A stretch of 61,462 bases of DNA from Negativicoccus succinicivorans (lineage in GTDB: Bacteria; Bacillota; Negativicutes; Veillonellales; Negativicoccaceae): assembly GCF_018373335.1 (NCBI RefSeq), contig NZ_JAHAHH010000001.1, forward strand, positions 1 through 61,462, written 5' to 3'. A model generated the notes under the pieces. The model worked only from the letters and a program-made list of their open reading frames with translations. It was not told the DNA's origin and ran no database searches. Below, one piece after another: positions 1 to 61,462 of this stretch (within the stretch, counting starts at the first letter, position 1; every line of letters begins with the position of its first letter). Made by a program: the position numbers and the translations under genes.

Positions 1-998
1 GTAATCGCATCCGCGATCATGTACATCGCATCGTAAGCGAGCGCCGCGTACGCATCCGGTTTCACACCGTAGGCTTTTTCATAGGCCGCCACAAAATCCA
101 TCGCCTTTTTATTGTTTTCATCCACGGCATAGTGGTTGCTGAAATACGTATTATTCAGGTTTTGCGCGCCGGCGATTTCCGCCAACTTCGCGCTGTCCCA
201 ACCGTCCGAACCCAAAATCGGTTTCGTGTAACCCATTTCACGCGCCTGCTTAATGATCAGGCCGACTTCCTGGTAGTACGCCGGTACAAAAATCGCATCC
301 GGATCGCTGGCGATGATTTTCGTCAGCGTCGCTTTGAAATCGGTATCTTTCTGCAGGAAACCTTCGGTACCGGTAACCGTGCCGCCGGCCGCCGTGAACG
401 CTTCCTCGAAGAATTTGGCCAATCCCTTGGAGTAATCGCTCGAGTTATCGACAAGGATCGCTACTTTTTGTGCGTTCAGCTGTTTCAACGCAAAGCTCGT
501 CATAACTTTGCCCTGGAACGAATCGACAAAGGTGGAGCGGAACATGAAATCGCGCACTTTATTCGCTTTGTCATCCCAGGTCACACGCGGATTCGAACCC
601 GTCGGGCTGATCCCGAGAACTTTCGCGGAGGAATTGATCGCGGACGCCGCAATCGCGTTCGAGCTGGTATCCGGAGCAATCGTGGCGATCGCGCCGTCAT
701 CAATCAATTTTTGCATCTGCGTCGTGGCTTCAGCCGCTTCCGAGCGGTTGTCGCCGACTTGCAGACTGACCTGCTTACCCATGAGGCCGCCTTTTTTGTT
801 GATTTCATCTACCGCCAGCTTAATCGCGTTCGCGGAGCTTTGACCGAAGGACGCCTGGTTACCGGTCATTTCCAAGTTCGCGCCGATTTTAATCGTATCG
901 GCCGCCGCTTTTTTGTCACCGCCGCCGCAACCCGCGAGCAATCCGATCGTCGCCATTGCCATCGCCGCTGCCGCTACTTTCTTTTGCCATTGTTTCAT
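1..998 (-). CDS. Branched-chain amino acid ABC transporter substrate-binding lipoprotein (LivJ/LivK family), 3' end beyond window start
   Basis: Manual minus-strand translation from ATG 998: MKQWQKKVAAAAMAMATIGLLAGCGGGDKK...IKIGANLEMTGNQASFG. Has an LAGC lipobox and a purine-rich RBS; paralogous to the adjacent gene. Confidence 0.88.
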   Translation of the reverse strand, partial: MKQWQKKVAAAAMAMATIGLLAGCGGGDKKAAADTIKIGANLEMTGNQASFGQSSANAIKLAVDEINKKGGLMGKQVSLQVGDNRSEAAEATTQMQKLIDDGAIATIAPDTSSNAIAASAINSSAKVLGISPTGSNPRVTWDDKANKVRDFMFRSTFVDSFQGKVMTSFALKQLNAQKVAILVDNSSDYSKGLAKFFEEAFTAAGGTVTGTEGFLQKDTDFKATLTKIIASDPDAIFVPAYYQEVGLIIKQAREMGYTKPILGSDGWDSAKLAEIAGAQNLNNTYFSNHYAVDENNKKAMDFVAAYEKAYGVKPDAYAALAYDAMYMIADAI

Positions 999-1030
999 GT
1001 TCTTACCCCCTTGTTTTTATACTTTTACTA

Positions 1031-2215
1031 TTAACTCAACTGAATACGTTTCAGGAAACGTCGTTCGCCGTTTACCAGCTGAATGACCACACCGCTCGAA
1101 ACGGTATTGTGATCGGCGTCGATGGAAATCTTACCGCTGATGGCTTTGAAATCCTGCATCTTCGTCAGTTCCTGTTGAATCTTATGCGGATCAGTCGACT
1201 GCGCCCGCCGGATGGCTTCGAGCAAGAGTCGTGTCGCATCGTACCCGAGCACCGCGTAGGAATCCGGTTTGTATCCGAAACGACGTTCATACCGTGTGAT
1301 AAACTGTTGCAACACCGGATCCGTATCATTTGGCGAGTAATGGTTGGTGTAGTAGGTATGGTTCAGATTTTTAGCGCCCGCAATTTCCACGAGTTTATCC
1401 GAATCCCAACCGTCACCACCGACGATCGGCACATTCCAGCCAATCTCACGTGCCTGCCGAACAATCATGCCCACTTCCTGGTAGTAGCCCGGCACGAACA
1501 AAACGTCCGGGTGTTGTGCTTTCAACTTCGTCAACGTGACTTTAAAATCCACATCTTTTTGCAGGTACGCTTCTTTGGCGATGACCGAGCCGCCGGCGGC
1601 CGTAAAGCTCTTGGTAAAGAAATTCGCCAAGCCGATCGCATATTCACTCGCATTATCGACCAGAATTGCCGCTTTTCGCGCTCCCAAGTCGCCGTAAGCG
1701 AACTCGGCGGCGATGCGTCCCTGGTAGGAGTCAATGAAAGTCGCTCGGAACACATAATCCCGCACCTTGCCGGTCGCCGGATCGATCGTAACCGCCGGAT
1801 GCGTCGCCTTCGGACTGATCAGCGGAATTTTATTTTCCGCTACCATCGGCGCCACCGCAATCACGTTCGAACTGGTATCCGGACCGATGATGCCGACCAC
1901 ACCCGCGTCCACCAGCTTAAACATCGCATCACTCGAGCCGGCGACATCGCTGCGGTTATCGAGCGCGATCAGCTGAATTTGCTTGCCGAGAATTCCGTCC
2001 GCGCTGTTCACTTCGTCGATCGCCATTTGCATGGCATTGACCGTCGATGTGCCGAAGCTGGCGTTCGAGCCGGTCATTTCCAGATTGCTGCCGATCGTCA
2101 GTAAATGAGTATTATTCGGACTGCGATTCGGCTGACAGCCGGTCATACCGACCAACGCAATCGTACCGACGAGCGCGCTGATAATCAGCGCCCGCCACTT
2201 TGTTTGCATGGACAT
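1031..2215 (-). CDS. Branched-chain amino acid ABC transporter substrate-binding lipoprotein (LivJ/LivK family)
   Basis: MTGC lipobox; IGSNLEMTG, VFRATFID, GGDGWDS and GYDA motifs; start placed at MSMQTK after GGAAAGGTAGGGGG. Confidence 0.88.
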   Translation of the reverse strand: MSMQTKWRALIISALVGTIALVGMTGCQPNRSPNNTHLLTIGSNLEMTGSNASFGTSTVNAMQMAIDEVNSADGILGKQIQLIALDNRSDVAGSSDAMFKLVDAGVVGIIGPDTSSNVIAVAPMVAENKIPLISPKATHPAVTIDPATGKVRDYVFRATFIDSYQGRIAAEFAYGDLGARKAAILVDNASEYAIGLANFFTKSFTAAGGSVIAKEAYLQKDVDFKVTLTKLKAQHPDVLFVPGYYQEVGMIVRQAREIGWNVPIVGGDGWDSDKLVEIAGAKNLNHTYYTNHYSPNDTDPVLQQFITRYERRFGYKPDSYAVLGYDATRLLLEAIRRAQSTDPHKIQQELTKMQDFKAISGKISIDADHNTVSSGVVIQLVNGERRFLKRIQLS

Positions 2216-2897
2216 CCCCCTACCTTTCCTTATCATGATAAAAAGGTATACTTCTTATGCGATTTATTATATTATCCGTAAATATCTCGGTCAACACCTA
2301 ATTTACAAGCATTTTGCAGGGTTTCAGTATTTTGTATACACAAAAACAATGCCGCTTTTTGTCGTCTTTTGCAAAACTCCCGCCCGTAGGGAAATCATGA
2401 CCTCTTCCCCAAAAACGATGTAAAAAAGAAATACAAAAACGACTTGCTCTCATCGCAATATCGTGTATACGATTTTAAAATTAGCATAGCCTATTGGATT
2501 TTTCGTGTACGCTTTTTCCGGCATCAATGCCATCTCGAAAAAAACGCTCTCCTTTTTGCCGCCACTTCTTTCAGCGATATACGGTTTCACATCGCTGCCG
2601 TAAAATGCGCAAAATTTGTACCAATTTGCCTTTTTTGTCTATTTTGTATCTTCTGCTATTCAATTTTTATTTTCTTTCCTTATTTTGCCTTTCGTTTTTG
2701 CAGTCATTTGTCATTTCACGGAAATTTTGAATCGTTCATTTTGCGCGTGCTATAAAATTTTTATTTTTCTCAAAGTCTAACGGCTTTTAATAAAATTTAC
2801 ACGGATACCATTTCAAAAAAATTTTGCCGACCGGAAATAAAAACGGAAAAATTTTCCCACCGTATTTTGAGCAATAAAAAAGACCGCAAAGCGGTCT

Positions 2898-3788
2898 TTA
2901 CTTTTTTGTCGGTAAAAACAACATCGGATCAACCGGCACGCCGTTAACACGTACTTCGTAATGAACGTGACTGCCGGTGCTGCGCCCGGTACTTCCCATG
3001 AAGGATATGACGGTGCCCGTTTGCACCTTATCGCCGACTTCGGCGATAATCAGCGAGTTATGCCCGTAACGCGTGACGATGCCGCCCGGATGCGTAACTT
3101 CCACCATATAACCGTAGCCGCCGGCCCAACCCGCCGCGGTGACGGTCCCGTTCGCGGTGGCCTGTATCGGAGAGCCGTAATCGCCGGCGATATCTACCCC
3201 TTCATGAAATCCGATGCCGTCACCGAAGGGATCGTTTCGCCAGCCGAAACTGCTGGAAACATATCCCCGCGCCGGCCAGATCGAGGGCGTATCGCCGGTC
3301 GCGCCGTCGTTCAATACGGGCTGATATGCCGGCGTAAGATCAATTCCTTCCGCCAACGATTGCCGCAACAGCACAAGCGAGTTCAGACGTTGGTCGGCGC
3401 GCGTGGAAAGCGCGGTGATACGTTCCAACAGCGCTCCCGGCGTTAACGCCTGCACCACTGCCGGCTCGCGCGCTACGGTGCCGCCACCACCTTGCGGCGC
3501 GGCTCCCGACTGCGAGCCTTGAATCATCTGCCGCACTTCCGCATCCAGCGCATCCAGACGCTGCATTTTGGTTTGCAGCTCCGTCAGTTTTTGGTTCGCG
3601 ATTTCCACCTGCCGCTGATGCAACTGATTTTCCTCGCGCAAACGATCCACTTCCCAATGTTGGTAATAGCCCCAACCGATCATCGTTAACGCGGCAAGCA
3701 ACACAATGATTTCCACTGCTACCAAAGTGTAAAACCATTTTTTGCGCATGGTCAACGTGACGGTGTCGGACGTTTGGAATGACTTCAT
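2898..3788 (-). CDS. M23 family metallopeptidase (N-terminal TM helix and coiled coil)
   Basis: HEGVD and HVH zinc motifs, GGYGY, TRYGH, GSTGRSTG. Confidence 0.92.
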   Translation of the reverse strand: MKSFQTSDTVTLTMRKKWFYTLVAVEIIVLLAALTMIGWGYYQHWEVDRLREENQLHQRQVEIANQKLTELQTKMQRLDALDAEVRQMIQGSQSGAAPQGGGGTVAREPAVVQALTPGALLERITALSTRADQRLNSLVLLRQSLAEGIDLTPAYQPVLNDGATGDTPSIWPARGYVSSSFGWRNDPFGDGIGFHEGVDIAGDYGSPIQATANGTVTAAGWAGGYGYMVEVTHPGGIVTRYGHNSLIIAEVGDKVQTGTVISFMGSTGRSTGSHVHYEVRVNGVPVDPMLFLPTKK

Positions 3789-4300
3789 GCCGTTCCTTTC
3801 TCCGGACCGCCGCCCTGTTCAAGCGCACGTGCCAAGCTGTCTTCTTCTTCTCTGCTGGGACGGGATAAATAGCGTCCGGCGCGAACTTCCTTCGCATATA
3901 CTCGCGTTTCTTCCGAGCCGCTGATCGCGGACACCGTGACCCCGTTACCCCGGCCGTCAAGCATGGTCAGTGAAAAGCTGTCCTGCTGACCGTTGGCGGC
4001 AAAAGCATTGTACTGAACAAAACCGATTTGTTGTAATGCGGCATGTTGCACCCGAGAAAGATTTTCCTGCGCCGCGCCCATCGCGCTGATGGATGCGCCC
4101 AGTTCACGCAATTCGCGCACTTCGGTCGCAAGTTTACGTTCCAGAGTGTTACCGTCTTCGCCGCGCATGAAAAGATTATATTTTTGTCGTAATTGACGCA
4201 TTTGCGTATATAAAACGAGTACATAAGCTAATACTATAACGAGCAGAGCAATTAATACGCCGAGCATAATCGTACCCGTCGTCTCCGTCAACCAAGCCAT
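3785..4300 (-). CDS. DUF4446-like membrane-anchored protein
   Basis: N-terminal TM helix; YNAF...SFSLTMLD...RVYAK pattern; position downstream of parB. Confidence 0.75.
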   Translation of the reverse strand: MAWLTETTGTIMLGVLIALLVIVLAYVLVLYTQMRQLRQKYNLFMRGEDGNTLERKLATEVRELRELGASISAMGAAQENLSRVQHAALQQIGFVQYNAFAANGQQDSFSLTMLDGRGNGVTVSAISGSEETRVYAKEVRAGRYLSRPSREEEDSLARALEQGGGPEKGTA

Positions 4301-4309
4301 ACTTCCTCC

Positions 4310-4325
4310 TGTTTCACGTGAAACA
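4310..4325. promoter_or_regulatory. parS site (perfect palindrome)
   Basis: TGTTTCACGTGAAACA immediately after the parB stop. Confidence 0.95.
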
Positions 4326-5189
4326 TTATTTCAGTAACGCCAAAAGCCGCTCCAGTTCATCCCAATTCGCATACGGAATGCGAATTTCACCATGCGTCTT
4401 GCTGCCGCTGCCCTGCGCGGTAATAGTTACTTTCGTTCCGAGCAATAAGGTCAGCTCCTCACTTTCCGCATGGAGATAAGCCTCGACGTTTGCATCCGAT
4501 TTTTTCGTTTTTTTCTGCTTCAGCGATTTCCGAGCCGGCGTTTTGGTTTCGGCAAGCAACGCTTCTACCCGGCGCGCACTTAAACCTTCCGCGACAATTT
4601 TTTGCGCCCAACGCACCTGCGCATCCGGATCTTCTACCGTCAGTAAAGGTCGCACCTGCCCGACGGTGAGATCGCGACGCGCCAACAGTTCCCGTACAAA
4701 ATCCGGCAATTGGAGAAGCCGCATCATATTGGTAATATACGGGCGGCTGCGGCCGACTTTAGTCGCAATCTGCGCCTGCGTCAGAGAAAATTCATCACGC
4801 AAACGATAGTACGCCGCCGCTTCTTCAATCGGATTTAAGTCTTCCCGTTGCAAGTTTTCGATTAACGCGACCGCGGCCAGCGCGGCATCGTCGTAATCAC
4901 GAATGACTACCGGCACGGTGCTAAGCTTGGCAATTTTAGCGGCGCGCAAACGCCGTTCCCCCGCGACCAATTGGTAGCCGTCATCGACCTTCATCACAAT
5001 GAGCGGCTGAATAATGCCGTACTCTTTGATCGACGCGGCCAAGTCATTCAGTTCATTTTCGGCAAACTCCTGCCGAGGCTGCTGCGGATTAGGAGCAATG
5101 TCCGTCAGAGGAACTTCCTGCACCGCCGATTCGCTACTAGGAAGCAACGAATCCAGACCGCGGCCCGGATTCATGCCTTTTTTAGCCAC
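4326..5189 (-). CDS. parB: Chromosome partitioning protein ParB/Spo0J
   Basis: GRGLDSL, PNPQQPR, AGERRLRA, ENLQREDLNPIEEA; GTG start at 5189 after GGAGG. Confidence 0.95.
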   Translation of the reverse strand: MAKKGMNPGRGLDSLLPSSESAVQEVPLTDIAPNPQQPRQEFAENELNDLAASIKEYGIIQPLIVMKVDDGYQLVAGERRLRAAKIAKLSTVPVVIRDYDDAALAAVALIENLQREDLNPIEEAAAYYRLRDEFSLTQAQIATKVGRSRPYITNMMRLLQLPDFVRELLARRDLTVGQVRPLLTVEDPDAQVRWAQKIVAEGLSARRVEALLAETKTPARKSLKQKKTKKSDANVEAYLHAESEELTLLLGTKVTITAQGSGSKTHGEIRIPYANWDELERLLALLK

Positions 5190-5943
5190 GCCGTAACACC
5201 TCCTGCGCCAATTCGCGATACACTTCCGCGCCTTTGGATTTATCGTCATAAAGAATAATCGGCTCGCCGTAGCTCGGCGCTTCGCTTAATCGCACATTGC
5301 GCGGAATCAGCGTGCGGTAGACTTTTTCGCCGAAATGTTTTTTGACTTCATCGGCCACCTGCAAAGACAAATTAGTGCGGCCGTCAAACATCGTCAACAC
5401 AACGCCTTCCAAATGCAGGCCCGGGTTCCAGTTGCCCGAAACCGAACGGATCGTCTGCAAAAGCTGCGCCACTCCTTCCAATGCGTAGTATTCGCACTGA
5501 ACGGGCACCAACACCGATCCCGCCGCGACCAACGCGTTCACCGTTAAAAGGCCCAAGGATGGCGGGCAGTCGATTAAGATATAGTCGAATTTCTTTTTTA
5601 ATTTACCTAAGGCGTCACGCAATTTTGTTTCACGTGAAACCATGTTGACCAATTCGACTTCCGCACCCGCCAACGCAATCGTCGCGGGCAAAACGGATAA
5701 ACCCTCCACGGCGGTTTTCACGCATGCTTTTTTGGCGGATGCTCCTTCGATCAGCACTTCATAACCGGAACTCTCGATTCGGTCTTTGTCGATCCCCAGA
5801 CCGCTGGTCGCATTTCCCTGCGCGTCCATATCCACTAACAGTACGGCTTGACCCGCTTCCGCCAGGCAGGCCGCCAGGTTTACGGCGGTCGTCGTTTTGC
5901 CTACGCCGCCTTTCTGATTCATGATGGCAATAATTTTACCCAC
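5182..5943 (-). CDS. parA: Chromosome partitioning ATPase ParA/Soj
   Basis: Deviant Walker A KGGVGKTT, DCPPSLG, PRNVRLSEAPS. Confidence 0.96.
   Translation of the reverse strand: MGKIIAIMNQKGGVGKTTTAVNLAACLAEAGQAVLLVDMDAQGNATSGLGIDKDRIESSGYEVLIEGASAKKACVKTAVEGLSVLPATIALAGAEVELVNMVSRETKLRDALGKLKKKFDYILIDCPPSLGLLTVNALVAAGSVLVPVQCEYYALEGVAQLLQTIRSVSGNWNPGLHLEGVVLTMFDGRTNLSLQVADEVKKHFGEKVYRTLIPRNVRLSEAPSYGEPIILYDDKSKGAEVYRELAQEVLRRG
5626..5641. promoter_or_regulatory. parS site inside parA (one mismatch)
   Basis: TGTTTCACGTGAAACC. Confidence 0.85.
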
Positions 5944-6067
5944 CGTGGCACCTCCATTTCTATTCGTACTTTATAGTATATCACACTGATCGACAGCGCT
6001 TTGTCAAAAGTCGATTTGTTTTTTCTTCCGCCCGCATAAAAAGAGACCGTCCGCAGACGGTCTCTTT

Positions 6068-6964
6068 TTATCCGAATAAATCTTCCAAGGTCATGTTTTT
6101 GTCTTTCGCCAGGACTTTTTGCCAGTGCTCCAAATGTTCCTTTTCCGCTCCGGATAGTGCCGGAAATTGCGGATCCAATTGTTTCAACAGCTGCAAGGTC
6201 GCCTGCGCCGCCAAGTAACGCGTGTACCATTTTTTATCCGCCGGCAGTATATACCAGGGAGCGTACTTCGTCGACGTAGCCTGAATCATGTCCGCGTACA
6301 CATGCTGGTAATTGTTCCAATACTTGCGTTCATTGATATCGGCCATGGAAAACTTCCAGTTCTTTTCCGGTCGTTTGATCCGATCAATCAGCCGCTCCGC
6401 CTGCTCGTCTTTAGAAACGTGCAAGAAAAATTTCAGCATAAAGTAGCCGTTTTCATGCAAGTAGCGCTCCCAATCATTGATTTGGCGGAAGCGTTCCTGC
6501 CAAAATTCCTTGTCGATTTCGACATCGTTGCCCGGAAAGTTCTGATCTTTCAATAAATTATGCACGCGCGTAACGATGACGTCTTCATAATGAGAGCGGT
6601 TGAAAATGCCGATTTCGCCACGCCGCGGCAAGGCCCGATTGACGCGCCAGAGGTAGTCGCGATCCAACTCTTCACTCGACGGTTGCTTAAAGGTGGCGAC
6701 ACGTACGCCTTGCGGATTGAGAACGGTGTAGACATGCTTGATGAGACCGTCTTTACCCGCCGCATCCATCGCTTGCAAAACGACGACAATGCCATGCTTA
6801 TTTTCGGCATAAAGTCGTTCCTGATAAACCTTCAGCTCTTCCAGAACTTCCGGAAACAATTCTTCTTTCACCGTCTGTTTATCCGCTTCTTTCGGTGGGG
6901 CTGTCGGAATATTTTTAAAATCCAACTTGTCTTTGTGATGCACGAGATACCGTTTGGCGTCCAT
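6068..6964 (-). CDS. Polyphosphate kinase 2 family polyphosphate:nucleotide phosphotransferase
   Basis: AMDAAGKDG Walker A, FKQPSSEEL, FNRSHYE, KNWKFS, APWY. Confidence 0.93.
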   Translation of the reverse strand: MDAKRYLVHHKDKLDFKNIPTAPPKEADKQTVKEELFPEVLEELKVYQERLYAENKHGIVVVLQAMDAAGKDGLIKHVYTVLNPQGVRVATFKQPSSEELDRDYLWRVNRALPRRGEIGIFNRSHYEDVIVTRVHNLLKDQNFPGNDVEIDKEFWQERFRQINDWERYLHENGYFMLKFFLHVSKDEQAERLIDRIKRPEKNWKFSMADINERKYWNNYQHVYADMIQATSTKYAPWYILPADKKWYTRYLAAQATLQLLKQLDPQFPALSGAEKEHLEHWQKVLAKDKNMTLEDLFG

Positions 6965-7006
6965 GGGTCTTCCTCCTCACTCTGATCGCAATCATTGTCA
7001 CTTACA

Positions 7007-7741
7007 TTATAAAGGTTGTTTCACCGCTTTGCCTGGCGCGCGCGGAAAACGCTTCGGCGTCGCCTGCACTTTTTGAATAATGCAGAGCACCCGCTCATCA
7101 AACCATTCGCCGCGATGCAATTTGCGCACTTCGCACAACTGACCCCCGAGTTCCCGAATAGCGCGTTGCGCAGCGCTCGCTTCCTCCGCGCCCTTCGGTC
7201 CTTTCCAGGCCAGAAAATAACCGCCTCGAGCGACAAAAGGCAACGCCCACTCGCAGAGCACGCGCAAATCGGCTACCGCGCGCGATGTCACCACCGCAAA
7301 CTGTTCGCGATATTCCTTCGCCTGCCCGGCAAATTCGGCGCGCTCATGGAGAATCTGTACATTCGTAAGGCCGATTGTTTGCGCGGCGTCAGCGACAAAA
7401 CGTAATTTTTTACCGACGGAGTCGAGCAATGTCCATTCGACATTCGGTGTAAGAATCGCCAGCGGGATACCGGGAAAACCGCCGCCCGTACCGAGATCAA
7501 GCGCGCGCGAACGCGCCGGAAAATACGCGGGATCATAGCCCAGCCACGAATCAATATAATGCTTCGCCAAAAATTCCTGCGGCTCGGTGATCGATGTCAA
7601 ATTCATCACCCGATTTTGCTCGATTACCGCAGTATAATACGCCGCATACGCCTGACTTTGCTCCGGCGTCAATGCGATCCCCAGCGACGTTGCCGCCGCT
7701 GTTATTTGTTCCGGGCTGAGCGTTGTCGTTTCAGGCATCAT
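7007..7741 (-). CDS. rsmG: 16S rRNA m7G527 methyltransferase
   Basis: NLTSI, DLGTGGGFPGIPL, SRAV; synteny with mnmG. Confidence 0.95.
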   Translation of the reverse strand: MMPETTTLSPEQITAAATSLGIALTPEQSQAYAAYYTAVIEQNRVMNLTSITEPQEFLAKHYIDSWLGYDPAYFPARSRALDLGTGGGFPGIPLAILTPNVEWTLLDSVGKKLRFVADAAQTIGLTNVQILHERAEFAGQAKEYREQFAVVTSRAVADLRVLCEWALPFVARGGYFLAWKGPKGAEEASAAQRAIRELGGQLCEVRKLHRGEWFDERVLCIIQKVQATPKRFPRAPGKAVKQPL

Positions 7742-9617
7742 GATCGACTCCCTGTCGCCGTTTTTGCTCCAAATAAATCATCAATACGGTAATATCCGCC
7801 GGCGAAACGCCGGAAACGCGCGAGGCCTGACCTAATGTGGCCGGTTTAATCTGCTGCAACTTTTGCCGCGCTTCGATCGAAATGCCGCGCAACGTATCAT
7901 ACGGCAAATCATCCGCGAGTTGCGTTGTTTCCATTTTCTGTTGGCGGCGAATGCGTTCCTGTTGCTTCGTAATATACCCTTCGTACTTGGTCGAAACCGA
8001 CAATTCTTCCCGCACATCGATGCCCGGATCGTCCCAGCCGAGTAAACGCGCGATATCCATATACGAAAGCTCGGGTCGCCGCAATAGTTGCGCGGCGGTT
8101 GTGCCGGTTTTCAACGCGGCGCTTCCCAAGCTCGTGAGATAGGCATTCGTTTCCGGCGTCGGCGTGAGCATCGTCGCCTGCAATTTTTGATGCCCTTCTT
8201 CCACCGCGGCGCGTTTCGCTTCATACCGCGCCCAACGCGCGTCACTTACTAAACCGAGTGTACGCCCGAACGGCGTCAAACGCAAATCCGCATTGTCCTG
8301 ACGCAATAGCAGACGATATTCACTGCGGCTCGTCATCATGCGATACGGTTCATTCGTGCCTTTCGTCACCAAGTCGTCAATCAGCGTGCCGATGTAGGCT
8401 TGCGCGCGCGTCAGCGTAAACGGTTCTTTACCGAGCACGTAATGCGCCGCGTTAACGCCGGCGATGAAACCCTGCGCCGCGGCTTCTTCATAACCCGAGG
8501 TTCCGTTCGCCTGTCCGGCGGAAAAAAGTCCGTCGCATTTTTTATAACGCAAACCCGCCGTCAGCTGCAACGGGTCCAGACATTCATATTCAATCGCGTA
8601 CGCCGGACGCATGATTTCGACATGCTCCAAGCCGGGGATCGTGCGCAAAAAAGCATACTGCACGTCCATCGGCAAGGATGTCGACATGCCCTGGACATAC
8701 ATTTCGTTGGTTTCCAAACCTTCCGGCTCGATGAAGAGTTGGTGCCGCTCTTTATCCGCGAAGCGCACCACTTTATCTTCAATCGAAGGACAATAGCGCG
8801 CGCCGACGCCGTGCACCAGCCCCGCGTATAAAGGAGCTCGATCTAAGTTGGCGCGAATGATCGCATGCGTTTCCGCGTTGGTATAGGTCAGCCAACAACA
8901 AGTCGCGTTGCGGTCTTTGCGTTCGGATAAAAAGGAAAATGTATGGAAATCCTTGTCGCCGTCCTGCCGTTCCATGCGCTCAAGCGACAGCGTGCGCAAA
9001 TCGACGCGACTCGGTGTGCCCGTTTTGAAACGACGCAGTTCGACGCCATGCGCCCGCAATGAATCGGCAAGCTTCAAACTCGCGCGGTAGCCGTTCGGAC
9101 CGCCGCTGTACTTATGCGTACCGATCAGAATTTCACCTTGTAAATACGTTCCTGTCGCCAATACAACCGCTTTTGCGCGATACGCTTCATCCAACTCCGT
9201 TTTAATGCCGGTTACGCGACCGTCCTCTACCAAAAGATCGGTTACCATCAATTGCTTGACGTCCAGGCGCGGTTCGTTTTCAACGATCTGTTTCATGCGG
9301 CGATGGTATGCGTTTTTATCATTTTGCGCGCGCAATGCGTGGACGGCCGGACCTTTGCCGCGATTCAGCATGCGCATCTGAATCGCCGTTTCATCGGCGA
9401 CAATCCCCATTTGTCCGCCCAACGCGTCCAATTCCCGCACGAGCTGGCTCTTGCCCGGACCGCCGATCGCCGGATTGCACGGCATCATTGCGATATTTTC
9501 CAAACTGATCGTGCACAGCAAAGTACGCGCTCCCAGACGCGCCGCGGCGAGTCCCGCCTCACAGCCCGCATGGCCCGCGCCGATCACGATCACATCGTAA
9601 CTTGCTACTTCGTACAT
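7731..9617 (-). CDS. mnmG: tRNA uridine-5-carboxymethylaminomethyl modification enzyme MnmG/GidA
   Basis: GAGHAGCEA, MPCNPAIGG, RYCPSIEDK, GTSGYEEAAAQG; start at MYEVASYD. Confidence 0.97.
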   Translation of the reverse strand: MYEVASYDVIVIGAGHAGCEAGLAAARLGARTLLCTISLENIAMMPCNPAIGGPGKSQLVRELDALGGQMGIVADETAIQMRMLNRGKGPAVHALRAQNDKNAYHRRMKQIVENEPRLDVKQLMVTDLLVEDGRVTGIKTELDEAYRAKAVVLATGTYLQGEILIGTHKYSGGPNGYRASLKLADSLRAHGVELRRFKTGTPSRVDLRTLSLERMERQDGDKDFHTFSFLSERKDRNATCCWLTYTNAETHAIIRANLDRAPLYAGLVHGVGARYCPSIEDKVVRFADKERHQLFIEPEGLETNEMYVQGMSTSLPMDVQYAFLRTIPGLEHVEIMRPAYAIEYECLDPLQLTAGLRYKKCDGLFSAGQANGTSGYEEAAAQGFIAGVNAAHYVLGKEPFTLTRAQAYIGTLIDDLVTKGTNEPYRMMTSRSEYRLLLRQDNADLRLTPFGRTLGLVSDARWARYEAKRAAVEEGHQKLQATMLTPTPETNAYLTSLGSAALKTGTTAAQLLRRPELSYMDIARLLGWDDPGIDVREELSVSTKYEGYITKQQERIRRQQKMETTQLADDLPYDTLRGISIEARQKLQQIKPATLGQASRVSGVSPADITVLMIYLEQKRRQGVDHDA

Positions 9618-9627
9618 GCTCTTCCCC

Positions 9628-11010
9628 TTACTTACCGACGCAAAAACGTCGGAAAATCTCATCGGTAATACTTGCCTCGGGATTTCGCCCGACAATCGCG
9701 CCCAACGCGTCCCAAGCCGCCCGTAAATCTTCCGTAATCAGATCTTCCATCAAGCCTTCATGCAAACCCTGCTGCGCGGAACGCAATGCGTCGAGCGCTC
9801 GACGCGCCAAATCCTCCTGACGTACATTCGTCAAAAGAACGCTGTCCGCGCCGGCTTGCAGCCGGTGTTGCTCGACATAGGTCGCCAACGCGTTGCCAAG
9901 TTCGTCCATACCGGTGCCCGTGCGCGCCGCGATCGCTACCTGCGGGATGCCGCCGGTGAGCGTCTCCACCTCGGCAAGATCCGCCTGCAAGGGCAAATCC
10001 GTTTTGTTCAACAGTAAAATCGCCGCTTTATTTTGCAAGGTCGCAAGCCACGCGCGCGTTTCCGCCGTCAGTGGCTGCGATGCATCCAGCACGGCGAGAA
10101 TCAAATCCGCCTGCGCGAGTTCGCGGTGCGTGCGCGCAATTCCCATTTGCTCGATTTGATCGCTCGCTTCACGAATACCCGCGGTGTCCACAAGCACCAG
10201 CGGAATACCGTGAATCAGCGCCGATTCCGTAATCGTGTCGCGTGTCGTCCCGGGAATATCCGTTACAATCGCGCGCTCTTCCGCCAGCAATTGATTCAAA
10301 AGGCTCGATTTGCCCGCATTGGGCAAGCCCGCGATAACGGTTTTTAAGCCCTCTTTCCAAACTTTTCCCGCCGCCGCGCGGGCGATCATCGTTTCCAATT
10401 CGGTAATGATCGCGGTCAGCTTCGTATCGATTTCCGCCGGCGTCAGCTCCGCCAAATCCTCTTCGGGATAATCGATCACCGCTTCCAGTGAGGCCACGAG
10501 CTCTGTCACCGCCGCGCCCGTCGCTTCCACCCAGCGGGAAAGCTTACCCGTCAGTTGACCGACCGCCACGCCTAAGCCGACTTCGCTTTTCGCGGTAATA
10601 ATATCATCCACCGCTTCCGCCTGCGTCAAATCAATACGCCCGTTCAAAAAGGCGCGTTCGGTAAATTCACCGCGCTCCGCCAAGCGCGCGCCCGCTTGGA
10701 GACAGAGCTGCAAGCTGCGCTGCAACACCAGCATCCCGCCGTGCAGTTGCAATTCCACGACATCTTCACCCGTATACGAACGCGGCGCGCGCATGACGAG
10801 CAAAATGCCTTCGTCCATCGTTTGCCCGTTCGCTACAATGTGACCGTAATGCGCCCGAAACCCGCGCGCCTGACTCCAGTCGAGCGGCGTGTACGGCCGA
10901 AAAACGCGCGCGGCGAGCGCGAGCGCATCCGGCCCGCTGATTCGGATAATACCGATTCCGCCCGTGCCGAACGGCGTTGCGATCGCGGCAATGGTATCTT
11001 CGTTATACAT
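9628..11010 (-). CDS. mnmE: tRNA modification GTPase MnmE/TrmE
   Basis: DTIAAIAT, GLPNAGKSS, GTTRD, DTAG, NKTD, C-terminal FCVGK. Confidence 0.97.
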   Translation of the reverse strand: MYNEDTIAAIATPFGTGGIGIIRISGPDALALAARVFRPYTPLDWSQARGFRAHYGHIVANGQTMDEGILLVMRAPRSYTGEDVVELQLHGGMLVLQRSLQLCLQAGARLAERGEFTERAFLNGRIDLTQAEAVDDIITAKSEVGLGVAVGQLTGKLSRWVEATGAAVTELVASLEAVIDYPEEDLAELTPAEIDTKLTAIITELETMIARAAAGKVWKEGLKTVIAGLPNAGKSSLLNQLLAEERAIVTDIPGTTRDTITESALIHGIPLVLVDTAGIREASDQIEQMGIARTHRELAQADLILAVLDASQPLTAETRAWLATLQNKAAILLLNKTDLPLQADLAEVETLTGGIPQVAIAARTGTGMDELGNALATYVEQHRLQAGADSVLLTNVRQEDLARRALDALRSAQQGLHEGLMEDLITEDLRAAWDALGAIVGRNPEASITDEIFRRFCVGK

Positions 11011-11060
11011 AATTCTCCTCAGAAAAAGAAAGACCGGGATCGCCCCGGTCTGTAATGCGT

Positions 11061-11993
11061 TTACTGCTTGTAGTGAATCACCAAGTGGCGATTGTCCAGT
11101 TCGCCTTCACTCTTCGTGTAGACGTCCGGATCGTCCTGCAATGTCAGATGAATAATTTTGCGTTCGTACGCATTCATCGGCTCCAACACCAAGGGGCGTT
11201 GGCTGCGTTTGACGCGATTCGCCAGGCGGATCGCCAGCGATTCCAGCGTCGCTTGCCGACGTTCGCGGTAATCTTCTACGTCGAGCATGACGAAATACCG
11301 ACCGCGACCGCTCTGATTGGCCGCTAAATTGGTCAGGTACTGCAACGAGTCCAACGTCTTGCCGTGCTTACCGATCAAAACGCCTAACCCGCGACCGTGT
11401 AATTGCAATAAAATGCGTTCCGCAGTCATTCGCTTTTCAATCATCACATCGAGTCCCATCGCATCGGTGACGGATTGCAAAAAGGCTTTAGCGCGCTGCG
11501 CCGTTTCCGCCTGTTCTTCCGCCGAAAATGCGCTTTGGGAACGAGTATTCGCCACCGCGTCGTTATCCGCTACATGCGCCGTGGCTGCCGCTTCCGCCTC
11601 CGGACGCAGCGTTTCTTCCGCCGCTTGGGTCTCCTGTTCAACAACGGTCGCCGGTGTTTCGATGACCGGCTCTTCGTTTTGCACTTCGATACCGGTGGCG
11701 TTTTCAAGACCTGCGGACATTTTGGCCTGGCGCTTCGAAGCTTCCGTCAATTCTTCGCGCGGCACAATATAATCCGCTTTCGCGGTCTCTTCATCGACTT
11801 CCGATTCCGTCAGACTACCATACAATTTGGTGACCAGAATCCGCGCATCTTTCGCGCCGATACCGAAGATACCCTTTGACCCTTCCGACAGAACGTCTAC
11901 ATTTACTTCACCGCGCGTGACTTTCAGCTCTGCTAATGCTTTCGCGGTAGCGTCTTCCACGGTTTTGCCCGTAAATTCGATTGGATGGCTCAT
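11061..11993 (-). CDS. jag: RNA-binding protein Jag/KhpB/EloR
   Basis: Jag_N GKTVEDA, KH LIGKHGKTLDSLQ, R3H ERKIIH. Confidence 0.93.
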   Translation of the reverse strand: MSHPIEFTGKTVEDATAKALAELKVTRGEVNVDVLSEGSKGIFGIGAKDARILVTKLYGSLTESEVDEETAKADYIVPREELTEASKRQAKMSAGLENATGIEVQNEEPVIETPATVVEQETQAAEETLRPEAEAAATAHVADNDAVANTRSQSAFSAEEQAETAQRAKAFLQSVTDAMGLDVMIEKRMTAERILLQLHGRGLGVLIGKHGKTLDSLQYLTNLAANQSGRGRYFVMLDVEDYRERRQATLESLAIRLANRVKRSQRPLVLEPMNAYERKIIHLTLQDDPDVYTKSEGELDNRHLVIHYKQ

Positions 11994-12676
11994 TTGGCAC
12001 CTGCTCCCTTCGGCTTTTCACGAAACATGATAAACTGTTGCGCCATCTGGAATAAGTTGGAAACTACCCAATAAATAACCAGACCGCTCGGAAAACTTAA
12101 GCTGATGTAGCCGATGAAAAGCGGCATAAAGACCAGCATGATTTTTTGCTGCTGCGCCGCCATAGAACCCGCCGGATTGTTGCTGCTCATCGTTTGCTTT
12201 TGCATGATGAACGTCGACAGCGCGGACAAAACAGGTAAAATATAGAACGGATCGGTCGCGCCCAGGCTCGGCAGCCATAAGAAGCTGATATATTCGGGAT
12301 CGTATTGGTAACTGCGCAACGCGTAGAAAATCGAAATCAGAAACGGCATCTGAATCAGCATCGGCAAGCAGCCCGACAGCGGATTGACACCCATCTCCTG
12401 ATACATCTTCGTCATTTCCATTTGAATCCGTTGCGGATCCCCTTTATATTTCTTTTGAATCTCCTGAAGGCGCGGCTGCATTTCCTGCATGCTCTTCATC
12501 GAGCGGATCTGCTTAATCGCCAGCGGCAAAAGCAACACGCGAATCAGAATCGTCATTACAATAATTGCGATCCCGTAACTCGGGAATCCCGCCATCTGCG
12601 TCAATTGGTAGCAAAACGACAAGAAATGCTGCATGATTGACGCTAAAAAATCAATGGCATCACTGAATATACTCAC
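11990..12676 (-). CDS. yidC: Membrane protein insertase YidC
   Basis: [18 protein letters not shown]; synteny. Confidence 0.95.
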
Positions 12677-12917
12677 TCGGTTCCTCCTTTAAGGATGCGC
12701 GGGCAGGCGGTACAGGATCATAGCCCCCCGAATGCAAGGGATGACACTTCAGCAGGCGTCGCAACGCCAGCCAACTTCCCTGCAGGGGTCCGAAGCGTAT
12801 AATCGCTTCGCGGGCATAACTGCTGCACGTCGGATAAAAACGACATGTCGGCGGTTTCAACGGTGAAAGAAAGCGACGGTAAAAGTCGATCATACCGATT
12901 AAAATACGCGTCAGCAT
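12660..12917 (-). CDS. yidD: Membrane protein insertion efficiency factor YidD
   Basis: [25 protein letters not shown]. Confidence 0.95.
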
Positions 12918-13258
12918 TGCAAAAGTTTCGCCCTTCTGAGCACATATAATAAATCCCGCTCCGCTTCCGCATATGACGCTTGCGCCAACCGCTTACGTCC
13001 CACCAGAACCAGGTGATAGCCCGGTTTCAGCTGCGGCCGATGCAGGCGATACGCTTCGCGAAGCAAACGGCGCGCACGATTTCGCGCGACCGCATTTCCT
13101 ACCTTTTTGCCGGTGACAAAGCCGACCCGTGTGGGTTCGCCCTGTCGCGGCAGCACATACAGTACCAGACGATTGGCAATCACGGCACGACCGTGTTGGT
13201 AGACACGCCGGTACTCATGGCCCTGCGTAATTCGATCCCCTTTTTTCAATTCGTGCAT
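12911..13258 (-). CDS. rnpA: Ribonuclease P protein component
   Basis: [14 protein letters not shown] (RNR motif). Confidence 0.95.
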
Positions 13259-13278
13259 GACAACCGTCCCTTATGTAC

Positions 13279-13310
13279 ACAAAGAACTTGGCCGAGGCCA
13301 AGTTCTTTGT
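13279..13310. terminator. Hairpin between rpmH and rnpA
   Basis: ACAAAGAACTTGGCC-GA-GGCCAAGTTCTTTGT perfect inverted repeat. Confidence 0.55.
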
Positions 13311-13322
13311 ATCGCCTCTCGC

Positions 13323-13457
13323 TTAGGCGGATAATTTTTTTCTGCCTTTCAATCTTCTTCTTTTCAAGACCATGCGGCCGCCTTTAGTTTTCATGCGTTC
13401 CCGAAAACCGTGGGTACGTTTGCGCCAAAGCACACTCGGTTGATACGTCCGTTTCAT
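13323..13457 (-). CDS. rpmH: 50S ribosomal protein L34
   Basis: MKRTYQPS...HGFRERM; GGAGG RBS. Confidence 0.97.
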
Positions 13458-13668
13458 GTCTGCACCTCCTTCTAGCATTAGGTGAATCAGTTCATACCAT
13501 AACAAAGTAATTATATTGAAAAAGTTTGTCGCTGTCAATCAAAAGGCTTGTCATTGCGCAAAGAATTATTCGGTACTTAATATATATGAAAAATTTTTGC
13601 CAAAATTTTCATTTTTTACTTGAAGTGTTGTCCGCCTGTGCTATAATTAGTGAAATATCTATTAAGGG

Positions 13669-15018
13669 GTGATGAAAATGCGAGGACAGACCATTTCTCG
13701 CTCTGCCTATGTATCCATAGGCCTCATGTTATTTGCATTATTTTTCGGAGCGGGAAACTTGATTTTCCCGGCCTCTCTGGGACAACATGCCGGCTTGAAT
13801 TTTCCGGAAGCGATTCTGGGCTTTTTAGTCACCGGCGTCGGTCTGCCTTTGTTGGGCGTTATGGCCATCGGCTACTCCGGCAGTCGCGACCTGCAGGATC
13901 TCGCATCGCGTGTCCATCCCGTCTTCGGTCTTTTATTTACCATTTTATTGTACCTGACAATCGGACCGTTTTTCGCCATCCCGCGTACGGGAACGGTGTC
14001 GTATGAAATCGGCATCAAACCGTTTTTGGGCGCCGGCGCCGGCAACTTGGAGTTATCGATTTTTCTCGCCGTGTTCTTCGGCCTTTCGTGGTGGTTTTCC
14101 ATTTCGCCGGCCAAGCTCGTTTCGCGTATCGGTAAAGTATTGACGCCGCTCTTACTTTTATTTCTCGGCATACTGATCGTAAAATCCCTTCTCTCACCGA
14201 TCGGACCGATGCAAGCTCCGACGCCGACATACGCTACTTCCGGTCTGGCGTTTGCGCAGGGCTTCCTGGACGGTTACAACACGATGGATGCGTTGGCGTC
14301 CTTGGTCTTCGGCATCATCATCGTCAAATCCGTCAAACAGTACGGCGCGGAATTTGAGCGTGATATCGCGGCGGCTACGTTTAAATCCGGCTTGATTGCC
14401 GCGATCTGCCTGGGCGTTGTCTATGTCTTTATCGGCAACATCGGCGCGACCAGCGTCACCGGCATCGGCATGCAGGAAACGGGCGCGCCGGTTCTCTCGC
14501 TTTCGACGCAGTTTTACTTTGGCGATCCGGGCGCATTCATTTTGGCCGTCATTGTCGTCCTGGCGTGTTTGACGACAAGCATCGGTTTGATTACCTCCTG
14601 CTCCACCTACTTCAACGAATTGGTTCCGGCGCTTTCTTATCGCGCGTGGGTATGCATCTTCTCCTTATTTTCCGCGGTAATCGGCATGTTCGGTTTGTCG
14701 ACGATCATTTCCGCCGCGATTCCGGTGCTGATGTTCCTGTATCCCTTGACGATGGTGATGATGGCGCTGACGTTTTTGGCACCGCTTTTTGACAATCGCC
14801 AGGCGGGTTACCTCATTACGCAACTCTTTACATTGGTTCCCGCGCTCTATGACGGATTGCGCACCGCAGGTTTTGAAATGCCGGCTCTCACGAACTGGAT
14901 GGCAACGAATTTACCGTTATTCGGTTACGGTTTGGGCTGGGTATCTTTTGCGGTCGTCGGTTTCATTCTGGCGCTCTGCTATGTGAAGCTCGTGAAAAAA
15001 ACACCGACAACTGTCTAA
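13669..15018 (+). CDS. brnQ: Branched-chain amino acid transport system II carrier
   Basis: LFALFFGAGNLIFP, IGPFFAIPRT, GYNTMDALA, ACLTTSIGL. Confidence 0.93.
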   Translation: MMKMRGQTISRSAYVSIGLMLFALFFGAGNLIFPASLGQHAGLNFPEAILGFLVTGVGLPLLGVMAIGYSGSRDLQDLASRVHPVFGLLFTILLYLTIGPFFAIPRTGTVSYEIGIKPFLGAGAGNLELSIFLAVFFGLSWWFSISPAKLVSRIGKVLTPLLLLFLGILIVKSLLSPIGPMQAPTPTYATSGLAFAQGFLDGYNTMDALASLVFGIIIVKSVKQYGAEFERDIAAATFKSGLIAAICLGVVYVFIGNIGATSVTGIGMQETGAPVLSLSTQFYFGDPGAFILAVIVVLACLTTSIGLITSCSTYFNELVPALSYRAWVCIFSLFSAVIGMFGLSTIISAAIPVLMFLYPLTMVMMALTFLAPLFDNRQAGYLITQLFTLVPALYDGLRTAGFEMPALTNWMATNLPLFGYGLGWVSFAVVGFILALCYVKLVKKTPTTV

Positions 15019-15023
15019 CCGAT

Positions 15024-15057
15024 AAAAAACCGGTCGGAAAATTTCCGTCCGGTTTTT
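15024..15057 (+). terminator. Intrinsic terminator after brnQ
   Basis: AAAAAACCGGTCGGAAA...TTTCCGTCCGGTTTTT. Confidence 0.7.
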
Positions 15058-15116
15058 GTTTGCGCTATTCTAAAATTGGTGGATATCTGCTAGAATAAAG
15101 ACACATTTACACGGAG

Positions 15117-15146
15117 TTGTCCACTGACTTATCCTCATTGTCCACA
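15117..15146. promoter_or_regulatory. Degenerate DnaA boxes upstream of dnaA
   Basis: TTGTCCACT, TTATCCTCA and TTGTCCACA in tandem. Confidence 0.7.
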
Positions 15147-15208
15147 GCATTAAACCCTTATTTTGCAATACTTTCACTTTTATTTCCACCATTTTCACGG
15201 AGAATTTT

Positions 15209-16681
15209 ATGACCGATATTTTTGATTTTTGGGAAACCGTACTGGCCCGACTGGGCGAACGGATTTCCCCGGAGATGTTGAACTGGCTCATGTCGCATGT
15301 CTTGCCGCTGACATTAACGGAAGACACATTGACGGCGCAAGTAAGCAAACCGTTTTTAAAAATTTGGCTCGAAAAAAATCTCTTGAGCGATTTGCAGGCA
15401 ACTGTCAACGAAGTGGCTGCGCGGCCGCTCACATTGCAAATCACCTTGCCCCAAGCGACGGACGTACCGATACCGCCGTTGCCGTCGACAAACACCACGG
15501 AAACTTTTACATTGCCCGAACCCCCGGTGCCGGTACTTCCCAAACCGACACAAACCGTCGTGCAGGAAACCTCGCCGAGCACTCCACCAGCCGCTGCAGT
15601 ACAAATCCCCGCGGCGCCGGAAAGTGAGTACAACTTCGGCAAACATTCGATTCCCATCGACCCCGCCTGCACCTTTGACAATTTTATTGTTTCCAATTCC
15701 AATACGTTGGCGCGCAGCGCGGCATTCGCCGTCGCGCAACAACCGGCGCAGTACCAAAATCCGTTATTCATCTACGGACCTTCAGGACTCGGCAAGACCC
15801 ACTTGATGCACGCCATTTGCAACTATGTGCGCACCCACACGCCGGAAAAGAAGTTTTTATTTCTCACGAGTGAAGATTTTACCAATGATTTCATTTCCGC
15901 GCTGACGCAAAAAGGAGTGGAGCATAACCGCGCCTTTCGGGAAAAATATCGTTCCGTCGATTATCTGCTCATTGATGACGTGCAGTTTTTCGGCAAAAAA
16001 GACGGTACGCAATTGGAGTTTTTCCACACGTTTAATGAACTGCTGAACAGTAAGAAACAAATCGTCATGACCTGCGATCGGCTGCCGGAAAATATGGAAA
16101 AAGTCGAGCAGCGACTGATCTCGCGTTTCCGCATGGGTCTGGTCGTTGAAATTCAACCGCCGGACTTTGAAATCCGCAGCGCCTATTTACAGAAAAAAGC
16201 GGCCGCGGCGGACATTTCGATTCCGACCGAAGTCGTATCCTTTCTCGCGGAAAATTTTACCGAAGACTTTCGGGAACTGGGGGGCGTGTTTAATCGCATC
16301 GCCACATTACAGTCATTATCGCCGGAACCGATTACGGTCGAGTGGGCGCAGCAGCAACTGGCCGATATCCTGCCGGCCGAACGCCGCATTATTTTGAATC
16401 CGGATATTATCATCAACGAAGTCGCGAGCTTTTATAAAATTCGCCGTGATAAACTCGTCGGCAAAACACGTCCGAAAAATATCGTGTTCCCGCGGCAAAT
16501 CGCCATGTTCCTCTGCCGTGACATGTTGGATTTATCCTTTAAAGAAATCGCGGCGGCTTTTAACAAAAATGACCATACGACCGTCATGCACGCTTACGAC
16601 AAAATTTATAAAGAACTGCAAACCAATATCAAGCTGCAGGAAGAGATAAAACAGATCCGGCAATTTTTGACCGGCGGATAA
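15209..16681 (+). CDS. dnaA: Chromosomal replication initiator DnaA
   Basis: NPLFIYGPSGLGKTHL, LLIDDVQF, EFFHTFNEL, DHTTVMHA; Pro/Thr-rich domain II. Confidence 0.97.
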   Translation: MTDIFDFWETVLARLGERISPEMLNWLMSHVLPLTLTEDTLTAQVSKPFLKIWLEKNLLSDLQATVNEVAARPLTLQITLPQATDVPIPPLPSTNTTETFTLPEPPVPVLPKPTQTVVQETSPSTPPAAAVQIPAAPESEYNFGKHSIPIDPACTFDNFIVSNSNTLARSAAFAVAQQPAQYQNPLFIYGPSGLGKTHLMHAICNYVRTHTPEKKFLFLTSEDFTNDFISALTQKGVEHNRAFREKYRSVDYLLIDDVQFFGKKDGTQLEFFHTFNELLNSKKQIVMTCDRLPENMEKVEQRLISRFRMGLVVEIQPPDFEIRSAYLQKKAAAADISIPTEVVSFLAENFTEDFRELGGVFNRIATLQSLSPEPITVEWAQQQLADILPAERRIILNPDIIINEVASFYKIRRDKLVGKTRPKNIVFPRQIAMFLCRDMLDLSFKEIAAAFNKNDHTTVMHAYDKIYKELQTNIKLQEEIKQIRQFLTGG

Positions 16682-16911
16682 CCAGCGGATGAAGAGCGAA
16701 AATGACGTGGATAATTTCGGATGTTATCCACTTTATCGGCGGGTATGAGGGATAAGGAGCGCAATTTTATCTTTTATCCACCGACTTATTCACATCAATG
16801 CGAATAACATTTACAAGCTTTGCCCGCATTATCCACTTTTCCACCGCGTCTACTACTACTGCTATTTTTTAACTGTAAACAATCAAAAATCGCCATCGTA
16901 AGGAGGCCATC
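16682..16911. other. oriC: oriC unwinding region (dnaA-dnaN intergenic)
   Basis: Several DnaA-box-like 9-mers (e.g. TTATTCACA, TTATCCACT, TTATCCACC); tandem boxes at about 16829-16845, a short GC spacer, DnaA-trios CTACTACTACTGCTA at 16850-16864, then a T-rich run. Confidence 0.88.
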
Positions 16912-18021
16912 ATGAAATTATCGTTACCCACCCAAGCTTTACAATCGGCATTGGACCAAGTCAGCCGCGCCGCCGCACCGAAAGTCGGTAATAATGCGTA
17001 TGCGGGAATTTTATTGAGCGCTGCCGACAATATGTTGGAAATACAGGCGACGGATTACCAGGTCAGTGTACGGGTCCGCACGCCGGCGACCGTCACCGAA
17101 CCGGGTGAAACAGTCGTATTGGCCGCGTATTTGCCGGAATTGATCAAAAAGCTGCCGGCGGGTACGGTGGAAATCCAAAGTCAGACCGGTGCATCCACAT
17201 TATTGATTCGCGCGGGACGCAGTGAAAATGAAATGGTAACCGGCGTCGCCGGCGAATTTCCCCGTTTGGATGAATTGGATAATCCCCAACAATTTACGTT
17301 GCCTAGCGATCAGCTGCGCGATATGTACAGTCTGACGCAATTCGCTGTCGCGGGCGACAACCAACGTCCGATTTTCAGCGGCATTTTGTTGGAGGCGGGG
17401 GAGAAAGCGGCGCGCATGGTCGCTACCGATACGCACCGATTGGCATTGCGTGAAGTAGCGCTGGCGGATGCGTTGGCGCAGCCGGTGCGTTTGGTAATTC
17501 CCGAACGCGTGCTCGCCGATGTCGTGCGTCTGTTGCCGATGAATGAACCGGTCGATGTGACGATTTCCTGGCGTCGCGACTATGTCGCGTTCGAATTTGC
17601 GGGCGTGTATTTCGTGTCCAATCTGATCGCGGGCGAATTTCCGGATTATGAACGCGTGTTCCCGGCGCGTTTTGATGCGAAGGCGGTTATCGATCGGCGC
17701 GAATTTACCGCGGCGTTGGAACGAGCGGCCTTAATTTCGCGCAACATGGCGTATAAAACTGTTACCTTAAAATGGGGTAACGACAGTGTGGAAATCAGCG
17801 CGACGAGCGCCGAAGTGGGGAGCACGGAAGAAACATTACCGGTGGCCTATGAGGGGGAAGCATTGGAAATCGTGTTCAACTGCTTCTACTTGCTCGATAT
17901 TTTAAAACGTTCGACAGGCGATAAAATTACCCTGCACATCCTGCAAAACGGACCGATGCTTGTGGAACAGGAAAACGATCCGGATTACCGGTATGTGGTC
18001 ACGCCGATGCGAGGACATTAA
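16912..18021 (+). CDS. dnaN: DNA polymerase III beta sliding clamp
   Basis: VATDTHRLA, GEFPDYERV, C-terminal VVTPMR. Confidence 0.95.
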   Translation: MKLSLPTQALQSALDQVSRAAAPKVGNNAYAGILLSAADNMLEIQATDYQVSVRVRTPATVTEPGETVVLAAYLPELIKKLPAGTVEIQSQTGASTLLIRAGRSENEMVTGVAGEFPRLDELDNPQQFTLPSDQLRDMYSLTQFAVAGDNQRPIFSGILLEAGEKAARMVATDTHRLALREVALADALAQPVRLVIPERVLADVVRLLPMNEPVDVTISWRRDYVAFEFAGVYFVSNLIAGEFPDYERVFPARFDAKAVIDRREFTAALERAALISRNMAYKTVTLKWGNDSVEISATSAEVGSTEETLPVAYEGEALEIVFNCFYLLDILKRSTGDKITLHILQNGPMLVEQENDPDYRYVVTPMRGH

Positions 18022-18022
18022 G

Positions 18023-18241
18023 ATGCGGGAAATTACGATTCATACGCCTTTCATCGCGTTAAATGAACTGCTGAAACTCGCCGGCGTAGTGGGTTCGGGG
18101 GCGGAGGCGAAACTATTGATCCGCAGCGGTGAAGTTTGGGTCAACGGCGAACCTTGCACCGTAGTTCGCAAAAAAATTACCGCCAATGATCGCGTCGATG
18201 TGCCCGATCAGGGCAGCTTCGCGGTTGTGTCCGAAGCATGA
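18023..18241 (+). CDS. yaaA: S4-domain RNA-binding protein YaaA
   Basis: FIALNELLKLAGVVGSGAEAK...VNGE; lies between dnaN and recF. Confidence 0.9.
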   Translation: MREITIHTPFIALNELLKLAGVVGSGAEAKLLIRSGEVWVNGEPCTVVRKKITANDRVDVPDQGSFAVVSEA

Positions 18242-19311
18242 AAATCGCCACCGTTGCGGTGACGGATTTTCGCAGCTATGCGGAATATTCGCTGACGCTT
18301 TCCGCTCCGACGACATTGCTTTACGGCCCGAACGGTTGCGGCAAAACGAATCTTTTGGAAGCGATGTATCTCGCTTCCGTGGGAAAATCGCCGCGCACGA
18401 GTCATGATCGGCTGATGATTCGTCACAGCGCGGAAAGCGCCGCTGTTCGGGTCGATTTTACGCGCCATGAAGTCGCGCAAAAAATTCAAATCAATTTATA
18501 TAAAAATAAACGCAAAGAAATGTGGATCAATGCGACGCCGGTTCGCCAAAAAGAATTGGTCGGGACATTGCACACCGTTTATTTCGGGCCGGATGATTTG
18601 CAATTGATCAAAGGCAGTCCGCAGGGGCGGCGCCGTTTTTTGGATTTGAGTTTGGCGCGGGCGAACTCGCTATATTATGATGCGTTACTGCGCTACAATC
18701 GGATTTTGGCGCAGCGTAACCAACTGCTGAAAGCGCAGCGGGCGGCGGATTTGACACCGTGGGATGAGCAGCTGGCGACGCAGGCCGTCTATATTACCCG
18801 CGCGAGATTGCAGGCGTTGGAGGAGTGGAACAGGCTGGTCGGACCGACATCGCAAACCTGGTCAGCCGGAGATCTCAACGTGCATTTGAAATACCTGCGC
18901 TCGTATGCCAAAAGTGAAGATATTTCCAAAGAGGAGTATTTACATCTATATAAAGAAACGCTGGAACGTGATTTGAAAAGCGGTTTTACCTCCATCGGAC
19001 CGCATCGTGCCGATGTGGTGTTTTACCATGAGGATAAAAATTTGGCCGATTACGGATCGCAGGGCGAGCAGCGGCTCGCCATTTTGGCGTTAAAATTATC
19101 CGAAACCACGTATTTAAAAGAACATGTCGGCGAATTACCCGTGTTGCTGTTGGACGATGTCCTCAGCGAACTTGATGAGGAACGGCAACAGGAATTGTTA
19201 CGCTGGACCGCCGATCGGCAGTTGCAATTGATCATGACCGCCGCGTATCGTCCGAACCGGTTGCCGGAACCGGTCGATATGCGTTGCTTGGAGAAATCCC
19301 ATGGCGCATAA
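18238..19311 (+). CDS. recF: DNA replication/repair protein RecF
   Basis: GPNGCGKTN, GPHRAD, GSQGEQR, LLLDDVLSELD. Confidence 0.96.
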   Translation: MKIATVAVTDFRSYAEYSLTLSAPTTLLYGPNGCGKTNLLEAMYLASVGKSPRTSHDRLMIRHSAESAAVRVDFTRHEVAQKIQINLYKNKRKEMWINATPVRQKELVGTLHTVYFGPDDLQLIKGSPQGRRRFLDLSLARANSLYYDALLRYNRILAQRNQLLKAQRAADLTPWDEQLATQAVYITRARLQALEEWNRLVGPTSQTWSAGDLNVHLKYLRSYAKSEDISKEEYLHLYKETLERDLKSGFTSIGPHRADVVFYHEDKNLADYGSQGEQRLAILALKLSETTYLKEHVGELPVLLLDDVLSELDEERQQELLRWTADRQLQLIMTAAYRPNRLPEPVDMRCLEKSHGA

Positions 19312-20140
19312 TTTAAGTCCTTTACAACAGGCGCTCGCCGTCTGGACGGAGCAATGGAAAGACCAGCCGCAAATGCGGTTGTACCGATTGCAGGAAAGCT
19401 GGCCCGAAGTCGTCGGCAAAATACTGGCGAAAAAATCCTTTATCGGTAAGTATGACGGCGCGATGGTCACGGTGCTTGCGGATAATTCCGTCTGGTTGAA
19501 TGAACTTTTTATTCAGCGGGAAAAAATTATCAAAAAATTGGCCGACCGATTTCCGGAATACACCATCACAGATTTGAAATTTGGCACCGGTCGCCGCGCG
19601 CAACAGGCGCCAAAGAAAGCGGCGGAAAAAAGGATACAGGAGCATATTCCCGCATTGACCGCGGCGCAGAAAGAAGAAGTGGCCGCGTTTTTTGCGGCGG
19701 TACCGGATCCGACCTTAAAACAATCGTTGATTCATTTGCGCGAACGGCAACTGGCGCTGGAATTGGCGCGACGGGAAGCGGGTTTTGTACCCTGCGGAGT
19801 CTGCCACCAGTTGACGGACGCGGTCGACGGTACTTGTGAAATGTGTAAGTTGCGCGCGCAGGCGCAAGAACGTCACGCCGTCACCCGCTATCTGAAAGAG
19901 CATCCGGCCGCATCGTATCGGGATATCATAGCGGCTGTGGGCACGAGCGAGAGCATGTATGCGCAGGCGCGGCAATACTTGATCTATCGCACGCTCGATC
20001 ATATCTATCACCGTGTGGAAACGGCGGCGGAGCAGGTCATGCTCGCGAGTTTACTCACCGGCATCGAACCGCAGGAACTGACGGAGGATCATGTCCGAAA
20101 TCTCTTGGCGAAGTTCGCGCGTAAAGCGGAAGATAAATAA
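19301..20140 (+). CDS. DUF721/DciA-family protein with CxxC-CxxC extension
   Basis: WPEVVG...NSVWLNEL...II N-terminal pattern; CGVC...CEMC; lies between recF and gyrB. Confidence 0.78.
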   Translation: MAHNLSPLQQALAVWTEQWKDQPQMRLYRLQESWPEVVGKILAKKSFIGKYDGAMVTVLADNSVWLNELFIQREKIIKKLADRFPEYTITDLKFGTGRRAQQAPKKAAEKRIQEHIPALTAAQKEEVAAFFAAVPDPTLKQSLIHLRERQLALELARREAGFVPCGVCHQLTDAVDGTCEMCKLRAQAQERHAVTRYLKEHPAASYRDIIAAVGTSESMYAQARQYLIYRTLDHIYHRVETAAEQVMLASLLTGIEPQELTEDHVRNLLAKFARKAEDK

Positions 20141-20290
20141 CGTAAAATAAAAAATAAGCGAATTTTATTCGCCTCGACTCTTACCCCATATAAAAATCAA
20201 AAAAGGCCCGTAACGGGCTTATTTTGATAAAATAAGTATATTTTTCAAATTATTTATAGTATACTGTATATATTAAGATAAAAATTTTGA

Positions 20291-22217
<1,927 letters not shown>

Positions 22218-22219
<2 letters not shown>

Positions 22220-22242
22220 AAAACGGCTTCGGCCGTTTTTTT
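22218..22242 (+). terminator. Intrinsic terminator after gyrB
   Basis: AAAAAACGGC-TTCG-GCCGTTTTTT. Confidence 0.85.
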
Positions 22243-22571
22243 GTGCGAATTTTCCGTCAAATGTACGCGTATGAATGGTATGAATCCATTCACGGATAGT
22301 GAAATGTCACATCAAAAATAAAAATCGACTGAAATGATCTTAGTACCATATATGGGAATAAAAAGTAATATACTATTCTTCATCTACTATATACGCAGAT
22401 TAATTTGTTAAAATAGTGTCAAAATCAATGGAAACCGGAGAAAAAATGATGAAGTAGGGGGAAAAATAATAACAAAAAGGAATTTTTACGAAAAAAAGTA
22501 TTTTGGCTTGCATTTTCAGACCTTAATGCTATAATTGACCTAATAAAAAAAGGAAAAGAAGGTGATGATAG

Positions 22572-24089
22572 ATGGCGGAACCTCATTTGACAGACGGCTA
22601 TCTTCCGGGAGAAGAGAATGCTCCGAAATTGAAACGCAGTCTGAAAGCACGTCATATGAACATGATCGCCATTGGCGGCGCCATCGGTACCGGCCTTTTC
22701 GTGGCCGGTGGGGAATCGGTTTCCCAAGCGGGCCCGGGCGGTGCGCTGCTCGCATATTCACTCATCGGTATCATGGTGTATTTCTTGATGACGAGCTTGG
22801 GGGAAATGGCCACTTACATGCCGGTCTCCGGTTCATTCGGAACGTACGCCGCGCGATTTGTGGATGAGGCATTCGGATTTGCACTCGGTTGGAACTACTG
22901 GTTCAATTGGGCCATTACATTGGCGGCGGAACTGGTCGCCAGTGCTCTGATTATGAAGTATTGGTTCCCCGATACACCGTCCATTGTCTGGAGCGCGTTA
23001 TTTTTTGTTCTGATCTTCGGCTTAAACTATATGTCGACGCGCTTATTCGGTGAAAGTGAATTTATTTTTGCCGGCGTGAAAGTCATGACCGTCATCGTGT
23101 TCCTCTTTGTCGGCGCATTGTTGATCCTCGGTATTGGCGCGGAATCGCCCGGATTTACGAACTGGACGGTCGGAGAGGCGCCGTTTGTCGGCGGCTGGGC
23201 GGCCGTTCTCGGGATTTTCATGATCGCCGGATTCTCGTTCCAGGGCACGGAAATGATCGGTGTCGCCGCGGGCGAATCGGAAAATCCGAAAGAAAACGTA
23301 CCGAAAGCGATCAATACGATTTTCTGGCGTATTCTGCTGTTTTATCTCGGTTCCTTTACGGTCATCGGCTTCCTGATTCCGTATACGGATCCCAACCTTT
23401 TGAACAGTTCGGTGGAAAATATTTCCATCAGTCCGTTTACGCTCGTTTTTGAACGTTTCGGTTTACCGGCGGCGGCGGGCATTTTAAATGCCGTTATTTT
23501 GACGGCGGTACTTTCGGCGGGCAACTCGGGCGTGTATGTATCGACCCGTATGCTGTACGCGTTGGCCGCAGAAGGCAAAGCGCCGAAAGCGTTTCTGAAA
23601 GTCAATCAACGCGGTATTCCGACCAATGCGTTATTTGCGACGGCTGCGTTCGGTATTGTCGCATTTCTCACGAGTCTCATTGGGGACGGCGTCACGTACA
23701 ATTGGCTGATCAACATCAGCGGCATGGCGGGCTTCATTACCTGGGTGGGCATCGCGATTTGTCACTATCGTTTCCGTCGCGCGTATATTCGCCAGGGTTA
23801 CGATTTGAATGATTTACCGTATAAAGCGTCGCTGTATCCCTTCGGTCCGATCTTCGCGTTGGTCCTGTGTCTGATTGTTATGGCGGGGCAGAACTACACC
23901 GCATTTACCGGTCAGGAAATTGACTGGTATGGCGCCAGCGTCGCGTACGTCGGCATTCCGGTATTCCTTGCCGTGCATTTCTGGTACAAACTGAAATACA
24001 AAACGAAATTAATTCCGCTGGAAGAAGTCAATTTGGATCCGCATGACGATGAATTGCTCGCGCAAAGCGGCGAAGAAGTCGATGACTGA
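22572..24089 (+). CDS. APC amino acid permease (LysP-like)
   Basis: LKARHMNMIAIGGAIGTGLF, GWNYW, FSFQGTE, LPYKA. Confidence 0.9.
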   Translation: MAEPHLTDGYLPGEENAPKLKRSLKARHMNMIAIGGAIGTGLFVAGGESVSQAGPGGALLAYSLIGIMVYFLMTSLGEMATYMPVSGSFGTYAARFVDEAFGFALGWNYWFNWAITLAAELVASALIMKYWFPDTPSIVWSALFFVLIFGLNYMSTRLFGESEFIFAGVKVMTVIVFLFVGALLILGIGAESPGFTNWTVGEAPFVGGWAAVLGIFMIAGFSFQGTEMIGVAAGESENPKENVPKAINTIFWRILLFYLGSFTVIGFLIPYTDPNLLNSSVENISISPFTLVFERFGLPAAAGILNAVILTAVLSAGNSGVYVSTRMLYALAAEGKAPKAFLKVNQRGIPTNALFATAAFGIVAFLTSLIGDGVTYNWLINISGMAGFITWVGIAICHYRFRRAYIRQGYDLNDLPYKASLYPFGPIFALVLCLIVMAGQNYTAFTGQEIDWYGASVAYVGIPVFLAVHFWYKLKYKTKLIPLEEVNLDPHDDELLAQSGEEVDD

Positions 24090-24252
24090 ATCACAATAAA
24101 AACGATCCCGAATGGGGTCGTTTTTTATTATACAAAAAGTTAAACAATGCAAGAAAAAGAAATAATAATTCGCCATTTACAAGGCCGATTGCTATAATAT
24201 ATCTAAACAAAAAAATCGCCGTGGCAAAAAGACGATAGATGGAGGCAGCATA

Positions 24253-25308
24253 ATGAAGCATTGGTGGCAATGGTTAATGTTGACGGTATTATGTTTGGCG
24301 GTGTGGGGATGCGGCAAAAGTTCGACAGCGGAAGTACCGCCGCCGTTGGTTAAAACGATGACGATCGGCGCGACGGAAACCGCTGCGGAACATTCATTTT
24401 CCGGCACGGTGCACGGTCGCACGGAATCTCCTTTAGGATTTCAAATTCCGGGGAAAATCGTGCATAAATTCGTGCAGTCCGGCGATCGTGTCCAAACGGG
24501 CGATCCCTTATTCTCGTTAGACGCGAATGATGTGGAAGCGCAAGTCGACGCGGCGCAGGGACAGGTCGACGCCGCCGCCGCACAATTGGAACTCGCGAAT
24601 AAAACACTCTCGCGTATGGAAACTCTCTATGCGCAAGACGCGATTTCCGCGCTGAAAATTGACGAAGTGCGCAGTAAACAGCAGTTGGCGCAAGCGCAGT
24701 ACGATCAGGCGCAGGCCGCTTTATACCGGGCGCAAAATCAGGCATCGTTCGCCACCTTGCGGGCGGATCGTGACGGTGTTATCGGCATGATCATGGCGGA
24801 AATCGGCCAGGTCGTCGGCGCGGGCATGCCGGTCGTGGCGATCGTCGATAACAGCAGTTTGGATGTGCAAATTTCTCTTACGGAAAAAAATATTTCTGAT
24901 TATCCGGTGGGCAGCTCCGCCGAAGTGACGTTCTGGGCGTTGCCGGACCAAAAATCGACGGCGGTGATGCGTGAAGTTTCACCGGCGCCGAATCCGAAAA
25001 CGGGAACCTATGACGCGAAGTTGACGCTCAGCGATCCGCCGGCGCAATTGGCACTCGGCAGTACCGCCGAAGTGCGTTTCACGGGCGCCTCCGGCGAGCA
25101 GATACTGGTACCTTTGAGCGCGCTTGCGCCGCAATCCAAAACGCCGGCCGTTTGGGTCGTGCGGGATGAGAAAGTCACTCTTGTTAACGTAACGACAGGG
25201 GCGTACCGAGGCGATCAGGTGGAAATTACCTCCGGTCTCAATAAAGGGGATCGGGTCGTCGTTGCCGGTGCGCAAAATCTGACGGAAGGGCAAGCGGTCC
25301 GGATATGA
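24253..25308 (+). CDS. RND efflux periplasmic adaptor (membrane fusion protein)
   Basis: Lipoprotein-like VWGC N-terminus, lipoyl and coiled-coil halves, C-terminal SGLNKGDRVVVAG. Confidence 0.9.
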   Translation: MKHWWQWLMLTVLCLAVWGCGKSSTAEVPPPLVKTMTIGATETAAEHSFSGTVHGRTESPLGFQIPGKIVHKFVQSGDRVQTGDPLFSLDANDVEAQVDAAQGQVDAAAAQLELANKTLSRMETLYAQDAISALKIDEVRSKQQLAQAQYDQAQAALYRAQNQASFATLRADRDGVIGMIMAEIGQVVGAGMPVVAIVDNSSLDVQISLTEKNISDYPVGSSAEVTFWALPDQKSTAVMREVSPAPNPKTGTYDAKLTLSDPPAQLALGSTAEVRFTGASGEQILVPLSALAPQSKTPAVWVVRDEKVTLVNVTTGAYRGDQVEITSGLNKGDRVVVAGAQNLTEGQAVRI

Positions 25309-28300
25309 AATCATTTAACTTAGCGAGATGGGCGGTCAAACACCGCCCTATCGTTTACTTTTTTATCGTTTCGATATTAATTGCCGGCATCGTGAGTTTC
25401 TTTGACTTGGGTCGGCGGGAAGATCCCGACTTTTCGATTCGCTCGATGACGATCGCCGCGGCTTGGCCGGGCGCGACTGCCGAGCAGATGAACGAACAGG
25501 TCACCGATAAGATCGAGCAGAAATTGCAGGATACCCCGGGGCTCGATTACATCAAAAGCTTCACCAACGGGGATACCACGGTCATTTACGTTTGGTTGCG
25601 CGAAGATCTTCCCAAAGAAAGCGTGCGGCCGACCTGGACCGATGTGCGCAATCTCACCAACGATGTTTGGCGCGAGCTTCCGAAAGGCGTCGTCGGCCCG
25701 TTCATGAATGATCGGTTTGATGATGTTTACGGCTCGATTTACGCGCTTACCGGGGATGATTTTTCCTACGAAGAAAAACGGGAATACGCGGAAACTCTAC
25801 GTCGTGAGCTCTTAAAAATTCCCGAAGTGCAAAAAGTAAAATTGATCGGTGTCCAGGAGCAGACGATTTATATCGAAATGGAAGAAGCGAAACTGGCGCA
25901 GCTCGGTATCGATCCGCGCATGGTCTTCCAAATGCTGCAGCAGCAGGGCACATTGCTGCCCGCCGGCTCGGTGCGCACCGGTTCGCATAATGTCGCGTTG
26001 CGCATCACGGGGCTTTTGGATTCCGCGGAAGCCATTCAAAACTTGTCCATTCACATGGGCGAACGCTCCATTCGTCTCGGTGATATCGCGACCGTCAAGC
26101 AGGCGTACGCCGACCCGCAAAATCCGGTCATGATGTTCAACGGGAAAGAAGCCGTCGGCATTGCGATCTCCATGGCGCCGGGCGGAAACGTTTTGAATCT
26201 CGGCGATGAATTGACGGAGGCGATCGCGCAGTATAAAAATGAATTGCCGGTGGGCTTGGAGATCGGTCAGGTCACCAACCAGCCGGAAGTCGTTACCGGC
26301 GCGATTAATGAGTTTACACGGGCGCTTGCCGAGGCCATTGTGATTGTGTTGCTGGTCAGCTTCCTCGCGTTGGGGTGGCGCTCCGGCACGGTCGTCGCGC
26401 TGTGTATTCCGGTCGTTGTCGCGGCGACCTTCATCATCATGCATTACTTCGCGATCGATTTGCAGGTCGTCTCCTTAGGCGCGCTGATCATTTCTCTCGG
26501 CCTTTTGGTCGATGACGCCATCATCGTCGTGGAAATGATGCAACGCAAATTGGAAGAGGGCGTGGATCGGTTGCATGCGGCGACCGCGGCCTATGAAATC
26601 ACCGCGTTTCCGATGCTTTCCGGCACGCTGATTACCGCCGCCGCGTTTATCCCGATCGGTCTTGCCAAAGGGATTGTCGCCGAATACACGGAGAGTCTTT
26701 TTTCCGTCACCGCGATCGCGCTTTTAATTTCCTGGTTCGCATCCGTACTCGTCAGCCCCGTATTGGGCTATAAAATGATTAAGGTGACGCCGCCGGACGA
26801 ACAAAAGGAAACACGTTGGGGCGCGTTCCAGAAGAAGTTATTGAACGGATTTAAAAATTCGCTGGAAACGGTCTTGCGCTATCGTAAGACGGTTGTGATC
26901 GCGACGATTGCCGCGTTTCTGATCGCGGCGATTTCCTATCCGCTGTTGAAAAAAGAATTTTTCCCCGCGTCCGTTCGACCGGAACTGATTGTCGAAACGG
27001 AATTGCCGCTCGGCGCGACGCAAGCCGCGACGAAAAAAATGACCAACGAGTTCGTGGCTCATTTTTACGGGGACAAACGTGTTGAGTCCGTTACCAGCTA
27101 CATCGGCGAAAGCGCGCCGCGCTTTATTTTGCCGTTTGAACCGGTGCCGCCGCGCACCAACTACGCGCAGACGGTCATTGTCGCGACCGACGCTGACGCG
27201 CGTCGCTCCCTGCAAACCGATGTGGAGCGAGCGCTGGCGGATGATTTTCCCGATGTCCGCAGCAATATTCGTTTGATTCAAACCGGTCCTCCGGCGCCGT
27301 ATCCGATCATGTATCGTTTGTCTGGTCCGGATACCGAGCAACTGCAGACGTACGCCAATGAAGTCGTGCAACTGATGCAGCAGGATAAAGAAGTCAGTCT
27401 GGTCAATATGGATTGGCCGCAGATGACGCCGTCCGTCGAAGTCAAAATCGATCAGGACCGGATTCGTCAACTCGGCGCGGATAATTACGCCGTCGCCGCC
27501 GATCTTTACACCAAACTTTCCGGCTACCAGGTATCGTCGGCCTACCTCGGCGATCAACTCGTACCGGTCAAATTCCGTTTACCGCCGGGTCGTCAGCAAT
27601 TGGGCGATTTGGCGAACCTTGCCGTGCATGTCGGCGGCGGTCGTTACGTGCCGCTCGGTCAATTCGCGACGCTCACGCCGACCACGGAAAATACGATGAT
27701 CTGGCGGCGTAACTTAACGCCGACCATTACCATTCGCGCCAATGTCGCCGATGATACACCGGCCGATACCGTTTCGGAGCGGATCTACACGAAAACGCTT
27801 GCCGATTTCCGTGAAAATCTGCCGACGGGATATTCTCTCGAATATGACGGCAGTGTCGAACGCAGTCATACGTCCGTGAACTCCATCGTCGTCGTCATGC
27901 CGGTCATGATCTTCGTGATTCTCATGATCCTCATGTTCCAGCTCGGCAAAATTCGACTCATGTTCATGGCGGCCGTTACCGCGCCGCTCGGTCTGATCGG
28001 CTCCATCGTCGCCTTACAATTGACGCGCAAACCGCTCGGTTTCGTCGCCATTCTCGGCATCATTGCGCTGTCGGGCATGATCATTCGTAACTCGATCATT
28101 CTGCTCGATCAGATCGAAACGCACCGCGCGGACGGTGAACCTCTCCATGAGGCTGTCGTCAACGCCGCCATGATGCGTTTCCGGCCGATCCTGCTCACCG
28201 CGCTCGCCGCGATTTTGGGCATGATCCCGCTGATGCGTTCTTACTTCTGGGGACCGATGGCTTTCGCCTTCTCCGGCGGTCTGCTCATCGCGACCCTGCT

Positions 28301-28355
28301 CACGCTTTTCTTCCTGCCCGCTATTTACACATGGGTCTATCGGAAAGAAGAGTAA
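25305..28355 (+). CDS. RND efflux transporter permease (AcrB/AcrD/AcrF family)
   Basis: 1016 aa; GLLVDDAIIVVE, RNSIILLD, RFRPILLT. Confidence 0.93.
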   Translation: MKSFNLARWAVKHRPIVYFFIVSILIAGIVSFFDLGRREDPDFSIRSMTIAAAWPGATAEQMNEQVTDKIEQKLQDTPGLDYIKSFTNGDTTVIYVWLREDLPKESVRPTWTDVRNLTNDVWRELPKGVVGPFMNDRFDDVYGSIYALTGDDFSYEEKREYAETLRRELLKIPEVQKVKLIGVQEQTIYIEMEEAKLAQLGIDPRMVFQMLQQQGTLLPAGSVRTGSHNVALRITGLLDSAEAIQNLSIHMGERSIRLGDIATVKQAYADPQNPVMMFNGKEAVGIAISMAPGGNVLNLGDELTEAIAQYKNELPVGLEIGQVTNQPEVVTGAINEFTRALAEAIVIVLLVSFLALGWRSGTVVALCIPVVVAATFIIMHYFAIDLQVVSLGALIISLGLLVDDAIIVVEMMQRKLEEGVDRLHAATAAYEITAFPMLSGTLITAAAFIPIGLAKGIVAEYTESLFSVTAIALLISWFASVLVSPVLGYKMIKVTPPDEQKETRWGAFQKKLLNGFKNSLETVLRYRKTVVIATIAAFLIAAISYPLLKKEFFPASVRPELIVETELPLGATQAATKKMTNEFVAHFYGDKRVESVTSYIGESAPRFILPFEPVPPRTNYAQTVIVATDADARRSLQTDVERALADDFPDVRSNIRLIQTGPPAPYPIMYRLSGPDTEQLQTYANEVVQLMQQDKEVSLVNMDWPQMTPSVEVKIDQDRIRQLGADNYAVAADLYTKLSGYQVSSAYLGDQLVPVKFRLPPGRQQLGDLANLAVHVGGGRYVPLGQFATLTPTTENTMIWRRNLTPTITIRANVADDTPADTVSERIYTKTLADFRENLPTGYSLEYDGSVERSHTSVNSIVVVMPVMIFVILMILMFQLGKIRLMFMAAVTAPLGLIGSIVALQLTRKPLGFVAILGIIALSGMIIRNSIILLDQIETHRADGEPLHEAVVNAAMMRFRPILLTALAAILGMIPLMRSYFWGPMAFAFSGGLLIATLLTLFFLPAIYTWVYRKEE

Positions 28356-28357
28356 AT

Positions 28358-28396
28358 AAAAAGTCCATTCCCTGATATCAGGGGATGGACTTTTTT
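28358..28396 (+). terminator. Intrinsic terminator after the RND operon
   Basis: AAAAAGTCCATTCCCTGA-TA-TCAGGGGATGGACTTTTTT. Confidence 0.8.
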
Positions 28397-28669
28397 GTAA
28401 GCGTACGTACGGGCTGAAAGTCTACATTTCGCGGGCGTGCTGAAGTGCAGTTACATGTTGTCATCTTGTTATACGAATAGGGAAATAAATGAAGTAAAGT
28501 TATCAAAATAATCCGAAAAAAATGATATAATATGAAATGAAATAAATTGAATTTATAAATCTTTTTAGTCTGTGGGAGATTTGCTGACCGTATTCTAAAG
28601 AGGCGAAAACAATCATACGTCAGATACCTCCTTGGAATGGATAGAATCCAACTCTAAGGAAGTATGAAA

Positions 28670-28760
28670 GGGAATGAAGTTCTCCCTTGGGTAACCTAAA
28701 CCGTTTATTAAGCTGATGACTTCTACAATTACTTTTAGTTGCAGAAGTCATCAGCTTTTT
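28670..28760 (+). ncRNA. Fluoride (crcB-motif) riboswitch with terminator platform
   Basis: GGGAATGAAGTTCTCCC...AAACCG...GCTGATGACTTCTAC fits the aptamer layout; its 3' half pairs with downstream AGAAGTCATCAGC followed by a T-run. Confidence 0.88.
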
Positions 28761-28782
28761 GCGTTTAAGGGGGGAATTTTTC

Positions 28783-29988
28783 ATGTTAACATCACTATCG
28801 CTCGTTTTTCTTCTTGGTTTAGCCATGGGGGCTATTTGTCAGCAATTCAAACTTCCTAAAATCATCGGCATGTTAATGACCGGTATTGTATTGGGTCCGT
28901 TTGTTTTTGATTTTTTAGATCCTACATTACTTTCTATTTCCGCAGATTTGAAAAAAATGGCGTTCATCATCATTTTACTCAGAGCGGGATTATCTTTGGA
29001 CTTAGCCGATCTGAAGAAAGTGGGGAGACCGGCTGTTTTACTGTCCTTTATACCGGCTACCTTCGAGATTATCGGGTATATTTTGCTGGCGCCTGTCATG
29101 CTTGGGATAACAAGAATGGACGCGGCGGTTATGGGTGCCGTTTTAGGCGCTGCTTCTCCGGCGGTTGTCATGCCCCAAATGGTACATTTCATGGAAAATA
29201 AATATGGAACAAAAAAAGCAATCCCACAGATGATTATGGCCGGTATTTCTTGTGATGGTATTTTTGTAATTGTATTATTCACCACATTTCTAGGCATGGC
29301 GCAAGGTGGGAGCGCCGGCATTACAGACTTTTTCAACGTGCCGATTTCGATCATTCTTGGCGCTGTTTTAGGAGCATTGGTCGGTTATTTGTTGTGTCTG
29401 TTTTTTGAAACCGCTTATGCGCATAAGTATTACGTACGAAACAGCATGAAAGTAATTATCGTCCTTGGTTTTTCCTTTTTTCTGATTGCTATTGAAACTT
29501 GGTTGGAAGGTATCGTGGCGGTATCAGGCTTATTGGCGGTTGTCAGCATGGCATGTGTTTTGAAAATGAAAAGCACCGTTTTTGTATCGAAACGATTATC
29601 TGAAAAATTTGGAAAACTGTGGCTTGCGGCGGAAGTAATGCTGTTTGTTTTAGTTGGCGCAGCAGTAGATATCCGCTATACATTAGAGGCAGGAATTATA
29701 GCCGTATTAATGATTCTGACGGCACTGCTTTTTAGATCTTGTGGCGTTTTACTGTGCATGACAAAAACGATGTTGACATGGAAAGAAAGATTATTTTGCG
29801 TGATTGCGTATCTTCCGAAGGCTACTGTACAGGCGGCGGTTGGTTCGGTGCCGCTTGCGGCGGGACTTGAATGCGGAAACATTGTTTTGTCGGTAGCGGT
29901 GATGGCCATTGTGGTGACGGCTCCATTGGGAGCATGGGGAATGGATTCTACATATAAGAAATTATTAGATAGAGATTCATCTGACTGA
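28783..29988 (+). CDS. Cation:proton antiporter (CPA, NHA/SLC9B-like)
   Basis: IILLRAGL, SPAVVMP, LFVLVGA, PKATVQAA; AT-richer codon usage than neighbours. Confidence 0.85.
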   Translation: MLTSLSLVFLLGLAMGAICQQFKLPKIIGMLMTGIVLGPFVFDFLDPTLLSISADLKKMAFIIILLRAGLSLDLADLKKVGRPAVLLSFIPATFEIIGYILLAPVMLGITRMDAAVMGAVLGAASPAVVMPQMVHFMENKYGTKKAIPQMIMAGISCDGIFVIVLFTTFLGMAQGGSAGITDFFNVPISIILGAVLGALVGYLLCLFFETAYAHKYYVRNSMKVIIVLGFSFFLIAIETWLEGIVAVSGLLAVVSMACVLKMKSTVFVSKRLSEKFGKLWLAAEVMLFVLVGAAVDIRYTLEAGIIAVLMILTALLFRSCGVLLCMTKTMLTWKERLFCVIAYLPKATVQAAVGSVPLAAGLECGNIVLSVAVMAIVVTAPLGAWGMDSTYKKLLDRDSSD

Positions 29989-30067
29989 TATTCTGATAAA
30001 TTTATTTGTCTGATTAATATGTCAACCGGAATGCGAAAAGAAAATAATGGCAGCGGCGGCCGGCATG

Positions 30068-30113
30068 CAAAAAAGCGACTCGAGGAGCAAGGCTCCGGTC
30101 GGGTCGCTTTTTT
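30068..30113. terminator. Bidirectional terminator-like hairpin
   Basis: AAAAAAGCGAC...GTCGCTTTTTT. Confidence 0.65.
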
Positions 30114-30338
30114 ATTTACTTCATTTGTAAAGGGGAAGGGTGTACCGCTTGCAGTTATGATTATCCGTGAACGTTATTCTTTATCCGTTTCACCGATTTT
30201 TTGCAATCAAAAACCGCCGCTCGGAAAAGGCTGCGTCTTCCTACGATTCGAAATCACTGACCGATAGTCGATTACGTTCCGTACCGAAAAGAATCTTGCT
30301 ATAGATACGAGCGGCGGTTACTGCCTTTATCTACCGTC

Positions 30339-30367
30339 ATTATAAAACGTGCGGGGAAATTACGCAA
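30339..30367 (-). promoter_or_regulatory. Sigma70-type promoter pointing into a non-coding structured region
   Basis: Minus strand TTGCGT-17 nt-TATAAT. Confidence 0.6.
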
Positions 30368-31726
30368 CTAGCTTTCTTTGATTTCCCCGTCGGGACCTTG
30401 CGCCTTTTTGGTGACGAGGATTTTATCGACGCGGTAGTTGTCGTTATCCATGACCTCAAACTGCATGTTGCGATACGAGATGATCTCGGTTTCTTTGGGG
30501 AGATACCCGAAGAGATAAATAACGAAACCGCCGAGCGTTTTGTAAAAATCTTCGCCCTCTTTGGGAAGCGCGTCGGTGATTTGAAAATATTCTTTAAATT
30601 CTTCGATCGGCAACAGTCCGTCGACGAGCCATGAATTCGGCGTGCGTTTGACGATGCGATTGCGTTCTTCGATGCGTTCGGCGACGCTGCCGGGCATGGC
30701 GCCCAAAATTTCTTCCAAAATATCGTGCAGAGTAATCATGCCTTCCGGCGAACCGTATTCGTCCAAAATGATGGCCTCATGCGCGTTTTTCGCGCGGAAG
30801 AGATCGAGCGTTTTATTGAGGGTAAGCGTCTCGGGAATATACAGAGGCGTCGTGACGCAATGCGCGATGAGCGCGTGCCAACTCATTTCGGGACGACGCA
30901 GGCGCAATAGTAAGAGATCGCGCAATTGGACAATGCCGCGAAAATCATCCAGCGATTCGTAGCCGACGGGCAGGCGCGTGTGCGTGGAGCGCAACAGTTG
31001 CGCGCCGAGCTCTTCTTCACTTTTGGCGAGATCGAGCCATTCCAGCTGCGGTCGCGCCGTCATGATGTATTCGGCGGGGATGTCGTTTAAGCGAAAAATA
31101 CGATCAATGAGTTCGGGCTCGTCGGCGTCAAAGGTGCCGAGACGGGCGCCCTGCCGAATCAGGAAACGAATTTCTTCTTCCGTGACCGGTTGCTCCGCTT
31201 TGATTTTAATTCCGAGAAGTTTCAACACGGCCGAGGTGGAAAACGTCAGAAACCAGACTAAAGGCAGGTTGATGCGCGCGAAAAGATTCATCGGGCGCGC
31301 GACCCAGCTGGCCACGCTTTCCGGAGAGTTGATGGCGATGCGTTTGGGCACGAGTTCGCCGATCAACAGTGTCAAGAACGTGACGACGGCCATGATCAAA
31401 AAGAGGCTGACGGCCTGCGCGTATTGCCCCAGAGCCGGCGTAAGCGCGTCGGCCAAGGGATCCGATAAGGTGGACGCGCCGACCATACCGGTGATGATGC
31501 CGATCGCGGTGATGCCGATTTGAATGGTGGAAAATAATTGGTTCGGATCTTGCGCGATTTCAAGCGCCGCTTTCGCGCCGCTGTCACCTTGGCTCGCGCG
31601 TTGCGCCAGACGCGGCTTCTTGGCGCTGACGATGGCGAGTTCCGTAGCGGAAAAAACGCCGTTCGCAATGATTAAAATTAACAGTAATGCGATTTGCCAT
31701 CCGGGATGGTCGCTGTCCATATTCAT
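30368..31726 (-). CDS. HlyC/CorC (CNNM, DUF21-CBS) hemolysin-family membrane protein
   Basis: NGVFSATELA, STIQIGIT, GELVPKRIA, DEYG, TLGG. Confidence 0.9.
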   Translation of the reverse strand: MNMDSDHPGWQIALLLILIIANGVFSATELAIVSAKKPRLAQRASQGDSGAKAALEIAQDPNQLFSTIQIGITAIGIITGMVGASTLSDPLADALTPALGQYAQAVSLFLIMAVVTFLTLLIGELVPKRIAINSPESVASWVARPMNLFARINLPLVWFLTFSTSAVLKLLGIKIKAEQPVTEEEIRFLIRQGARLGTFDADEPELIDRIFRLNDIPAEYIMTARPQLEWLDLAKSEEELGAQLLRSTHTRLPVGYESLDDFRGIVQLRDLLLLRLRRPEMSWHALIAHCVTTPLYIPETLTLNKTLDLFRAKNAHEAIILDEYGSPEGMITLHDILEEILGAMPGSVAERIEERNRIVKRTPNSWLVDGLLPIEEFKEYFQITDALPKEGEDFYKTLGGFVIYLFGYLPKETEIISYRNMQFEVMDNDNYRVDKILVTKKAQGPDGEIKES

Positions 31727-31865
31727 TCTCCTTGTCGAAAAAATACTATATTTACATATTTATAGTATAGTAGAAGTATAACACAGAGGAAAACGGGAAG
31801 TGCAAAAAGGAATCCGCCGACGCGCGACGAATACGTTAGTAAGGCAATGGCCAAAGGAGGCAGCT

Positions 31866-32657
31866 ATGACACAGCGCAGAGATGTAGACACATATCGTTT
31901 GACATTGAGTGAATTATTGCACGAAGTGTGTGTCGAACTTTTGGACGGGCAGGATATGCTCGAAGATCTTTCCGCCCAACGTCGCGAGCATCAGGAGATG
32001 GATCAGACGGCGGAAGGACCGCACGCACCGGCGGTGTACGAATTCGCCGAAGAGCAGATTCGTTTGCGTCTGAAACGCTATCGGGAGCTCGGCGATCGGA
32101 TTGATGAAATCATCACTCTGTATAATGAATTGGCCGATGAAGCGCTCGCAGAAGATGATGATGACGAAATCGACGAGACATTTTCCTATACGGGGGACGC
32201 GGATTGGTTGGAATGGCAGGAAATCAAGCGCCAATCGGAAGATGACGATGATGAATATGAAGAAGACGATGATGACGACGATGATGACGACGATTATGAC
32301 GACGACGATGACGACAACAACTATGAAACGGACGATGATCCCGATGAAGAAAGCGACCGCGTCCAGGAATGGTCGTTGAAGAAAAAGAAAAAAGATAAAA
32401 AGAAGGATAAAAAAGACAAGAAAGAAAAAAAGCACAAAGACAAAGAGTCTAAAAATAAAAGTGAAGTCGACGCGAAACAACTGAAAAAAGCAGAGGAAGA
32501 CTCGCAAGCGACGGTCACGACGGTCGTGGAAAGCCGAGCCGCGAAGGAAAAGCCGACGAGAAAAGCGGCAGCGAAACGTTCTGCCGCGACGACAAAAGCA
32601 AAGAGGAAAACCGCGGTAAAACCCGCGGCGAAACCGAAGGTCGCGTCGAAAAAATGA
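31866..32657 (+). CDS. Hypothetical protein with long acidic tract followed by Lys/Ala-rich basic tail
   Basis: AAGGAGG RBS before ATG 31866; helical N-terminus, poly-D/E block, KKKKDKKKDKK and KAAAK/KPAAKPK tail. Confidence 0.75.
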   Translation: MTQRRDVDTYRLTLSELLHEVCVELLDGQDMLEDLSAQRREHQEMDQTAEGPHAPAVYEFAEEQIRLRLKRYRELGDRIDEIITLYNELADEALAEDDDDEIDETFSYTGDADWLEWQEIKRQSEDDDDEYEEDDDDDDDDDDYDDDDDDNNYETDDDPDEESDRVQEWSLKKKKKDKKKDKKDKKEKKHKDKESKNKSEVDAKQLKKAEEDSQATVTTVVESRAAKEKPTRKAAAKRSAATTKAKRKTAVKPAAKPKVASKK

Positions 32658-32714
32658 GCAAGTAAAAGATTCACCCGTCGAGCGGCGGGTGAATCTTTTT
32701 AGAAAGGAGATACG

Positions 32715-33908
32715 ATGCGCAGACGCTGGATTCTGCATGTGGATATGGACGCGTTTTACGCTTCCGTCGAGCAGCGCGATCATCCGCAATGGCGAGGACT
32801 GCCCGTAATTGTCGGCGCCTCGGAACGACGCGGCGTGGTCGCGACCGCCTCTTACGAAGCGCGCGCGTACGGCGTGCACTCCGCAATGGCAGGGAGCATT
32901 GCGCGCCAACGCTGCCCGCAGGGGATTTTTGTGCGCCCGCGCATGCATGTGTACCGTGAAGTATCCGCGTTGATTCATGAAGTGTTGTATCGATATGCGC
33001 CCGAAATCGAGCCGCTGTCGCTCGATGAAGCGTTTTTGGATATCTCCGGCATGGGGACGCAGTTTCCGACGCTTAAAGCGCTCGGCCGCAGCGTGCAACG
33101 TGATATTTACGATGCGGTCGGCTTATCTGCGTCGGTCGGCATCGGCGGTAATAAATTTTTAGCGAAACTCGCGAGCGATTTGGAAAAGCCGTACGGCTTG
33201 GTCATTATTCCTTACGAACAGGCGCAGAAAATGATCGCACCGTTGCCGGTGCGTCGTCTTTGGGGCGTGGGTCCGAAGTTGGAAGCGGAGCTGGAAACGC
33301 TCGGCTATGTCACGATCGCCGATGTGGCGGCGGCCGATCCGGATCAATTGGTGCGGCAGATCGGCCAGCAGGGCAAAACGCTTTGGGAATTGGCGCACGC
33401 TCGCGATGATCGTCCGATTGTCGCGCACGCGCCGCGCAAATCGATCGGGGAAGAGGAAACATTCGCGGAGGATCTCCATGCGGATGCGGATATTCGCCGT
33501 TACCTTTTGCGGGCGAGTGATACCGTCGCGCGCCGTTTACGCCAAAAAGGACTGGTCGCCCGCACGGTCACGTTGAAATTGCGTTACGGTTCGTACAAGA
33601 CGCTTACGCGCTCCGTGACGCTCGCCGATCCGATTGATTTACCGCAGGCGTTGTCGGAGGCGGTTTTCTCGTTGTATAATAAACTTAAACTCACAGAAGG
33701 TGTACGACTCCTGGGCGTGACCGTATCGGGACTGTTGCCGGCGGGAACGGAGCCGATGTCGCTCTTTGCGGACGGCACGGCGCGCGAGCGCAAGGCGCAG
33801 GAAACGATCGACAAGCTCCAGGACAAATATGGCCCGACGGCCATTCGCAGAGGATTTTGGTGGGACAGTGAGACAACCACCGGTGACGAAAGGGGAAAGA
33901 AACGATGA
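32715..33908 (+). CDS. dinB: DNA polymerase IV
   Basis: HVDMDAFYASVE, ASYEARAYGV, SLDEAFLD, KLASDLEKP. Confidence 0.95.
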   Translation: MRRRWILHVDMDAFYASVEQRDHPQWRGLPVIVGASERRGVVATASYEARAYGVHSAMAGSIARQRCPQGIFVRPRMHVYREVSALIHEVLYRYAPEIEPLSLDEAFLDISGMGTQFPTLKALGRSVQRDIYDAVGLSASVGIGGNKFLAKLASDLEKPYGLVIIPYEQAQKMIAPLPVRRLWGVGPKLEAELETLGYVTIADVAAADPDQLVRQIGQQGKTLWELAHARDDRPIVAHAPRKSIGEEETFAEDLHADADIRRYLLRASDTVARRLRQKGLVARTVTLKLRYGSYKTLTRSVTLADPIDLPQALSEAVFSLYNKLKLTEGVRLLGVTVSGLLPAGTEPMSLFADGTARERKAQETIDKLQDKYGPTAIRRGFWWDSETTTGDERGKKR

Positions 33909-35044
33909 ATGTTAATAAAGAACGCATGTTGAACGAATTTTACGAATTGATTCGCATCCCTTGCTCGACAGGTGACGAACGGGAAGTTGCCGATTTACTA
34001 AAAAAACGCCTGAAAAAACTGGGCGCGCAAGATGTCAAAGAAGATGATGCGGGCAGCAAAATTAACGGCAATGCCGGCAATATTATCGCTACTTTCGGCG
34101 CGACGATGGAAGGCTTGCCGACGGTCGCTTTCACGGCGCATATGGATTGCGTCGAACCCTGCGCGGGGATCGAACCGGTCTTGAAAGACGGCGTGATTAC
34201 GTCAAAAGGCGATACGATTTTGGGCGGCGATGACAAATCCGGTGTGGCCGCGATTTTGGAAGGCTTGCGCCTGATGAAAGAAAACGCTCTGCCGCACGGC
34301 AAGATCGTTGTCATCTTCTGCGTGGCGGAAGAAGGCGGCTTACGCGGCTCGCGCAATATCGACACGGAGCTTACCCAAGGCATCGACTTCGGTTACGTTT
34401 TGGATTCGTCCGGCGCGCCGGGTAAAATCATTAACCAGGCACCGGGTCAAAACGCGATTCGCGTCACCATGCACGGCAAACGCTCGCACGCGGGTCTGGC
34501 GCCGGAAGACGGCGTGAACGCCATCGTCATGATGGGCACGGCACTGGCGCGTCTGCCGTACGGTCGCATTGATGAAGAAACCACCGCGAACGTCGGTTTC
34601 ATCGACGGCGGCATCGCGACGAACATCGTGGCGGATAAATGCAGCGTCAAAGCCGAAGCGCGCAGCCGCGATTTGGCTAAATTGAAACAGCAGACGGACG
34701 CGATGAAAGAAGCGTTCGTGTCCGTGGAAAAAGATTTCCCGGGCGGCAAAGCGGAAGTCGAAGTGGAAGAAATTTATCAGCCGTACCTGGTCGATGAAAA
34801 CAGCCTTTGCATCGAAGTCGCCAAACGCGCGGCGAAAGAAGCGGGGTTGGAACCGAATGTCGGCGCGACCGGCGGCGGCAGTGACGCTAACAACTTCAAT
34901 AAACACAGCTTCCCGGCAGCCGTACTTGCGACCGGCATGACCAAAGTTCATACGCCGGAAGAATGCCTGTTGGAAGAACACCTTTACCAGACCGGTGAAT
35001 GGGTATATCGCATCATTGAACCGCTGCCGCACGCGCATCACTGA
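33905..35044 (+). CDS. M20 family peptidase (peptidase T-like)
   Basis: AHMDCV, GGDDKSG, AEEGG, GGGSDAN, VHTPEE. Confidence 0.9.
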   Translation: MNVNKERMLNEFYELIRIPCSTGDEREVADLLKKRLKKLGAQDVKEDDAGSKINGNAGNIIATFGATMEGLPTVAFTAHMDCVEPCAGIEPVLKDGVITSKGDTILGGDDKSGVAAILEGLRLMKENALPHGKIVVIFCVAEEGGLRGSRNIDTELTQGIDFGYVLDSSGAPGKIINQAPGQNAIRVTMHGKRSHAGLAPEDGVNAIVMMGTALARLPYGRIDEETTANVGFIDGGIATNIVADKCSVKAEARSRDLAKLKQQTDAMKEAFVSVEKDFPGGKAEVEVEEIYQPYLVDENSLCIEVAKRAAKEAGLEPNVGATGGGSDANNFNKHSFPAAVLATGMTKVHTPEECLLEEHLYQTGEWVYRIIEPLPHAHH

Positions 35045-35071
35045 GACGTCGATATATCCGTTTAAGCATTG

Positions 35072-35099
35072 AAAAAAGAGCCCTCGCGGCTCTTTTTTT
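35072..35099 (+). terminator. Intrinsic terminator after the M20 peptidase gene
   Basis: AAAAAAGAGCC-CTCGC-GGCTCTTTTTT. Confidence 0.8.
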
Positions 35100-35452
35100 G
35101 TGGAATACTGCGGAATAAAAAGAAATAAATGTATTTTCATCGTCAAAATAAAATTTGTGGAAAGCATGTGGATAAGTGTAGAAAATGTGGTTTATCCACA
35201 CTATTATCCACATTTATCCACATGTCCATGTCAAAAATACAATAAATTTAATGAGAATTGCGTAAACTCACTGTTTTTGCAAACAATACACTGTCAGTAG
35301 ACAGAAGTATATGTGGAAAACTTTTTTGTGTTCTTCATAATGATTGTTGACATAAAAATGAAAACGACTGTAATACAACGGTTAAGACGATAATTGGAAA
35401 ATAAAATACAGTGAAAAAATAGAGTGGATAACTTGGATAGTCAGGTGGATAA
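35099..35452. promoter_or_regulatory. DnaA-box cluster distant from oriC
   Basis: Perfect boxes TGTGGATAA 35167-35175 and TTATCCACA at 35192, 35204 and 35214; near matches at 35156, 35177, 35312, 35423 and 35444. Confidence 0.88.
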
Positions 35453-35867
35453 CTGATTTTCATGCGCGGCGAAAACCCATAAAAAATGAGAAAAACATGT
35501 AAAATCGGTATTTGCACATGTTTGGTTTCGGTAAAAATGTATTTTTCAGATTGGTTTTCCACCGTTTGTTGCGTTTCGCGGCGATGTCGTGGACAAGTTG
35601 CCAAGTCGGAGCATGATCGCGCAAATTCGCTAGTACGGATTTGCAACACGAAGGAAACGGATTCCGTTTTGCGCTCAAAAATATCCGCCCGCGAGGAATT
35701 TACGTTTTTACGGGTAGCATAAACGAACAGCGCATATTTTATTTTGACGCGGCTTATCCGTTTCCGGCGCGCGTGGATGCAAAAGTATTATGAAAACGAT
35801 TCATCTTGCGTCATGAGATGCTTTCTGTTACCATTAGCTAACTGATTATAAAAAGGAGGAGACGCCA

Positions 35868-36566
35868 ATGAATCACCATTTTCGCCGTGGTTTGGCGAAG
35901 GGAGTGCCGATTGCCATCGGTTATATGCCGATCGCGATCGCGTACGGTGTCTTATCCTCCGTGTACGGCATGCCCGCGTGGTTCGTGCTGGCGTCGTCCG
36001 CGATTGTTTACGCCGGTTCCGCGCAGTTTATGGCGGCGAACTTGATGATTACCGGCACGGGCGTGTGGGAAATTATTTTAACCACGCTGGTGGTGAATTC
36101 CCGCAACCTGCTTTTGGCGGCGGGGCTCGCGCATAATTTGGAAGCGGGGGCGACGAAGTCGGAACGCTTGGCGGTCGGTTCGTTGACGACCGATGAATTA
36201 TTTTCCGTCGCGCTCCTGGAAAAACATCAGGCGTTGCCGCCGGCGTATGTCATCGGGATCGGTTTGTCAGGATATCTCTCCTGGGTAGTCGGTACGGCGC
36301 TCGGCATCGGATTGACCGATTTATTGCCGCCCGCGCTCGCAAGCTCTATGGGCATCGGTTTATACGCGATGTTTCTCGGTCTGCTGGTGCCGGCGCTGCG
36401 CGAGCAGCCGCAGGCGCGTTTGGTGACGCTGATCGCGGTCACGATTAATTTGGTGCTGTACGCGTTGGCGAGTCTGTTCGGTATCGGCCACGGTTTGACG
36501 ATTTTCATCGCGACGGTCAGCGCGGTCGCGTTGGTCACGGCGGCGAAGGAGCGATTGCAATGGTAA
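35868..36566 (+). CDS. azlC: AzlC family branched-chain amino acid exporter subunit
   Basis: PIAIGY, YAGSAQF, VNSRN, TDELF. Confidence 0.88.
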   Translation: MNHHFRRGLAKGVPIAIGYMPIAIAYGVLSSVYGMPAWFVLASSAIVYAGSAQFMAANLMITGTGVWEIILTTLVVNSRNLLLAAGLAHNLEAGATKSERLAVGSLTTDELFSVALLEKHQALPPAYVIGIGLSGYLSWVVGTALGIGLTDLLPPALASSMGIGLYAMFLGLLVPALREQPQARLVTLIAVTINLVLYALASLFGIGHGLTIFIATVSAVALVTAAKERLQW

Positions 36567-36889
36567 ATCAAAGCGATGCCTTTTATATTCTTTTGCTGAT
36601 CGGCATGTGGTTCGTTACCTTGGTGCCGCGCATCGCGCCGCCGTTCTTTTGGCGAGCGGATAAAGTGCCGCCGAAACTTTCCTTTGCGCTCGCCTTAATT
36701 CCCTTCGCGGTGTTGGGTGCGTTGATCGTGCCCGGAGTATTTGTCAGCATGGAAGAGACGCCGTTGCTCGCCACGACGGTATCATTGCTGGTCGCGATCG
36801 GGCTCGCGTTTTACCGCGCGAATTTAGTCTTGATCGTGCTCGCGAGTATTTTGACGCATTACGGTCTGAGCGTATTGATCGCCGCATAA
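36560..36889 (+). CDS. azlD: AzlD domain protein
   Basis: IGMWFVTLVPRIAP, IPFAVLGALIVP; coupled to azlC. Confidence 0.85.
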   Translation: MVNQSDAFYILLLIGMWFVTLVPRIAPPFFWRADKVPPKLSFALALIPFAVLGALIVPGVFVSMEETPLLATTVSLLVAIGLAFYRANLVLIVLASILTHYGLSVLIAA

Positions 36890-36895
36890 GCAAAT

Positions 36896-36927
36896 AAAAA
36901 GAACGGACAGAAATGTCCGTTCTTTTT
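36896..36927. terminator. Bidirectional terminator between azlD and kimA
   Basis: AAAAAGAACGGACA-GAAA-TGTCCGTTCTTTTT. Confidence 0.8.
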
Positions 36928-36929
36928 GA

Positions 36930-38801
36930 TTACCTGTTTTTTTCCTGAGGATTTTTCAACAGCAGCGGGACGGTTGTCACGATCACGTCAAATCGATTTA
37001 AAAGCTGCCAGCGCAGCTGCAAACCCTGCTGGTTATGCAACAGACGCTCCCAACCCGTACCGACCTCAAATTCCGGAATTAATACCGTAATGGACGCGTC
37101 AGGATGGCGGTCGCGAAACTCTTTGATGTAATCCAATAGCGGCTCGGTGAAATCCCGATACGGTGACGGCACTACCGCAAAGGAAATAGCGGGCAAAAGT
37201 CGGTACCATTTTTGGCGGACGCGTTCACCGGCCTCCGCGTCAATGGCGATATGAAGCGCGTGAATGTGCGCATCGTCGGTAATGGCACGAGCGTAACGCA
37301 AGGCGCGCGCGACGGCGCGCGTGGGAGTTGCGACCGGCAACAGCACATGGTGGTCGTTGACCGGCTGCGCCAGAATTTCCGTCAGCTCTTCCGAGGAAAG
37401 CGTCAGCGCTTCCCGCACCTTTTCGTAATGCGTGTGAATCGCCTTAAATATACGCATCAAAATCGGCAGGAAGATTAAAATAATCCAGGCGCCGTGAATG
37501 AATTTGGTGACTAAAATAATGCCCACGACGGCCGCCGTGACCAGCGCGCCGAAGCCGTTCAGCAAGAGTCGTCCGTACGGGCGCCGTTGCTGGCGAAGCC
37601 AGTGGACGCAAAGCCCCGCCTGAGCCAGCGTGAAGGAAAGGAATACGCCCACCGCGTACAGCGAAATCAAATGCTCCACATTGCCGTGGAACGCGACGAT
37701 CAGGCCGGCGGCGCAAAGCGACAGTAAAATAATACCGTTGGCAAAGGAAAGACGCGAGCCGCGTTGCGCGAGGTAGCGCGGCAAGTAGCCGTCTTGCGCC
37801 AAAATGGACATCAGCGGCGGCAAACCGTTGTACGCGGTGTTGGCGGCTAAATATAAAATCACCGTGGTCAGCAGCTGGAAGATGAAATAACCTGTTCCGC
37901 GTCCCCATACGGTCTCCGCCAAAAGCGAGAGCAAGGTGCGATCCGCGCTCGGCAGCAAGCCGAAATGCACGATGAGAAAACCCGTGGAGATCAGTAGCGT
38001 CGACAGGATAATCGCCATTACAGCAATGGTTTTTTTCGCGTTTTGCGCCACCGGTTCTCGGAACGCGCCCGCGCCGTTAGCGATCGCCTCCACGCCGGTC
38101 ATCGACGAACAACCGTTGGCGAATGCCAACAACAGTAAAAAGCAAAGGGTGCCGGGCGTGAGCATGGTCGTCGCTTGCGGCAAAATCACCGGCGGTCGAC
38201 CGAGCACAAAAATTTGGTAGAGGCCCGATCCGGCGAGCATCAGCGCCGTGACCAAAAAAGCATACGTCGGCCACACGAAGGCGTTGGACGCTTCGCGCAA
38301 ACCGCGTAAATTAATCAGCATCAATATCGCAAACACCGCGAAGAGATCAATGAAAATTTGGTACGGTATGAGCTCCGGCCACGCGGAAACCAGCGCCGCC
38401 GTGCCGGATGATACCGATACGGCGACTGTCAGCACGTAGTCCGCGCATAAACTCGCCGCCGCGAGCAGCGCCGGATATTCACCGAGATACTCTTTAGCGA
38501 TGGAATAGGCACCGCCGCCTTGGGGATGCACTTTGATGACCTGCGCGTAGGAAATCGTAATGAGGAAAAGCAATGCCACGATCGCCGCGATAATCCACGG
38601 AAAGTAGTCGTATAAAATCAGCCCCGGCAATACCAAAACCAGCGCGATTTGTTCCGGACCGTAACCGATGGAAGAAAGGGCGTCAGACGAAAAGATCGGC
38701 AACGCTTTCCATTTCGGCAGTCGCTCGTGGCTGAGCTCCGTACTCTTGAGCGGACGCCCTAAAAGCAATTGAGAAAATGAAGAAAATGTAAATTTGCGCA
38801 T
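36930..38801 (-). CDS. kimA: APC-family potassium transporter KimA (YdaO-like)
   Basis: SSDALSS, GGGAY, DYVLTVAVS, TGVEAIANG, cytoplasmic tail SPYR...LHNQ; c-di-AMP riboswitch upstream. Confidence 0.85.
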   Translation of the reverse strand: MRKFTFSSFSQLLLGRPLKSTELSHERLPKWKALPIFSSDALSSIGYGPEQIALVLVLPGLILYDYFPWIIAAIVALLFLITISYAQVIKVHPQGGGAYSIAKEYLGEYPALLAAASLCADYVLTVAVSVSSGTAALVSAWPELIPYQIFIDLFAVFAILMLINLRGLREASNAFVWPTYAFLVTALMLAGSGLYQIFVLGRPPVILPQATTMLTPGTLCFLLLLAFANGCSSMTGVEAIANGAGAFREPVAQNAKKTIAVMAIILSTLLISTGFLIVHFGLLPSADRTLLSLLAETVWGRGTGYFIFQLLTTVILYLAANTAYNGLPPLMSILAQDGYLPRYLAQRGSRLSFANGIILLSLCAAGLIVAFHGNVEHLISLYAVGVFLSFTLAQAGLCVHWLRQQRRPYGRLLLNGFGALVTAAVVGIILVTKFIHGAWIILIFLPILMRIFKAIHTHYEKVREALTLSSEELTEILAQPVNDHHVLLPVATPTRAVARALRYARAITDDAHIHALHIAIDAEAGERVRQKWYRLLPAISFAVVPSPYRDFTEPLLDYIKEFRDRHPDASITVLIPEFEVGTGWERLLHNQQGLQLRWQLLNRFDVIVTTVPLLLKNPQEKNR

Positions 38802-38834
38802 GAAAAATAGACCTCCCGGTCCTATGGGACCTTA

Positions 38835-38945
38835 CCTTTTGCCTACGAGGTTAGCTGTCGGGTTAGAAGCATAAGGTCGTCTTCCTCTTTCGATTCACCC
38901 CAAGAATTGGTTCCCCCGTTTTCCGTCAGGAAATTCGGCATTTCG
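38835..38945 (-). ncRNA. Cyclic di-AMP (ydaO/yuaA) riboswitch
   Basis: Minus strand GCCGAAT...ACGGGGGAACCA...GGGGTGAATC...AACCCGACAGCTAACCTCGTAGGC. Confidence 0.92.
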
Positions 38946-39143
38946 TTTTTACCATAATATTATAACGCCGCGGCAATATCTTGTAAATAGGAAAAAAGCG
39001 GCCGGTGACGCAACATAAATCCGTCGGCAAAACGGACTTCGTCGCCGCTAAAAAGTTCATAAACACTCTTTTATGACTGTTTTATGGCGTTAAATCGTGC
39101 TATACTGAAACTACAGATAGCATTGCGGCAAGGAGGTGTGCTC

Positions 39144-40304
39144 ATGCAAAAAAGAACGCAAGCAACCGAGCAGGAGTTGCGCGTGATGAGGTCTCCGTCC
39201 GAGATTCCGGCGAAGAAGCTGAGCGTATTGTACATCTTGACGATACTGCGCCGCTTTTCCGACCCTGAACATCCGCTGTCACAGCAGCAGATTCTGACGC
39301 ATCTGGAAGAAGAATATGGCATGGTGTTGGATCGCAAAGCGGTCAAACGCAACCTGGTCAATCTTCTGGAAGCGGGCTATCCGCTCGGTTACAAACCGTG
39401 GCAGCGCAAGAGCGCGAGCCGCGAAAAAGTGGAAAATGTCTACGGTTCGTGGTATTACGAGCATGAATTCGCGCCGGTGGAACTGACCACGCTCATTGAC
39501 GGTCTGTTGTTTTCGCATTTACCAGCCCGGCAGGTCGAGGACATGATCCAAAAACTGCTGCGGTTGCAAAGTCGGTATTATACGAATCCCACGTTGGGAG
39601 TCCACAACATTCCGAATGAAAACTGGCTCAACTGGCAACAGGAAAGTCCCGCCAACGCGCAGATGTTGTATTCGCTGGAAGTGTTGAATGAGGCGATCGA
39701 AGCGCGACAATCGGTCGTGTTCCATTACCTGCAATACGGTCCGGACAAGCAGCAGCGGCCGCGTATTCGTAAGCATCGCAAACGTCCGCATCGCTACCGG
39801 GTGAGCCCGTACGCGGTGGTCGCGACGAACGGTCGTTTTTACCTGATTGCCAATACCGAAGGGCATGATGATATTTCGCATTACCGCGTCGATCGGATGC
39901 AGGATGTGCGAATCGAAAAAAACCGTGAGCTTCGTCCGCTGCGTGAAGTGACGCAGTCGGGCGATGACGAATTGCATTTGCCGAAGCATCTGGCGGAGCA
40001 TGTCAACATGTTCGCCGGACCGGCGGTACCGTGTTTGTTCCGATGTGATCGCGAGATTTTGGACGCCGTCATGGATGATTTCGGAACCTCCTGCACCATC
40101 AGCGAAGTTACGGATAAGACGGTGGTCGTCGAAGTGACCGTGAACGCGACCGCGCTTTTCCACTGGTCGTTGCAATTCGGTCCGGCCGTGAAAGTGCTGG
40201 CGCCGGAATCGCTGGTGCGGGACCTGCAACGAACGGCCATCGCGATGGCGAACGCGTATCGCCATGAAGAACCGTTATATTTTGATCGTGTCGAGATGAG
40301 GTGA
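39144..40304 (+). CDS. wHTH-WYL-WCX transcriptional regulator
   Basis: LYILTIL...HPLSQQQI HTH; VSPYAV...FYLI...YRVDRM WYL core; WSLQFG...VLAPESL. Confidence 0.88.
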   Translation: MQKRTQATEQELRVMRSPSEIPAKKLSVLYILTILRRFSDPEHPLSQQQILTHLEEEYGMVLDRKAVKRNLVNLLEAGYPLGYKPWQRKSASREKVENVYGSWYYEHEFAPVELTTLIDGLLFSHLPARQVEDMIQKLLRLQSRYYTNPTLGVHNIPNENWLNWQQESPANAQMLYSLEVLNEAIEARQSVVFHYLQYGPDKQQRPRIRKHRKRPHRYRVSPYAVVATNGRFYLIANTEGHDDISHYRVDRMQDVRIEKNRELRPLREVTQSGDDELHLPKHLAEHVNMFAGPAVPCLFRCDREILDAVMDDFGTSCTISEVTDKTVVVEVTVNATALFHWSLQFGPAVKVLAPESLVRDLQRTAIAMANAYRHEEPLYFDRVEMR

Positions 40305-40891
40305 CGTCGATGAAACGAGGCTATATCCAAGTCTATACGGGAGACGGGAAAGGCAAAACCACCGCCGCGATCGGGCTTGCGATTCGCGCCGTCGGCGCCG
40401 GTCTGAAAGTCTGGTTGCTGCAGTTTATGAAATCGGAATATTACAGCGAGCAGAAAATTTTGGACGGAATTTCACCGCTTCTCTATCGGGAGTCGCTGGG
40501 GAAGCCGTATTTCATCGCGCCGGAAGGAACGCTCACCGAAGAAACTAAAAAAGCGCTCACCGATGTCGTGGTATTTCCGCCGGGAAATCCGCCCGCCGAA
40601 TACGTCGAAGCGTGCCGCAACGGCGTGGAGATCGCCGCGCGAACGCTGGCGAAAGGCGAGTACGATGTCGTGATTTTGGATGAAATCAATGTCGCGTTGC
40701 ATTTCGGTTTGGTCACGCGGGAGGATTGCGAAGCGTTGATTGCCGCCAAGCCCGCCGGCACCGAACTTGTTTTTACCGGTCGCAAAGCGCCGCAATGGTT
40801 AGTTGACCGTGCGGATCTCGTGACCGAAATGCGCAACGTGAAACATTACTATGACGCGGGTGTCGCGAATCGTCGCGGCATCGAAGACTGA
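40301..40891 (+). CDS. Cob(I)yrinic acid a,c-diamide adenosyltransferase (CobA/CobO/BtuR)
   Basis: YTGDGKGKTTAA, LDEIN, TGR, ADLVTEM, KHYY. Confidence 0.92.
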   Translation: MTSMKRGYIQVYTGDGKGKTTAAIGLAIRAVGAGLKVWLLQFMKSEYYSEQKILDGISPLLYRESLGKPYFIAPEGTLTEETKKALTDVVVFPPGNPPAEYVEACRNGVEIAARTLAKGEYDVVILDEINVALHFGLVTREDCEALIAAKPAGTELVFTGRKAPQWLVDRADLVTEMRNVKHYYDAGVANRRGIED

Positions 40892-40905
40892 AAGGGTGGG
40901 GGACG

Positions 40906-41814
40906 ATGGAGCTGGTGACCTCGATCCTTTGGGCTCTGCTTGCGCTGATTGTCCTCGTTTTTGTCCTGCTGCTGATTCTTTTGTGGCAGCGCGTCGATTA
41001 TGAATTCGCCGTGCAGAAATATGAGGGCATGGCGGCTCGCGTCAAAATTGATTGGGCGTGGGAACTTTTAGCGGCGCAGGCGCGATATGACAGCGGTGCC
41101 GGACTTTTCTGGGAAGTGAAATGGCCGTTCGGCGGCATGAATTCGCACCCGGAATCCAAAGCGGAAGGCATCGAAGCGCGGGCCAAGCAAATGGAAGAAC
41201 AGGCCAAAGAAGGTAAACAACGGCGCAAAAAAGCAAACGAAGACGCGGAAACGATTCGTCAAAAGGCGGCGAAGCGCGCCGAAGCCGCCAAAGCCGATGC
41301 CGATTACTACGCGGAAGAAGAACGGCTGCGTAAAAAAACGGATCCCGATGTCGCCGCCGAATGGGATCGTCTGGAGCGTGAAGCCGAACGCCATCGCGAA
41401 CGGCAGGAAGCGCGCGATGAGGACGAAAAAACAAAGCCGCAACCGGGCGTAAAAGACTATCTCGGAGTAGTCCGTTACGCCTTGGCGCAAGATATTTTAC
41501 AACCGCTGGCAACGTATCTTTCCCGTTTATGGGGACGAGCCAAACCGCGTTACGCGGACGGCGAAGCGACGGTCGGGTTGGCGGATCCGTACACGCAAGG
41601 ACTTTTAATGGGAGCGATATATGCGTCGCTGCCCGCGCTTGCGTCGCGTATCGGATTCGTCTTTAATGAGGAAGTGATCGAAGGTCGCTTTCGTACCGGT
41701 GGCGGCATTCGACCGCTGGCTGTTGTTTGGGATTCACTGCGATTTGTCTGTGCGGCACCGGTCCGCAAGACCGCATGGTACTACTGGCGTCACGTCATCA
41801 ATAAGGAGGAATAA
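40906..41814 (+). CDS. DUF2953/YtfI-like membrane-anchored protein
   Basis: N-terminal TM helix, charged middle region, GLADPYTQG; directly upstream of a ytfJ-like gene. Confidence 0.65.
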   Translation: MELVTSILWALLALIVLVFVLLLILLWQRVDYEFAVQKYEGMAARVKIDWAWELLAAQARYDSGAGLFWEVKWPFGGMNSHPESKAEGIEARAKQMEEQAKEGKQRRKKANEDAETIRQKAAKRAEAAKADADYYAEEERLRKKTDPDVAAEWDRLEREAERHRERQEARDEDEKTKPQPGVKDYLGVVRYALAQDILQPLATYLSRLWGRAKPRYADGEATVGLADPYTQGLLMGAIYASLPALASRIGFVFNEEVIEGRFRTGGGIRPLAVVWDSLRFVCAAPVRKTAWYYWRHVINKEE

Positions 41815-41816
41815 CA

Positions 41817-42212
41817 ATGGAAACGAAAAAAACGAACGAACCGACGGCAACCTATACGAGCGATAAAATTGAGGCGCTGTTCCAGAGCTTCAAGCACATG
41901 ATCTCGGTGGAAACCGTTGTTGGCGAAGCGGTACATATCGGAGACACCACGCTCGTGCCTTTTGTCGACGTGGCATTCGGTTTCGGTACCGGCGGCGCGG
42001 GAACGAAAGGCGACGGCGCGGGCGGCGGCGGCAAAATGACACCGACCGCGATTTTGGTCATCAAAGGCGACCGCGTGGAACTCTTTTCCGTGAAAGACGG
42101 CAACAAGAGTGGCGCATTTGAAAAATTGCTCAACATGGTGCCGGAAATTATTGACAAAATGCGCAAAGACAAATTTATTTACATTAAGGAAGACGAAGAA
42201 CTCCATCCTTGA
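41817..42212 (+). CDS. GerW/YtfJ family protein
   Basis: TVVGEA, VPFVDVAFGFGTGG, GAGGGGKMTP, MVPEII. Confidence 0.85.
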   Translation: METKKTNEPTATYTSDKIEALFQSFKHMISVETVVGEAVHIGDTTLVPFVDVAFGFGTGGAGTKGDGAGGGGKMTPTAILVIKGDRVELFSVKDGNKSGAFEKLLNMVPEIIDKMRKDKFIYIKEDEELHP

Positions 42213-42293
42213 GTTCTTACGCGCCCCTAATTTGCGCGCTGTATCTTGATACGCTACAATATACGCAAGGCATAATGCCAAAAGGAGGCACGA

Positions 42294-42704
42294 ATGAAAC
42301 AAAAAATGATAGCGCTCGCGCTCACCGGAGTGTTTGCATGCGGCACGATGCTGACCGCGGCGGCGGCCGGTATCGGCTACGTGAATCAGCAAGCTCTGAT
42401 GCAGGCGCATCCGCGCATGATGAAAGCGCAGTTGACGCTGAAAGCGGAAACGCAAAGACAGCAGCAGAAGTTTGACAAAGAAGTCGTCAAACTGAAAGAC
42501 GATAACGCGAAACGCGATCTCTACATGAAATTGCAGAGAGAATTGTCGCAAAAAGAACAGGAACTGATAGGACCGATCATGCGGGATGTCCAAAAAGCGA
42601 TTGAGAAAACCCGTCAGGAAAAAGGCTTGGACGCCATTTTGGATCGTGACGCGGTAGTGGCCGGCGGCCAAGACGTGACCGTGGACGTGCAGAAAAAATT
42701 TTAA
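42294..42704 (+). CDS. OmpH/Skp outer-membrane chaperone
   Basis: Signal peptide, IGYVN, coiled coil, GLDAILD...GGQDVT. Confidence 0.88.
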   Translation: MKQKMIALALTGVFACGTMLTAAAAGIGYVNQQALMQAHPRMMKAQLTLKAETQRQQQKFDKEVVKLKDDNAKRDLYMKLQRELSQKEQELIGPIMRDVQKAIEKTRQEKGLDAILDRDAVVAGGQDVTVDVQKKF

Positions 42705-42956
42705 GTCGTAATATAAAAAACACCTCACATGAGGTGTTTTTTTGTGTCGCGAATGACTTGCGGCAGGCAGTAACCTTTTCGCGGGAACATTACTTTCGAT
42801 AGATGGCGGAAAAAATTAACGCGCGTGCAGCGCGACGGATACATAAAATTTTCCTAAGCGAGCGGGCGTCATTGTTTGCGCGCGCGACTCGGCGGAAATT
42901 GGGAGCCATCATAAGACCGCGACAAAAATTGCGCACGTACGGATTTCGCATCCGAC

Positions 42957-43088
42957 TTTACATAAAAATGATCTGTGCTATACTGAACAACGGAGATAGT
43001 ATTCGCTTGAAACTATACTCTTTTTGACCCGTAGTTCATGCCCTTCGTAAGTAGTCATGGGCGCTTTTCGAGCGCGCATGATTTTTTT
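42957..43088 (+). promoter_or_regulatory. pan operon promoter and structured leader with terminator
   Basis: TTTACA-16 nt-TATACT with TGn extension; bulged hairpin GAGATAGT/ACTATACTC; terminator-like AGTCATG...CATGATTTTTTT before panD. Confidence 0.55.
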
Positions 43089-43106
43089 ATTGCAAGGGGG
43101 GAACCA

Positions 43107-43499
43107 ATGACGATTTCCATGTTACAGGGAAAAATCCACCGGGCCACCGTAACCCAGGCGGAATTGGATTATGTAGGAAGCATTACGGTAGACAGCGCAT
43201 TATTAGAAGCCGCCGGTATTCAAGAATACCAGGAAGTGCAGATCGTGGACGTGAATAACGGTCAACGTTTCGGCACGTATACCATTGCCGGTGAAGCCGG
43301 CAGCGGCGTGATTTGCTTAAACGGCGCAGCCGCCCGCTGCGTCAGTGTCGGAGATAAAGTCATTATCATGGCGTACGCCGATCTCACACCCGAAGAGGCG
43401 TCACAGCACCGACCGACCGTCGTATTTGTAGAGGAAGACAACCGTATTCATCGCGTAACCGATTATGAACAGCACGGCAGGTTAAGCGACCAGGCATAG
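43107..43499 (+). CDS. panD: Aspartate 1-decarboxylase
   Basis: [14 protein letters not shown] cleavage site, CLNGAAAR. Confidence 0.96.
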
Positions 43500-43553
43500 G
43501 ACTGCGGGGTCAAAAGAGGCTATCTTCCAATCTACTGAAAAGGACGGATATCC

Positions 43554-44405
43554 ATGCAAATTTGTACTACCGTTGCCGAGGTGCGCGCCTTAGTCGACGC
43601 CTGGCACAAAGAGGGAAAAACCGTCGGTCTCGTGCCGACGATGGGCTTTCTGCATGAAGGCCATGAAAGTTTGATTCAAAAAGCGGTCGCGGAAAACGAT
43701 TGCGTAGTCGTTTCCGATTTTGTCAATCCGACGCAGTTCGGACCGCAGGAAGATTTGGAAGCGTATCCGCGCGACTTCGCGCAGGATAAAGCGCGTTGCG
43801 AAAAAATCGGCGCCGCGGCGATTTTTCATCCGACGCCGGAAGAGATGTACCACGATCCGGCGACATACGTCAATATCGAGCGATTGTCGTCGACATTGTG
43901 CGGCCAGTCGCGCCCGATTCATTTTCGCGGCGTGTGCACGGTCGTCAGTAAATTATTTAATATTGTCCGGCCGGAGCGGGCGTACTTTGGTGAGAAAGAC
44001 GCCCAGCAATTAGCGATTATTCGCAAGATGGTCACGGATTTGAATTTTCCGGTGACGATTGTCGGTTGCCCGATCGTGCGTGAAGCGGACGGTTTGGCGA
44101 AATCGTCCCGCAACACGTATTTGAGCGCGGCGGAACGTCGCGCCGCGTTGTGTCTGTCGCAAGCGGTGAAAAAAGGACAGCAAACGATCGCGCCGAAGAT
44201 GACGGCCGCCGATGTGTTGCGGCCGATGCGCGAGATTTTGGAAAACGAACCGCTCGCCCGTGTGGATTATTTGGAAATGGTGGACGCGCAAACCATGCAG
44301 CCCGCAGATCGCGTTGACAGGGCTGTTTTGGTCGCGATGGCCGTGTATATCGGCAAAACGCGTCTCATTGATAATTTCTCGTTCGATCCGGCAGGTGCGC
44401 GATGA
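43554..44405 (+). CDS. panC: Pantoate--beta-alanine ligase
   Basis: VPTMGFLHEGH, FVNPTQF, FGEKDAQQ, SSRN, RLIDN. Confidence 0.96.
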   Translation: MQICTTVAEVRALVDAWHKEGKTVGLVPTMGFLHEGHESLIQKAVAENDCVVVSDFVNPTQFGPQEDLEAYPRDFAQDKARCEKIGAAAIFHPTPEEMYHDPATYVNIERLSSTLCGQSRPIHFRGVCTVVSKLFNIVRPERAYFGEKDAQQLAIIRKMVTDLNFPVTIVGCPIVREADGLAKSSRNTYLSAAERRAALCLSQAVKKGQQTIAPKMTAADVLRPMREILENEPLARVDYLEMVDAQTMQPADRVDRAVLVAMAVYIGKTRLIDNFSFDPAGAR

Positions 44406-45379
44406 AAACTATCGTGAAGATCACCGGCGCGCTCACGCGTTATATCGGCGCCGTCATCATCATTTTCACGGCGTGGGCATTTTTACAACCGGAATTATTC
44501 GGTTGGGCGGTGCAGTATACCGCTTGGTTTTTAGGCGCGGCGATGTTCGGCATGGGACTTTCCATTCACGCCGAAGATTTCGCCGTCGTGTTCGCCCGCC
44601 CGCGGGAAGTGCTTTTGGGCGTGGCGTTGCAGTACACGGTGATGCCGGTCGCCGCGTGGGCGTTGGCGGCCGGTTTGGGATTGCCGACGGACTTGGCGCT
44701 CGGCGTCATTTTAGTCGGTTGCTGCCCGGGCGGCACGGCGAGTAACGTTATCACGTACATCGCCGGCGGCGACGTCGCGCTTTCGGTCGGCATGACGATT
44801 GTCTCGACGCTCTTGGCGCCGCTGGCCACGCCGCTCTTAGTGTTCGGTCTCGCCGGCGCGTGGGTCAATGTTTCGCTTTGGGCGATGATTACTTCCGTCG
44901 TCAAAGTGGTCTTGATTCCGGTCTTGCTCGGTCTTTTATTGCACACGCTGTTCCGTTCCAAAATCAAACCGGTACAGGATGTTTTCCCGTTGGTTTCGGT
45001 CGCGGCGATCGTTTTCATCATCGCCGGTATCGTGGCGGTGAACCGCGAAAAAGTGTTGACGAGCGGTCTGATTGTGATCGGTTTAGTGGCGATTCACAAC
45101 ATGGTCGGTCTCGGCCTCGGCTACTTGGCCGCGCGGCAGGCGAAAGCGTCGTACGCCAAAACAACGGCGATCGCGATCGAAGTCGGCATGCAAAACAGCG
45201 GTCTTGCGATTGCGCTCGCGACGGCGAACTTCGCGGCCAACCCGTTGGCGACTTTGCCCGGCGCGATCTTCAGCGTTTGGCACAATATTTCCGGCTCGCT
45301 CTTTGCCAGCTATCGTCGTCGGGAAGAACCGGATACAGCAAAGGATTCGGTTGAACAGTTGCCCTGGGAAACAGAGTAA
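44402..45379 (+). CDS. BASS-family symporter, probable ketopantoate/pantoate transporter (PanS-like)
   Basis: GCCPGGTASNV, IEVGMQNSGL, FSVWHN; coupled to panC. Confidence 0.85.
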   Translation: MKTIVKITGALTRYIGAVIIIFTAWAFLQPELFGWAVQYTAWFLGAAMFGMGLSIHAEDFAVVFARPREVLLGVALQYTVMPVAAWALAAGLGLPTDLALGVILVGCCPGGTASNVITYIAGGDVALSVGMTIVSTLLAPLATPLLVFGLAGAWVNVSLWAMITSVVKVVLIPVLLGLLLHTLFRSKIKPVQDVFPLVSVAAIVFIIAGIVAVNREKVLTSGLIVIGLVAIHNMVGLGLGYLAARQAKASYAKTTAIAIEVGMQNSGLAIALATANFAANPLATLPGAIFSVWHNISGSLFASYRRREEPDTAKDSVEQLPWETE

Positions 45380-45428
45380 GCATATAAAAAAAGACTCTCC
45401 GCGGAGAGTCTTTTTTGTTGCGTCAAAT

Positions 45429-45815
45429 TCAGATAAACATCGGATACACGAAAATTTGAATCAGGCGCGCGATACCGACGTAGATTGCGAACGCGGCGGC
45501 AATGTGCAGCACATGAAATTTTTTATTTTGCGGCTGCGGTCGATCCGGCAACCAAATCAGAAAAATCGCGTACGCGAGCGACAGAATCGGCACGAGCATG
45601 ATGTATACGTATTCCGCCGGCCGACCGACGCGACTGAGACGCATGCCGACGGCGAAGAACAGCAACGCCACGCCGATGTTGCCGATGAGATTTATGGGGA
45701 AGGATGTGGGGATAAGATCCATGAGCGTCATCGCGCCGAGCACGACGCTCACGACGAGAGCTCCGACATACGTCGTGCGGCCGAAGCCGTTTTGAGAATC
45801 CGATTGGGTAGCCAT
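45429..45815 (-). CDS. Hypothetical 4-TM membrane protein
   Basis: Four hydrophobic segments; AAGAGG RBS. Confidence 0.6.
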   Translation of the reverse strand: MATQSDSQNGFGRTTYVGALVVSVVLGAMTLMDLIPTSFPINLIGNIGVALLFFAVGMRLSRVGRPAEYVYIMLVPILSLAYAIFLIWLPDRPQPQNKKFHVLHIAAAFAIYVGIARLIQIFVYPMFI

Positions 45816-45835
45816 ATATACCTCTTTTCAAAATA

Positions 45836-46993
45836 TCAGCGAGCGTCTTCGCCCACTTTGGTAAAATGCAACGCATGGTAGCCGCACAGCGCGAGCAACA
45901 AGCACGCGCCGATAAAATACAACAGCAGCGGCGGCCAGCTTCCGTACATGCCGTACAACGCGCCCACGCCGACCGGTCCGATCGCCGCCAAAAGATACGC
46001 AATCGCCTGACCGACGCCGGAAAGGCGTGACGCGATCAGAGGATTCGCGGCGCGCACCGCGAAGGCGAGCATGCACAGACTGAACGTGGCGCCGGCGGCC
46101 AGCGCGATCCAAATGATCGCCGACGTCAACCACAGTGACGTTTGCGCAGCAAATACGAAATAAAAACCCGTAAGATACATCAGACCCGCCGCCGCGCCGT
46201 AGTGACGACGATAGCGCCCCTGCGCCAAAAGCGGCGTCAAAAGGGAAGCGGGCAAACTGATCAGCTGAAACAGAAACGAATAGTAACCGCCGAGCGCCAT
46301 ATCATACCCTTTCGCGACGACCCAATACGGTAACCACGTGACCAGCGAAAAATAGACCAGCGATTGCAAACCCATAAACAACGCGACCCACCACGCTGCA
46401 TAGTGGGAAAAGACCGCGCGAATGGAAAGCTCTTTGTGCGCGCGCGCCGTCGGTCGCCGGTTCGGTAACGAAAACCACAGTCCCGCGCCCACCACCGCCG
46501 TCGCCGCCCAGGAGGCGCACACGAGTTGCCAGCCGTAATGCGCGGCGAGCGGAATCACAATCGCATTGCTGACGGCATTCATACCGTTCATCGCGACGAC
46601 AAAAATACCGGTCGCCAGCGCCGTATGTTTGGGATACCAAGCTTTGGTGAGCGTCGGTAAAAGCACATTGCCGATCGCGACGCCCGCCGAAAGCAGCACG
46701 GTTCCGGCAAAGAGACCGGTGATGCCCGCGTACGAACGCAGGACGACGCCTAGCGCCAACAACACCATCGCGCCGCCGAACAGTCGCGTCATGCCGCAGC
46801 GGGGGATCCAGTTGCCGACAAAAGGCGATACCGCCGCAAATACCAGCAGCGGCAGTGTCGTCAGCATCCCGATCGTCGCGTGCGACAGACCGAAGTGCGC
46901 CTGCAACACCGGCAACAACGGCGTCAGCATCAAAAACGAAGCGCGTAAATGCAGCGTGCTCCAACCCAATACCACGCCATGTTGTAAATTCAT
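45836..46993 (-). CDS. CynX/NimT family MFS transporter
   Basis: LTTLPLLVFA, GNVLLP, FMGLQS, LSGVGQAIAYLLAAIGP; start placed at MNLQHG. Confidence 0.85.
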   Translation of the reverse strand: MNLQHGVVLGWSTLHLRASFLMLTPLLPVLQAHFGLSHATIGMLTTLPLLVFAAVSPFVGNWIPRCGMTRLFGGAMVLLALGVVLRSYAGITGLFAGTVLLSAGVAIGNVLLPTLTKAWYPKHTALATGIFVVAMNGMNAVSNAIVIPLAAHYGWQLVCASWAATAVVGAGLWFSLPNRRPTARAHKELSIRAVFSHYAAWWVALFMGLQSLVYFSLVTWLPYWVVAKGYDMALGGYYSFLFQLISLPASLLTPLLAQGRYRRHYGAAAGLMYLTGFYFVFAAQTSLWLTSAIIWIALAAGATFSLCMLAFAVRAANPLIASRLSGVGQAIAYLLAAIGPVGVGALYGMYGSWPPLLLYFIGACLLLALCGYHALHFTKVGEDAR

Positions 46994-47218
46994 TTTACAC
47001 CCCTTAATCGATACCTCTATCGTATAAAAGCGCGGGCATTCTGTCAAACATAGTGGAAGTCTCGCGACACAAGAATAAAAATTTGAATTTACGTGGAATT
47101 TTTGCGAAATTTTCACATAGTTAAAAAATAGAAATAAATGCGTTTAATAAAAATATTTTTTCCTCACAAATATGCTATAATTAACATATATTCAATTTTT
47201 AGCGAGAAAGGGGTTTAT

Positions 47219-49669
47219 ATGGCAACAGAATGGCAACACGGCGCCATCGTACCCGTGGATATTGAAGAACAAATGCGCACCAGCTACATCGATTACGCGA
47301 TGAGCGTTATCGTGATGCGCGCGTTGCCGGATGTCCGTGACGGCTTGAAGCCGGTGCACCGGCGCATTCTTTACGCGATGCATGAAGGCGGCCTCACCGC
47401 CAACAAGCCGTATCGTAAATCCGCGCGTGTCGTCGGTGACGTCTTAGGTAAATACCACCCGCACGGCGACTTGTCCGTTTACGATGCGACCGTGCGTTTG
47501 GCGCAGGATTTCTCGACGCGATATCCGCTGGTTGACGGCCACGGCAACTTCGGTTCCGTCGACGGCGACTCGCCGGCGGCGATGCGTTATACGGAAGTCC
47601 GCATGGCCAAAATCGCGCAGGAAATGCTCGAAGATTTGGAAAAAAACACCGTCGATTTCATGCCGAACTACGACGAATCCTTGCAGGAACCGGTCGTTTT
47701 ACCGTCGAAGATTCCGAACCTTTTGGTCAACGGCTCGTACGGTATCGCCGTCGGCATGGCGACGAACATTCCGCCGCACAACTTAGGAGAAGTGGTTGAC
47801 GGTCTCTGCCTTTTGATCGACGATCCGAATACGCCGATCGAAACCTTGATGAAACACATCAAGGGACCGGACTTTCCGACCGGCGGTCTGATTCAGGGCC
47901 GTGAAGGCATCAAGAAAGCGTATACCACCGGCCGCGGCGCGATTAAAGTTCGCGCGCGCGTTGAAATCGAGGAGATGGCGAAAGGAAAAAACCGCATCGT
48001 CGTCACCGAAATTCCGTACCAGGTCAATAAGGCGCGCGTCGTCGAAACGATCGCGAAACTCTCGCGCGACAAGATCTTGGACGGCATCACCGCTTTGCGC
48101 GATGAATCCGACCGCAACGGCATGCGCATCGTCATTGAACTGCGCAGCGACATCGACCCGCAGATCATGCTGAACAACCTGTACAAGCATACGCAGCTGC
48201 AGGAAACATTCGGCGTGATTATGCTCGCTCTGGTCGACGGTCACCCGCGCGTCTTGACTTTGAAACAAATGCTCGAGTACTATCTCCTGCATCAAAAAGA
48301 AGTCATCACCCGTCGCAGTCAGTACGAACTCGACCGAGCCCGCGCTCGCGAGCACATCGTCGAAGGCTTGTTGATCGCGCTCGATCATATCGACGCCATC
48401 ATCAAAACGATCCGCGCGTCCGAAACCGATGAGATCGCGAAAAACGCGTTGATGGAAAACTTCGGACTGTCCGAGAAACAATCGCTTGCGATTCTCGACA
48501 TGCGCTTGCGTCGTTTGACCGGACTCGAACGCGAAAAACTCGAAGCGGAATACCAGGACTTGAAAGAACGGATTGAATACCTGCTCGGCCTTTTGGGCGA
48601 CGAAGCCAAAGTCATGCAGGTCGTCAAAGAAGAACTGCTCGACGTCAAACAGCGCTTCACGGACGAACGTCGCAGTGAAATTGTCCGCGATGAATCCGGT
48701 TTGGACGATTTGGATCTGATCCCCGATGAACCGATGATCATCACGCTCACGCAGCAGGGATATATTAAACGCATGCATGCGAATACTTACCGCACGCAGC
48801 GCAAAGGCGGTGCCGGCATCACGGGCATCAAGACAAAAGATGACGACTTTGTCACCAAAGTGCTCACGACATCGACGCACAACACGCTGCTCTTCTTTAC
48901 CACCGCCGGTCGCGTCTACAAACTGGTCGCCAACGATATTCCGAAAGCGTCCACGCGTACCGCTCGCGGCACGCACCTTGTCAACTGCATCCCGGCGCTC
49001 GAAAAAGATGAACAGGTCACCGAAATTTACGACATCTCGTCGTTCGCGAATTACGAATACCTGCTCATGGTTACCCGCCAAGGTTTCGTCAAAAAGACGC
49101 TCCTTTCCGAATACACCAACGTGCGGCAGAGCGGCCTGATCGCCATCAACCTGCGCGAAGGCGACGAACTCATTAAAGTCGTCACCACCACCGGCGATGA
49201 TCACATCATCATCGGCACCAAGACCGGCATGGCCATTGTCTTCTCCGAAGCCGATGTCAATCCGACCGGCCGCGCTTCGCTCGGCGTCATCGGCGTCCGT
49301 TTCAAACAGGGCAGCCAGGATGAAGTCGTCGGCGCCGACGTCTTGACCTCGACTGATGAAGTCCTCACGCTCAGCAGCGACGCTTACGCCAAACGCAACA
49401 AAGCCACCGCGTACAGCGTACAGCAACGCGGCGGCCAAGGCGCGCGCAACTTCAAGAAAGGAAGCACCGTTGTCGGTCTTCTGACCGTCAAAGGCAACGA
49501 GGAAATGCTCGTCATCACCGAAAGCGGCATCGTCATCCGCGTTCCGGTCGACTCCATCAGTCTGAAAAAAGGCAAGAACACCATCGGCGTCAAAGTCCAA
49601 CGCTTGGACGAAACCGATCGCATTGCCTCCGTCGCTCTCGCTCCCATGGAAGAAGCGGAAGAAGACTGA
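47219..49669 (+). CDS. gyrA: DNA gyrase subunit A
   Basis: [26 protein letters not shown], GyrA-box QRKGGAG. Confidence 0.96.
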
Positions 49670-49686
49670 AAATAAATACGCAATAG

Positions 49687-49711
49687 AAAAAGCCCCCGCG
49701 GGGGCTTTTTT
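49687..49711 (+). terminator. Intrinsic terminator after gyrA
   Basis: AAAAAGCCCC-CGC-GGGGCTTTTTT. Confidence 0.85.
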
Positions 49712-49799
49712 GTTTTCATAAATTTTATTTCACAAAAAATTTCTCTGAAAATCCGACACGTCTCCGACATAGAAGCCGGCAATGCGCGATGATTTTGCA

Positions 49800-49885
49800 A
49801 GCAGCATTATAAAATGCTAAAATTACAGCATAATAAGATTTTATAATTTTATATTTTCGGCATTTTGTAATTTCAAAATTCCGAA
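49800..49885. repeat. Phased octamer array (4 inverted + 6 direct copies), operator- or centromere-like
   Basis: AGCAGCAT TATAAAAT GCTAAAAT TACAGCAT, 6-nt spacer, then ATTTTATA ATTTTATA TTTTCGGC ATTTTGTA ATTTCAAA ATTCCGAA. Confidence 0.6.
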
Positions 49886-50040
49886 ACGGTTGCTCAGTGA
49901 AAATACTTCAAAAACGCTTACTTCGCTCGTGTTACTTGGGAGAGCGAAACGGAATATGTTCCAAATGGAGCGCAGCGACAGAAATAACATACCCCGGGAC
50001 GAATAAAAAGTTTTGAAAAAAGTTGTTTAGGAGGACGATT

Positions 50041-50310
50041 ATGAAAAACAAAAATAAGGCGAACAAAAAAAATACGAGTGCGGTTATCGTCACGGAATCC
50101 GTGAAATCGGCGGAGTCTCAATCGGCTTCTTTGAAAAAAGAAGAAGTGCAAAACTTCACGGTTTTTTTGCCGAAAGAATTTCATCGTCGGCTGAAAATAT
50201 ATTCCATTGCCAACGATGAACAAATGGGTAATATTCTTTTGAACATCATTCGGCGCGGCGCGGAGGTCTATAAAAAAGACAACCCGGAATTTCCGGCGTG
50301 GGAACAATAG
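50041..50310 (+). CDS. Small ribbon-helix-helix-like DNA-binding protein (ParG/omega-like)
   Basis: AGGAGG RBS; flexible N-terminus then NFTVFLPKEFHRRLKIYS...MGNILLNII strand-helix-helix pattern. Confidence 0.6.
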   Translation: MKNKNKANKKNTSAVIVTESVKSAESQSASLKKEEVQNFTVFLPKEFHRRLKIYSIANDEQMGNILLNIIRRGAEVYKKDNPEFPAWEQ

Positions 50311-50430
50311 AAAGGTAAAAAGCATTTTCTCTTTGCCGCATTCATATTGGCAAGATACGTTTATCCGATCGGCCCATCAAAGAACGATGATAATATAGGT
50401 GCCATAGGGTTTTAGGGGTCGAAAAAGTGA

Positions 50431-51642
50431 GTGAAAATGAATAGAGAAATTGTACTTCATTCCGCATGGTCTGAAAATGAAGAAATCGGAGCATTATATA
50501 TAAACCGGGAAGCGGGGAAAGAAAACTATTCTTTTTCGTATTCAGAAAAATGGTTAGAACGCCATTCTTCACTTTTTCTGGATTCTGAAATTCAACCTTT
50601 CCCCGGTCGTCAATATCCTGAAAAATCTTTATTTGGATGTTTGACCGATATGCAACCGGATCGTTGGGGCAGGCAACTGATTATTCGCCGGGAACTCAAT
50701 TCAGCTTTACAAGAAAAGCGACCGGTACGACCTCTTATGGAATCCGATTTTTTACTTGAGGTATCGGACTTTAGCAGGCAGGGCGGTATTCGGCTTGCTT
50801 TTGACGGAGAATTTCTTTCCCGATCAGAGTCGGAAGCACCGCCGATGACAAGGTTAAAAGCGTTACAAGATGCCGGTTGCTCTTTTCAAAGTAAAGATGA
50901 AAAAACAGACTGGATGAAAGAATTGGTACAGGCGGGCTCATCTTTAGGCGGAGCAAGACCGAAAGCCAATGTTACAGATGAAAACGGTTGCTTATGGATC
51001 GCTAAATTTTCTTCACTCCATGATATTTTCCGAGTGGAAAATTGGGAAGCGTTAACTTGTGAATTGGCCGCTTTATGTAACTTAACTGTTCCGGAAATAA
51101 AAACTGAAAAAATGGCCGATAACTTGATTTTTCTTACCAAGCGTTTTGATCGGGGAAACGAAAATCGCAAACATTTTATTTCTGCAATGACGGCATTAGG
51201 GAAAGCAGATGGCGATTCCGCGAGTTTTTTAGAAATTGCCGATTGGATCCGCCGTCATCAAAAAGACCCTACCGAAGACTTACAGGAATTATGGCGAAGA
51301 ATCGCTTTTTCCGTTCTTGTTTCTAATACCGACTGCCATTTACGCAATCACGGTTTCCTTTTGGAAAAGGATCAATGGCGTTTGTCGCCGATGTATGATG
51401 TAAATCCCAATCCGTTGGGAACATATATGACGTTAGCGATAGACGATAAAAATACCATCAAAGATATCCATACGGTTCTTCAAACGGCGCCTTTTTACGA
51501 AATTTCCGATGCGAAAGCGGAAATAGAAAAAATGCAAGCGACAATTCACGATCATTTTCAAAGATTGGCGGATAAATATTCGATTCCGCGTCAAGAAGCG
51601 CTTGCGATGCAACCGGCCTTCGGTATTTTTCAGGTGAACTGA
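50431..51642 (+). CDS. HipA family Ser/Thr kinase toxin
   Basis: PDRWGR, GSSLGGARPKA, WIAKF, KRFDR, NTDCHLRNHGF, LSPMYDVNP. Confidence 0.9.
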   Translation: MKMNREIVLHSAWSENEEIGALYINREAGKENYSFSYSEKWLERHSSLFLDSEIQPFPGRQYPEKSLFGCLTDMQPDRWGRQLIIRRELNSALQEKRPVRPLMESDFLLEVSDFSRQGGIRLAFDGEFLSRSESEAPPMTRLKALQDAGCSFQSKDEKTDWMKELVQAGSSLGGARPKANVTDENGCLWIAKFSSLHDIFRVENWEALTCELAALCNLTVPEIKTEKMADNLIFLTKRFDRGNENRKHFISAMTALGKADGDSASFLEIADWIRRHQKDPTEDLQELWRRIAFSVLVSNTDCHLRNHGFLLEKDQWRLSPMYDVNPNPLGTYMTLAIDDKNTIKDIHTVLQTAPFYEISDAKAEIEKMQATIHDHFQRLADKYSIPRQEALAMQPAFGIFQVN

Positions 51643-51785
51643 TCCACTCGTTTTCGGACGGCGACGGTCGTACCGACAGAGACGTAATCGCGCATGCTTG
51701 CGTGCAAGAAGGCATCTCGCCGATTGTCATTGCAAAAGAGCAGAGAAACGAATATATTCTCGCCCTATTGGTTTCGAGCGATTAA
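51642..51785 (+). pseudogene. Fic-domain gene fragment
   Basis: Frame from 51642 reads IHSFSDGDGRTDRDVIAHACVQEGISPIVIAKEQRNEYILAL, a decayed HPFxDGNGRxxR motif with no start. Confidence 0.7.
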
Positions 51786-52886
51786 CAGGTCTTCCGTTTT
51801 GGCAAATGTGCTCGCCACCAAGTCGCTTGCGCCGATTTTCGCCAGCCAAGGCGTGGCAAGCTCTGTTTCTAAATATCCGGCCAATATGCGTAGGCCTTTA
51901 TGTTCCATAACGGTTTTTATTTGAAATAATTGCTCATTAGAAAAAAGGTCGGGACGTCGGTTAATGAAAAACGCAAGATCGTAAAAATCGCGGATGTTTT
52001 CTTCTTTCGTGAACGCGGCCAGCTTCATGTCGATCAATACCTTCCAATCGTATACCGATACACTTTCTGTCTTGTTTATTTTGAAAACATCGGCCTCGAG
52101 CAATTTTTTATTCCGGTCGGAAATTTCCAATATTAACGGACAATCTCCGGCGTCCTTTTGACCTCCGTAATCAATGATGATTTTGACGACAGAATCCGCG
52201 CTTTCAAGAACGTGATATTTCCAGCGGTTTTCTTTTGCGATTTTTTGGAGAACTTTTTCTACCTTTGCCAAAGAGCCTTTGGTATCCAGCTCCAGCGCTT
52301 CTGAAAATCGATCCAGCTGATGAAAAAGCATGAGCGCGGCGCCGCCTTTTACAACATATTCATCTCCCAAATACGATAAGATTTTTTTCATAACGCGAAT
52401 TCGCTCTTGTTGCGAATGCGTTACATTGGTTACGTTGCGCGGCGCGTTTCGGTCATTCAAATATTTTTCCGGGTACTCTCGTCGCATGAACCAAGAAATG
52501 TCTTTTACGCTTTGAATTTGCTCAAGATACGAATATAATTTTTGATCTTCTTCCTGCGTCGACAAAAAATCTTTTCGGCAATCCAGCATTTGCATGGCGA
52601 GTTCCTTGGGTTGCGTCAAAATAAAATCGGCGATCGCTCTGGGAAAATCCGCGATAAAAACCTCTTTTGATCGATCATAAGGAATCATTCGTTTTGAAAT
52701 ACCGTTTTTCCCGAACAAATAAGAATTCGCATACAGAGGAATTGTCGGCTCTTTTTCCGTATATAACCAATAGTTAAGCGGGTGCCAATCGGCGGTGGTA
52801 ATCCCGTCCGGCGCGACAACATTTAACGCTTCCCACCCCGAGATGTATTTTTCTTCGGTCGTTGCGGGAATAATTTTCCACTTCAT
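51765..52886 (-). CDS. Fusion of an uncharacterised N-terminal domain to an AbiEii-type nucleotidyltransferase
   Basis: C-terminal half has KGGAALML...RFSEALELD and RDFYD; N-terminal half has YISGWEALN...ADWH...ADFPRAIAD; GGAGG RBS before ATG 52886. Confidence 0.78.
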   Translation of the reverse strand: MKWKIIPATTEEKYISGWEALNVVAPDGITTADWHPLNYWLYTEKEPTIPLYANSYLFGKNGISKRMIPYDRSKEVFIADFPRAIADFILTQPKELAMQMLDCRKDFLSTQEEDQKLYSYLEQIQSVKDISWFMRREYPEKYLNDRNAPRNVTNVTHSQQERIRVMKKILSYLGDEYVVKGGAALMLFHQLDRFSEALELDTKGSLAKVEKVLQKIAKENRWKYHVLESADSVVKIIIDYGGQKDAGDCPLILEISDRNKKLLEADVFKINKTESVSVYDWKVLIDMKLAAFTKEENIRDFYDLAFFINRRPDLFSNEQLFQIKTVMEHKGLRILAGYLETELATPWLAKIGASDLVASTFAKTEDLLIARNQ

Positions 52887-53141
52887 AGTTACCTCCGGTA
52901 GAAAAGTTTCTCCTGAACCTATTCTCCCATTCATTAAAAAAATCCACAACTTTTAGTGATGCGCGCAATCGAATTGTTTTCAAAGGTTTTTGTGAGTGTA
53001 AACGACCCCCCAATTTTTAATCGGATTGACCTTGTTTTTTACAGGCTGGTCAAATCAGCGTGAACGCACTACCATGAAAGCGACAGATACTTTTTAGCGC
53101 GTCAGCATAAACTCACCGATTATGATGGCGGAAGGAGCAAT

Positions 53142-53864
53142 ATGGAAAATATTATTTTGGATCGTCTGCGCGGCGAAAAGAATTGCGGCATTTCCGGCGG
53201 ATTGTACGAATACACTAAAGTTTGGCTGACATATACTTCCAATGCGATTGAGGGCAGCACGGTCAGCTTGGAGGATACCCACGCCATTTTAACCACCGGA
53301 CGATTGAACGGCAAAGACTATCCGAAACTGAATGACGCGATTCAAACGCGTAATCATGGCATGGCATTCGATTACATGCTGGATATCGCGGAGCAAACGC
53401 TCACGGAAGAACAAGTAAAGCATTTTCATTACCTGCTGTTTTGGGGAACAGAGGAAGCGATGAAAACTTGGTTCGCCGTCGGCGATTATAAGAAAGAAGC
53501 CAATCGGATCGGCCTGCTGACCGAAACCTCATCGCCGGAAGAAACGCCGGAGCATATGAAAACATGGTTGCATGACTGTCAGGGTGAAAAAAATCCGCAA
53601 CTGAAAGAAATCGCTCTGGCGCATTACGGTTTTGAAACCATTCATCCGTTTCAAGACGGCAACGGTCGTGTCGGTCGCTTGATCATGTTCAAAGAGTGTT
53701 TGCATCACAACATTTCGCTGCTTATTATTACCCCGGAAATAAAGCCGTGGTATATGACCGCGCTCAATGAGTGCCGGCAAGGCTTGCAGAATCGTTTGTT
53801 TGAAACCTGCGGCAAAGCGCAAGATGACTATCAATTAATTTGCGCGAAATTCATAAGAGAGTAG
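53142..53864 (+). CDS. Fic family protein
   Basis: Canonical HPFQDGNGRVGR; inhibitory-type motif SNAIEG. Confidence 0.92.
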   Translation: MENIILDRLRGEKNCGISGGLYEYTKVWLTYTSNAIEGSTVSLEDTHAILTTGRLNGKDYPKLNDAIQTRNHGMAFDYMLDIAEQTLTEEQVKHFHYLLFWGTEEAMKTWFAVGDYKKEANRIGLLTETSSPEETPEHMKTWLHDCQGEKNPQLKEIALAHYGFETIHPFQDGNGRVGRLIMFKECLHHNISLLIITPEIKPWYMTALNECRQGLQNRLFETCGKAQDDYQLICAKFIRE

Positions 53865-53930
53865 CCTTTGCAATCTGATTGTTAAACATGATCAGTAAAG
53901 AGTTTTTATAACTTTAGGAGGAACATCGCT

Positions 53931-54194
53931 ATGTTAAAAGCATATATCAGAGAAGCCTATCCCATCCCACAAAATTTATCTGGGGAAATAAAAGAATATG
54001 TTGATCGGTTAGAAGAATTATATGTCATTCTAAACAATATGAGTGACAAAGTGAGTGACGAAGATCCCGAATACATGTCCTTACTTTGGGAATATGAAGA
54101 TAAACAGCAATGGCTGGGTATAATGGCGAAAACCAAAGAAGGCATATCGCAAGAGGATTTTGATGCTTTATATTTCAGATACTATATCAGTTAA
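53931..54194 (+). CDS. Small helical protein (group A, copy 1)
   Basis: AGGAGG RBS; paralog of 57778-58056 (AYIRE..P...EI.E.VD.LE.L...PEY...E...WL.I.AK...FRYY). Confidence 0.75.
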   Translation: MLKAYIREAYPIPQNLSGEIKEYVDRLEELYVILNNMSDKVSDEDPEYMSLLWEYEDKQQWLGIMAKTKEGISQEDFDALYFRYYIS

Positions 54195-54196
54195 AC

Positions 54197-54328
54197 GAAA
54201 CTTTCCCGATATATAACCGGCGGATAAAGAAAGAAATCACCGCAGTGGAGGCCTTTTATACATCAGGCGTTTCAAAAAACTTTTATCGCAGGGTCAGACA
54301 ATACGAACGAGAGGTGTACCGGCAATGA
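54197..54328 (+). pseudogene. 3' fragment of a serine recombinase (resolvase) HTH domain
   Basis: ETFPIYNRRIKKEITAVEAFYTSGVSKNFYRRVRQYEREVYRQ*; its stop overlaps the kinase ATG (ATGA). Confidence 0.6.
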
Positions 54329-55728
54329 ACACGTTTTTATTAATGCATAAAAATATTGAAGTTTTAGAGATACGAAAAGAACCGGATATGGATTATTTCC
54401 GAATAAATTCCATCATCAATGCGGAACATTTGCCGGTGAACATGCTGGGGAAAAATAAATGCAATACCCATGAATTGAATCAGTTTTTGAAACATAGGGT
54501 TATTCCTAAAAGTCGACCTAACATTGAGGAAATAAAGAAATATTACCGAGCAAACAGTTCGTATGAGTTGGCCTTACCGTCCTATATGGTCAGTATCGCC
54601 GACCATTATTGGCTTTGTCCGGAAGATAAAAAACAAGACTTGAATTGGGAAAAAGTAAATTTCTATGACAATGATTTTTCATCAGACTTATTATTTTTAT
54701 CATCAGATGAATCAAGCCTTGATGAAAGCGAGCGAATGAATCCAACTCCCAACACAACCAATAACGGTTCATTACCTCAAATGTGGACAAAGAAAGACAG
54801 TGATCTGTTTTTTATAAAAAACGGGCAAAGGTCTTTTTATCAACAGCCTTATAACGAAGCCGTAATTTCGGACATAATGAAGGCTATGAATATGCCCGGT
54901 GTTACGTATGACTTGTCTTATATAGCGGCGGCGGATGTATCGATATGTCCGTCATTCACAAATTCGCGAATTGAATTTATTCCGGCATGGCAGTTTGATG
55001 TTAACCAAAAACTGAACCATGAAAGTTATTACGAATATTATCTGAAAAAAATAACCGAGTGCGGTATGGATCAGGAACGGGCGCGTAAGCAGCTGGAACA
55101 AATGATTATACTTGATTTTATTTGTGTGAATGAGGATCGTCATTGGGGAAATTTTGGCGTTTTGCGAGACAGTGATACCTTGGAATATATCGGACTTGCG
55201 CCCATTTTTGATAATGGCACCAGTTTAGGATATATGAACTTATCAATACGGAATCATCAGATTTATGAACGCTCCAAATCATTCGGCAATACCCATCAAA
55301 ACGAATTAAAATTTATTCGTCATATGGACATGGATTCGTTGGACATCTGTGATAAAATACCGGAAATTTTGGACAGAAATTATAAAAAGTTGCGACACCC
55401 CGCCTTTGGGGAAGAACGCGTTGAAGAGATAGCCACGTTACTGGTAGAAAGGATTCACGACATGGGAAAAGAAAAGGAAAGCAAAAAATCGGCGATTCGT
55501 GTTGCAAAGTCCATCGAGGAAAAGGAAATGGAACCGGAGTTCGATGAAAGAGCCTTGCCGAAAGACCTGCAACAAGATATCCAAAATTGGTTAGATCATC
55601 AAGACGATGATTTAAGATGGGATGTTTATCATAATGAGCTTTACGGCACGATTAACATGTATCAACACGCGCATGTAATCAGTGAAGAAGTCGCGGATTA
55701 TTTACGAAAAAAGTATTTGGGATTTTAG
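54325..55728 (+). CDS. HipA-superfamily kinase 1 with fused C-terminal small helical domain (group B)
   Basis: SIADHYW, FIKNG, QPYNE, NEDRHWGNFG, LAPIFDNGTSL; tail LPKDLQ...ELYGTIN...ISEEVADYLRKKYLGF. Confidence 0.85.
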   Translation: MNTFLLMHKNIEVLEIRKEPDMDYFRINSIINAEHLPVNMLGKNKCNTHELNQFLKHRVIPKSRPNIEEIKKYYRANSSYELALPSYMVSIADHYWLCPEDKKQDLNWEKVNFYDNDFSSDLLFLSSDESSLDESERMNPTPNTTNNGSLPQMWTKKDSDLFFIKNGQRSFYQQPYNEAVISDIMKAMNMPGVTYDLSYIAAADVSICPSFTNSRIEFIPAWQFDVNQKLNHESYYEYYLKKITECGMDQERARKQLEQMIILDFICVNEDRHWGNFGVLRDSDTLEYIGLAPIFDNGTSLGYMNLSIRNHQIYERSKSFGNTHQNELKFIRHMDMDSLDICDKIPEILDRNYKKLRHPAFGEERVEEIATLLVERIHDMGKEKESKKSAIRVAKSIEEKEMEPEFDERALPKDLQQDIQNWLDHQDDDLRWDVYHNELYGTINMYQHAHVISEEVADYLRKKYLGF

Positions 55729-55736
55729 GAGGTAAC

Positions 55737-55949
55737 ATGGACATAAAAATTCCTAAGTATCTGCAAGATACACTGGATAAGCAAAAACGATTGGTAGCAG
55801 AATATGAAAAAACAAAAGACGCAGAATCAAGTATTGCTGTTTCTTTTGTTTGGGAAGAAGTATATGTTGATATTAATCACGCATTAACAAATGATGCGAT
55901 TACCGAAGACGAAGCACGCGCTCTGCGAAAAAAGTATTTAGGAATTTAG
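55737..55949 (+). CDS. Small helical protein (group B, copy 2)
   Basis: AGGAGG RBS; IPKYLQ...EVYVDIN...ITEDEARALRKKYLGI. Confidence 0.8.
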   Translation: MDIKIPKYLQDTLDKQKRLVAEYEKTKDAESSIAVSFVWEEVYVDINHALTNDAITEDEARALRKKYLGI

Positions 55950-55983
55950 AAGATTACCACGATTGTACATAAGGAGAAAAAGA

Positions 55984-56253
55984 ATGAACATTGAAAAAAT
56001 GCGCATTCCCAATTCGTTACAAGAACAAATCAAAAAAATAAAGTTGCTAGAAAGTGAAATAAAAAAAGGTGGTGAAAAAGGTTTGGAGGCAGAATGTATG
56101 TTAGGTTTTGAGTTAGGAAATATTCATCCAACTATCAATCGATGCTTAATGGCAGGCGAGATAACACCGGAGGAATCGCATTTTTTACACGAAAAATATT
56201 GTGTTGAATTTATAGAAGAGGTGTTACACAATTATGAAATCTATAATAATTGA
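55984..56253 (+). CDS. Small helical protein (group B, copy 3)
   Basis: AAGGAG RBS; IPNSLQ...IHPTIN...ITPEESHFLHEKY; overlaps the start of kinase 2. Confidence 0.75.
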   Translation: MNIEKMRIPNSLQEQIKKIKLLESEIKKGGEKGLEAECMLGFELGNIHPTINRCLMAGEITPEESHFLHEKYCVEFIEEVLHNYEIYNN

Positions 56254-57181
56254 TTTTACGCACTTTGAAAAAATCACTCCCCTTCGATTTGACGGAGCAA
56301 GTTATAAATATGCCGTTCAAGGAAACGATTCTCTATATATTTTGAAGTTTGAAGAATATCCCCGGCGCAAAGCTTCCGTTTCACACACGCATCATCACAC
56401 ATCGGAATATATCGGATCCCATATTTATGAGTCGATCGGATTACCGACACAAGAAACTTTTTTAGTAAAACGAGATGACAGAATCGCCGTTGCCTGCAAA
56501 CATTTTTGCCAAGGAAATACGCGGTTGTATTCGTTCAAAGAATTGGCCACCGATTTTATGCATCCGTCCATTTCAAAAAACAGCGCATCACAAGCGATTA
56601 CCACTCTTGAGGGCACGCTGGAACTCATTTCAAAGCAAACTGTTTTTCAACCTGAGGTCTTAACCGACAGATATTGGGACATGTTTGTTGTGGATGCGTT
56701 TATTGCTAATTCGGATCGTCATAACGGGAACTGGGGATATTTGGTCGACAACCATACATTTGAAGTTTCTTTAGCGCCGATATATGATTGCGGATCCTCT
56801 CTTTACCCGCTTTTAACAAATGAAGAGATGCGGATCTGCTTACAAAACGAAAGCATGATGAAACAACTTTCCGCCAATGAACCGTCTTCTACCGTTCGTT
56901 ATAAGGGAGCTAAAATTAACTTTTTGGATTTTTGTCGGAATTACGAAAATCCTGACTTTCTCGCTGCCGTAAAACGAATCGTGCCGCGAATTGATATGGA
57001 TGCTATCAAAGCGATTATCACCCATACTCCCGTCATTACAGAGATCAGACAAGAATTTCTGATTCATTTATTGACATTGCGAAAGGAACTGCTTTTAGAG
57101 CCGGCCTTAAAGCGCGCCATGAAAGCGGAAAAGATTTCGTTTAATGAATCCGAGTCGATCGACAAAGGTTTGGAACGCTGA
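56234..57181 (+). CDS. CtkA/HipA-like kinase 2
   Basis: YILKF, SEYIGSHIY, VACKHF, WDMFVVDAFIANSDRHNGNWG, LAPIYDCGSSL. Confidence 0.87.
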   Translation: MKSIIIDFTHFEKITPLRFDGASYKYAVQGNDSLYILKFEEYPRRKASVSHTHHHTSEYIGSHIYESIGLPTQETFLVKRDDRIAVACKHFCQGNTRLYSFKELATDFMHPSISKNSASQAITTLEGTLELISKQTVFQPEVLTDRYWDMFVVDAFIANSDRHNGNWGYLVDNHTFEVSLAPIYDCGSSLYPLLTNEEMRICLQNESMMKQLSANEPSSTVRYKGAKINFLDFCRNYENPDFLAAVKRIVPRIDMDAIKAIITHTPVITEIRQEFLIHLLTLRKELLLEPALKRAMKAEKISFNESESIDKGLER

Positions 57182-57217
57182 GCGTATTCGGCGATGCGCG
57201 AGTTTCGACAAGAGAAT

Positions 57218-57275
57218 AACATGCGCATGTAATCCGTGAAGAAGTCGCGATTATTTACGCAGGAAATATTTAGAA
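57218..57275 (+). pseudogene. Decayed copy of the 3' end of the group B domain
   Basis: Aligns to 55664-55722 (40 of the first 43 columns identical, one 1-nt deletion). Confidence 0.75.
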
Positions 57276-57303
57276 TGAAACAAATGAAAAGGGAGGTAGA
57301 ACG

Positions 57304-57675
57304 ATGAGAACGTTAAGTCTATCTGAAATAAAAGAACGAATTATTCCCGTTTGCGAAAAGTACGATATACCGGAAGTACATATTTTCGGATCGTATGCCG
57401 ACGGAACGGCCCGACCGGACAGTGATGTTGATTTAATTATTGATGATTCAAACATTCCGGGCCTTTTTGAACTCATAGATGTAATTGAAGGGTTTGAAAA
57501 AGCATTAAGTAAAAAAGTTGACTTGGTGGGTATTGAAGTACTAAAAAGAAAATCACATACTAGATTCAGTCAAAATGTTTTTAAGGTGGCAAAACCGATT
57601 TTCAAAAAGGAAGAAGATTGCGCAGGAAAAGCATTTGACGATGCGCGACATGTTCATGAGCCGGATCGGCCGTGA
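57304..57675 (+). CDS. Minimal nucleotidyltransferase (MNT/MntA-like)
   Basis: IFGSYADG...DSDVDL, KKVDLV; GGAGG RBS. Confidence 0.88.
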   Translation: MRTLSLSEIKERIIPVCEKYDIPEVHIFGSYADGTARPDSDVDLIIDDSNIPGLFELIDVIEGFEKALSKKVDLVGIEVLKRKSHTRFSQNVFKVAKPIFKKEEDCAGKAFDDARHVHEPDRP

Positions 57676-57777
57676 TGAAATAAGCATCAACGTAAAGGCG
57701 CGAACGGAAAAGCGGCATTGATCTTTTCATCACGCCGCATACATACGCGAATATTTCGGTGCAAAGGAGGGGCGCAG

Positions 57778-58056
57778 ATGTTTCGAGCCTATATTCGAGA
57801 AGATATTGTTTTACCCGAACGGAAATCAAAAGAAATTCAAGAACTGGTGGATACGCTGGAACGCTTGCATATCGAATTGCAATCCATGGATCCGCGCGCG
57901 CCGGAATACACAAGAAAGATAGAAGAGTTTGAAGATGCCAATGAATGGCTGGATATCGCCGCAAAGCTCGACAATAAAGTCGATCGCCAAGCGTATGCCC
58001 GATATTGTTTCCGTTACTATGTGGGGGTTGTGGAAGATGACGATCAAGATGCATGA
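57778..58056 (+). CDS. Small helical protein (group A, copy 2)
   Basis: AAGGAGG RBS; paralog of 53931-54194; overlaps the start of kinase 3. Confidence 0.75.
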   Translation: MFRAYIREDIVLPERKSKEIQELVDTLERLHIELQSMDPRAPEYTRKIEEFEDANEWLDIAAKLDNKVDRQAYARYCFRYYVGVVEDDDQDA

Positions 58057-59011
58057 TTTTACTGAAAATAAAGCGATTCCCCCGAGTACTTACGGGGGCA
58101 AAACAGGAGCAAAGTTATGCGTTTTACATCATGATGAAATGTGGTTTTTAAAATTTCCGCAAACGTTATCCCGTCAAGGCGCCGTATTGTCGTATCCCAC
58201 CATGCCCGTTTCGGAATTTTTAGGATCGCAAATATATAAAAGCATCGGCATTGATACGCATGATACCGAATTGGGGATATATAAAGATCGGCCCGTCGTT
58301 GCTTGCAAAGACTTTATTCCATCGGGGAGTAAGTTTTATGAATTTAAGGGCTTATTCAATGCCTTGCCGGCGATAAAGTCTTTACAGTCCACGCGATTTG
58401 GAAATGCGCCATCATTGCATAAGGTAGAATTATCTGACATTTTTGAGGAAATCGAAATTACCTTTGCGCCATCAGCGCAAGAAAAAATGAAGGAACGTTT
58501 TTGGGATATGTTTGTAGTGGACTGTTTTATCAACAACAAAGACCGTAATACCGGAAATTGGGGATATTTTATGAATTTGACCGGGGACTTTGTAGGATTA
58601 GCTCCGGTGTATGACAACGGCAGTTCGTTTTTCCCGAAAGCCGATTCGCGAAAATGCGGTGAAAAAGAATTTCTTGACAAGAGCATTCGGAAGGGTAAAA
58701 CTTCTTTTTTCTACAATGGAAAAGCAGTCGACAGTGTTTCGGTCATGAGGAAAACGCCCTGTCCGTTTCAAGAAGAGGCGCTTAACTCGGGTTTGCAAAA
58801 AGCGATTTTGAAAATAACGCCTCGATTATCCGTCAATATGGACGCATTTCAAAATTTGATTTCCGATATGCCTTTAGATTTCAAAGGCGTTCCGATTATC
58901 TCGGAATCTCGAAAAGCGTTTTATCAAAACTTTTTATCGAAACGGCTGGAGCTGGTTTTGGAGCCGGCGTGGAAACGGGTCATGGAGATCACGGAAGACG
59001 AGAATGCTTGA
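58037..59011 (+). CDS. CtkA/HipA-like kinase 3
   Basis: YGGKTGAK, WFLKFP, SEFLGSQIY, VVACKDF, NKDRNTGNWG, LAPVYDNGSSF; start at 58037 or 58049. Confidence 0.87.
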   Translation: MTIKMHDFTENKAIPPSTYGGKTGAKLCVLHHDEMWFLKFPQTLSRQGAVLSYPTMPVSEFLGSQIYKSIGIDTHDTELGIYKDRPVVACKDFIPSGSKFYEFKGLFNALPAIKSLQSTRFGNAPSLHKVELSDIFEEIEITFAPSAQEKMKERFWDMFVVDCFINNKDRNTGNWGYFMNLTGDFVGLAPVYDNGSSFFPKADSRKCGEKEFLDKSIRKGKTSFFYNGKAVDSVSVMRKTPCPFQEEALNSGLQKAILKITPRLSVNMDAFQNLISDMPLDFKGVPIISESRKAFYQNFLSKRLELVLEPAWKRVMEITEDENA

Positions 59012-59100
59012 TTTCAAGAACTAAAAAAACTTGCTTTGCTCCCATTTATGTCGGCGGCGCTTCTCTATATCCTCTTTTCCGTTTTTTATCGAAATTATAA
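59011..59100 (+). pseudogene. Internal fragment of a further CtkA-like kinase
   Basis: Reads ISRTKKTCFAPIYVGGASLYPLF, compare kinase 2 LAPIYDCGSSLYPLL. Confidence 0.55.
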
Positions 59101-59154
59101 ATCCGGTCCTGCTCATTTCTTAAAAGTGCTCGCGCCGGATGGAGGCGGCTTATC

Positions 59155-60357
59155 GTGTATCTTCTGCGCAATAAAGACAAAAATCTTTTAACCTTTCAAA
59201 TCATCAAAAAAGAAACGGAAGACGCGTCTCCGGCAACAACGACGTCGCAAGTTGGCGTCGCGTATCAAGTCCGCATCGATTCGCTATGTGAAGATGTCGC
59301 GCGACTGCCGCTGCCAATGCAGGGGGAAACCGTCGGCGCGGAAGAATTGGATCAACGCTTAGAAAACTGGCTCAAATCAAGAAAAGCGCCGGAGAGCAGA
59401 GCGTTCGCGGATTGTCTCATGAAGGCGATTGACTCCGGCGCGAATCCGTTTGCGTATATCGATGTTACTTACGGACTTTCGCTTAACGATTCGTTTTGGG
59501 TTTGTCCGGTAAGGGAACGCGATGTATCCTGGGATGCGGTCAATGCATATCAAAACGCATTTGACGACCGAGTCGCGCGGCTCGCGTTTACCGGCGTCGG
59601 CGGTCGGATTGACGGCGTGACGACGACGCCGGAATTTACGACAGGCGGCGCATTGCGGAAATGTTGGCAACGGGAAAATAAGCGGATCTATTTATATAAA
59701 GGCGGCACTGAACGCTTCGCGAATGGCGGGCTGGAGCCGTACATGGAAACATTCGCGGCGGAAATCGCCACGGCGATGAATTTGAGCCATGTTCCCTACG
59801 AACTGACGGAACTTTATGGCGTTTCCGTCAGCAAATGCCCGCTTTTTACGGATGAAAACACCGGCTTTGTTTCGATGTATGATGCGCTGGGCACGGAATA
59901 TTTTCAAACCCGTTCGCTAAATGATCCGCGAACATGGGAAACCATCGGCGAAAGATACGGCATGGCGCAGTGGGAAGATATGCTTTTGTTTGACGCGGTG
60001 ATCGCCAATGAAGATCGACACTTAGGCAACTTCGGATTTTTGCTGGACACCAATAGTAATTGCCTGAAAGGTCCCGCGCCGCTCTTTGACCACGGGAACG
60101 CTCTCTTTTTCAACGCCACCGATGAGGAATTTGCCGATATTTTTGAATATGCGCCGACCCGTCGCAGTTGTATCGGATTGCCGTTTGAAGAACAAGCGAA
60201 CCTTTTTTTGCGCCGTCGTCATTTGTCCGGCTTACAAAAGTTGGCAAAACTGACACTGCCGCGGTATAAAGATCCGCATATCGATTTCATCGCGACGCAA
60301 TTAGAAAAGTATCTGCATCGTATATCCGAGAAGTTGGTTCGGTTGTATAAAGAATAA
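59155..60357 (+). CDS. HipA-superfamily kinase 4
   Basis: GLSLNDSFW, TTGGALRKCW, LYKGG, EPYME, NEDRHLGNFG, APLFDHGNAL; GTG start after GGAGG. Confidence 0.87.
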   Translation: MYLLRNKDKNLLTFQIIKKETEDASPATTTSQVGVAYQVRIDSLCEDVARLPLPMQGETVGAEELDQRLENWLKSRKAPESRAFADCLMKAIDSGANPFAYIDVTYGLSLNDSFWVCPVRERDVSWDAVNAYQNAFDDRVARLAFTGVGGRIDGVTTTPEFTTGGALRKCWQRENKRIYLYKGGTERFANGGLEPYMETFAAEIATAMNLSHVPYELTELYGVSVSKCPLFTDENTGFVSMYDALGTEYFQTRSLNDPRTWETIGERYGMAQWEDMLLFDAVIANEDRHLGNFGFLLDTNSNCLKGPAPLFDHGNALFFNATDEEFADIFEYAPTRRSCIGLPFEEQANLFLRRRHLSGLQKLAKLTLPRYKDPHIDFIATQLEKYLHRISEKLVRLYKE

Positions 60358-60403
60358 CGGCAGACCTCGCGGGAGGTCGATGCTCGTATTAGCTGAGAGT
60401 AAC

Positions 60404-60431
60404 TTGACCGTTAGCGATTTCGTGCTAAAAT
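60404..60431 (+). promoter_or_regulatory. Sigma70-type promoter of a probable small RNA
   Basis: TTGACC-16 nt-TAAAAT with TGn extension. Confidence 0.55.
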
Positions 60432-60595
60432 AAAGATGCAGGAGCACCATAAAACCAACAAAAGGAAATGAAAAGAGATGGCGGCTACCATCCCTTTTCT
60501 CTTGCTTATTTATTTCGCCTTTCTAGCAGCCAGTGCAGTATGATTGCCAGAGAGGGCGCGAGCAAGGTCGCGCCTGCAAGAAAATCTACGGAGCA

Positions 60596-60629
60596 GCAAA
60601 AAGGACGGGAAAACTCCCGTCCTTTTTGC
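60596..60629. terminator. Bidirectional intrinsic terminator
   Basis: GCAAAAAGGACGGGA-AAAC-TCCCGTCCTTTTTGC. Confidence 0.8.
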
Positions 60630-60733
60630 TTACATATTTTATTATTAATAATGATGCTTTCCGAACCTACAGGATTATATTTTTACGCGTTACAGAGCAT
60701 GGCACGGATTTTATCGGGAACTTGATTTCCGAC

Positions 60734-61462
60734 TTACTTTTCTAAAAAGGAACGTATCTCCGTGACGGTTGCTTCATTAATTTCGGAAACGTCTTTTTGT
60801 TGTTCCGCATCCAGCATCTCGCGAATAAATGCTTGCTGTTGATGCAAATCTCGCGTTTCCGTTTCCGTTAACGGTCGTGACCATTCGTGATCAATAGCGG
60901 CCGTGATTTCATCCGGATTGTTTTGGGAACGGAAAAGTTCTCCGGCGCGGTTGCATACGACGATTTCGTTGAAACATTTCGTGTCCGCCAGATAAATAAG
61001 ATTTTCTTTTAACTGCGAAACCACTAAATCATGGTGCTTTTTATCCACGGTGCGGGCATTGTCTTGCTGCAATCCTTGAAACAGTCTTGTCATGGTACCG
61101 GTGAAGCTGACTTCCGGCTTCATCGCCATGACATACAGATCGACTTCATATCTGTTCGCGCGCAAGCGGTTCGCGGTTCGTTCGGGCACTTCCGTTGTCC
61201 GCAGCGTTCCCTCAATCAGCAAGTTGTATTTTTCTTTTGCCAGCCGCTCAATTAATGCTTCCGTGATCGCGCCCGACCATTGGGCGGTGTGTTTCGGGTG
61301 ATCCGATCCGTATTCTCTTTGAATTTCCGTGTAATGCGGATGCGAATCGCGAAACTCGTCGGTATTCAGAAATATAAAGTTATTATCTTTACGATTGACG
61401 AGTTTCACAATGCTGCTTTTGCCGCTCCCGGGTTGCCCGCCGGTGAGAATGGCGCGCGGGTT
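60734..61462 (-). CDS. Zeta toxin (PezT-like) family P-loop kinase, 5' end beyond window
   Basis: Frame stays open to the window end: NPRAILTGGQPGSGKS Walker A, NTDEFRDSHPHY, IEGTLRT. Confidence 0.88.
   Translation of the reverse strand, partial: NPRAILTGGQPGSGKSSIVKLVNRKDNNFIFLNTDEFRDSHPHYTEIQREYGSDHPKHTAQWSGAITEALIERLAKEKYNLLIEGTLRTTEVPERTANRLRANRYEVDLYVMAMKPEVSFTGTMTRLFQGLQQDNARTVDKKHHDLVVSQLKENLIYLADTKCFNEIVVCNRAGELFRSQNNPDEITAAIDHEWSRPLTETETRDLHQQQAFIREMLDAEQQKDVSEINEATVTEIRSFLEK

Follow-up and report, generated by a model that had tools for sequence, protein, structure and literature searches.

Near the end of the window, the 61,462 nucleotides of Negativicoccus succinicivorans contig NZ_JAHAHH010000001.1 analysed here, lies an array of four kinase genes and associated small genes in the order A1, resolvase remnant, K1 with its tail, B1, B2, K2, tail remnant, MNT, A2, K3 and K4 (Table 1). 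All open reading frames that a first-pass annotation had placed here were recovered at the same coordinates. That annotation described strict alternation of kinases and small partners; the order differs, and K4 has no small partner. It overlooked the MNT gene, which has no HEPN gene beside it, and the two gene remnants. The resolvase, named from a sequence motif and not from a family scan, is intact at the same place in the relatives L132, L133 and L143. The cassettes share their island with HipA, AbiE, Fic, MNT and zeta genes. The overlaps noted earlier are real, 20 nt for B2 and K2 and 8 nt for A2 and K3 (with the K3 start, 58049, picked from homologues). Promoter and terminator scans were uninformative (35 sites versus 24 expected, and 21 versus 14 expected).

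Table 1. Features of the kinase array and its surroundings, in window coordinates.
Feature	Description	Coordinates	Strand	Evidence or remark
HipA	Canonical HipA, same island	50431..51642	+	Pfam, PADLOC scans
AbiE	AbiEi-AbiEii fusion, same island	51765..52886	-	Pfam, PADLOC scans
Fic	Fic-domain gene, array head in most relatives	53142..53864	+	Pfam Fic E 4.8e-18; PADLOC PDC-S04
A1	Group A small helical protein, 87 aa	53931..54194	+	Orphan here
Resolvase remnant	3' end of serine resolvase gene	54202..54316	+	blastn 76-80% to resolvase end in L003, L133, L134, L143
K1	Long HipA_C kinase, 467 aa, C-terminal group-B fusion	54325..55728	+	Pfam HipA_C
K1 tail	Group-B domain	55534..55728	+	B profile E 2.2e-25
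B1	Three-helix group-B protein, 70 aa	55737..55949	+	Likely K2 partner
B2	Divergent group-B protein, 89 aa	55984..56253	+	B profile E 3.0e-14; probably orphan
K2	CtkA/HipG-type short kinase, 315 aa	56234..57181	+	PDB 3AKJ CtkA E 4.7e-52; Pfam HipA_C
Tail remnant	3' end of kinase-1-tail gene	57217..57271	+	43 nt at 93% identity to 55663-55705
MNT	MNT-type minimal nucleotidyltransferase	57304..57675	+	Pfam Polbeta E 1.2e-13; NCBIfam MntA E 4e-11, below cut-off
A2	Group A small helical protein, 92 aa	57778..58056	+	Likely K3 partner
K3	CtkA-type short kinase, 320 aa, divergent clade, DRNTGN catalytic loop	58049..59011	+	34% to K2
K4	Long HipA_C-like kinase, 400 aa, resembles HipF class	59155..60357	+	No small partner
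Zeta	Zeta-toxin (PezT-like) gene, closes array, truncated by window end	60734..61462	-	Pfam Zeta_toxin E 6.9e-40

As first proposed, all four kinases retain the catalytic loop (DRHWGN, DRHNGN, DRNTGN and DRHLGN) and the APxxDxG motif, and they match Pfam HipA_C (E 1.6e-7, 2.7e-13, 2.2e-9 and 1.1e-3, the last, for K4, below the curated cut-off). K2 and K3 are short, CtkA-type kinases that lack the N-subdomain and keep the Lys, Glu and catalytic Asp/Asn residues. The alignment of K2 to CtkA extends over 6-297, and DRNTGN is conserved in all four aligned members of the K3 clade. K1 and K4 (26% identity over 372 aa) form a longer class that is partnerless in relatives: none of 9 loci has a B, A or HipR-type HTH gene beside the kinase, and in the window no HTH gene stands beside K1 or K4. 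B and A are thus unsupported as partners of this class, and the suggestion that all four kinases belong to such pairs holds for two. The fusion of K1 to its tail recurs in L003, L132 and L134, and in L132, L133 and L143 the tail exists as a separate gene that has a start of its own.

The K1 tail, B1 and B2 had been grouped by a shared motif. B1 is homologous to B2 (z 14) and to the tail (z 6), with 0 of 1000 shuffles scoring as high in each case, and the similarity of the tail to B2 is weak (16/1000). On the B profile, B1 and B2 score 69 and 53 bits. All five small units are acidic, B1 slightly so (D+E 14, K+R 11), and none matches an HTH family (Pfam, NCBIfam), in line with the reported lack of a HipB-type HTH. 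Nor do they match Couple_hipA (Pfam), anything above cut-off in Pfam or NCBIfam, or any PADLOC model at E 0.01. The structure model of B1 has three helices (pLDDT 95). Group B is a widespread three-helix domain, carried by at least 165 clusters at 50% identity, that belongs to no Pfam, NCBIfam or PHROG family (0 of 103 members matched NCBIfam or PHROGs). The B profile has a single weak, unrelated match among PDB sequences (E 0.032), and the ESM Atlas gave leads below 0.9 for B1 and nothing for A1. Fold searches with B1 and A2 found only helical proteins of a generic kind (Z up to 8.2 and 7.0, and nothing by Foldseek at E 0.001), so fold assignment was dropped.

Is group B tied to kinases beyond this genome? 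We gathered 79 B loci without reference to kinases, and in 60 a CtkA-type kinase lies directly downstream on the same strand, with a reading frame of at least 270 aa in 55 of them. Clustered at 80% and 60% identity, these kinases give 43 and 8 groups, and the linkage spans Bacillota, Campylobacterota and others. In one sample of 400 genomes of the phylum, four carry B and four a full-length K2-type kinase; three have both, always adjacent, in three families. Starting from kinases, B is adjacent at 4/5 Campylobacterales, 11/12 viral-contig and 1/3 plasmid loci; L172 and L186 are among CtkA-type kinases with neither a B nor an A neighbour. B and kinase distances correlate across 38 outside pairs (rho 0.82, 0/999 permutations). 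The neighbourhood test proposed in the first-pass annotation therefore bears out the linkage for B, and for A before K3-type kinases, and leaves the K1/K4 class unlinked. The other 19 B genes have no intact kinase downstream: three lie beside kinase fragments, one is at a contig edge and one precedes a Fic-like gene. By eye, the rest share no common neighbour, and we rejected B as a promiscuous antitoxin for many toxin types.

In 49 of the 79 B genes the domain is fused to an XRE-type HTH. Of the 60 kinase-linked B genes, 19 lack the HTH, 15 of them with full upstream DNA and no HTH remnant. The HTH thus appears dispensable in at least 15 of 60 B-kinase pairs, as in the window array.

Complex modelling suggests where B1 binds. 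The K2-B1 model scored 0.80, 0.80 and 0.75, and the best of three controls 0.00; in calibration, 116 of 157 solved and 2 of 215 mismatched pairs reached the mark (rough counts from our own alignments). At least 80% of contacts are shared between runs, with partner pLDDT of 86-87. Helix 2 of B1 is placed on the K2 catalytic loop, where V44 contacts S160 and the catalytic D161. B1 is thus predicted to bind the catalytic loop and is the likely partner of K2, and group B as a whole is linked to kinases and probably binds them. In three relatives the B1 allele differs from that of the window at 11 of 22 predicted interface positions, and K2 is changed at 2-3 of 34. Such variation opposite a near-constant predicted K2 surface is odd for a strictly cognate pair.

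The relatedness claimed for A1 and A2 is firm (z 24, 0/1000 shuffles as high), and the A2 model is confident (pLDDT 91). The loose similarity suggested between groups A and B does not reach significance at the sequence level (49-699 of 1000 shuffles; hhalign probability 1.8%) and profile comparison detected no homology, though both models show helices in the order long-long-short. Group A, a narrow family, occupies the same slot before K3-type kinases, being directly upstream of one in L132, L133, L135, L143 and L145, and from this arrangement A2 is the likely partner of K3. A wider search found 12 proteins, five metagenome loci and A genes in 3 of 8 family genomes, and none in 400 phylum genomes. 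A1 lies directly upstream of a fragment of a K3-like gene in L136 and L144. A-type genes precede a resolvase in L003 and L134, and a general link of A to resolvases was rejected as true of these two assemblies only. In G006 the A gene is frameshifted and its kinase frame open, which may be an assembly error; P0021 is an intact form.

In relatives the cassettes occur in other orders, with orphan partners left behind. K2 is accompanied by B1 in five of five assemblies and in L132 lacks B2. B1 is directly upstream of K2 in L132, L133 and contigs of runs X1 and X2, which derive from RNA libraries of one study and cannot show transcription. In L133, B2 precedes another kinase (43% to K2) that is missing from the window, so B2 is probably an orphan here, as the first-pass annotation had guessed for extra copies. 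Junction sequences indicate that the first codons of K2 derive from that same kinase. In L132 and L143 the free tail gene stands before MNT, and B2, A1 and the free tail gene are each found without their kinase in some assemblies. Recombination at short repeats would explain the orphans.

The closest described systems are the hipRG modules (HipR-HipG), predicted in silico by Gerdes, Baerentsen and Brodersen in 2021 (PMC8262856), in which HipR is a putative HTH antitoxin called Stl-like; Table 1 of that paper gives no experiment for this clade (XI). Both layouts have a short HipA-homologous kinase without the N-subdomain and, upstream, a small gene bearing the group-B motif, which by eye is in the C-terminal part of HipR in all five hipRG rows of Table S1. 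K2 and K3 are within the HipG size range (about 279-321 aa), and K2 is 33-38% identical to HipG-type kinases from outside loci. However, HipR has an N-terminal HTH and the units here have none; HipG is said to lack Ser/Thr beside the Gly-rich loop, whereas in alignment K2 (DGAS) and K3 (GGKT) have it; and the HipR C-terminal domain is upstream of K2 (B1, B2) but not of K3, which has a group A gene there. That C-terminal domain is not set apart in the paper, and the modules described in it are single pairs rather than shuffled arrays. The array thus appears to be a new HTH-less variant of a predicted kinase toxin-antitoxin family whose layout was already proposed in 2021.

Other systems are less similar. 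K1 and K4, of about 400 aa with an N-terminal extension, resemble the 14 HipF kinase rows by eye alone, but no HTH gene adjoins them, K1 has a fused B domain, and the HipR partners listed for HipF lack the B motif (PMC8262856 Table S1). In HipBST of E. coli O127 a small protein neutralises a short kinase by active-site contact; that protein, HipS, is a homologue of the HipA N-subdomain that wedges a Trp into the Gly-rich loop (PMC10627512, in the part covered here). B, in contrast, is all-helical and in the model sits against the catalytic loop and C-lobe, and neither a HipB HTH nor a HipS homologue occurs among the small units. K2 is homologous to H. pylori CtkA (JHP0940, PDB 3AKJ), and both are on mobile elements near Fic genes. 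CtkA has been studied as a pro-inflammatory kinase, and the portion of PMC5536186 considered names no partner protein for it. Neither CtkA nor HipT appears in the accessible text of the NetFlax paper (PMC10440598), and we found in print no link between the CtkA family and toxin-antitoxin modules and no measured toxicity or rescue for any family member.

So, is the array a toxin-antitoxin island? We favour this reading as reasonably probable: a mobile island whose cassettes pair a small three-helix protein with a CtkA/HipG-type Ser/Thr kinase, namely B1-K2 and A2-K3 here and B2 with an additional kinase in other strains. Produced first from a shared operon, the small protein would bind its kinase and hold it inactive, with helix 2 lying over the catalytic loop as a pseudosubstrate would. 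Were it lost or diluted (through element loss, stress or perhaps phage), the kinase would phosphorylate a cellular target and slow growth, as HipA-family toxins do. Group B would be the neutralising half of the HipR of hipRG modules without the DNA-binding HTH, and group A a diverged or unrelated protein serving the K3 clade in the same way. K1 and K4 would be a separate class needing no such partner, with a B gene secondarily fused onto K1. Recombination at short repeats, at the 3' ends of B genes and the 5' ends of kinase genes, would permute the cassettes and leave orphans. The non-HipB antitoxin or immunity family that the first-pass annotation proposed survives in part: the kinase linkage (60/79), the predicted binding (0.80 versus 0.00) and the tie of A to the K3 clade agree with it, but the family is not wholly undescribed, given the HipR C-terminal domain, and an HTH is fused to 49 of the 79 B genes. 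Counting against the favoured reading are the frameshifted A gene of G006, the 19 B genes with no intact kinase downstream, the CtkA-type kinases with neither a B nor an A neighbour, the variable B1 interface, and the expression of H. pylori ctkA alone with no mention of growth harm.

It is unlikely that the pairs are instead non-toxic regulators, in which the kinase binds, phosphorylates or is regulated by B, the pair controls transcription or transfer of the element, and the array is a pile of such modules. The many HTH fusions would suit this, as would the tolerated orphan B genes and frameshifted A gene, and the active-site placement of B in the model is equally compatible with a substrate and with an inhibitor. 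Of the 142 family members scored, 98 have Ser or Thr at the position following V44 and 31 have Asp or Glu. Yet the V44-equivalent position, which faces the catalytic Asp, is Gly or Ala in 106 of the 142 (Ser or Thr in 32), hence non-phosphorylatable, and in B1 the two residues are Val-Asp. The literature describes pairs of a kinase and a repressor upstream of immune operons (CapK/CapS, PMC13373217, as far as its available text goes), but an HTH on which such control could act is missing from at least 15 of the 60 B genes linked to kinases and from every B gene of the array, and the island is full of toxin-antitoxin genes. Constitutive expression of N-terminally tagged ctkA, a close K2 relative, alone in four ctkA-negative H. 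pylori strains was tolerated, with no growth harm mentioned in the portion of PMC5536186 considered.

Distinctly unlikely is an anti-phage abortive-infection array, in which the cassettes would persist chiefly because infection frees the kinases, and their diversity would record an arms race with phage triggers. The kinases match the PADLOC candidate model PDC-M03A (E down to 4e-33), but the small units match no component of a PADLOC system, and in the literature, so far as the text was available, 'PDC-M03' leads to a phage genome report. In L003 the array is beside type I restriction genes (ORF list), and Gerdes 2021 proposed phage activation via HipR (PMC8262856). Among the 99 ORFs flanking kinase-linked loci are Schlafen/AlbA (2), TIR, GmrSD and BrxA genes; mobility genes are commoner, with 13 ORFs in 11 loci (NikA/MobC 6, recombinase or integrase 3, relaxase, transposase, TnpV and Toprim).

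We regard as very improbable that the kinases are exported polymorphic toxins, moved to neighbours by, for example, conjugative type IV systems, with small proteins that protect and orphans collected against other strains. As in polymorphic toxin-immunity systems, orphan candidate immunity genes (B2, A1, the tail) lie in variable arrays, the B1 interface varies, and many pairs are beside mobilisation genes. To act on host cells, CtkA requires the tfs3 type IV system and its own final 23 residues, but that C-terminal tail is termed peculiar to Helicobacter (PMC5536186, in the part seen). No kinase carries a delivery or secretion domain (Pfam; the element continues beyond the contig end), and recombination at short repeats would account for the orphans. 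Kinase C-terminal tails are short (0-26 residues), charged and unconserved, with a median of 15 near and away from mobility genes, and K2 of L132 has only 9; tail length was rejected as an export signal. That the small genes are mobile-element passengers with no functional tie to the kinases, as A-type genes before a resolvase and tail genes before MNT might hint, is scarcely credible against the cross-phylum linkage, the co-occurrence in three of four genomes and the complex model.

A broader claim strikes us as improbable: that at root the CtkA family, familiar through a host-directed Helicobacter kinase, comprises bacterial kinase toxins restrained by a free-standing three-helix pseudosubstrate inhibitor. 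Mobile elements would deliver the kinases to other cells or impose them there, and strains would respond by gathering and reshuffling orphan inhibitors with variable binding faces. This would be a polymorphic kinase toxin-immunity system and a new class of kinase inhibitor.

The favoured toxin-antitoxin reading would turn a five-row in silico hipRG prediction into a testable mechanism with a named minimal partner domain, and would tie the CtkA family to toxin-antitoxin modules. The predicted active-site block would differ in mode from HipB and HipS. A single locus that combines more than one kinase with cognate partners, orphans and naturally varying interfaces may allow specificity to be mapped, and a 70-residue helical inhibitor of an atypical Ser/Thr kinase, if true, would be a useful structural model.

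The array is real and strain-variable. It combines HTH-less versions of hipRG, a predicted kinase toxin-antitoxin pair, with a second pair whose partner is narrow and divergent and with two unrelated long kinases. The four kinases (K1 to K4) and five small units were found as the first-pass annotation described, and the homology of A1 to A2, of B1 to B2, and of B1 to the tail fused to K1 exceeds that of shuffled sequences; between groups A and B none was found beyond shuffles. The strict alternation of kinases and partners did not hold, the actual order being A1, resolvase remnant, K1 with its tail, B1, B2, K2, tail remnant, minimal nucleotidyltransferase (MNT), A2, K3 and K4. K2 and K3 form one kinase class (34% identical, ~320 aa), K1 and K4 another (26% identical, ~400 aa). 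K2 is a close relative of Helicobacter pylori CtkA (E 4.7e-52). Relatives of K1/K4 occur in 8 of 400 genomes, at 9 loci of which one is truncated by a contig end, with no match to B, A or a HipR-type HTH in the ~1.5 kb around any of the nine.

The expected linkage of small partners to kinases was found for group B. Species-representative genomes were searched with a DNA pattern of the conserved B end, which carries no kinase information and captures only a fraction of the B family (between 45 and 79 of 146 members fit related protein patterns). Flanks were taken for 80 of at least 119 matching stretches, and 79 matched the B profile. At 60 of these 79 loci, a CtkA-type kinase ORF lies directly downstream of B on the same strand (at least 270 aa in 55 of the 60), and clustering of the 60 kinases gives 43 groups at 80% identity, 16 at 70% and 8 at 60%. 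In an even sample of 400 genomes of the phylum, 4 encode B and 4 encode a full-length K2-type kinase; three of them encode both, with the two genes adjacent (hypergeometric 1.5e-6, overstated by kinship), and the remaining kinase is followed by a gene in an arrangement like that of hipMP. Searched kinase-first, 5 of 201 Campylobacterales genomes encode the kinase, and B is adjacent in 4 of the 5 (3 upstream, 1 downstream), one of these being the seed genome. Of 13 loci on viral contigs, one weak partial match was excluded; B is upstream in 10 of the remaining 12, a weak B-like gene is downstream in 1 and another small helical gene is present in 1, although the query derived from B-linked kinases and so leans towards B-linked loci. 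Plasmid loci (3 of 4 records) include one with B, one with two tandem small genes whose B-profile score exceeds all 300 shuffles, and one with neither. B and kinase distances correlate (rho 0.82), which shows co-inheritance rather than contact.

The Campylobacterales loci L168-L171 and L187 hold pairs of an HTH-less B and a CtkA-type kinase, with Fic next in some, and their B proteins seem nearest to the K1 tail. A third kind of small helical gene, weakly B-like, occurs in tandem on a Selenomonas plasmid beside a recombinase.

The basic kinase-partner module was already proposed in 2021. In the accessible part of their paper, Gerdes et al. (PMC8262856) define the hipRG, hipRF and hipMP modules in silico, without experiment. 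In the portion of its Table S1 consulted, the partner of a kinase like the B-linked ones is, in 5/5 hipRG rows, an HTH protein whose end carries the B motif; the 14 hipRF rows list kinases similar to K1/K4 whose partners have no such motif (both by eye). By these rows, B corresponds to the C-terminal half of HipR. B genes are fused to an HTH at 49 of the 79 loci. Among the 60 kinase-linked B genes, 19 lack an HTH, and for 15 of these the upstream DNA is complete and shows no trace of one. The constant kinase partner is the B domain, not the HTH. We found no later work on hipRG or hipRF in the largely open-access literature searched. No publication was found that joins CtkA, HipA, kinase and antitoxin (CtkA with HipA gave an unrelated preprint only), PDC-M03 led to a phage genome paper only, and broader literature searches gave nothing on the CtkA/B pair family. 

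The group B profile, built from 8 sequences, gathers 165 clusters at 50% identity (E up to 0.001); the best 150 of the 165 were inspected and 3 long spurious matches removed. None of the 46 members scanned has a Pfam family for the B domain, and 5 of the 46 have an N-terminal HTH_26 above cut-off. AlphaFold2 predicts three helices in B1 (7-26, 29-51 and 57-68; pLDDT 95) and the same long-long-short pattern with two terminal strands in A2 (pLDDT 91); fold searches with both models returned generic helical matches only. B domains also stand behind VapD-like (by eye), metallophosphoesterase-like (by eye) and DUF7695 domains in family proteins P0042, P0159 and P0033, and a metallophosphoesterase gene adjoins two kinase-linked loci. 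In P0116, by eye, a B domain is fused to an MNT-like fragment.

Of the kinase-partner complexes suggested for modelling, one pair was run, K2 with B1, and the model favours their predicted binding. K2 (1-300) with B1 scored 0.80, 0.80 and 0.75, against 0.00 for the best of 3 controls; among solved pairs 116 of 157 reach the pass mark, among mismatched ones 2 of 215, a rough guide here, with K2 and B1 alignments self-supplied. Contacts agree by at least 80% between runs, with partner pLDDT of 86-87. No solved B structure was found among PDB sequences, so the predictor is unlikely to have reproduced a known complex of this kind. Near relatives of a genuine partner pass the test as well, so it does not separate B1 from B2 or from the tail.

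In the model, B1 helix 2 contacts the K2 catalytic loop (160-166) and C-lobe (188-202, 208-227), with B1 V44 touching S160 and D161. The equivalent residue in 142 members is Gly in 84, Ser in 26, Ala in 22, Thr in 6 and other in 4: small and mostly not phosphorylatable, as would be expected of a pseudosubstrate. At the following position 98 of the 142 have Ser/Thr and 31 have Asp/Glu, so B may still be a substrate. Compared with the allele common to three relatives, the window's B1 differs at 11 of 22 interface and 6-7 of 48 other positions; K2 is changed at 2-3 of 34 interface positions relative to the same genomes. In this one comparison, the B1 divergence may reflect specificity drift, or B1 may come from another cassette.

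Features and gene orders in the window and in related loci
Locus	Position (nt)	Strand	Feature or order
Window	49686-49726		gyrA terminator hairpin, left island edge; found elsewhere too in related genomes
Window	50023-50310		Small ORF 5' of canonical HipA, in the HipB slot; no convincing family match, ribbon-helix-helix regulator-like by eye
Window	51765-52886	-	Single 373-aa ORF fusing AbiEi (PADLOC 12-147) and AbiEii (PADLOC 156-359)
Window	57304-57675		MNT, no HEPN partner
Window	60595-60630		16-pair hairpin between K4 and convergent zeta gene (PezT-like toxin); likely bidirectional terminator
L132			Fic, resolvase, K1+tail, B1, K2, free (stand-alone) tail gene, MNT, A2, K3, K4, zeta
L133			Fic, resolvase, free tail gene, B1, K2, tail remnant, B2, further kinase, A2, K3, K4, zeta
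G003			Resolvase, free tail gene, MNT, A2, K3
G003, L144	5722-7680 (L144)		TIR-like, caspase-like, TIR-like trio (by eye) just 5' of A1 and a broken K3-like gene
L188	1982-2508		Third kind of small helical gene, 5' of divergent CtkA-type kinase
L182	2289-2501		Third kind of small helical gene, 5' of divergent CtkA-type kinase

K2 occurs together with B1 in 5/5 assemblies. Genome G002 matches the window but lacks A2-K3; only a fragment of its AbiEi-AbiEii fusion ORF is left. The further kinase 3' of B2 in L133 is 43% identical to K2. At five loci (L132, L133, L135, L143, L145) the gene that follows A is a K3-type kinase, full or cut by the contig end; at L136 and L144 it is a K3-type kinase fragment, and at L003 and L134 a resolvase. 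A free tail gene is followed by MNT in L132 and L143. In contigs of sequencing runs X1 and X2 (one study), B1 is joined to K2 and a K2 remnant to B2. The window's junctions lie within short repeats, ~24 nt common to B-gene 3' ends and 8 nt common to kinase 5' ends, and recombination at these repeats may have produced its gene order.

The kinase array is mobile. In the ~1.3-Mb host genome, gyrA is the last of a run of housekeeping genes before the island; past its terminator GC falls from ~52% to 38-46%, and alignment of the window with five related genomes stops there. The island holds a canonical HipA, the AbiEi-AbiEii fusion, Fic, the kinase array, MNT and the zeta toxin. G003 carries the array near 30 kb and gyrA near 993 kb, and a search of G001, of the same genus, for A, B and short kinases gave no match. 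Close homologues of two small proteins are assigned to Negativicoccus succinicivorans by their sources.

So, what might the pairs do? Kinase toxicity is putative; the precedent for a target in the HipA family is the aminoacyl-tRNA synthetases. Against the toxin-antitoxin reading, H. pylori ctkA was expressed by itself in four strains (PMC5536186), and in genome G006 the A gene is frameshifted and the kinase frame after it open. No sign of an export signal was found in the kinase C-terminal tails. The first-pass annotation also raised an anti-phage role; the 99 flanking ORFs scanned around kinase-linked loci include 13 mobility genes and 5 of clear defence type, so upkeep of mobile DNA has more support than a role in defence. 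Beyond the module of 2021, the new elements are a minimal partner domain, the prediction that it sits on the kinase active site, a connection to the CtkA family, and cassette shuffling with orphans.

Follow-up and report, generated by a model that had tools for sequence, protein, structure and literature searches.

The window, by which we mean the whole 61,462-nucleotide stretch of Negativicoccus succinicivorans DNA that was analysed, contains 3' of gyrA a lower-GC toxin-antitoxin island with genes for HipA, AbiEii, Fic, a minimal nucleotidyltransferase, a zeta toxin and four further HipA-like kinases, whose reading frames lie at 54325 (K1), 56234 (K2), 58049 (K3) and 59155 (K4). The K1 reading frame (54325-55728) is 467 codons long and encodes a kinase (residues 1-404) that runs without a break into a small domain (residues 405-467) of a family that we call U; two free U-family genes, B1 and B2, lie between it and K2. 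The features of this region are as follows:

54202-54316, + strand: remnant of a serine resolvase 3'-end, 76% identical to L016:7980-8097, which carries the ribosome-binding site of K1
54325-55536, + strand: kinase part of K1, residues 1-404 (HipA_C match, E 1.6e-7)
55516-55530, + strand: the proposed internal start, GAGGAAAAGGAA (55516-55527) followed by ATG at 55528 (M402), which reads as E-E-K-E-M of the kinase tail
55537-55728, + strand: U tail of K1, residues 405-467, a three-helix domain 88.5% identical to the free gene of G003, its own start codon lost
55737-55949, + strand: B1, free U-family gene, 70 amino acids
55984-56253, + strand: B2, divergent free U-family gene, 89 amino acids, overlapping the start of K2
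56234-57181, + strand: K2, short HipG-like kinase with a HipA_C match, ending SIDKGLER before its stop codon
57187-57280, + strand: remnant of a resolvase 5'-end and, after it, the frameshifted 3' remains of a further U copy (blastn to the resolvase-U stretch of G003; repeats D7 and D11)

A B1 allele 74-76% identical to that of the window sits directly 5' of K2 in L023; against L017:6697-6906, B1 (compared over 55816-55899) is 74% identical with the differences clustered in the middle of the gene, and K2 is 95% identical, a pattern of divergence beside a near-constant kinase that would be as in polymorphic immunity alleles. The genes A1 (53931-54194) and A2 (57778-58056, overlapping the start of the short kinase K3) encode a second family of small helical proteins that are 38% identical and are also represented at L017:10953-11222; no relation of these genes to the U family was detected, they gave no usable library or Atlas match, and they may be another, unnamed antitoxin family. 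The Fic protein of the window (53142-53864, 240 amino acids) does not have the 28-residue tail ending KSIDRGLER that is found on the Fic proteins of G003 and L023 (L016:6686-7492), and this loss looks like another truncation at a module junction. The AbiEii reading frame (51765-52949, - strand) is apparently an N-terminal module joined to an AbiEii domain; in P0253 a module related to this N-terminal one is fused to U, and in G002 the AbiEii gene is internally deleted. The island is flanked, from the gyrA stop to just past K4, by a 21-nucleotide inverted repeat (49670-49690 and 60495-60515, 90% identical) that has no further copy in the assembly when up to 2 mismatches are allowed and may be there by chance, since the region holds 221 inverted pairs. 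Promoter and terminator counts between 53000 and 57400 showed no excess over chance.

The fused kinase and its junction

K1 is a long HipA-family kinase with an N-terminal subdomain and intact NEDRHWGN and APIFDNG catalytic motifs. Its structure model aligns to HipA along the whole length, N-subdomain included (TMq up to 0.57), and in sequence it appears to resemble HipF. Unfused orthologues that are 82-83% identical terminate KGKE(F/L)ER at residue 404; more distant ones, ~52% identical, have the ends NFER and GPERT. The original prediction had suggested looking for orthologues that stop near the residues KEME, and this is the point at which the closer ones end. The kinase part of the fused alleles has a pN/pS of 0.19-0.27 and is under purifying selection.

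A doubt raised with the original prediction, that the fusion might be confined to this assembly, is removed by its recurrence in other assemblies named Negativicoccus succinicivorans. The sequence cluster of the fusion, whose members are labelled with this species name by their sources, numbers 35, and the 15 that are listed comprise 11 full-length fusions of 463-469 amino acids, a 326-amino acid fragment with the tail, a free 64-amino acid U protein and two N-terminal fragments. The fusion is intact in G002, L022 and L023, and one contig from run X1, which is similar to L023 and possibly not independent of it, spans 54202-55597, across the junction (the sequencing runs were covered as contigs, amounting to at most 12% of words). 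The single RNA run compared had no coverage of the kinase part of K1. An assembly artefact is ruled out by the cluster, these three copies and the X1 contig. No second kinase-U fusion was present among 28 longer U proteins or 149 family representatives, and the K1-U fusion was seen in this one sequence cluster only.

Free U copies start MELDER or MEFDER (M-E-(L/F)-D-E), and their methionine aligns to P404 and the following glutamate to E405 (55537), so the U homology begins at E405. The fused junction reads KE(L/M)E-P-EFDE, both the kinase stop codon and the U start codon having been lost, and the form (L/M)EP(E/G)FDE is common to all 12 listed fused proteins, which indicates a single origin of the fusion. 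The arrangement without K1 can be seen elsewhere. In G003 a serine resolvase gene, with a strong ribosome-binding site within its 3' end, runs straight into a free U gene of 63 codons; L023 has the same resolvase end, with the resolvase intact, followed by K1-U, and the window keeps the resolvase remnant only. A contig from run X4 reads resolvase-U-B1-K2 without K1 and joins 54279 to 55536. From these K1-less arrangements, K1 sits exactly between the ribosome-binding site of U and its second codon. In G003 and L023 the free U copy is followed by a nucleotidyltransferase gene. The sequence ACCGG, found at both ends of K1 in the window, was rejected as a target-site duplication because L023 lacks the 5' copy.

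The U copies also recombine with one another. A seven-site block in the centre of U is common to the fused allele of the window and the free allele of L023, and at the same block the other fused alleles match the free allele of G003. In allele P0078 (6 contigs) the tail ends with frameshifted remnant sequence and has lost a near-invariant L and R. The pN/pS of the tail is 0.10-0.55, a value based on 1-8 changes only and affected by conversion, and the reading frame is retained in every fused allele seen, across a kinase pS of 0.15-0.20, so that the tail may be under selection within the fusion; by these comparisons the frame retention argues for some constraint and the damaged tail of P0078 for tolerance.

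Of the options offered in the original prediction, the third, a chimera made by rearrangement, fits these observations best. Recombination or deletion within the toxin-antitoxin island would have joined a stand-alone HipF-like kinase to a free U gene, the break lying just ahead of the kinase stop codon on one side and at codon 2 of U on the other, and two routes fit: the kinase could have been inserted between the ribosome-binding site and the second codon of U, or an intervening resolvase could have been deleted.

The U domain and its kinase partner

The tail had been held homologous to the free "group B" genes downstream, and this relationship is beyond chance, B1 ending LRKKYLGI and the tail LRKKYLGF, but B2 is more distant and has another ending. 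The published hipRG module, a bioinformatic prediction, consists of a putative antitoxin HipR and a kinase HipG (Gerdes et al. 2021, PMC8262856). In a motif comparison made by eye with 5 hipRG, 14 hipRF and 5 hipMP rows of Table S1 of that work, all five hipRG antitoxins end in the U motif and the 14 hipRF antitoxins are without it. The L119 proteins were matched by eye to row 1082 of the same table (NLK37781.1/NLK37782.1), which made it possible to compute how close the tail is to HipR (39% identity over 59 amino acids) and K2 to HipG (32% over 314 amino acids, E 1e-56). An independent profile, built from 33 clostridial HipR C-domains only, gave 51.3 bits to the tail, 30.1 to B1 and 17.8 to B2 (E 1.6e-4), and the best other match among 18,039 genome frames scored 8.5 bits; the pairwise identity of the tail and B1 is modest (47% over 30 amino acids). 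By similarity, then, the U tail is a homologue of the HipR C-terminal domain from published hipRG modules.

A U profile search gave 502 clusters at 50% identity. Most of the proteins examined (98 of 149) are no longer than 100 amino acids; among the fusion partners that can be recognised, a Cro/C1 HTH is the most frequent. There is no curated family for U in Pfam, PADLOC, NCBIfam or PHROGs: Pfam had none for the domain in 148 of 149 representatives scanned (a repeat-like false match in P0222 being left out), PADLOC gave no match in 21 further proteins, the ESM Atlas returned unnamed clusters under 0.9 only, and the viral contigs held no confirmed relative. The free U of G003 is modelled as three helices (pLDDT 98); fold searches with this model gave no clear match, the best being to ribosomal chains (Z 7.1), which does not imply a new fold. 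We note that metallophosphoesterases and a Fic protein (P0271, P0290, P0218, P0278) also carry U as their C-terminal domain, with a tandem pair in P0271; a phosphatase-U fusion beside kinase modules might be functional.

Gene order links U with short kinases. U lies directly upstream of the kinase in all 78 close HipG loci that have at least 250 nucleotides of room (among the best 80 of 577 stretches) and is fused to an HTH in 77 of these; three distant short kinases (L065-L067) are without it. Starting from the U side, a short kinase is directly downstream in 16 of 22 U loci of Veillonellales other than Negativicoccus (222 genomes), in 3 of 4 loci of a 401-genome sample of the phylum and on 2 of 3 Campylobacter plasmids, and at such loci the HTH is often absent from U. 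Around long kinases of the K1 type, no U was found within ~1.4 kb at 21 and at 12 loci (5 shared, thus 28 distinct; several flanks are short), which does not point to U as the cognate antitoxin family of K1. All these counts come from related, non-independent genomes and are patterns, not statistics. Position upstream of a HipG kinase holds for the family at large and for B2, and the fused tail is two genes upstream of K2. From this layout K2, ~500 bp downstream of the fusion, is the nearest candidate partner of the U-family genes.

A model of the L026 kinase with its cognate HTH-less U gave an ipSAE of 0.87 against 0.64 for the best of three controls, with a contact agreement of at least 86% and a partner pLDDT of at least 88; 116 of 157 solved pairs come up to this mark, as do 2 of 215 mismatched ones, rates that are only rough with self-made alignments. 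In this model helix 2 of U lies on the FDRH catalytic loop of the kinase, and the fused tail retains the helix-2 residues D44, E49, Y51, G52 and N55. Together, gene order and modelling point to a short HipG kinase, not a long kinase, as the usual partner of U. The functional link between U and kinases that the fusion had been taken to support is thus real for short HipG-type kinases such as K2 but does not extend to the long kinase K1, and since U is tied to HipG and not to long kinases, the fusion is no evidence for a K1-U toxin-antitoxin pair. Partners that are not cognate can be brought together by a fusion within a recombining toxin-antitoxin array, and so fusion alone does not prove partnership.

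Readings of the fused tail

We think it probable that the K1 reading frame encodes a chimeric protein, in which a HipF-like kinase is joined to an orphan HipR(G) C-domain, the tail being passive or active in trans. A single 467-amino acid product would be translated from the kinase start, with the tail hanging on a long helix and a flexible linker; the full-length model (pTM 0.82) has such a helix at residues 363-399 and a low-confidence linker at 391-410. U would be the kinase-binding domain of HipR-type antitoxins, with helix 2 most likely covering the catalytic loop in short HipG kinases, as modelled for the relative's pair; it would inhibit those kinases and would not be the natural partner of K1. 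The fused tail would then be a tolerated passenger or an in-trans antitoxin that acts on HipG-type kinases beside B1 and B2, about equally probable roles. Several observations count against this explanation: the reading frame is retained and the tail has a pN/pS below 1; three distant short kinases have no U, and the neighbourhood counts come from related genomes; the complex model is that of a relative's pair, not of the tail in the window, and one control reached 0.64; and codon 55528 is ATG or TTG, both able to initiate, in 4 of 4 alleles seen as DNA.

A fuller version of the chimera explanation is conceivable, and we hold it only tentatively. HTH-less U would be an antitoxin that plugs the HipG active site, its variable central block setting specificity, and the island would be an immunity array of orphan alleles; only an in-frame landing of the kinase, between the ribosome-binding site and the second codon of U, would have kept U expressed, and selection would have kept a kinase with a C-terminal antidote to another kinase family, refreshed by recombination.

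A self-inhibited toxin-antitoxin fusion, in which the tail folds onto the K1 active site and the kinase is switched on when the tail is displaced or cut by proteolysis, seems unlikely. The U family is predicted to lie over a HipA-family catalytic loop whose DRH is shared by K1, and the preserved frame of all fused alleles seen would suit such an arrangement, but there are long-kinase relatives with no U nearby and the 82-83% identical orthologues do without a tail. Half of the HipG surface contacted by U (16 of 32 interface residues) lies past residue 186, at which the HipG-to-K1 profile alignment ends, and so has no aligned counterpart in K1. In addition, K1 already has a HipA-like N-subdomain, which is homologous to the HipS antitoxin in the published account (PMC10627512), and the P0078 tail lost its near-invariant residues through recombination with a remnant copy.

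The original prediction also proposed a nested gene, in which initiation at 55528 yields the 66-amino acid unit separately; the unit would then be a free antitoxin. M402 and the preceding GAGGAAAAGGAA are indeed present, but the ribosome-binding site is weak, and the homologous unit does not start at this ATG: the free U genes start two codons later. The methionine is leucine in 11 of the 12 listed fused proteins that bear the tail, and the codon is TTG in all three other alleles seen as DNA (G002, L022 and L023), so the ATG is private to the window allele and no conserved start codon with a ribosome-binding site marks the domain boundary. M402 falls instead on the L/F of the kinase's own ancestral KE(L/F)ER end, and the start codon of U itself is lost. 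The internal Shine-Dalgarno pairing is -5.9 kcal/mol, compared with -8.8 and -10.8 for free U genes and -9.6 for B1 (computed against an anti-SD core sequence), and it lies within a predicted hairpin of -9.7 kcal/mol. P0071, the allele met most frequently (37 contigs), has the reading IEKKKL and, judging from its protein sequence, cannot encode the GAGG that lies 8 nucleotides upstream of codon 55528 in the window. On the other side, a site at least as strong precedes only ~5.5% of 3,848 internal ATGs, although 172 of 621 long reading frames hold one, so that the site is stronger than those of ~94% of internal ATGs in the genome, and it equals or exceeds in strength the sites of 36% of 527 proxy true starts. 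ATG and TTG can both start translation. With the site in the range of those proxy starts and TTG able to initiate, there may be low-level initiation here; a nested gene is nevertheless improbable, because its start codon and ribosome-binding site are not conserved and belong to the tail of the kinase.

Among 103 family rows, position 53 of U (in YG[S/T/D/A]IN; 55642-55656 in the window) has S 73 times, T 13 times and D 12 times, and, being on the helix modelled at the catalytic loop, is a possible phospho-acceptor or phospho-mimic. That U is a substrate, with HipG phosphorylating this S/T to switch HipR-type regulators (most clostridial U domains being HTH-fused) and the K1 tail a tethered substrate or decoy, is however very improbable, as the residue is A in 14 of 87 rows of a second alignment, the modelled L026 partner has D there with residues 48, 51, 52 and 55 nearest to the catalytic Asp, and where U lacks the HTH there is no DNA-binding output that could be switched.

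Relation to known HipA-family systems

The kinase part of K1 resembles HipF, with ~400 amino acids, an N-subdomain, intact motifs and a family consensus that matches, by eye, the 14 HipF rows compared (PMC8262856). It differs in carrying a U domain and in its surroundings, since K1 is flanked by a resolvase remnant and B1 and has no adjacent HTH-type hipR gene; a profile made from HipR(G) HTHs likewise found no HTH-type HipR beside 21 K1 relatives.

In HipBST, HipS blocks HipT at the active site and is homologous to the HipA N-subdomain (PMC10627512). U is likewise small and is predicted from the model to block the active site of a minimal HipA-family kinase, but it is a three-helix domain whereas HipS is a homologue of the HipA N-subdomain. 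HipL, a monocistronic kinase with C-terminal HipS-like and HIRAN domains, and YjjJ/HipH resemble K1-U in combining a HipA-family kinase and a possible regulatory domain in one chain (PMC8262856); they are whole families with other domains, whereas K1-U is one sequence cluster.

CtkA of Helicobacter pylori is a structural neighbour of K1, and its C-terminal tail is shared with unrelated cargo and has been proposed as a secretion signal and recombination site (PMC5536186). Tails ending GLER occur here too on unrelated island genes (K2, Fic and short kinases), with the stop codon overlapping a serine resolvase start (57158-57181 in the window; L016:7468, L017, L022, L023:2021 and L042:2633), and unfused K1 ends E(L/F)ER; in K1 itself the fusion has buried this tail inside the chain. 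The tails here differ from that of CtkA in ending (G/E)LER and overlapping the next start codon. By analogy with the CtkA and Fic tails of H. pylori described there, GLER ends could serve in recombination, as a module, or resemble a secretion-type tail; two queries found no relaxase or coupling-protein match in the assembly.

The literature searched, in which subscription journals are thinly covered, yielded neither an experimental study of hipRG or hipRF nor an account of the K1-U fusion. The fusion is a local event in one species cluster, and it says little about the regulation of K1. Its closer bearing is on hipRG, with which the locus agrees in the homology of the tail, B1 and B2 to the HipR C-domain and in the order U then short kinase. 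It departs from hipRG in that none of K1, B1 and B2 has an HTH, and in that U is present in three tandem copies, one of them on the C-terminus of another kinase family. The hipRG prediction gains from this a defined domain of 63 residues, a predicted mechanism at the active site and, in Negativicutes and Campylobacter, versions that lack the HTH, and with these three it becomes easily testable by a two-plasmid assay.
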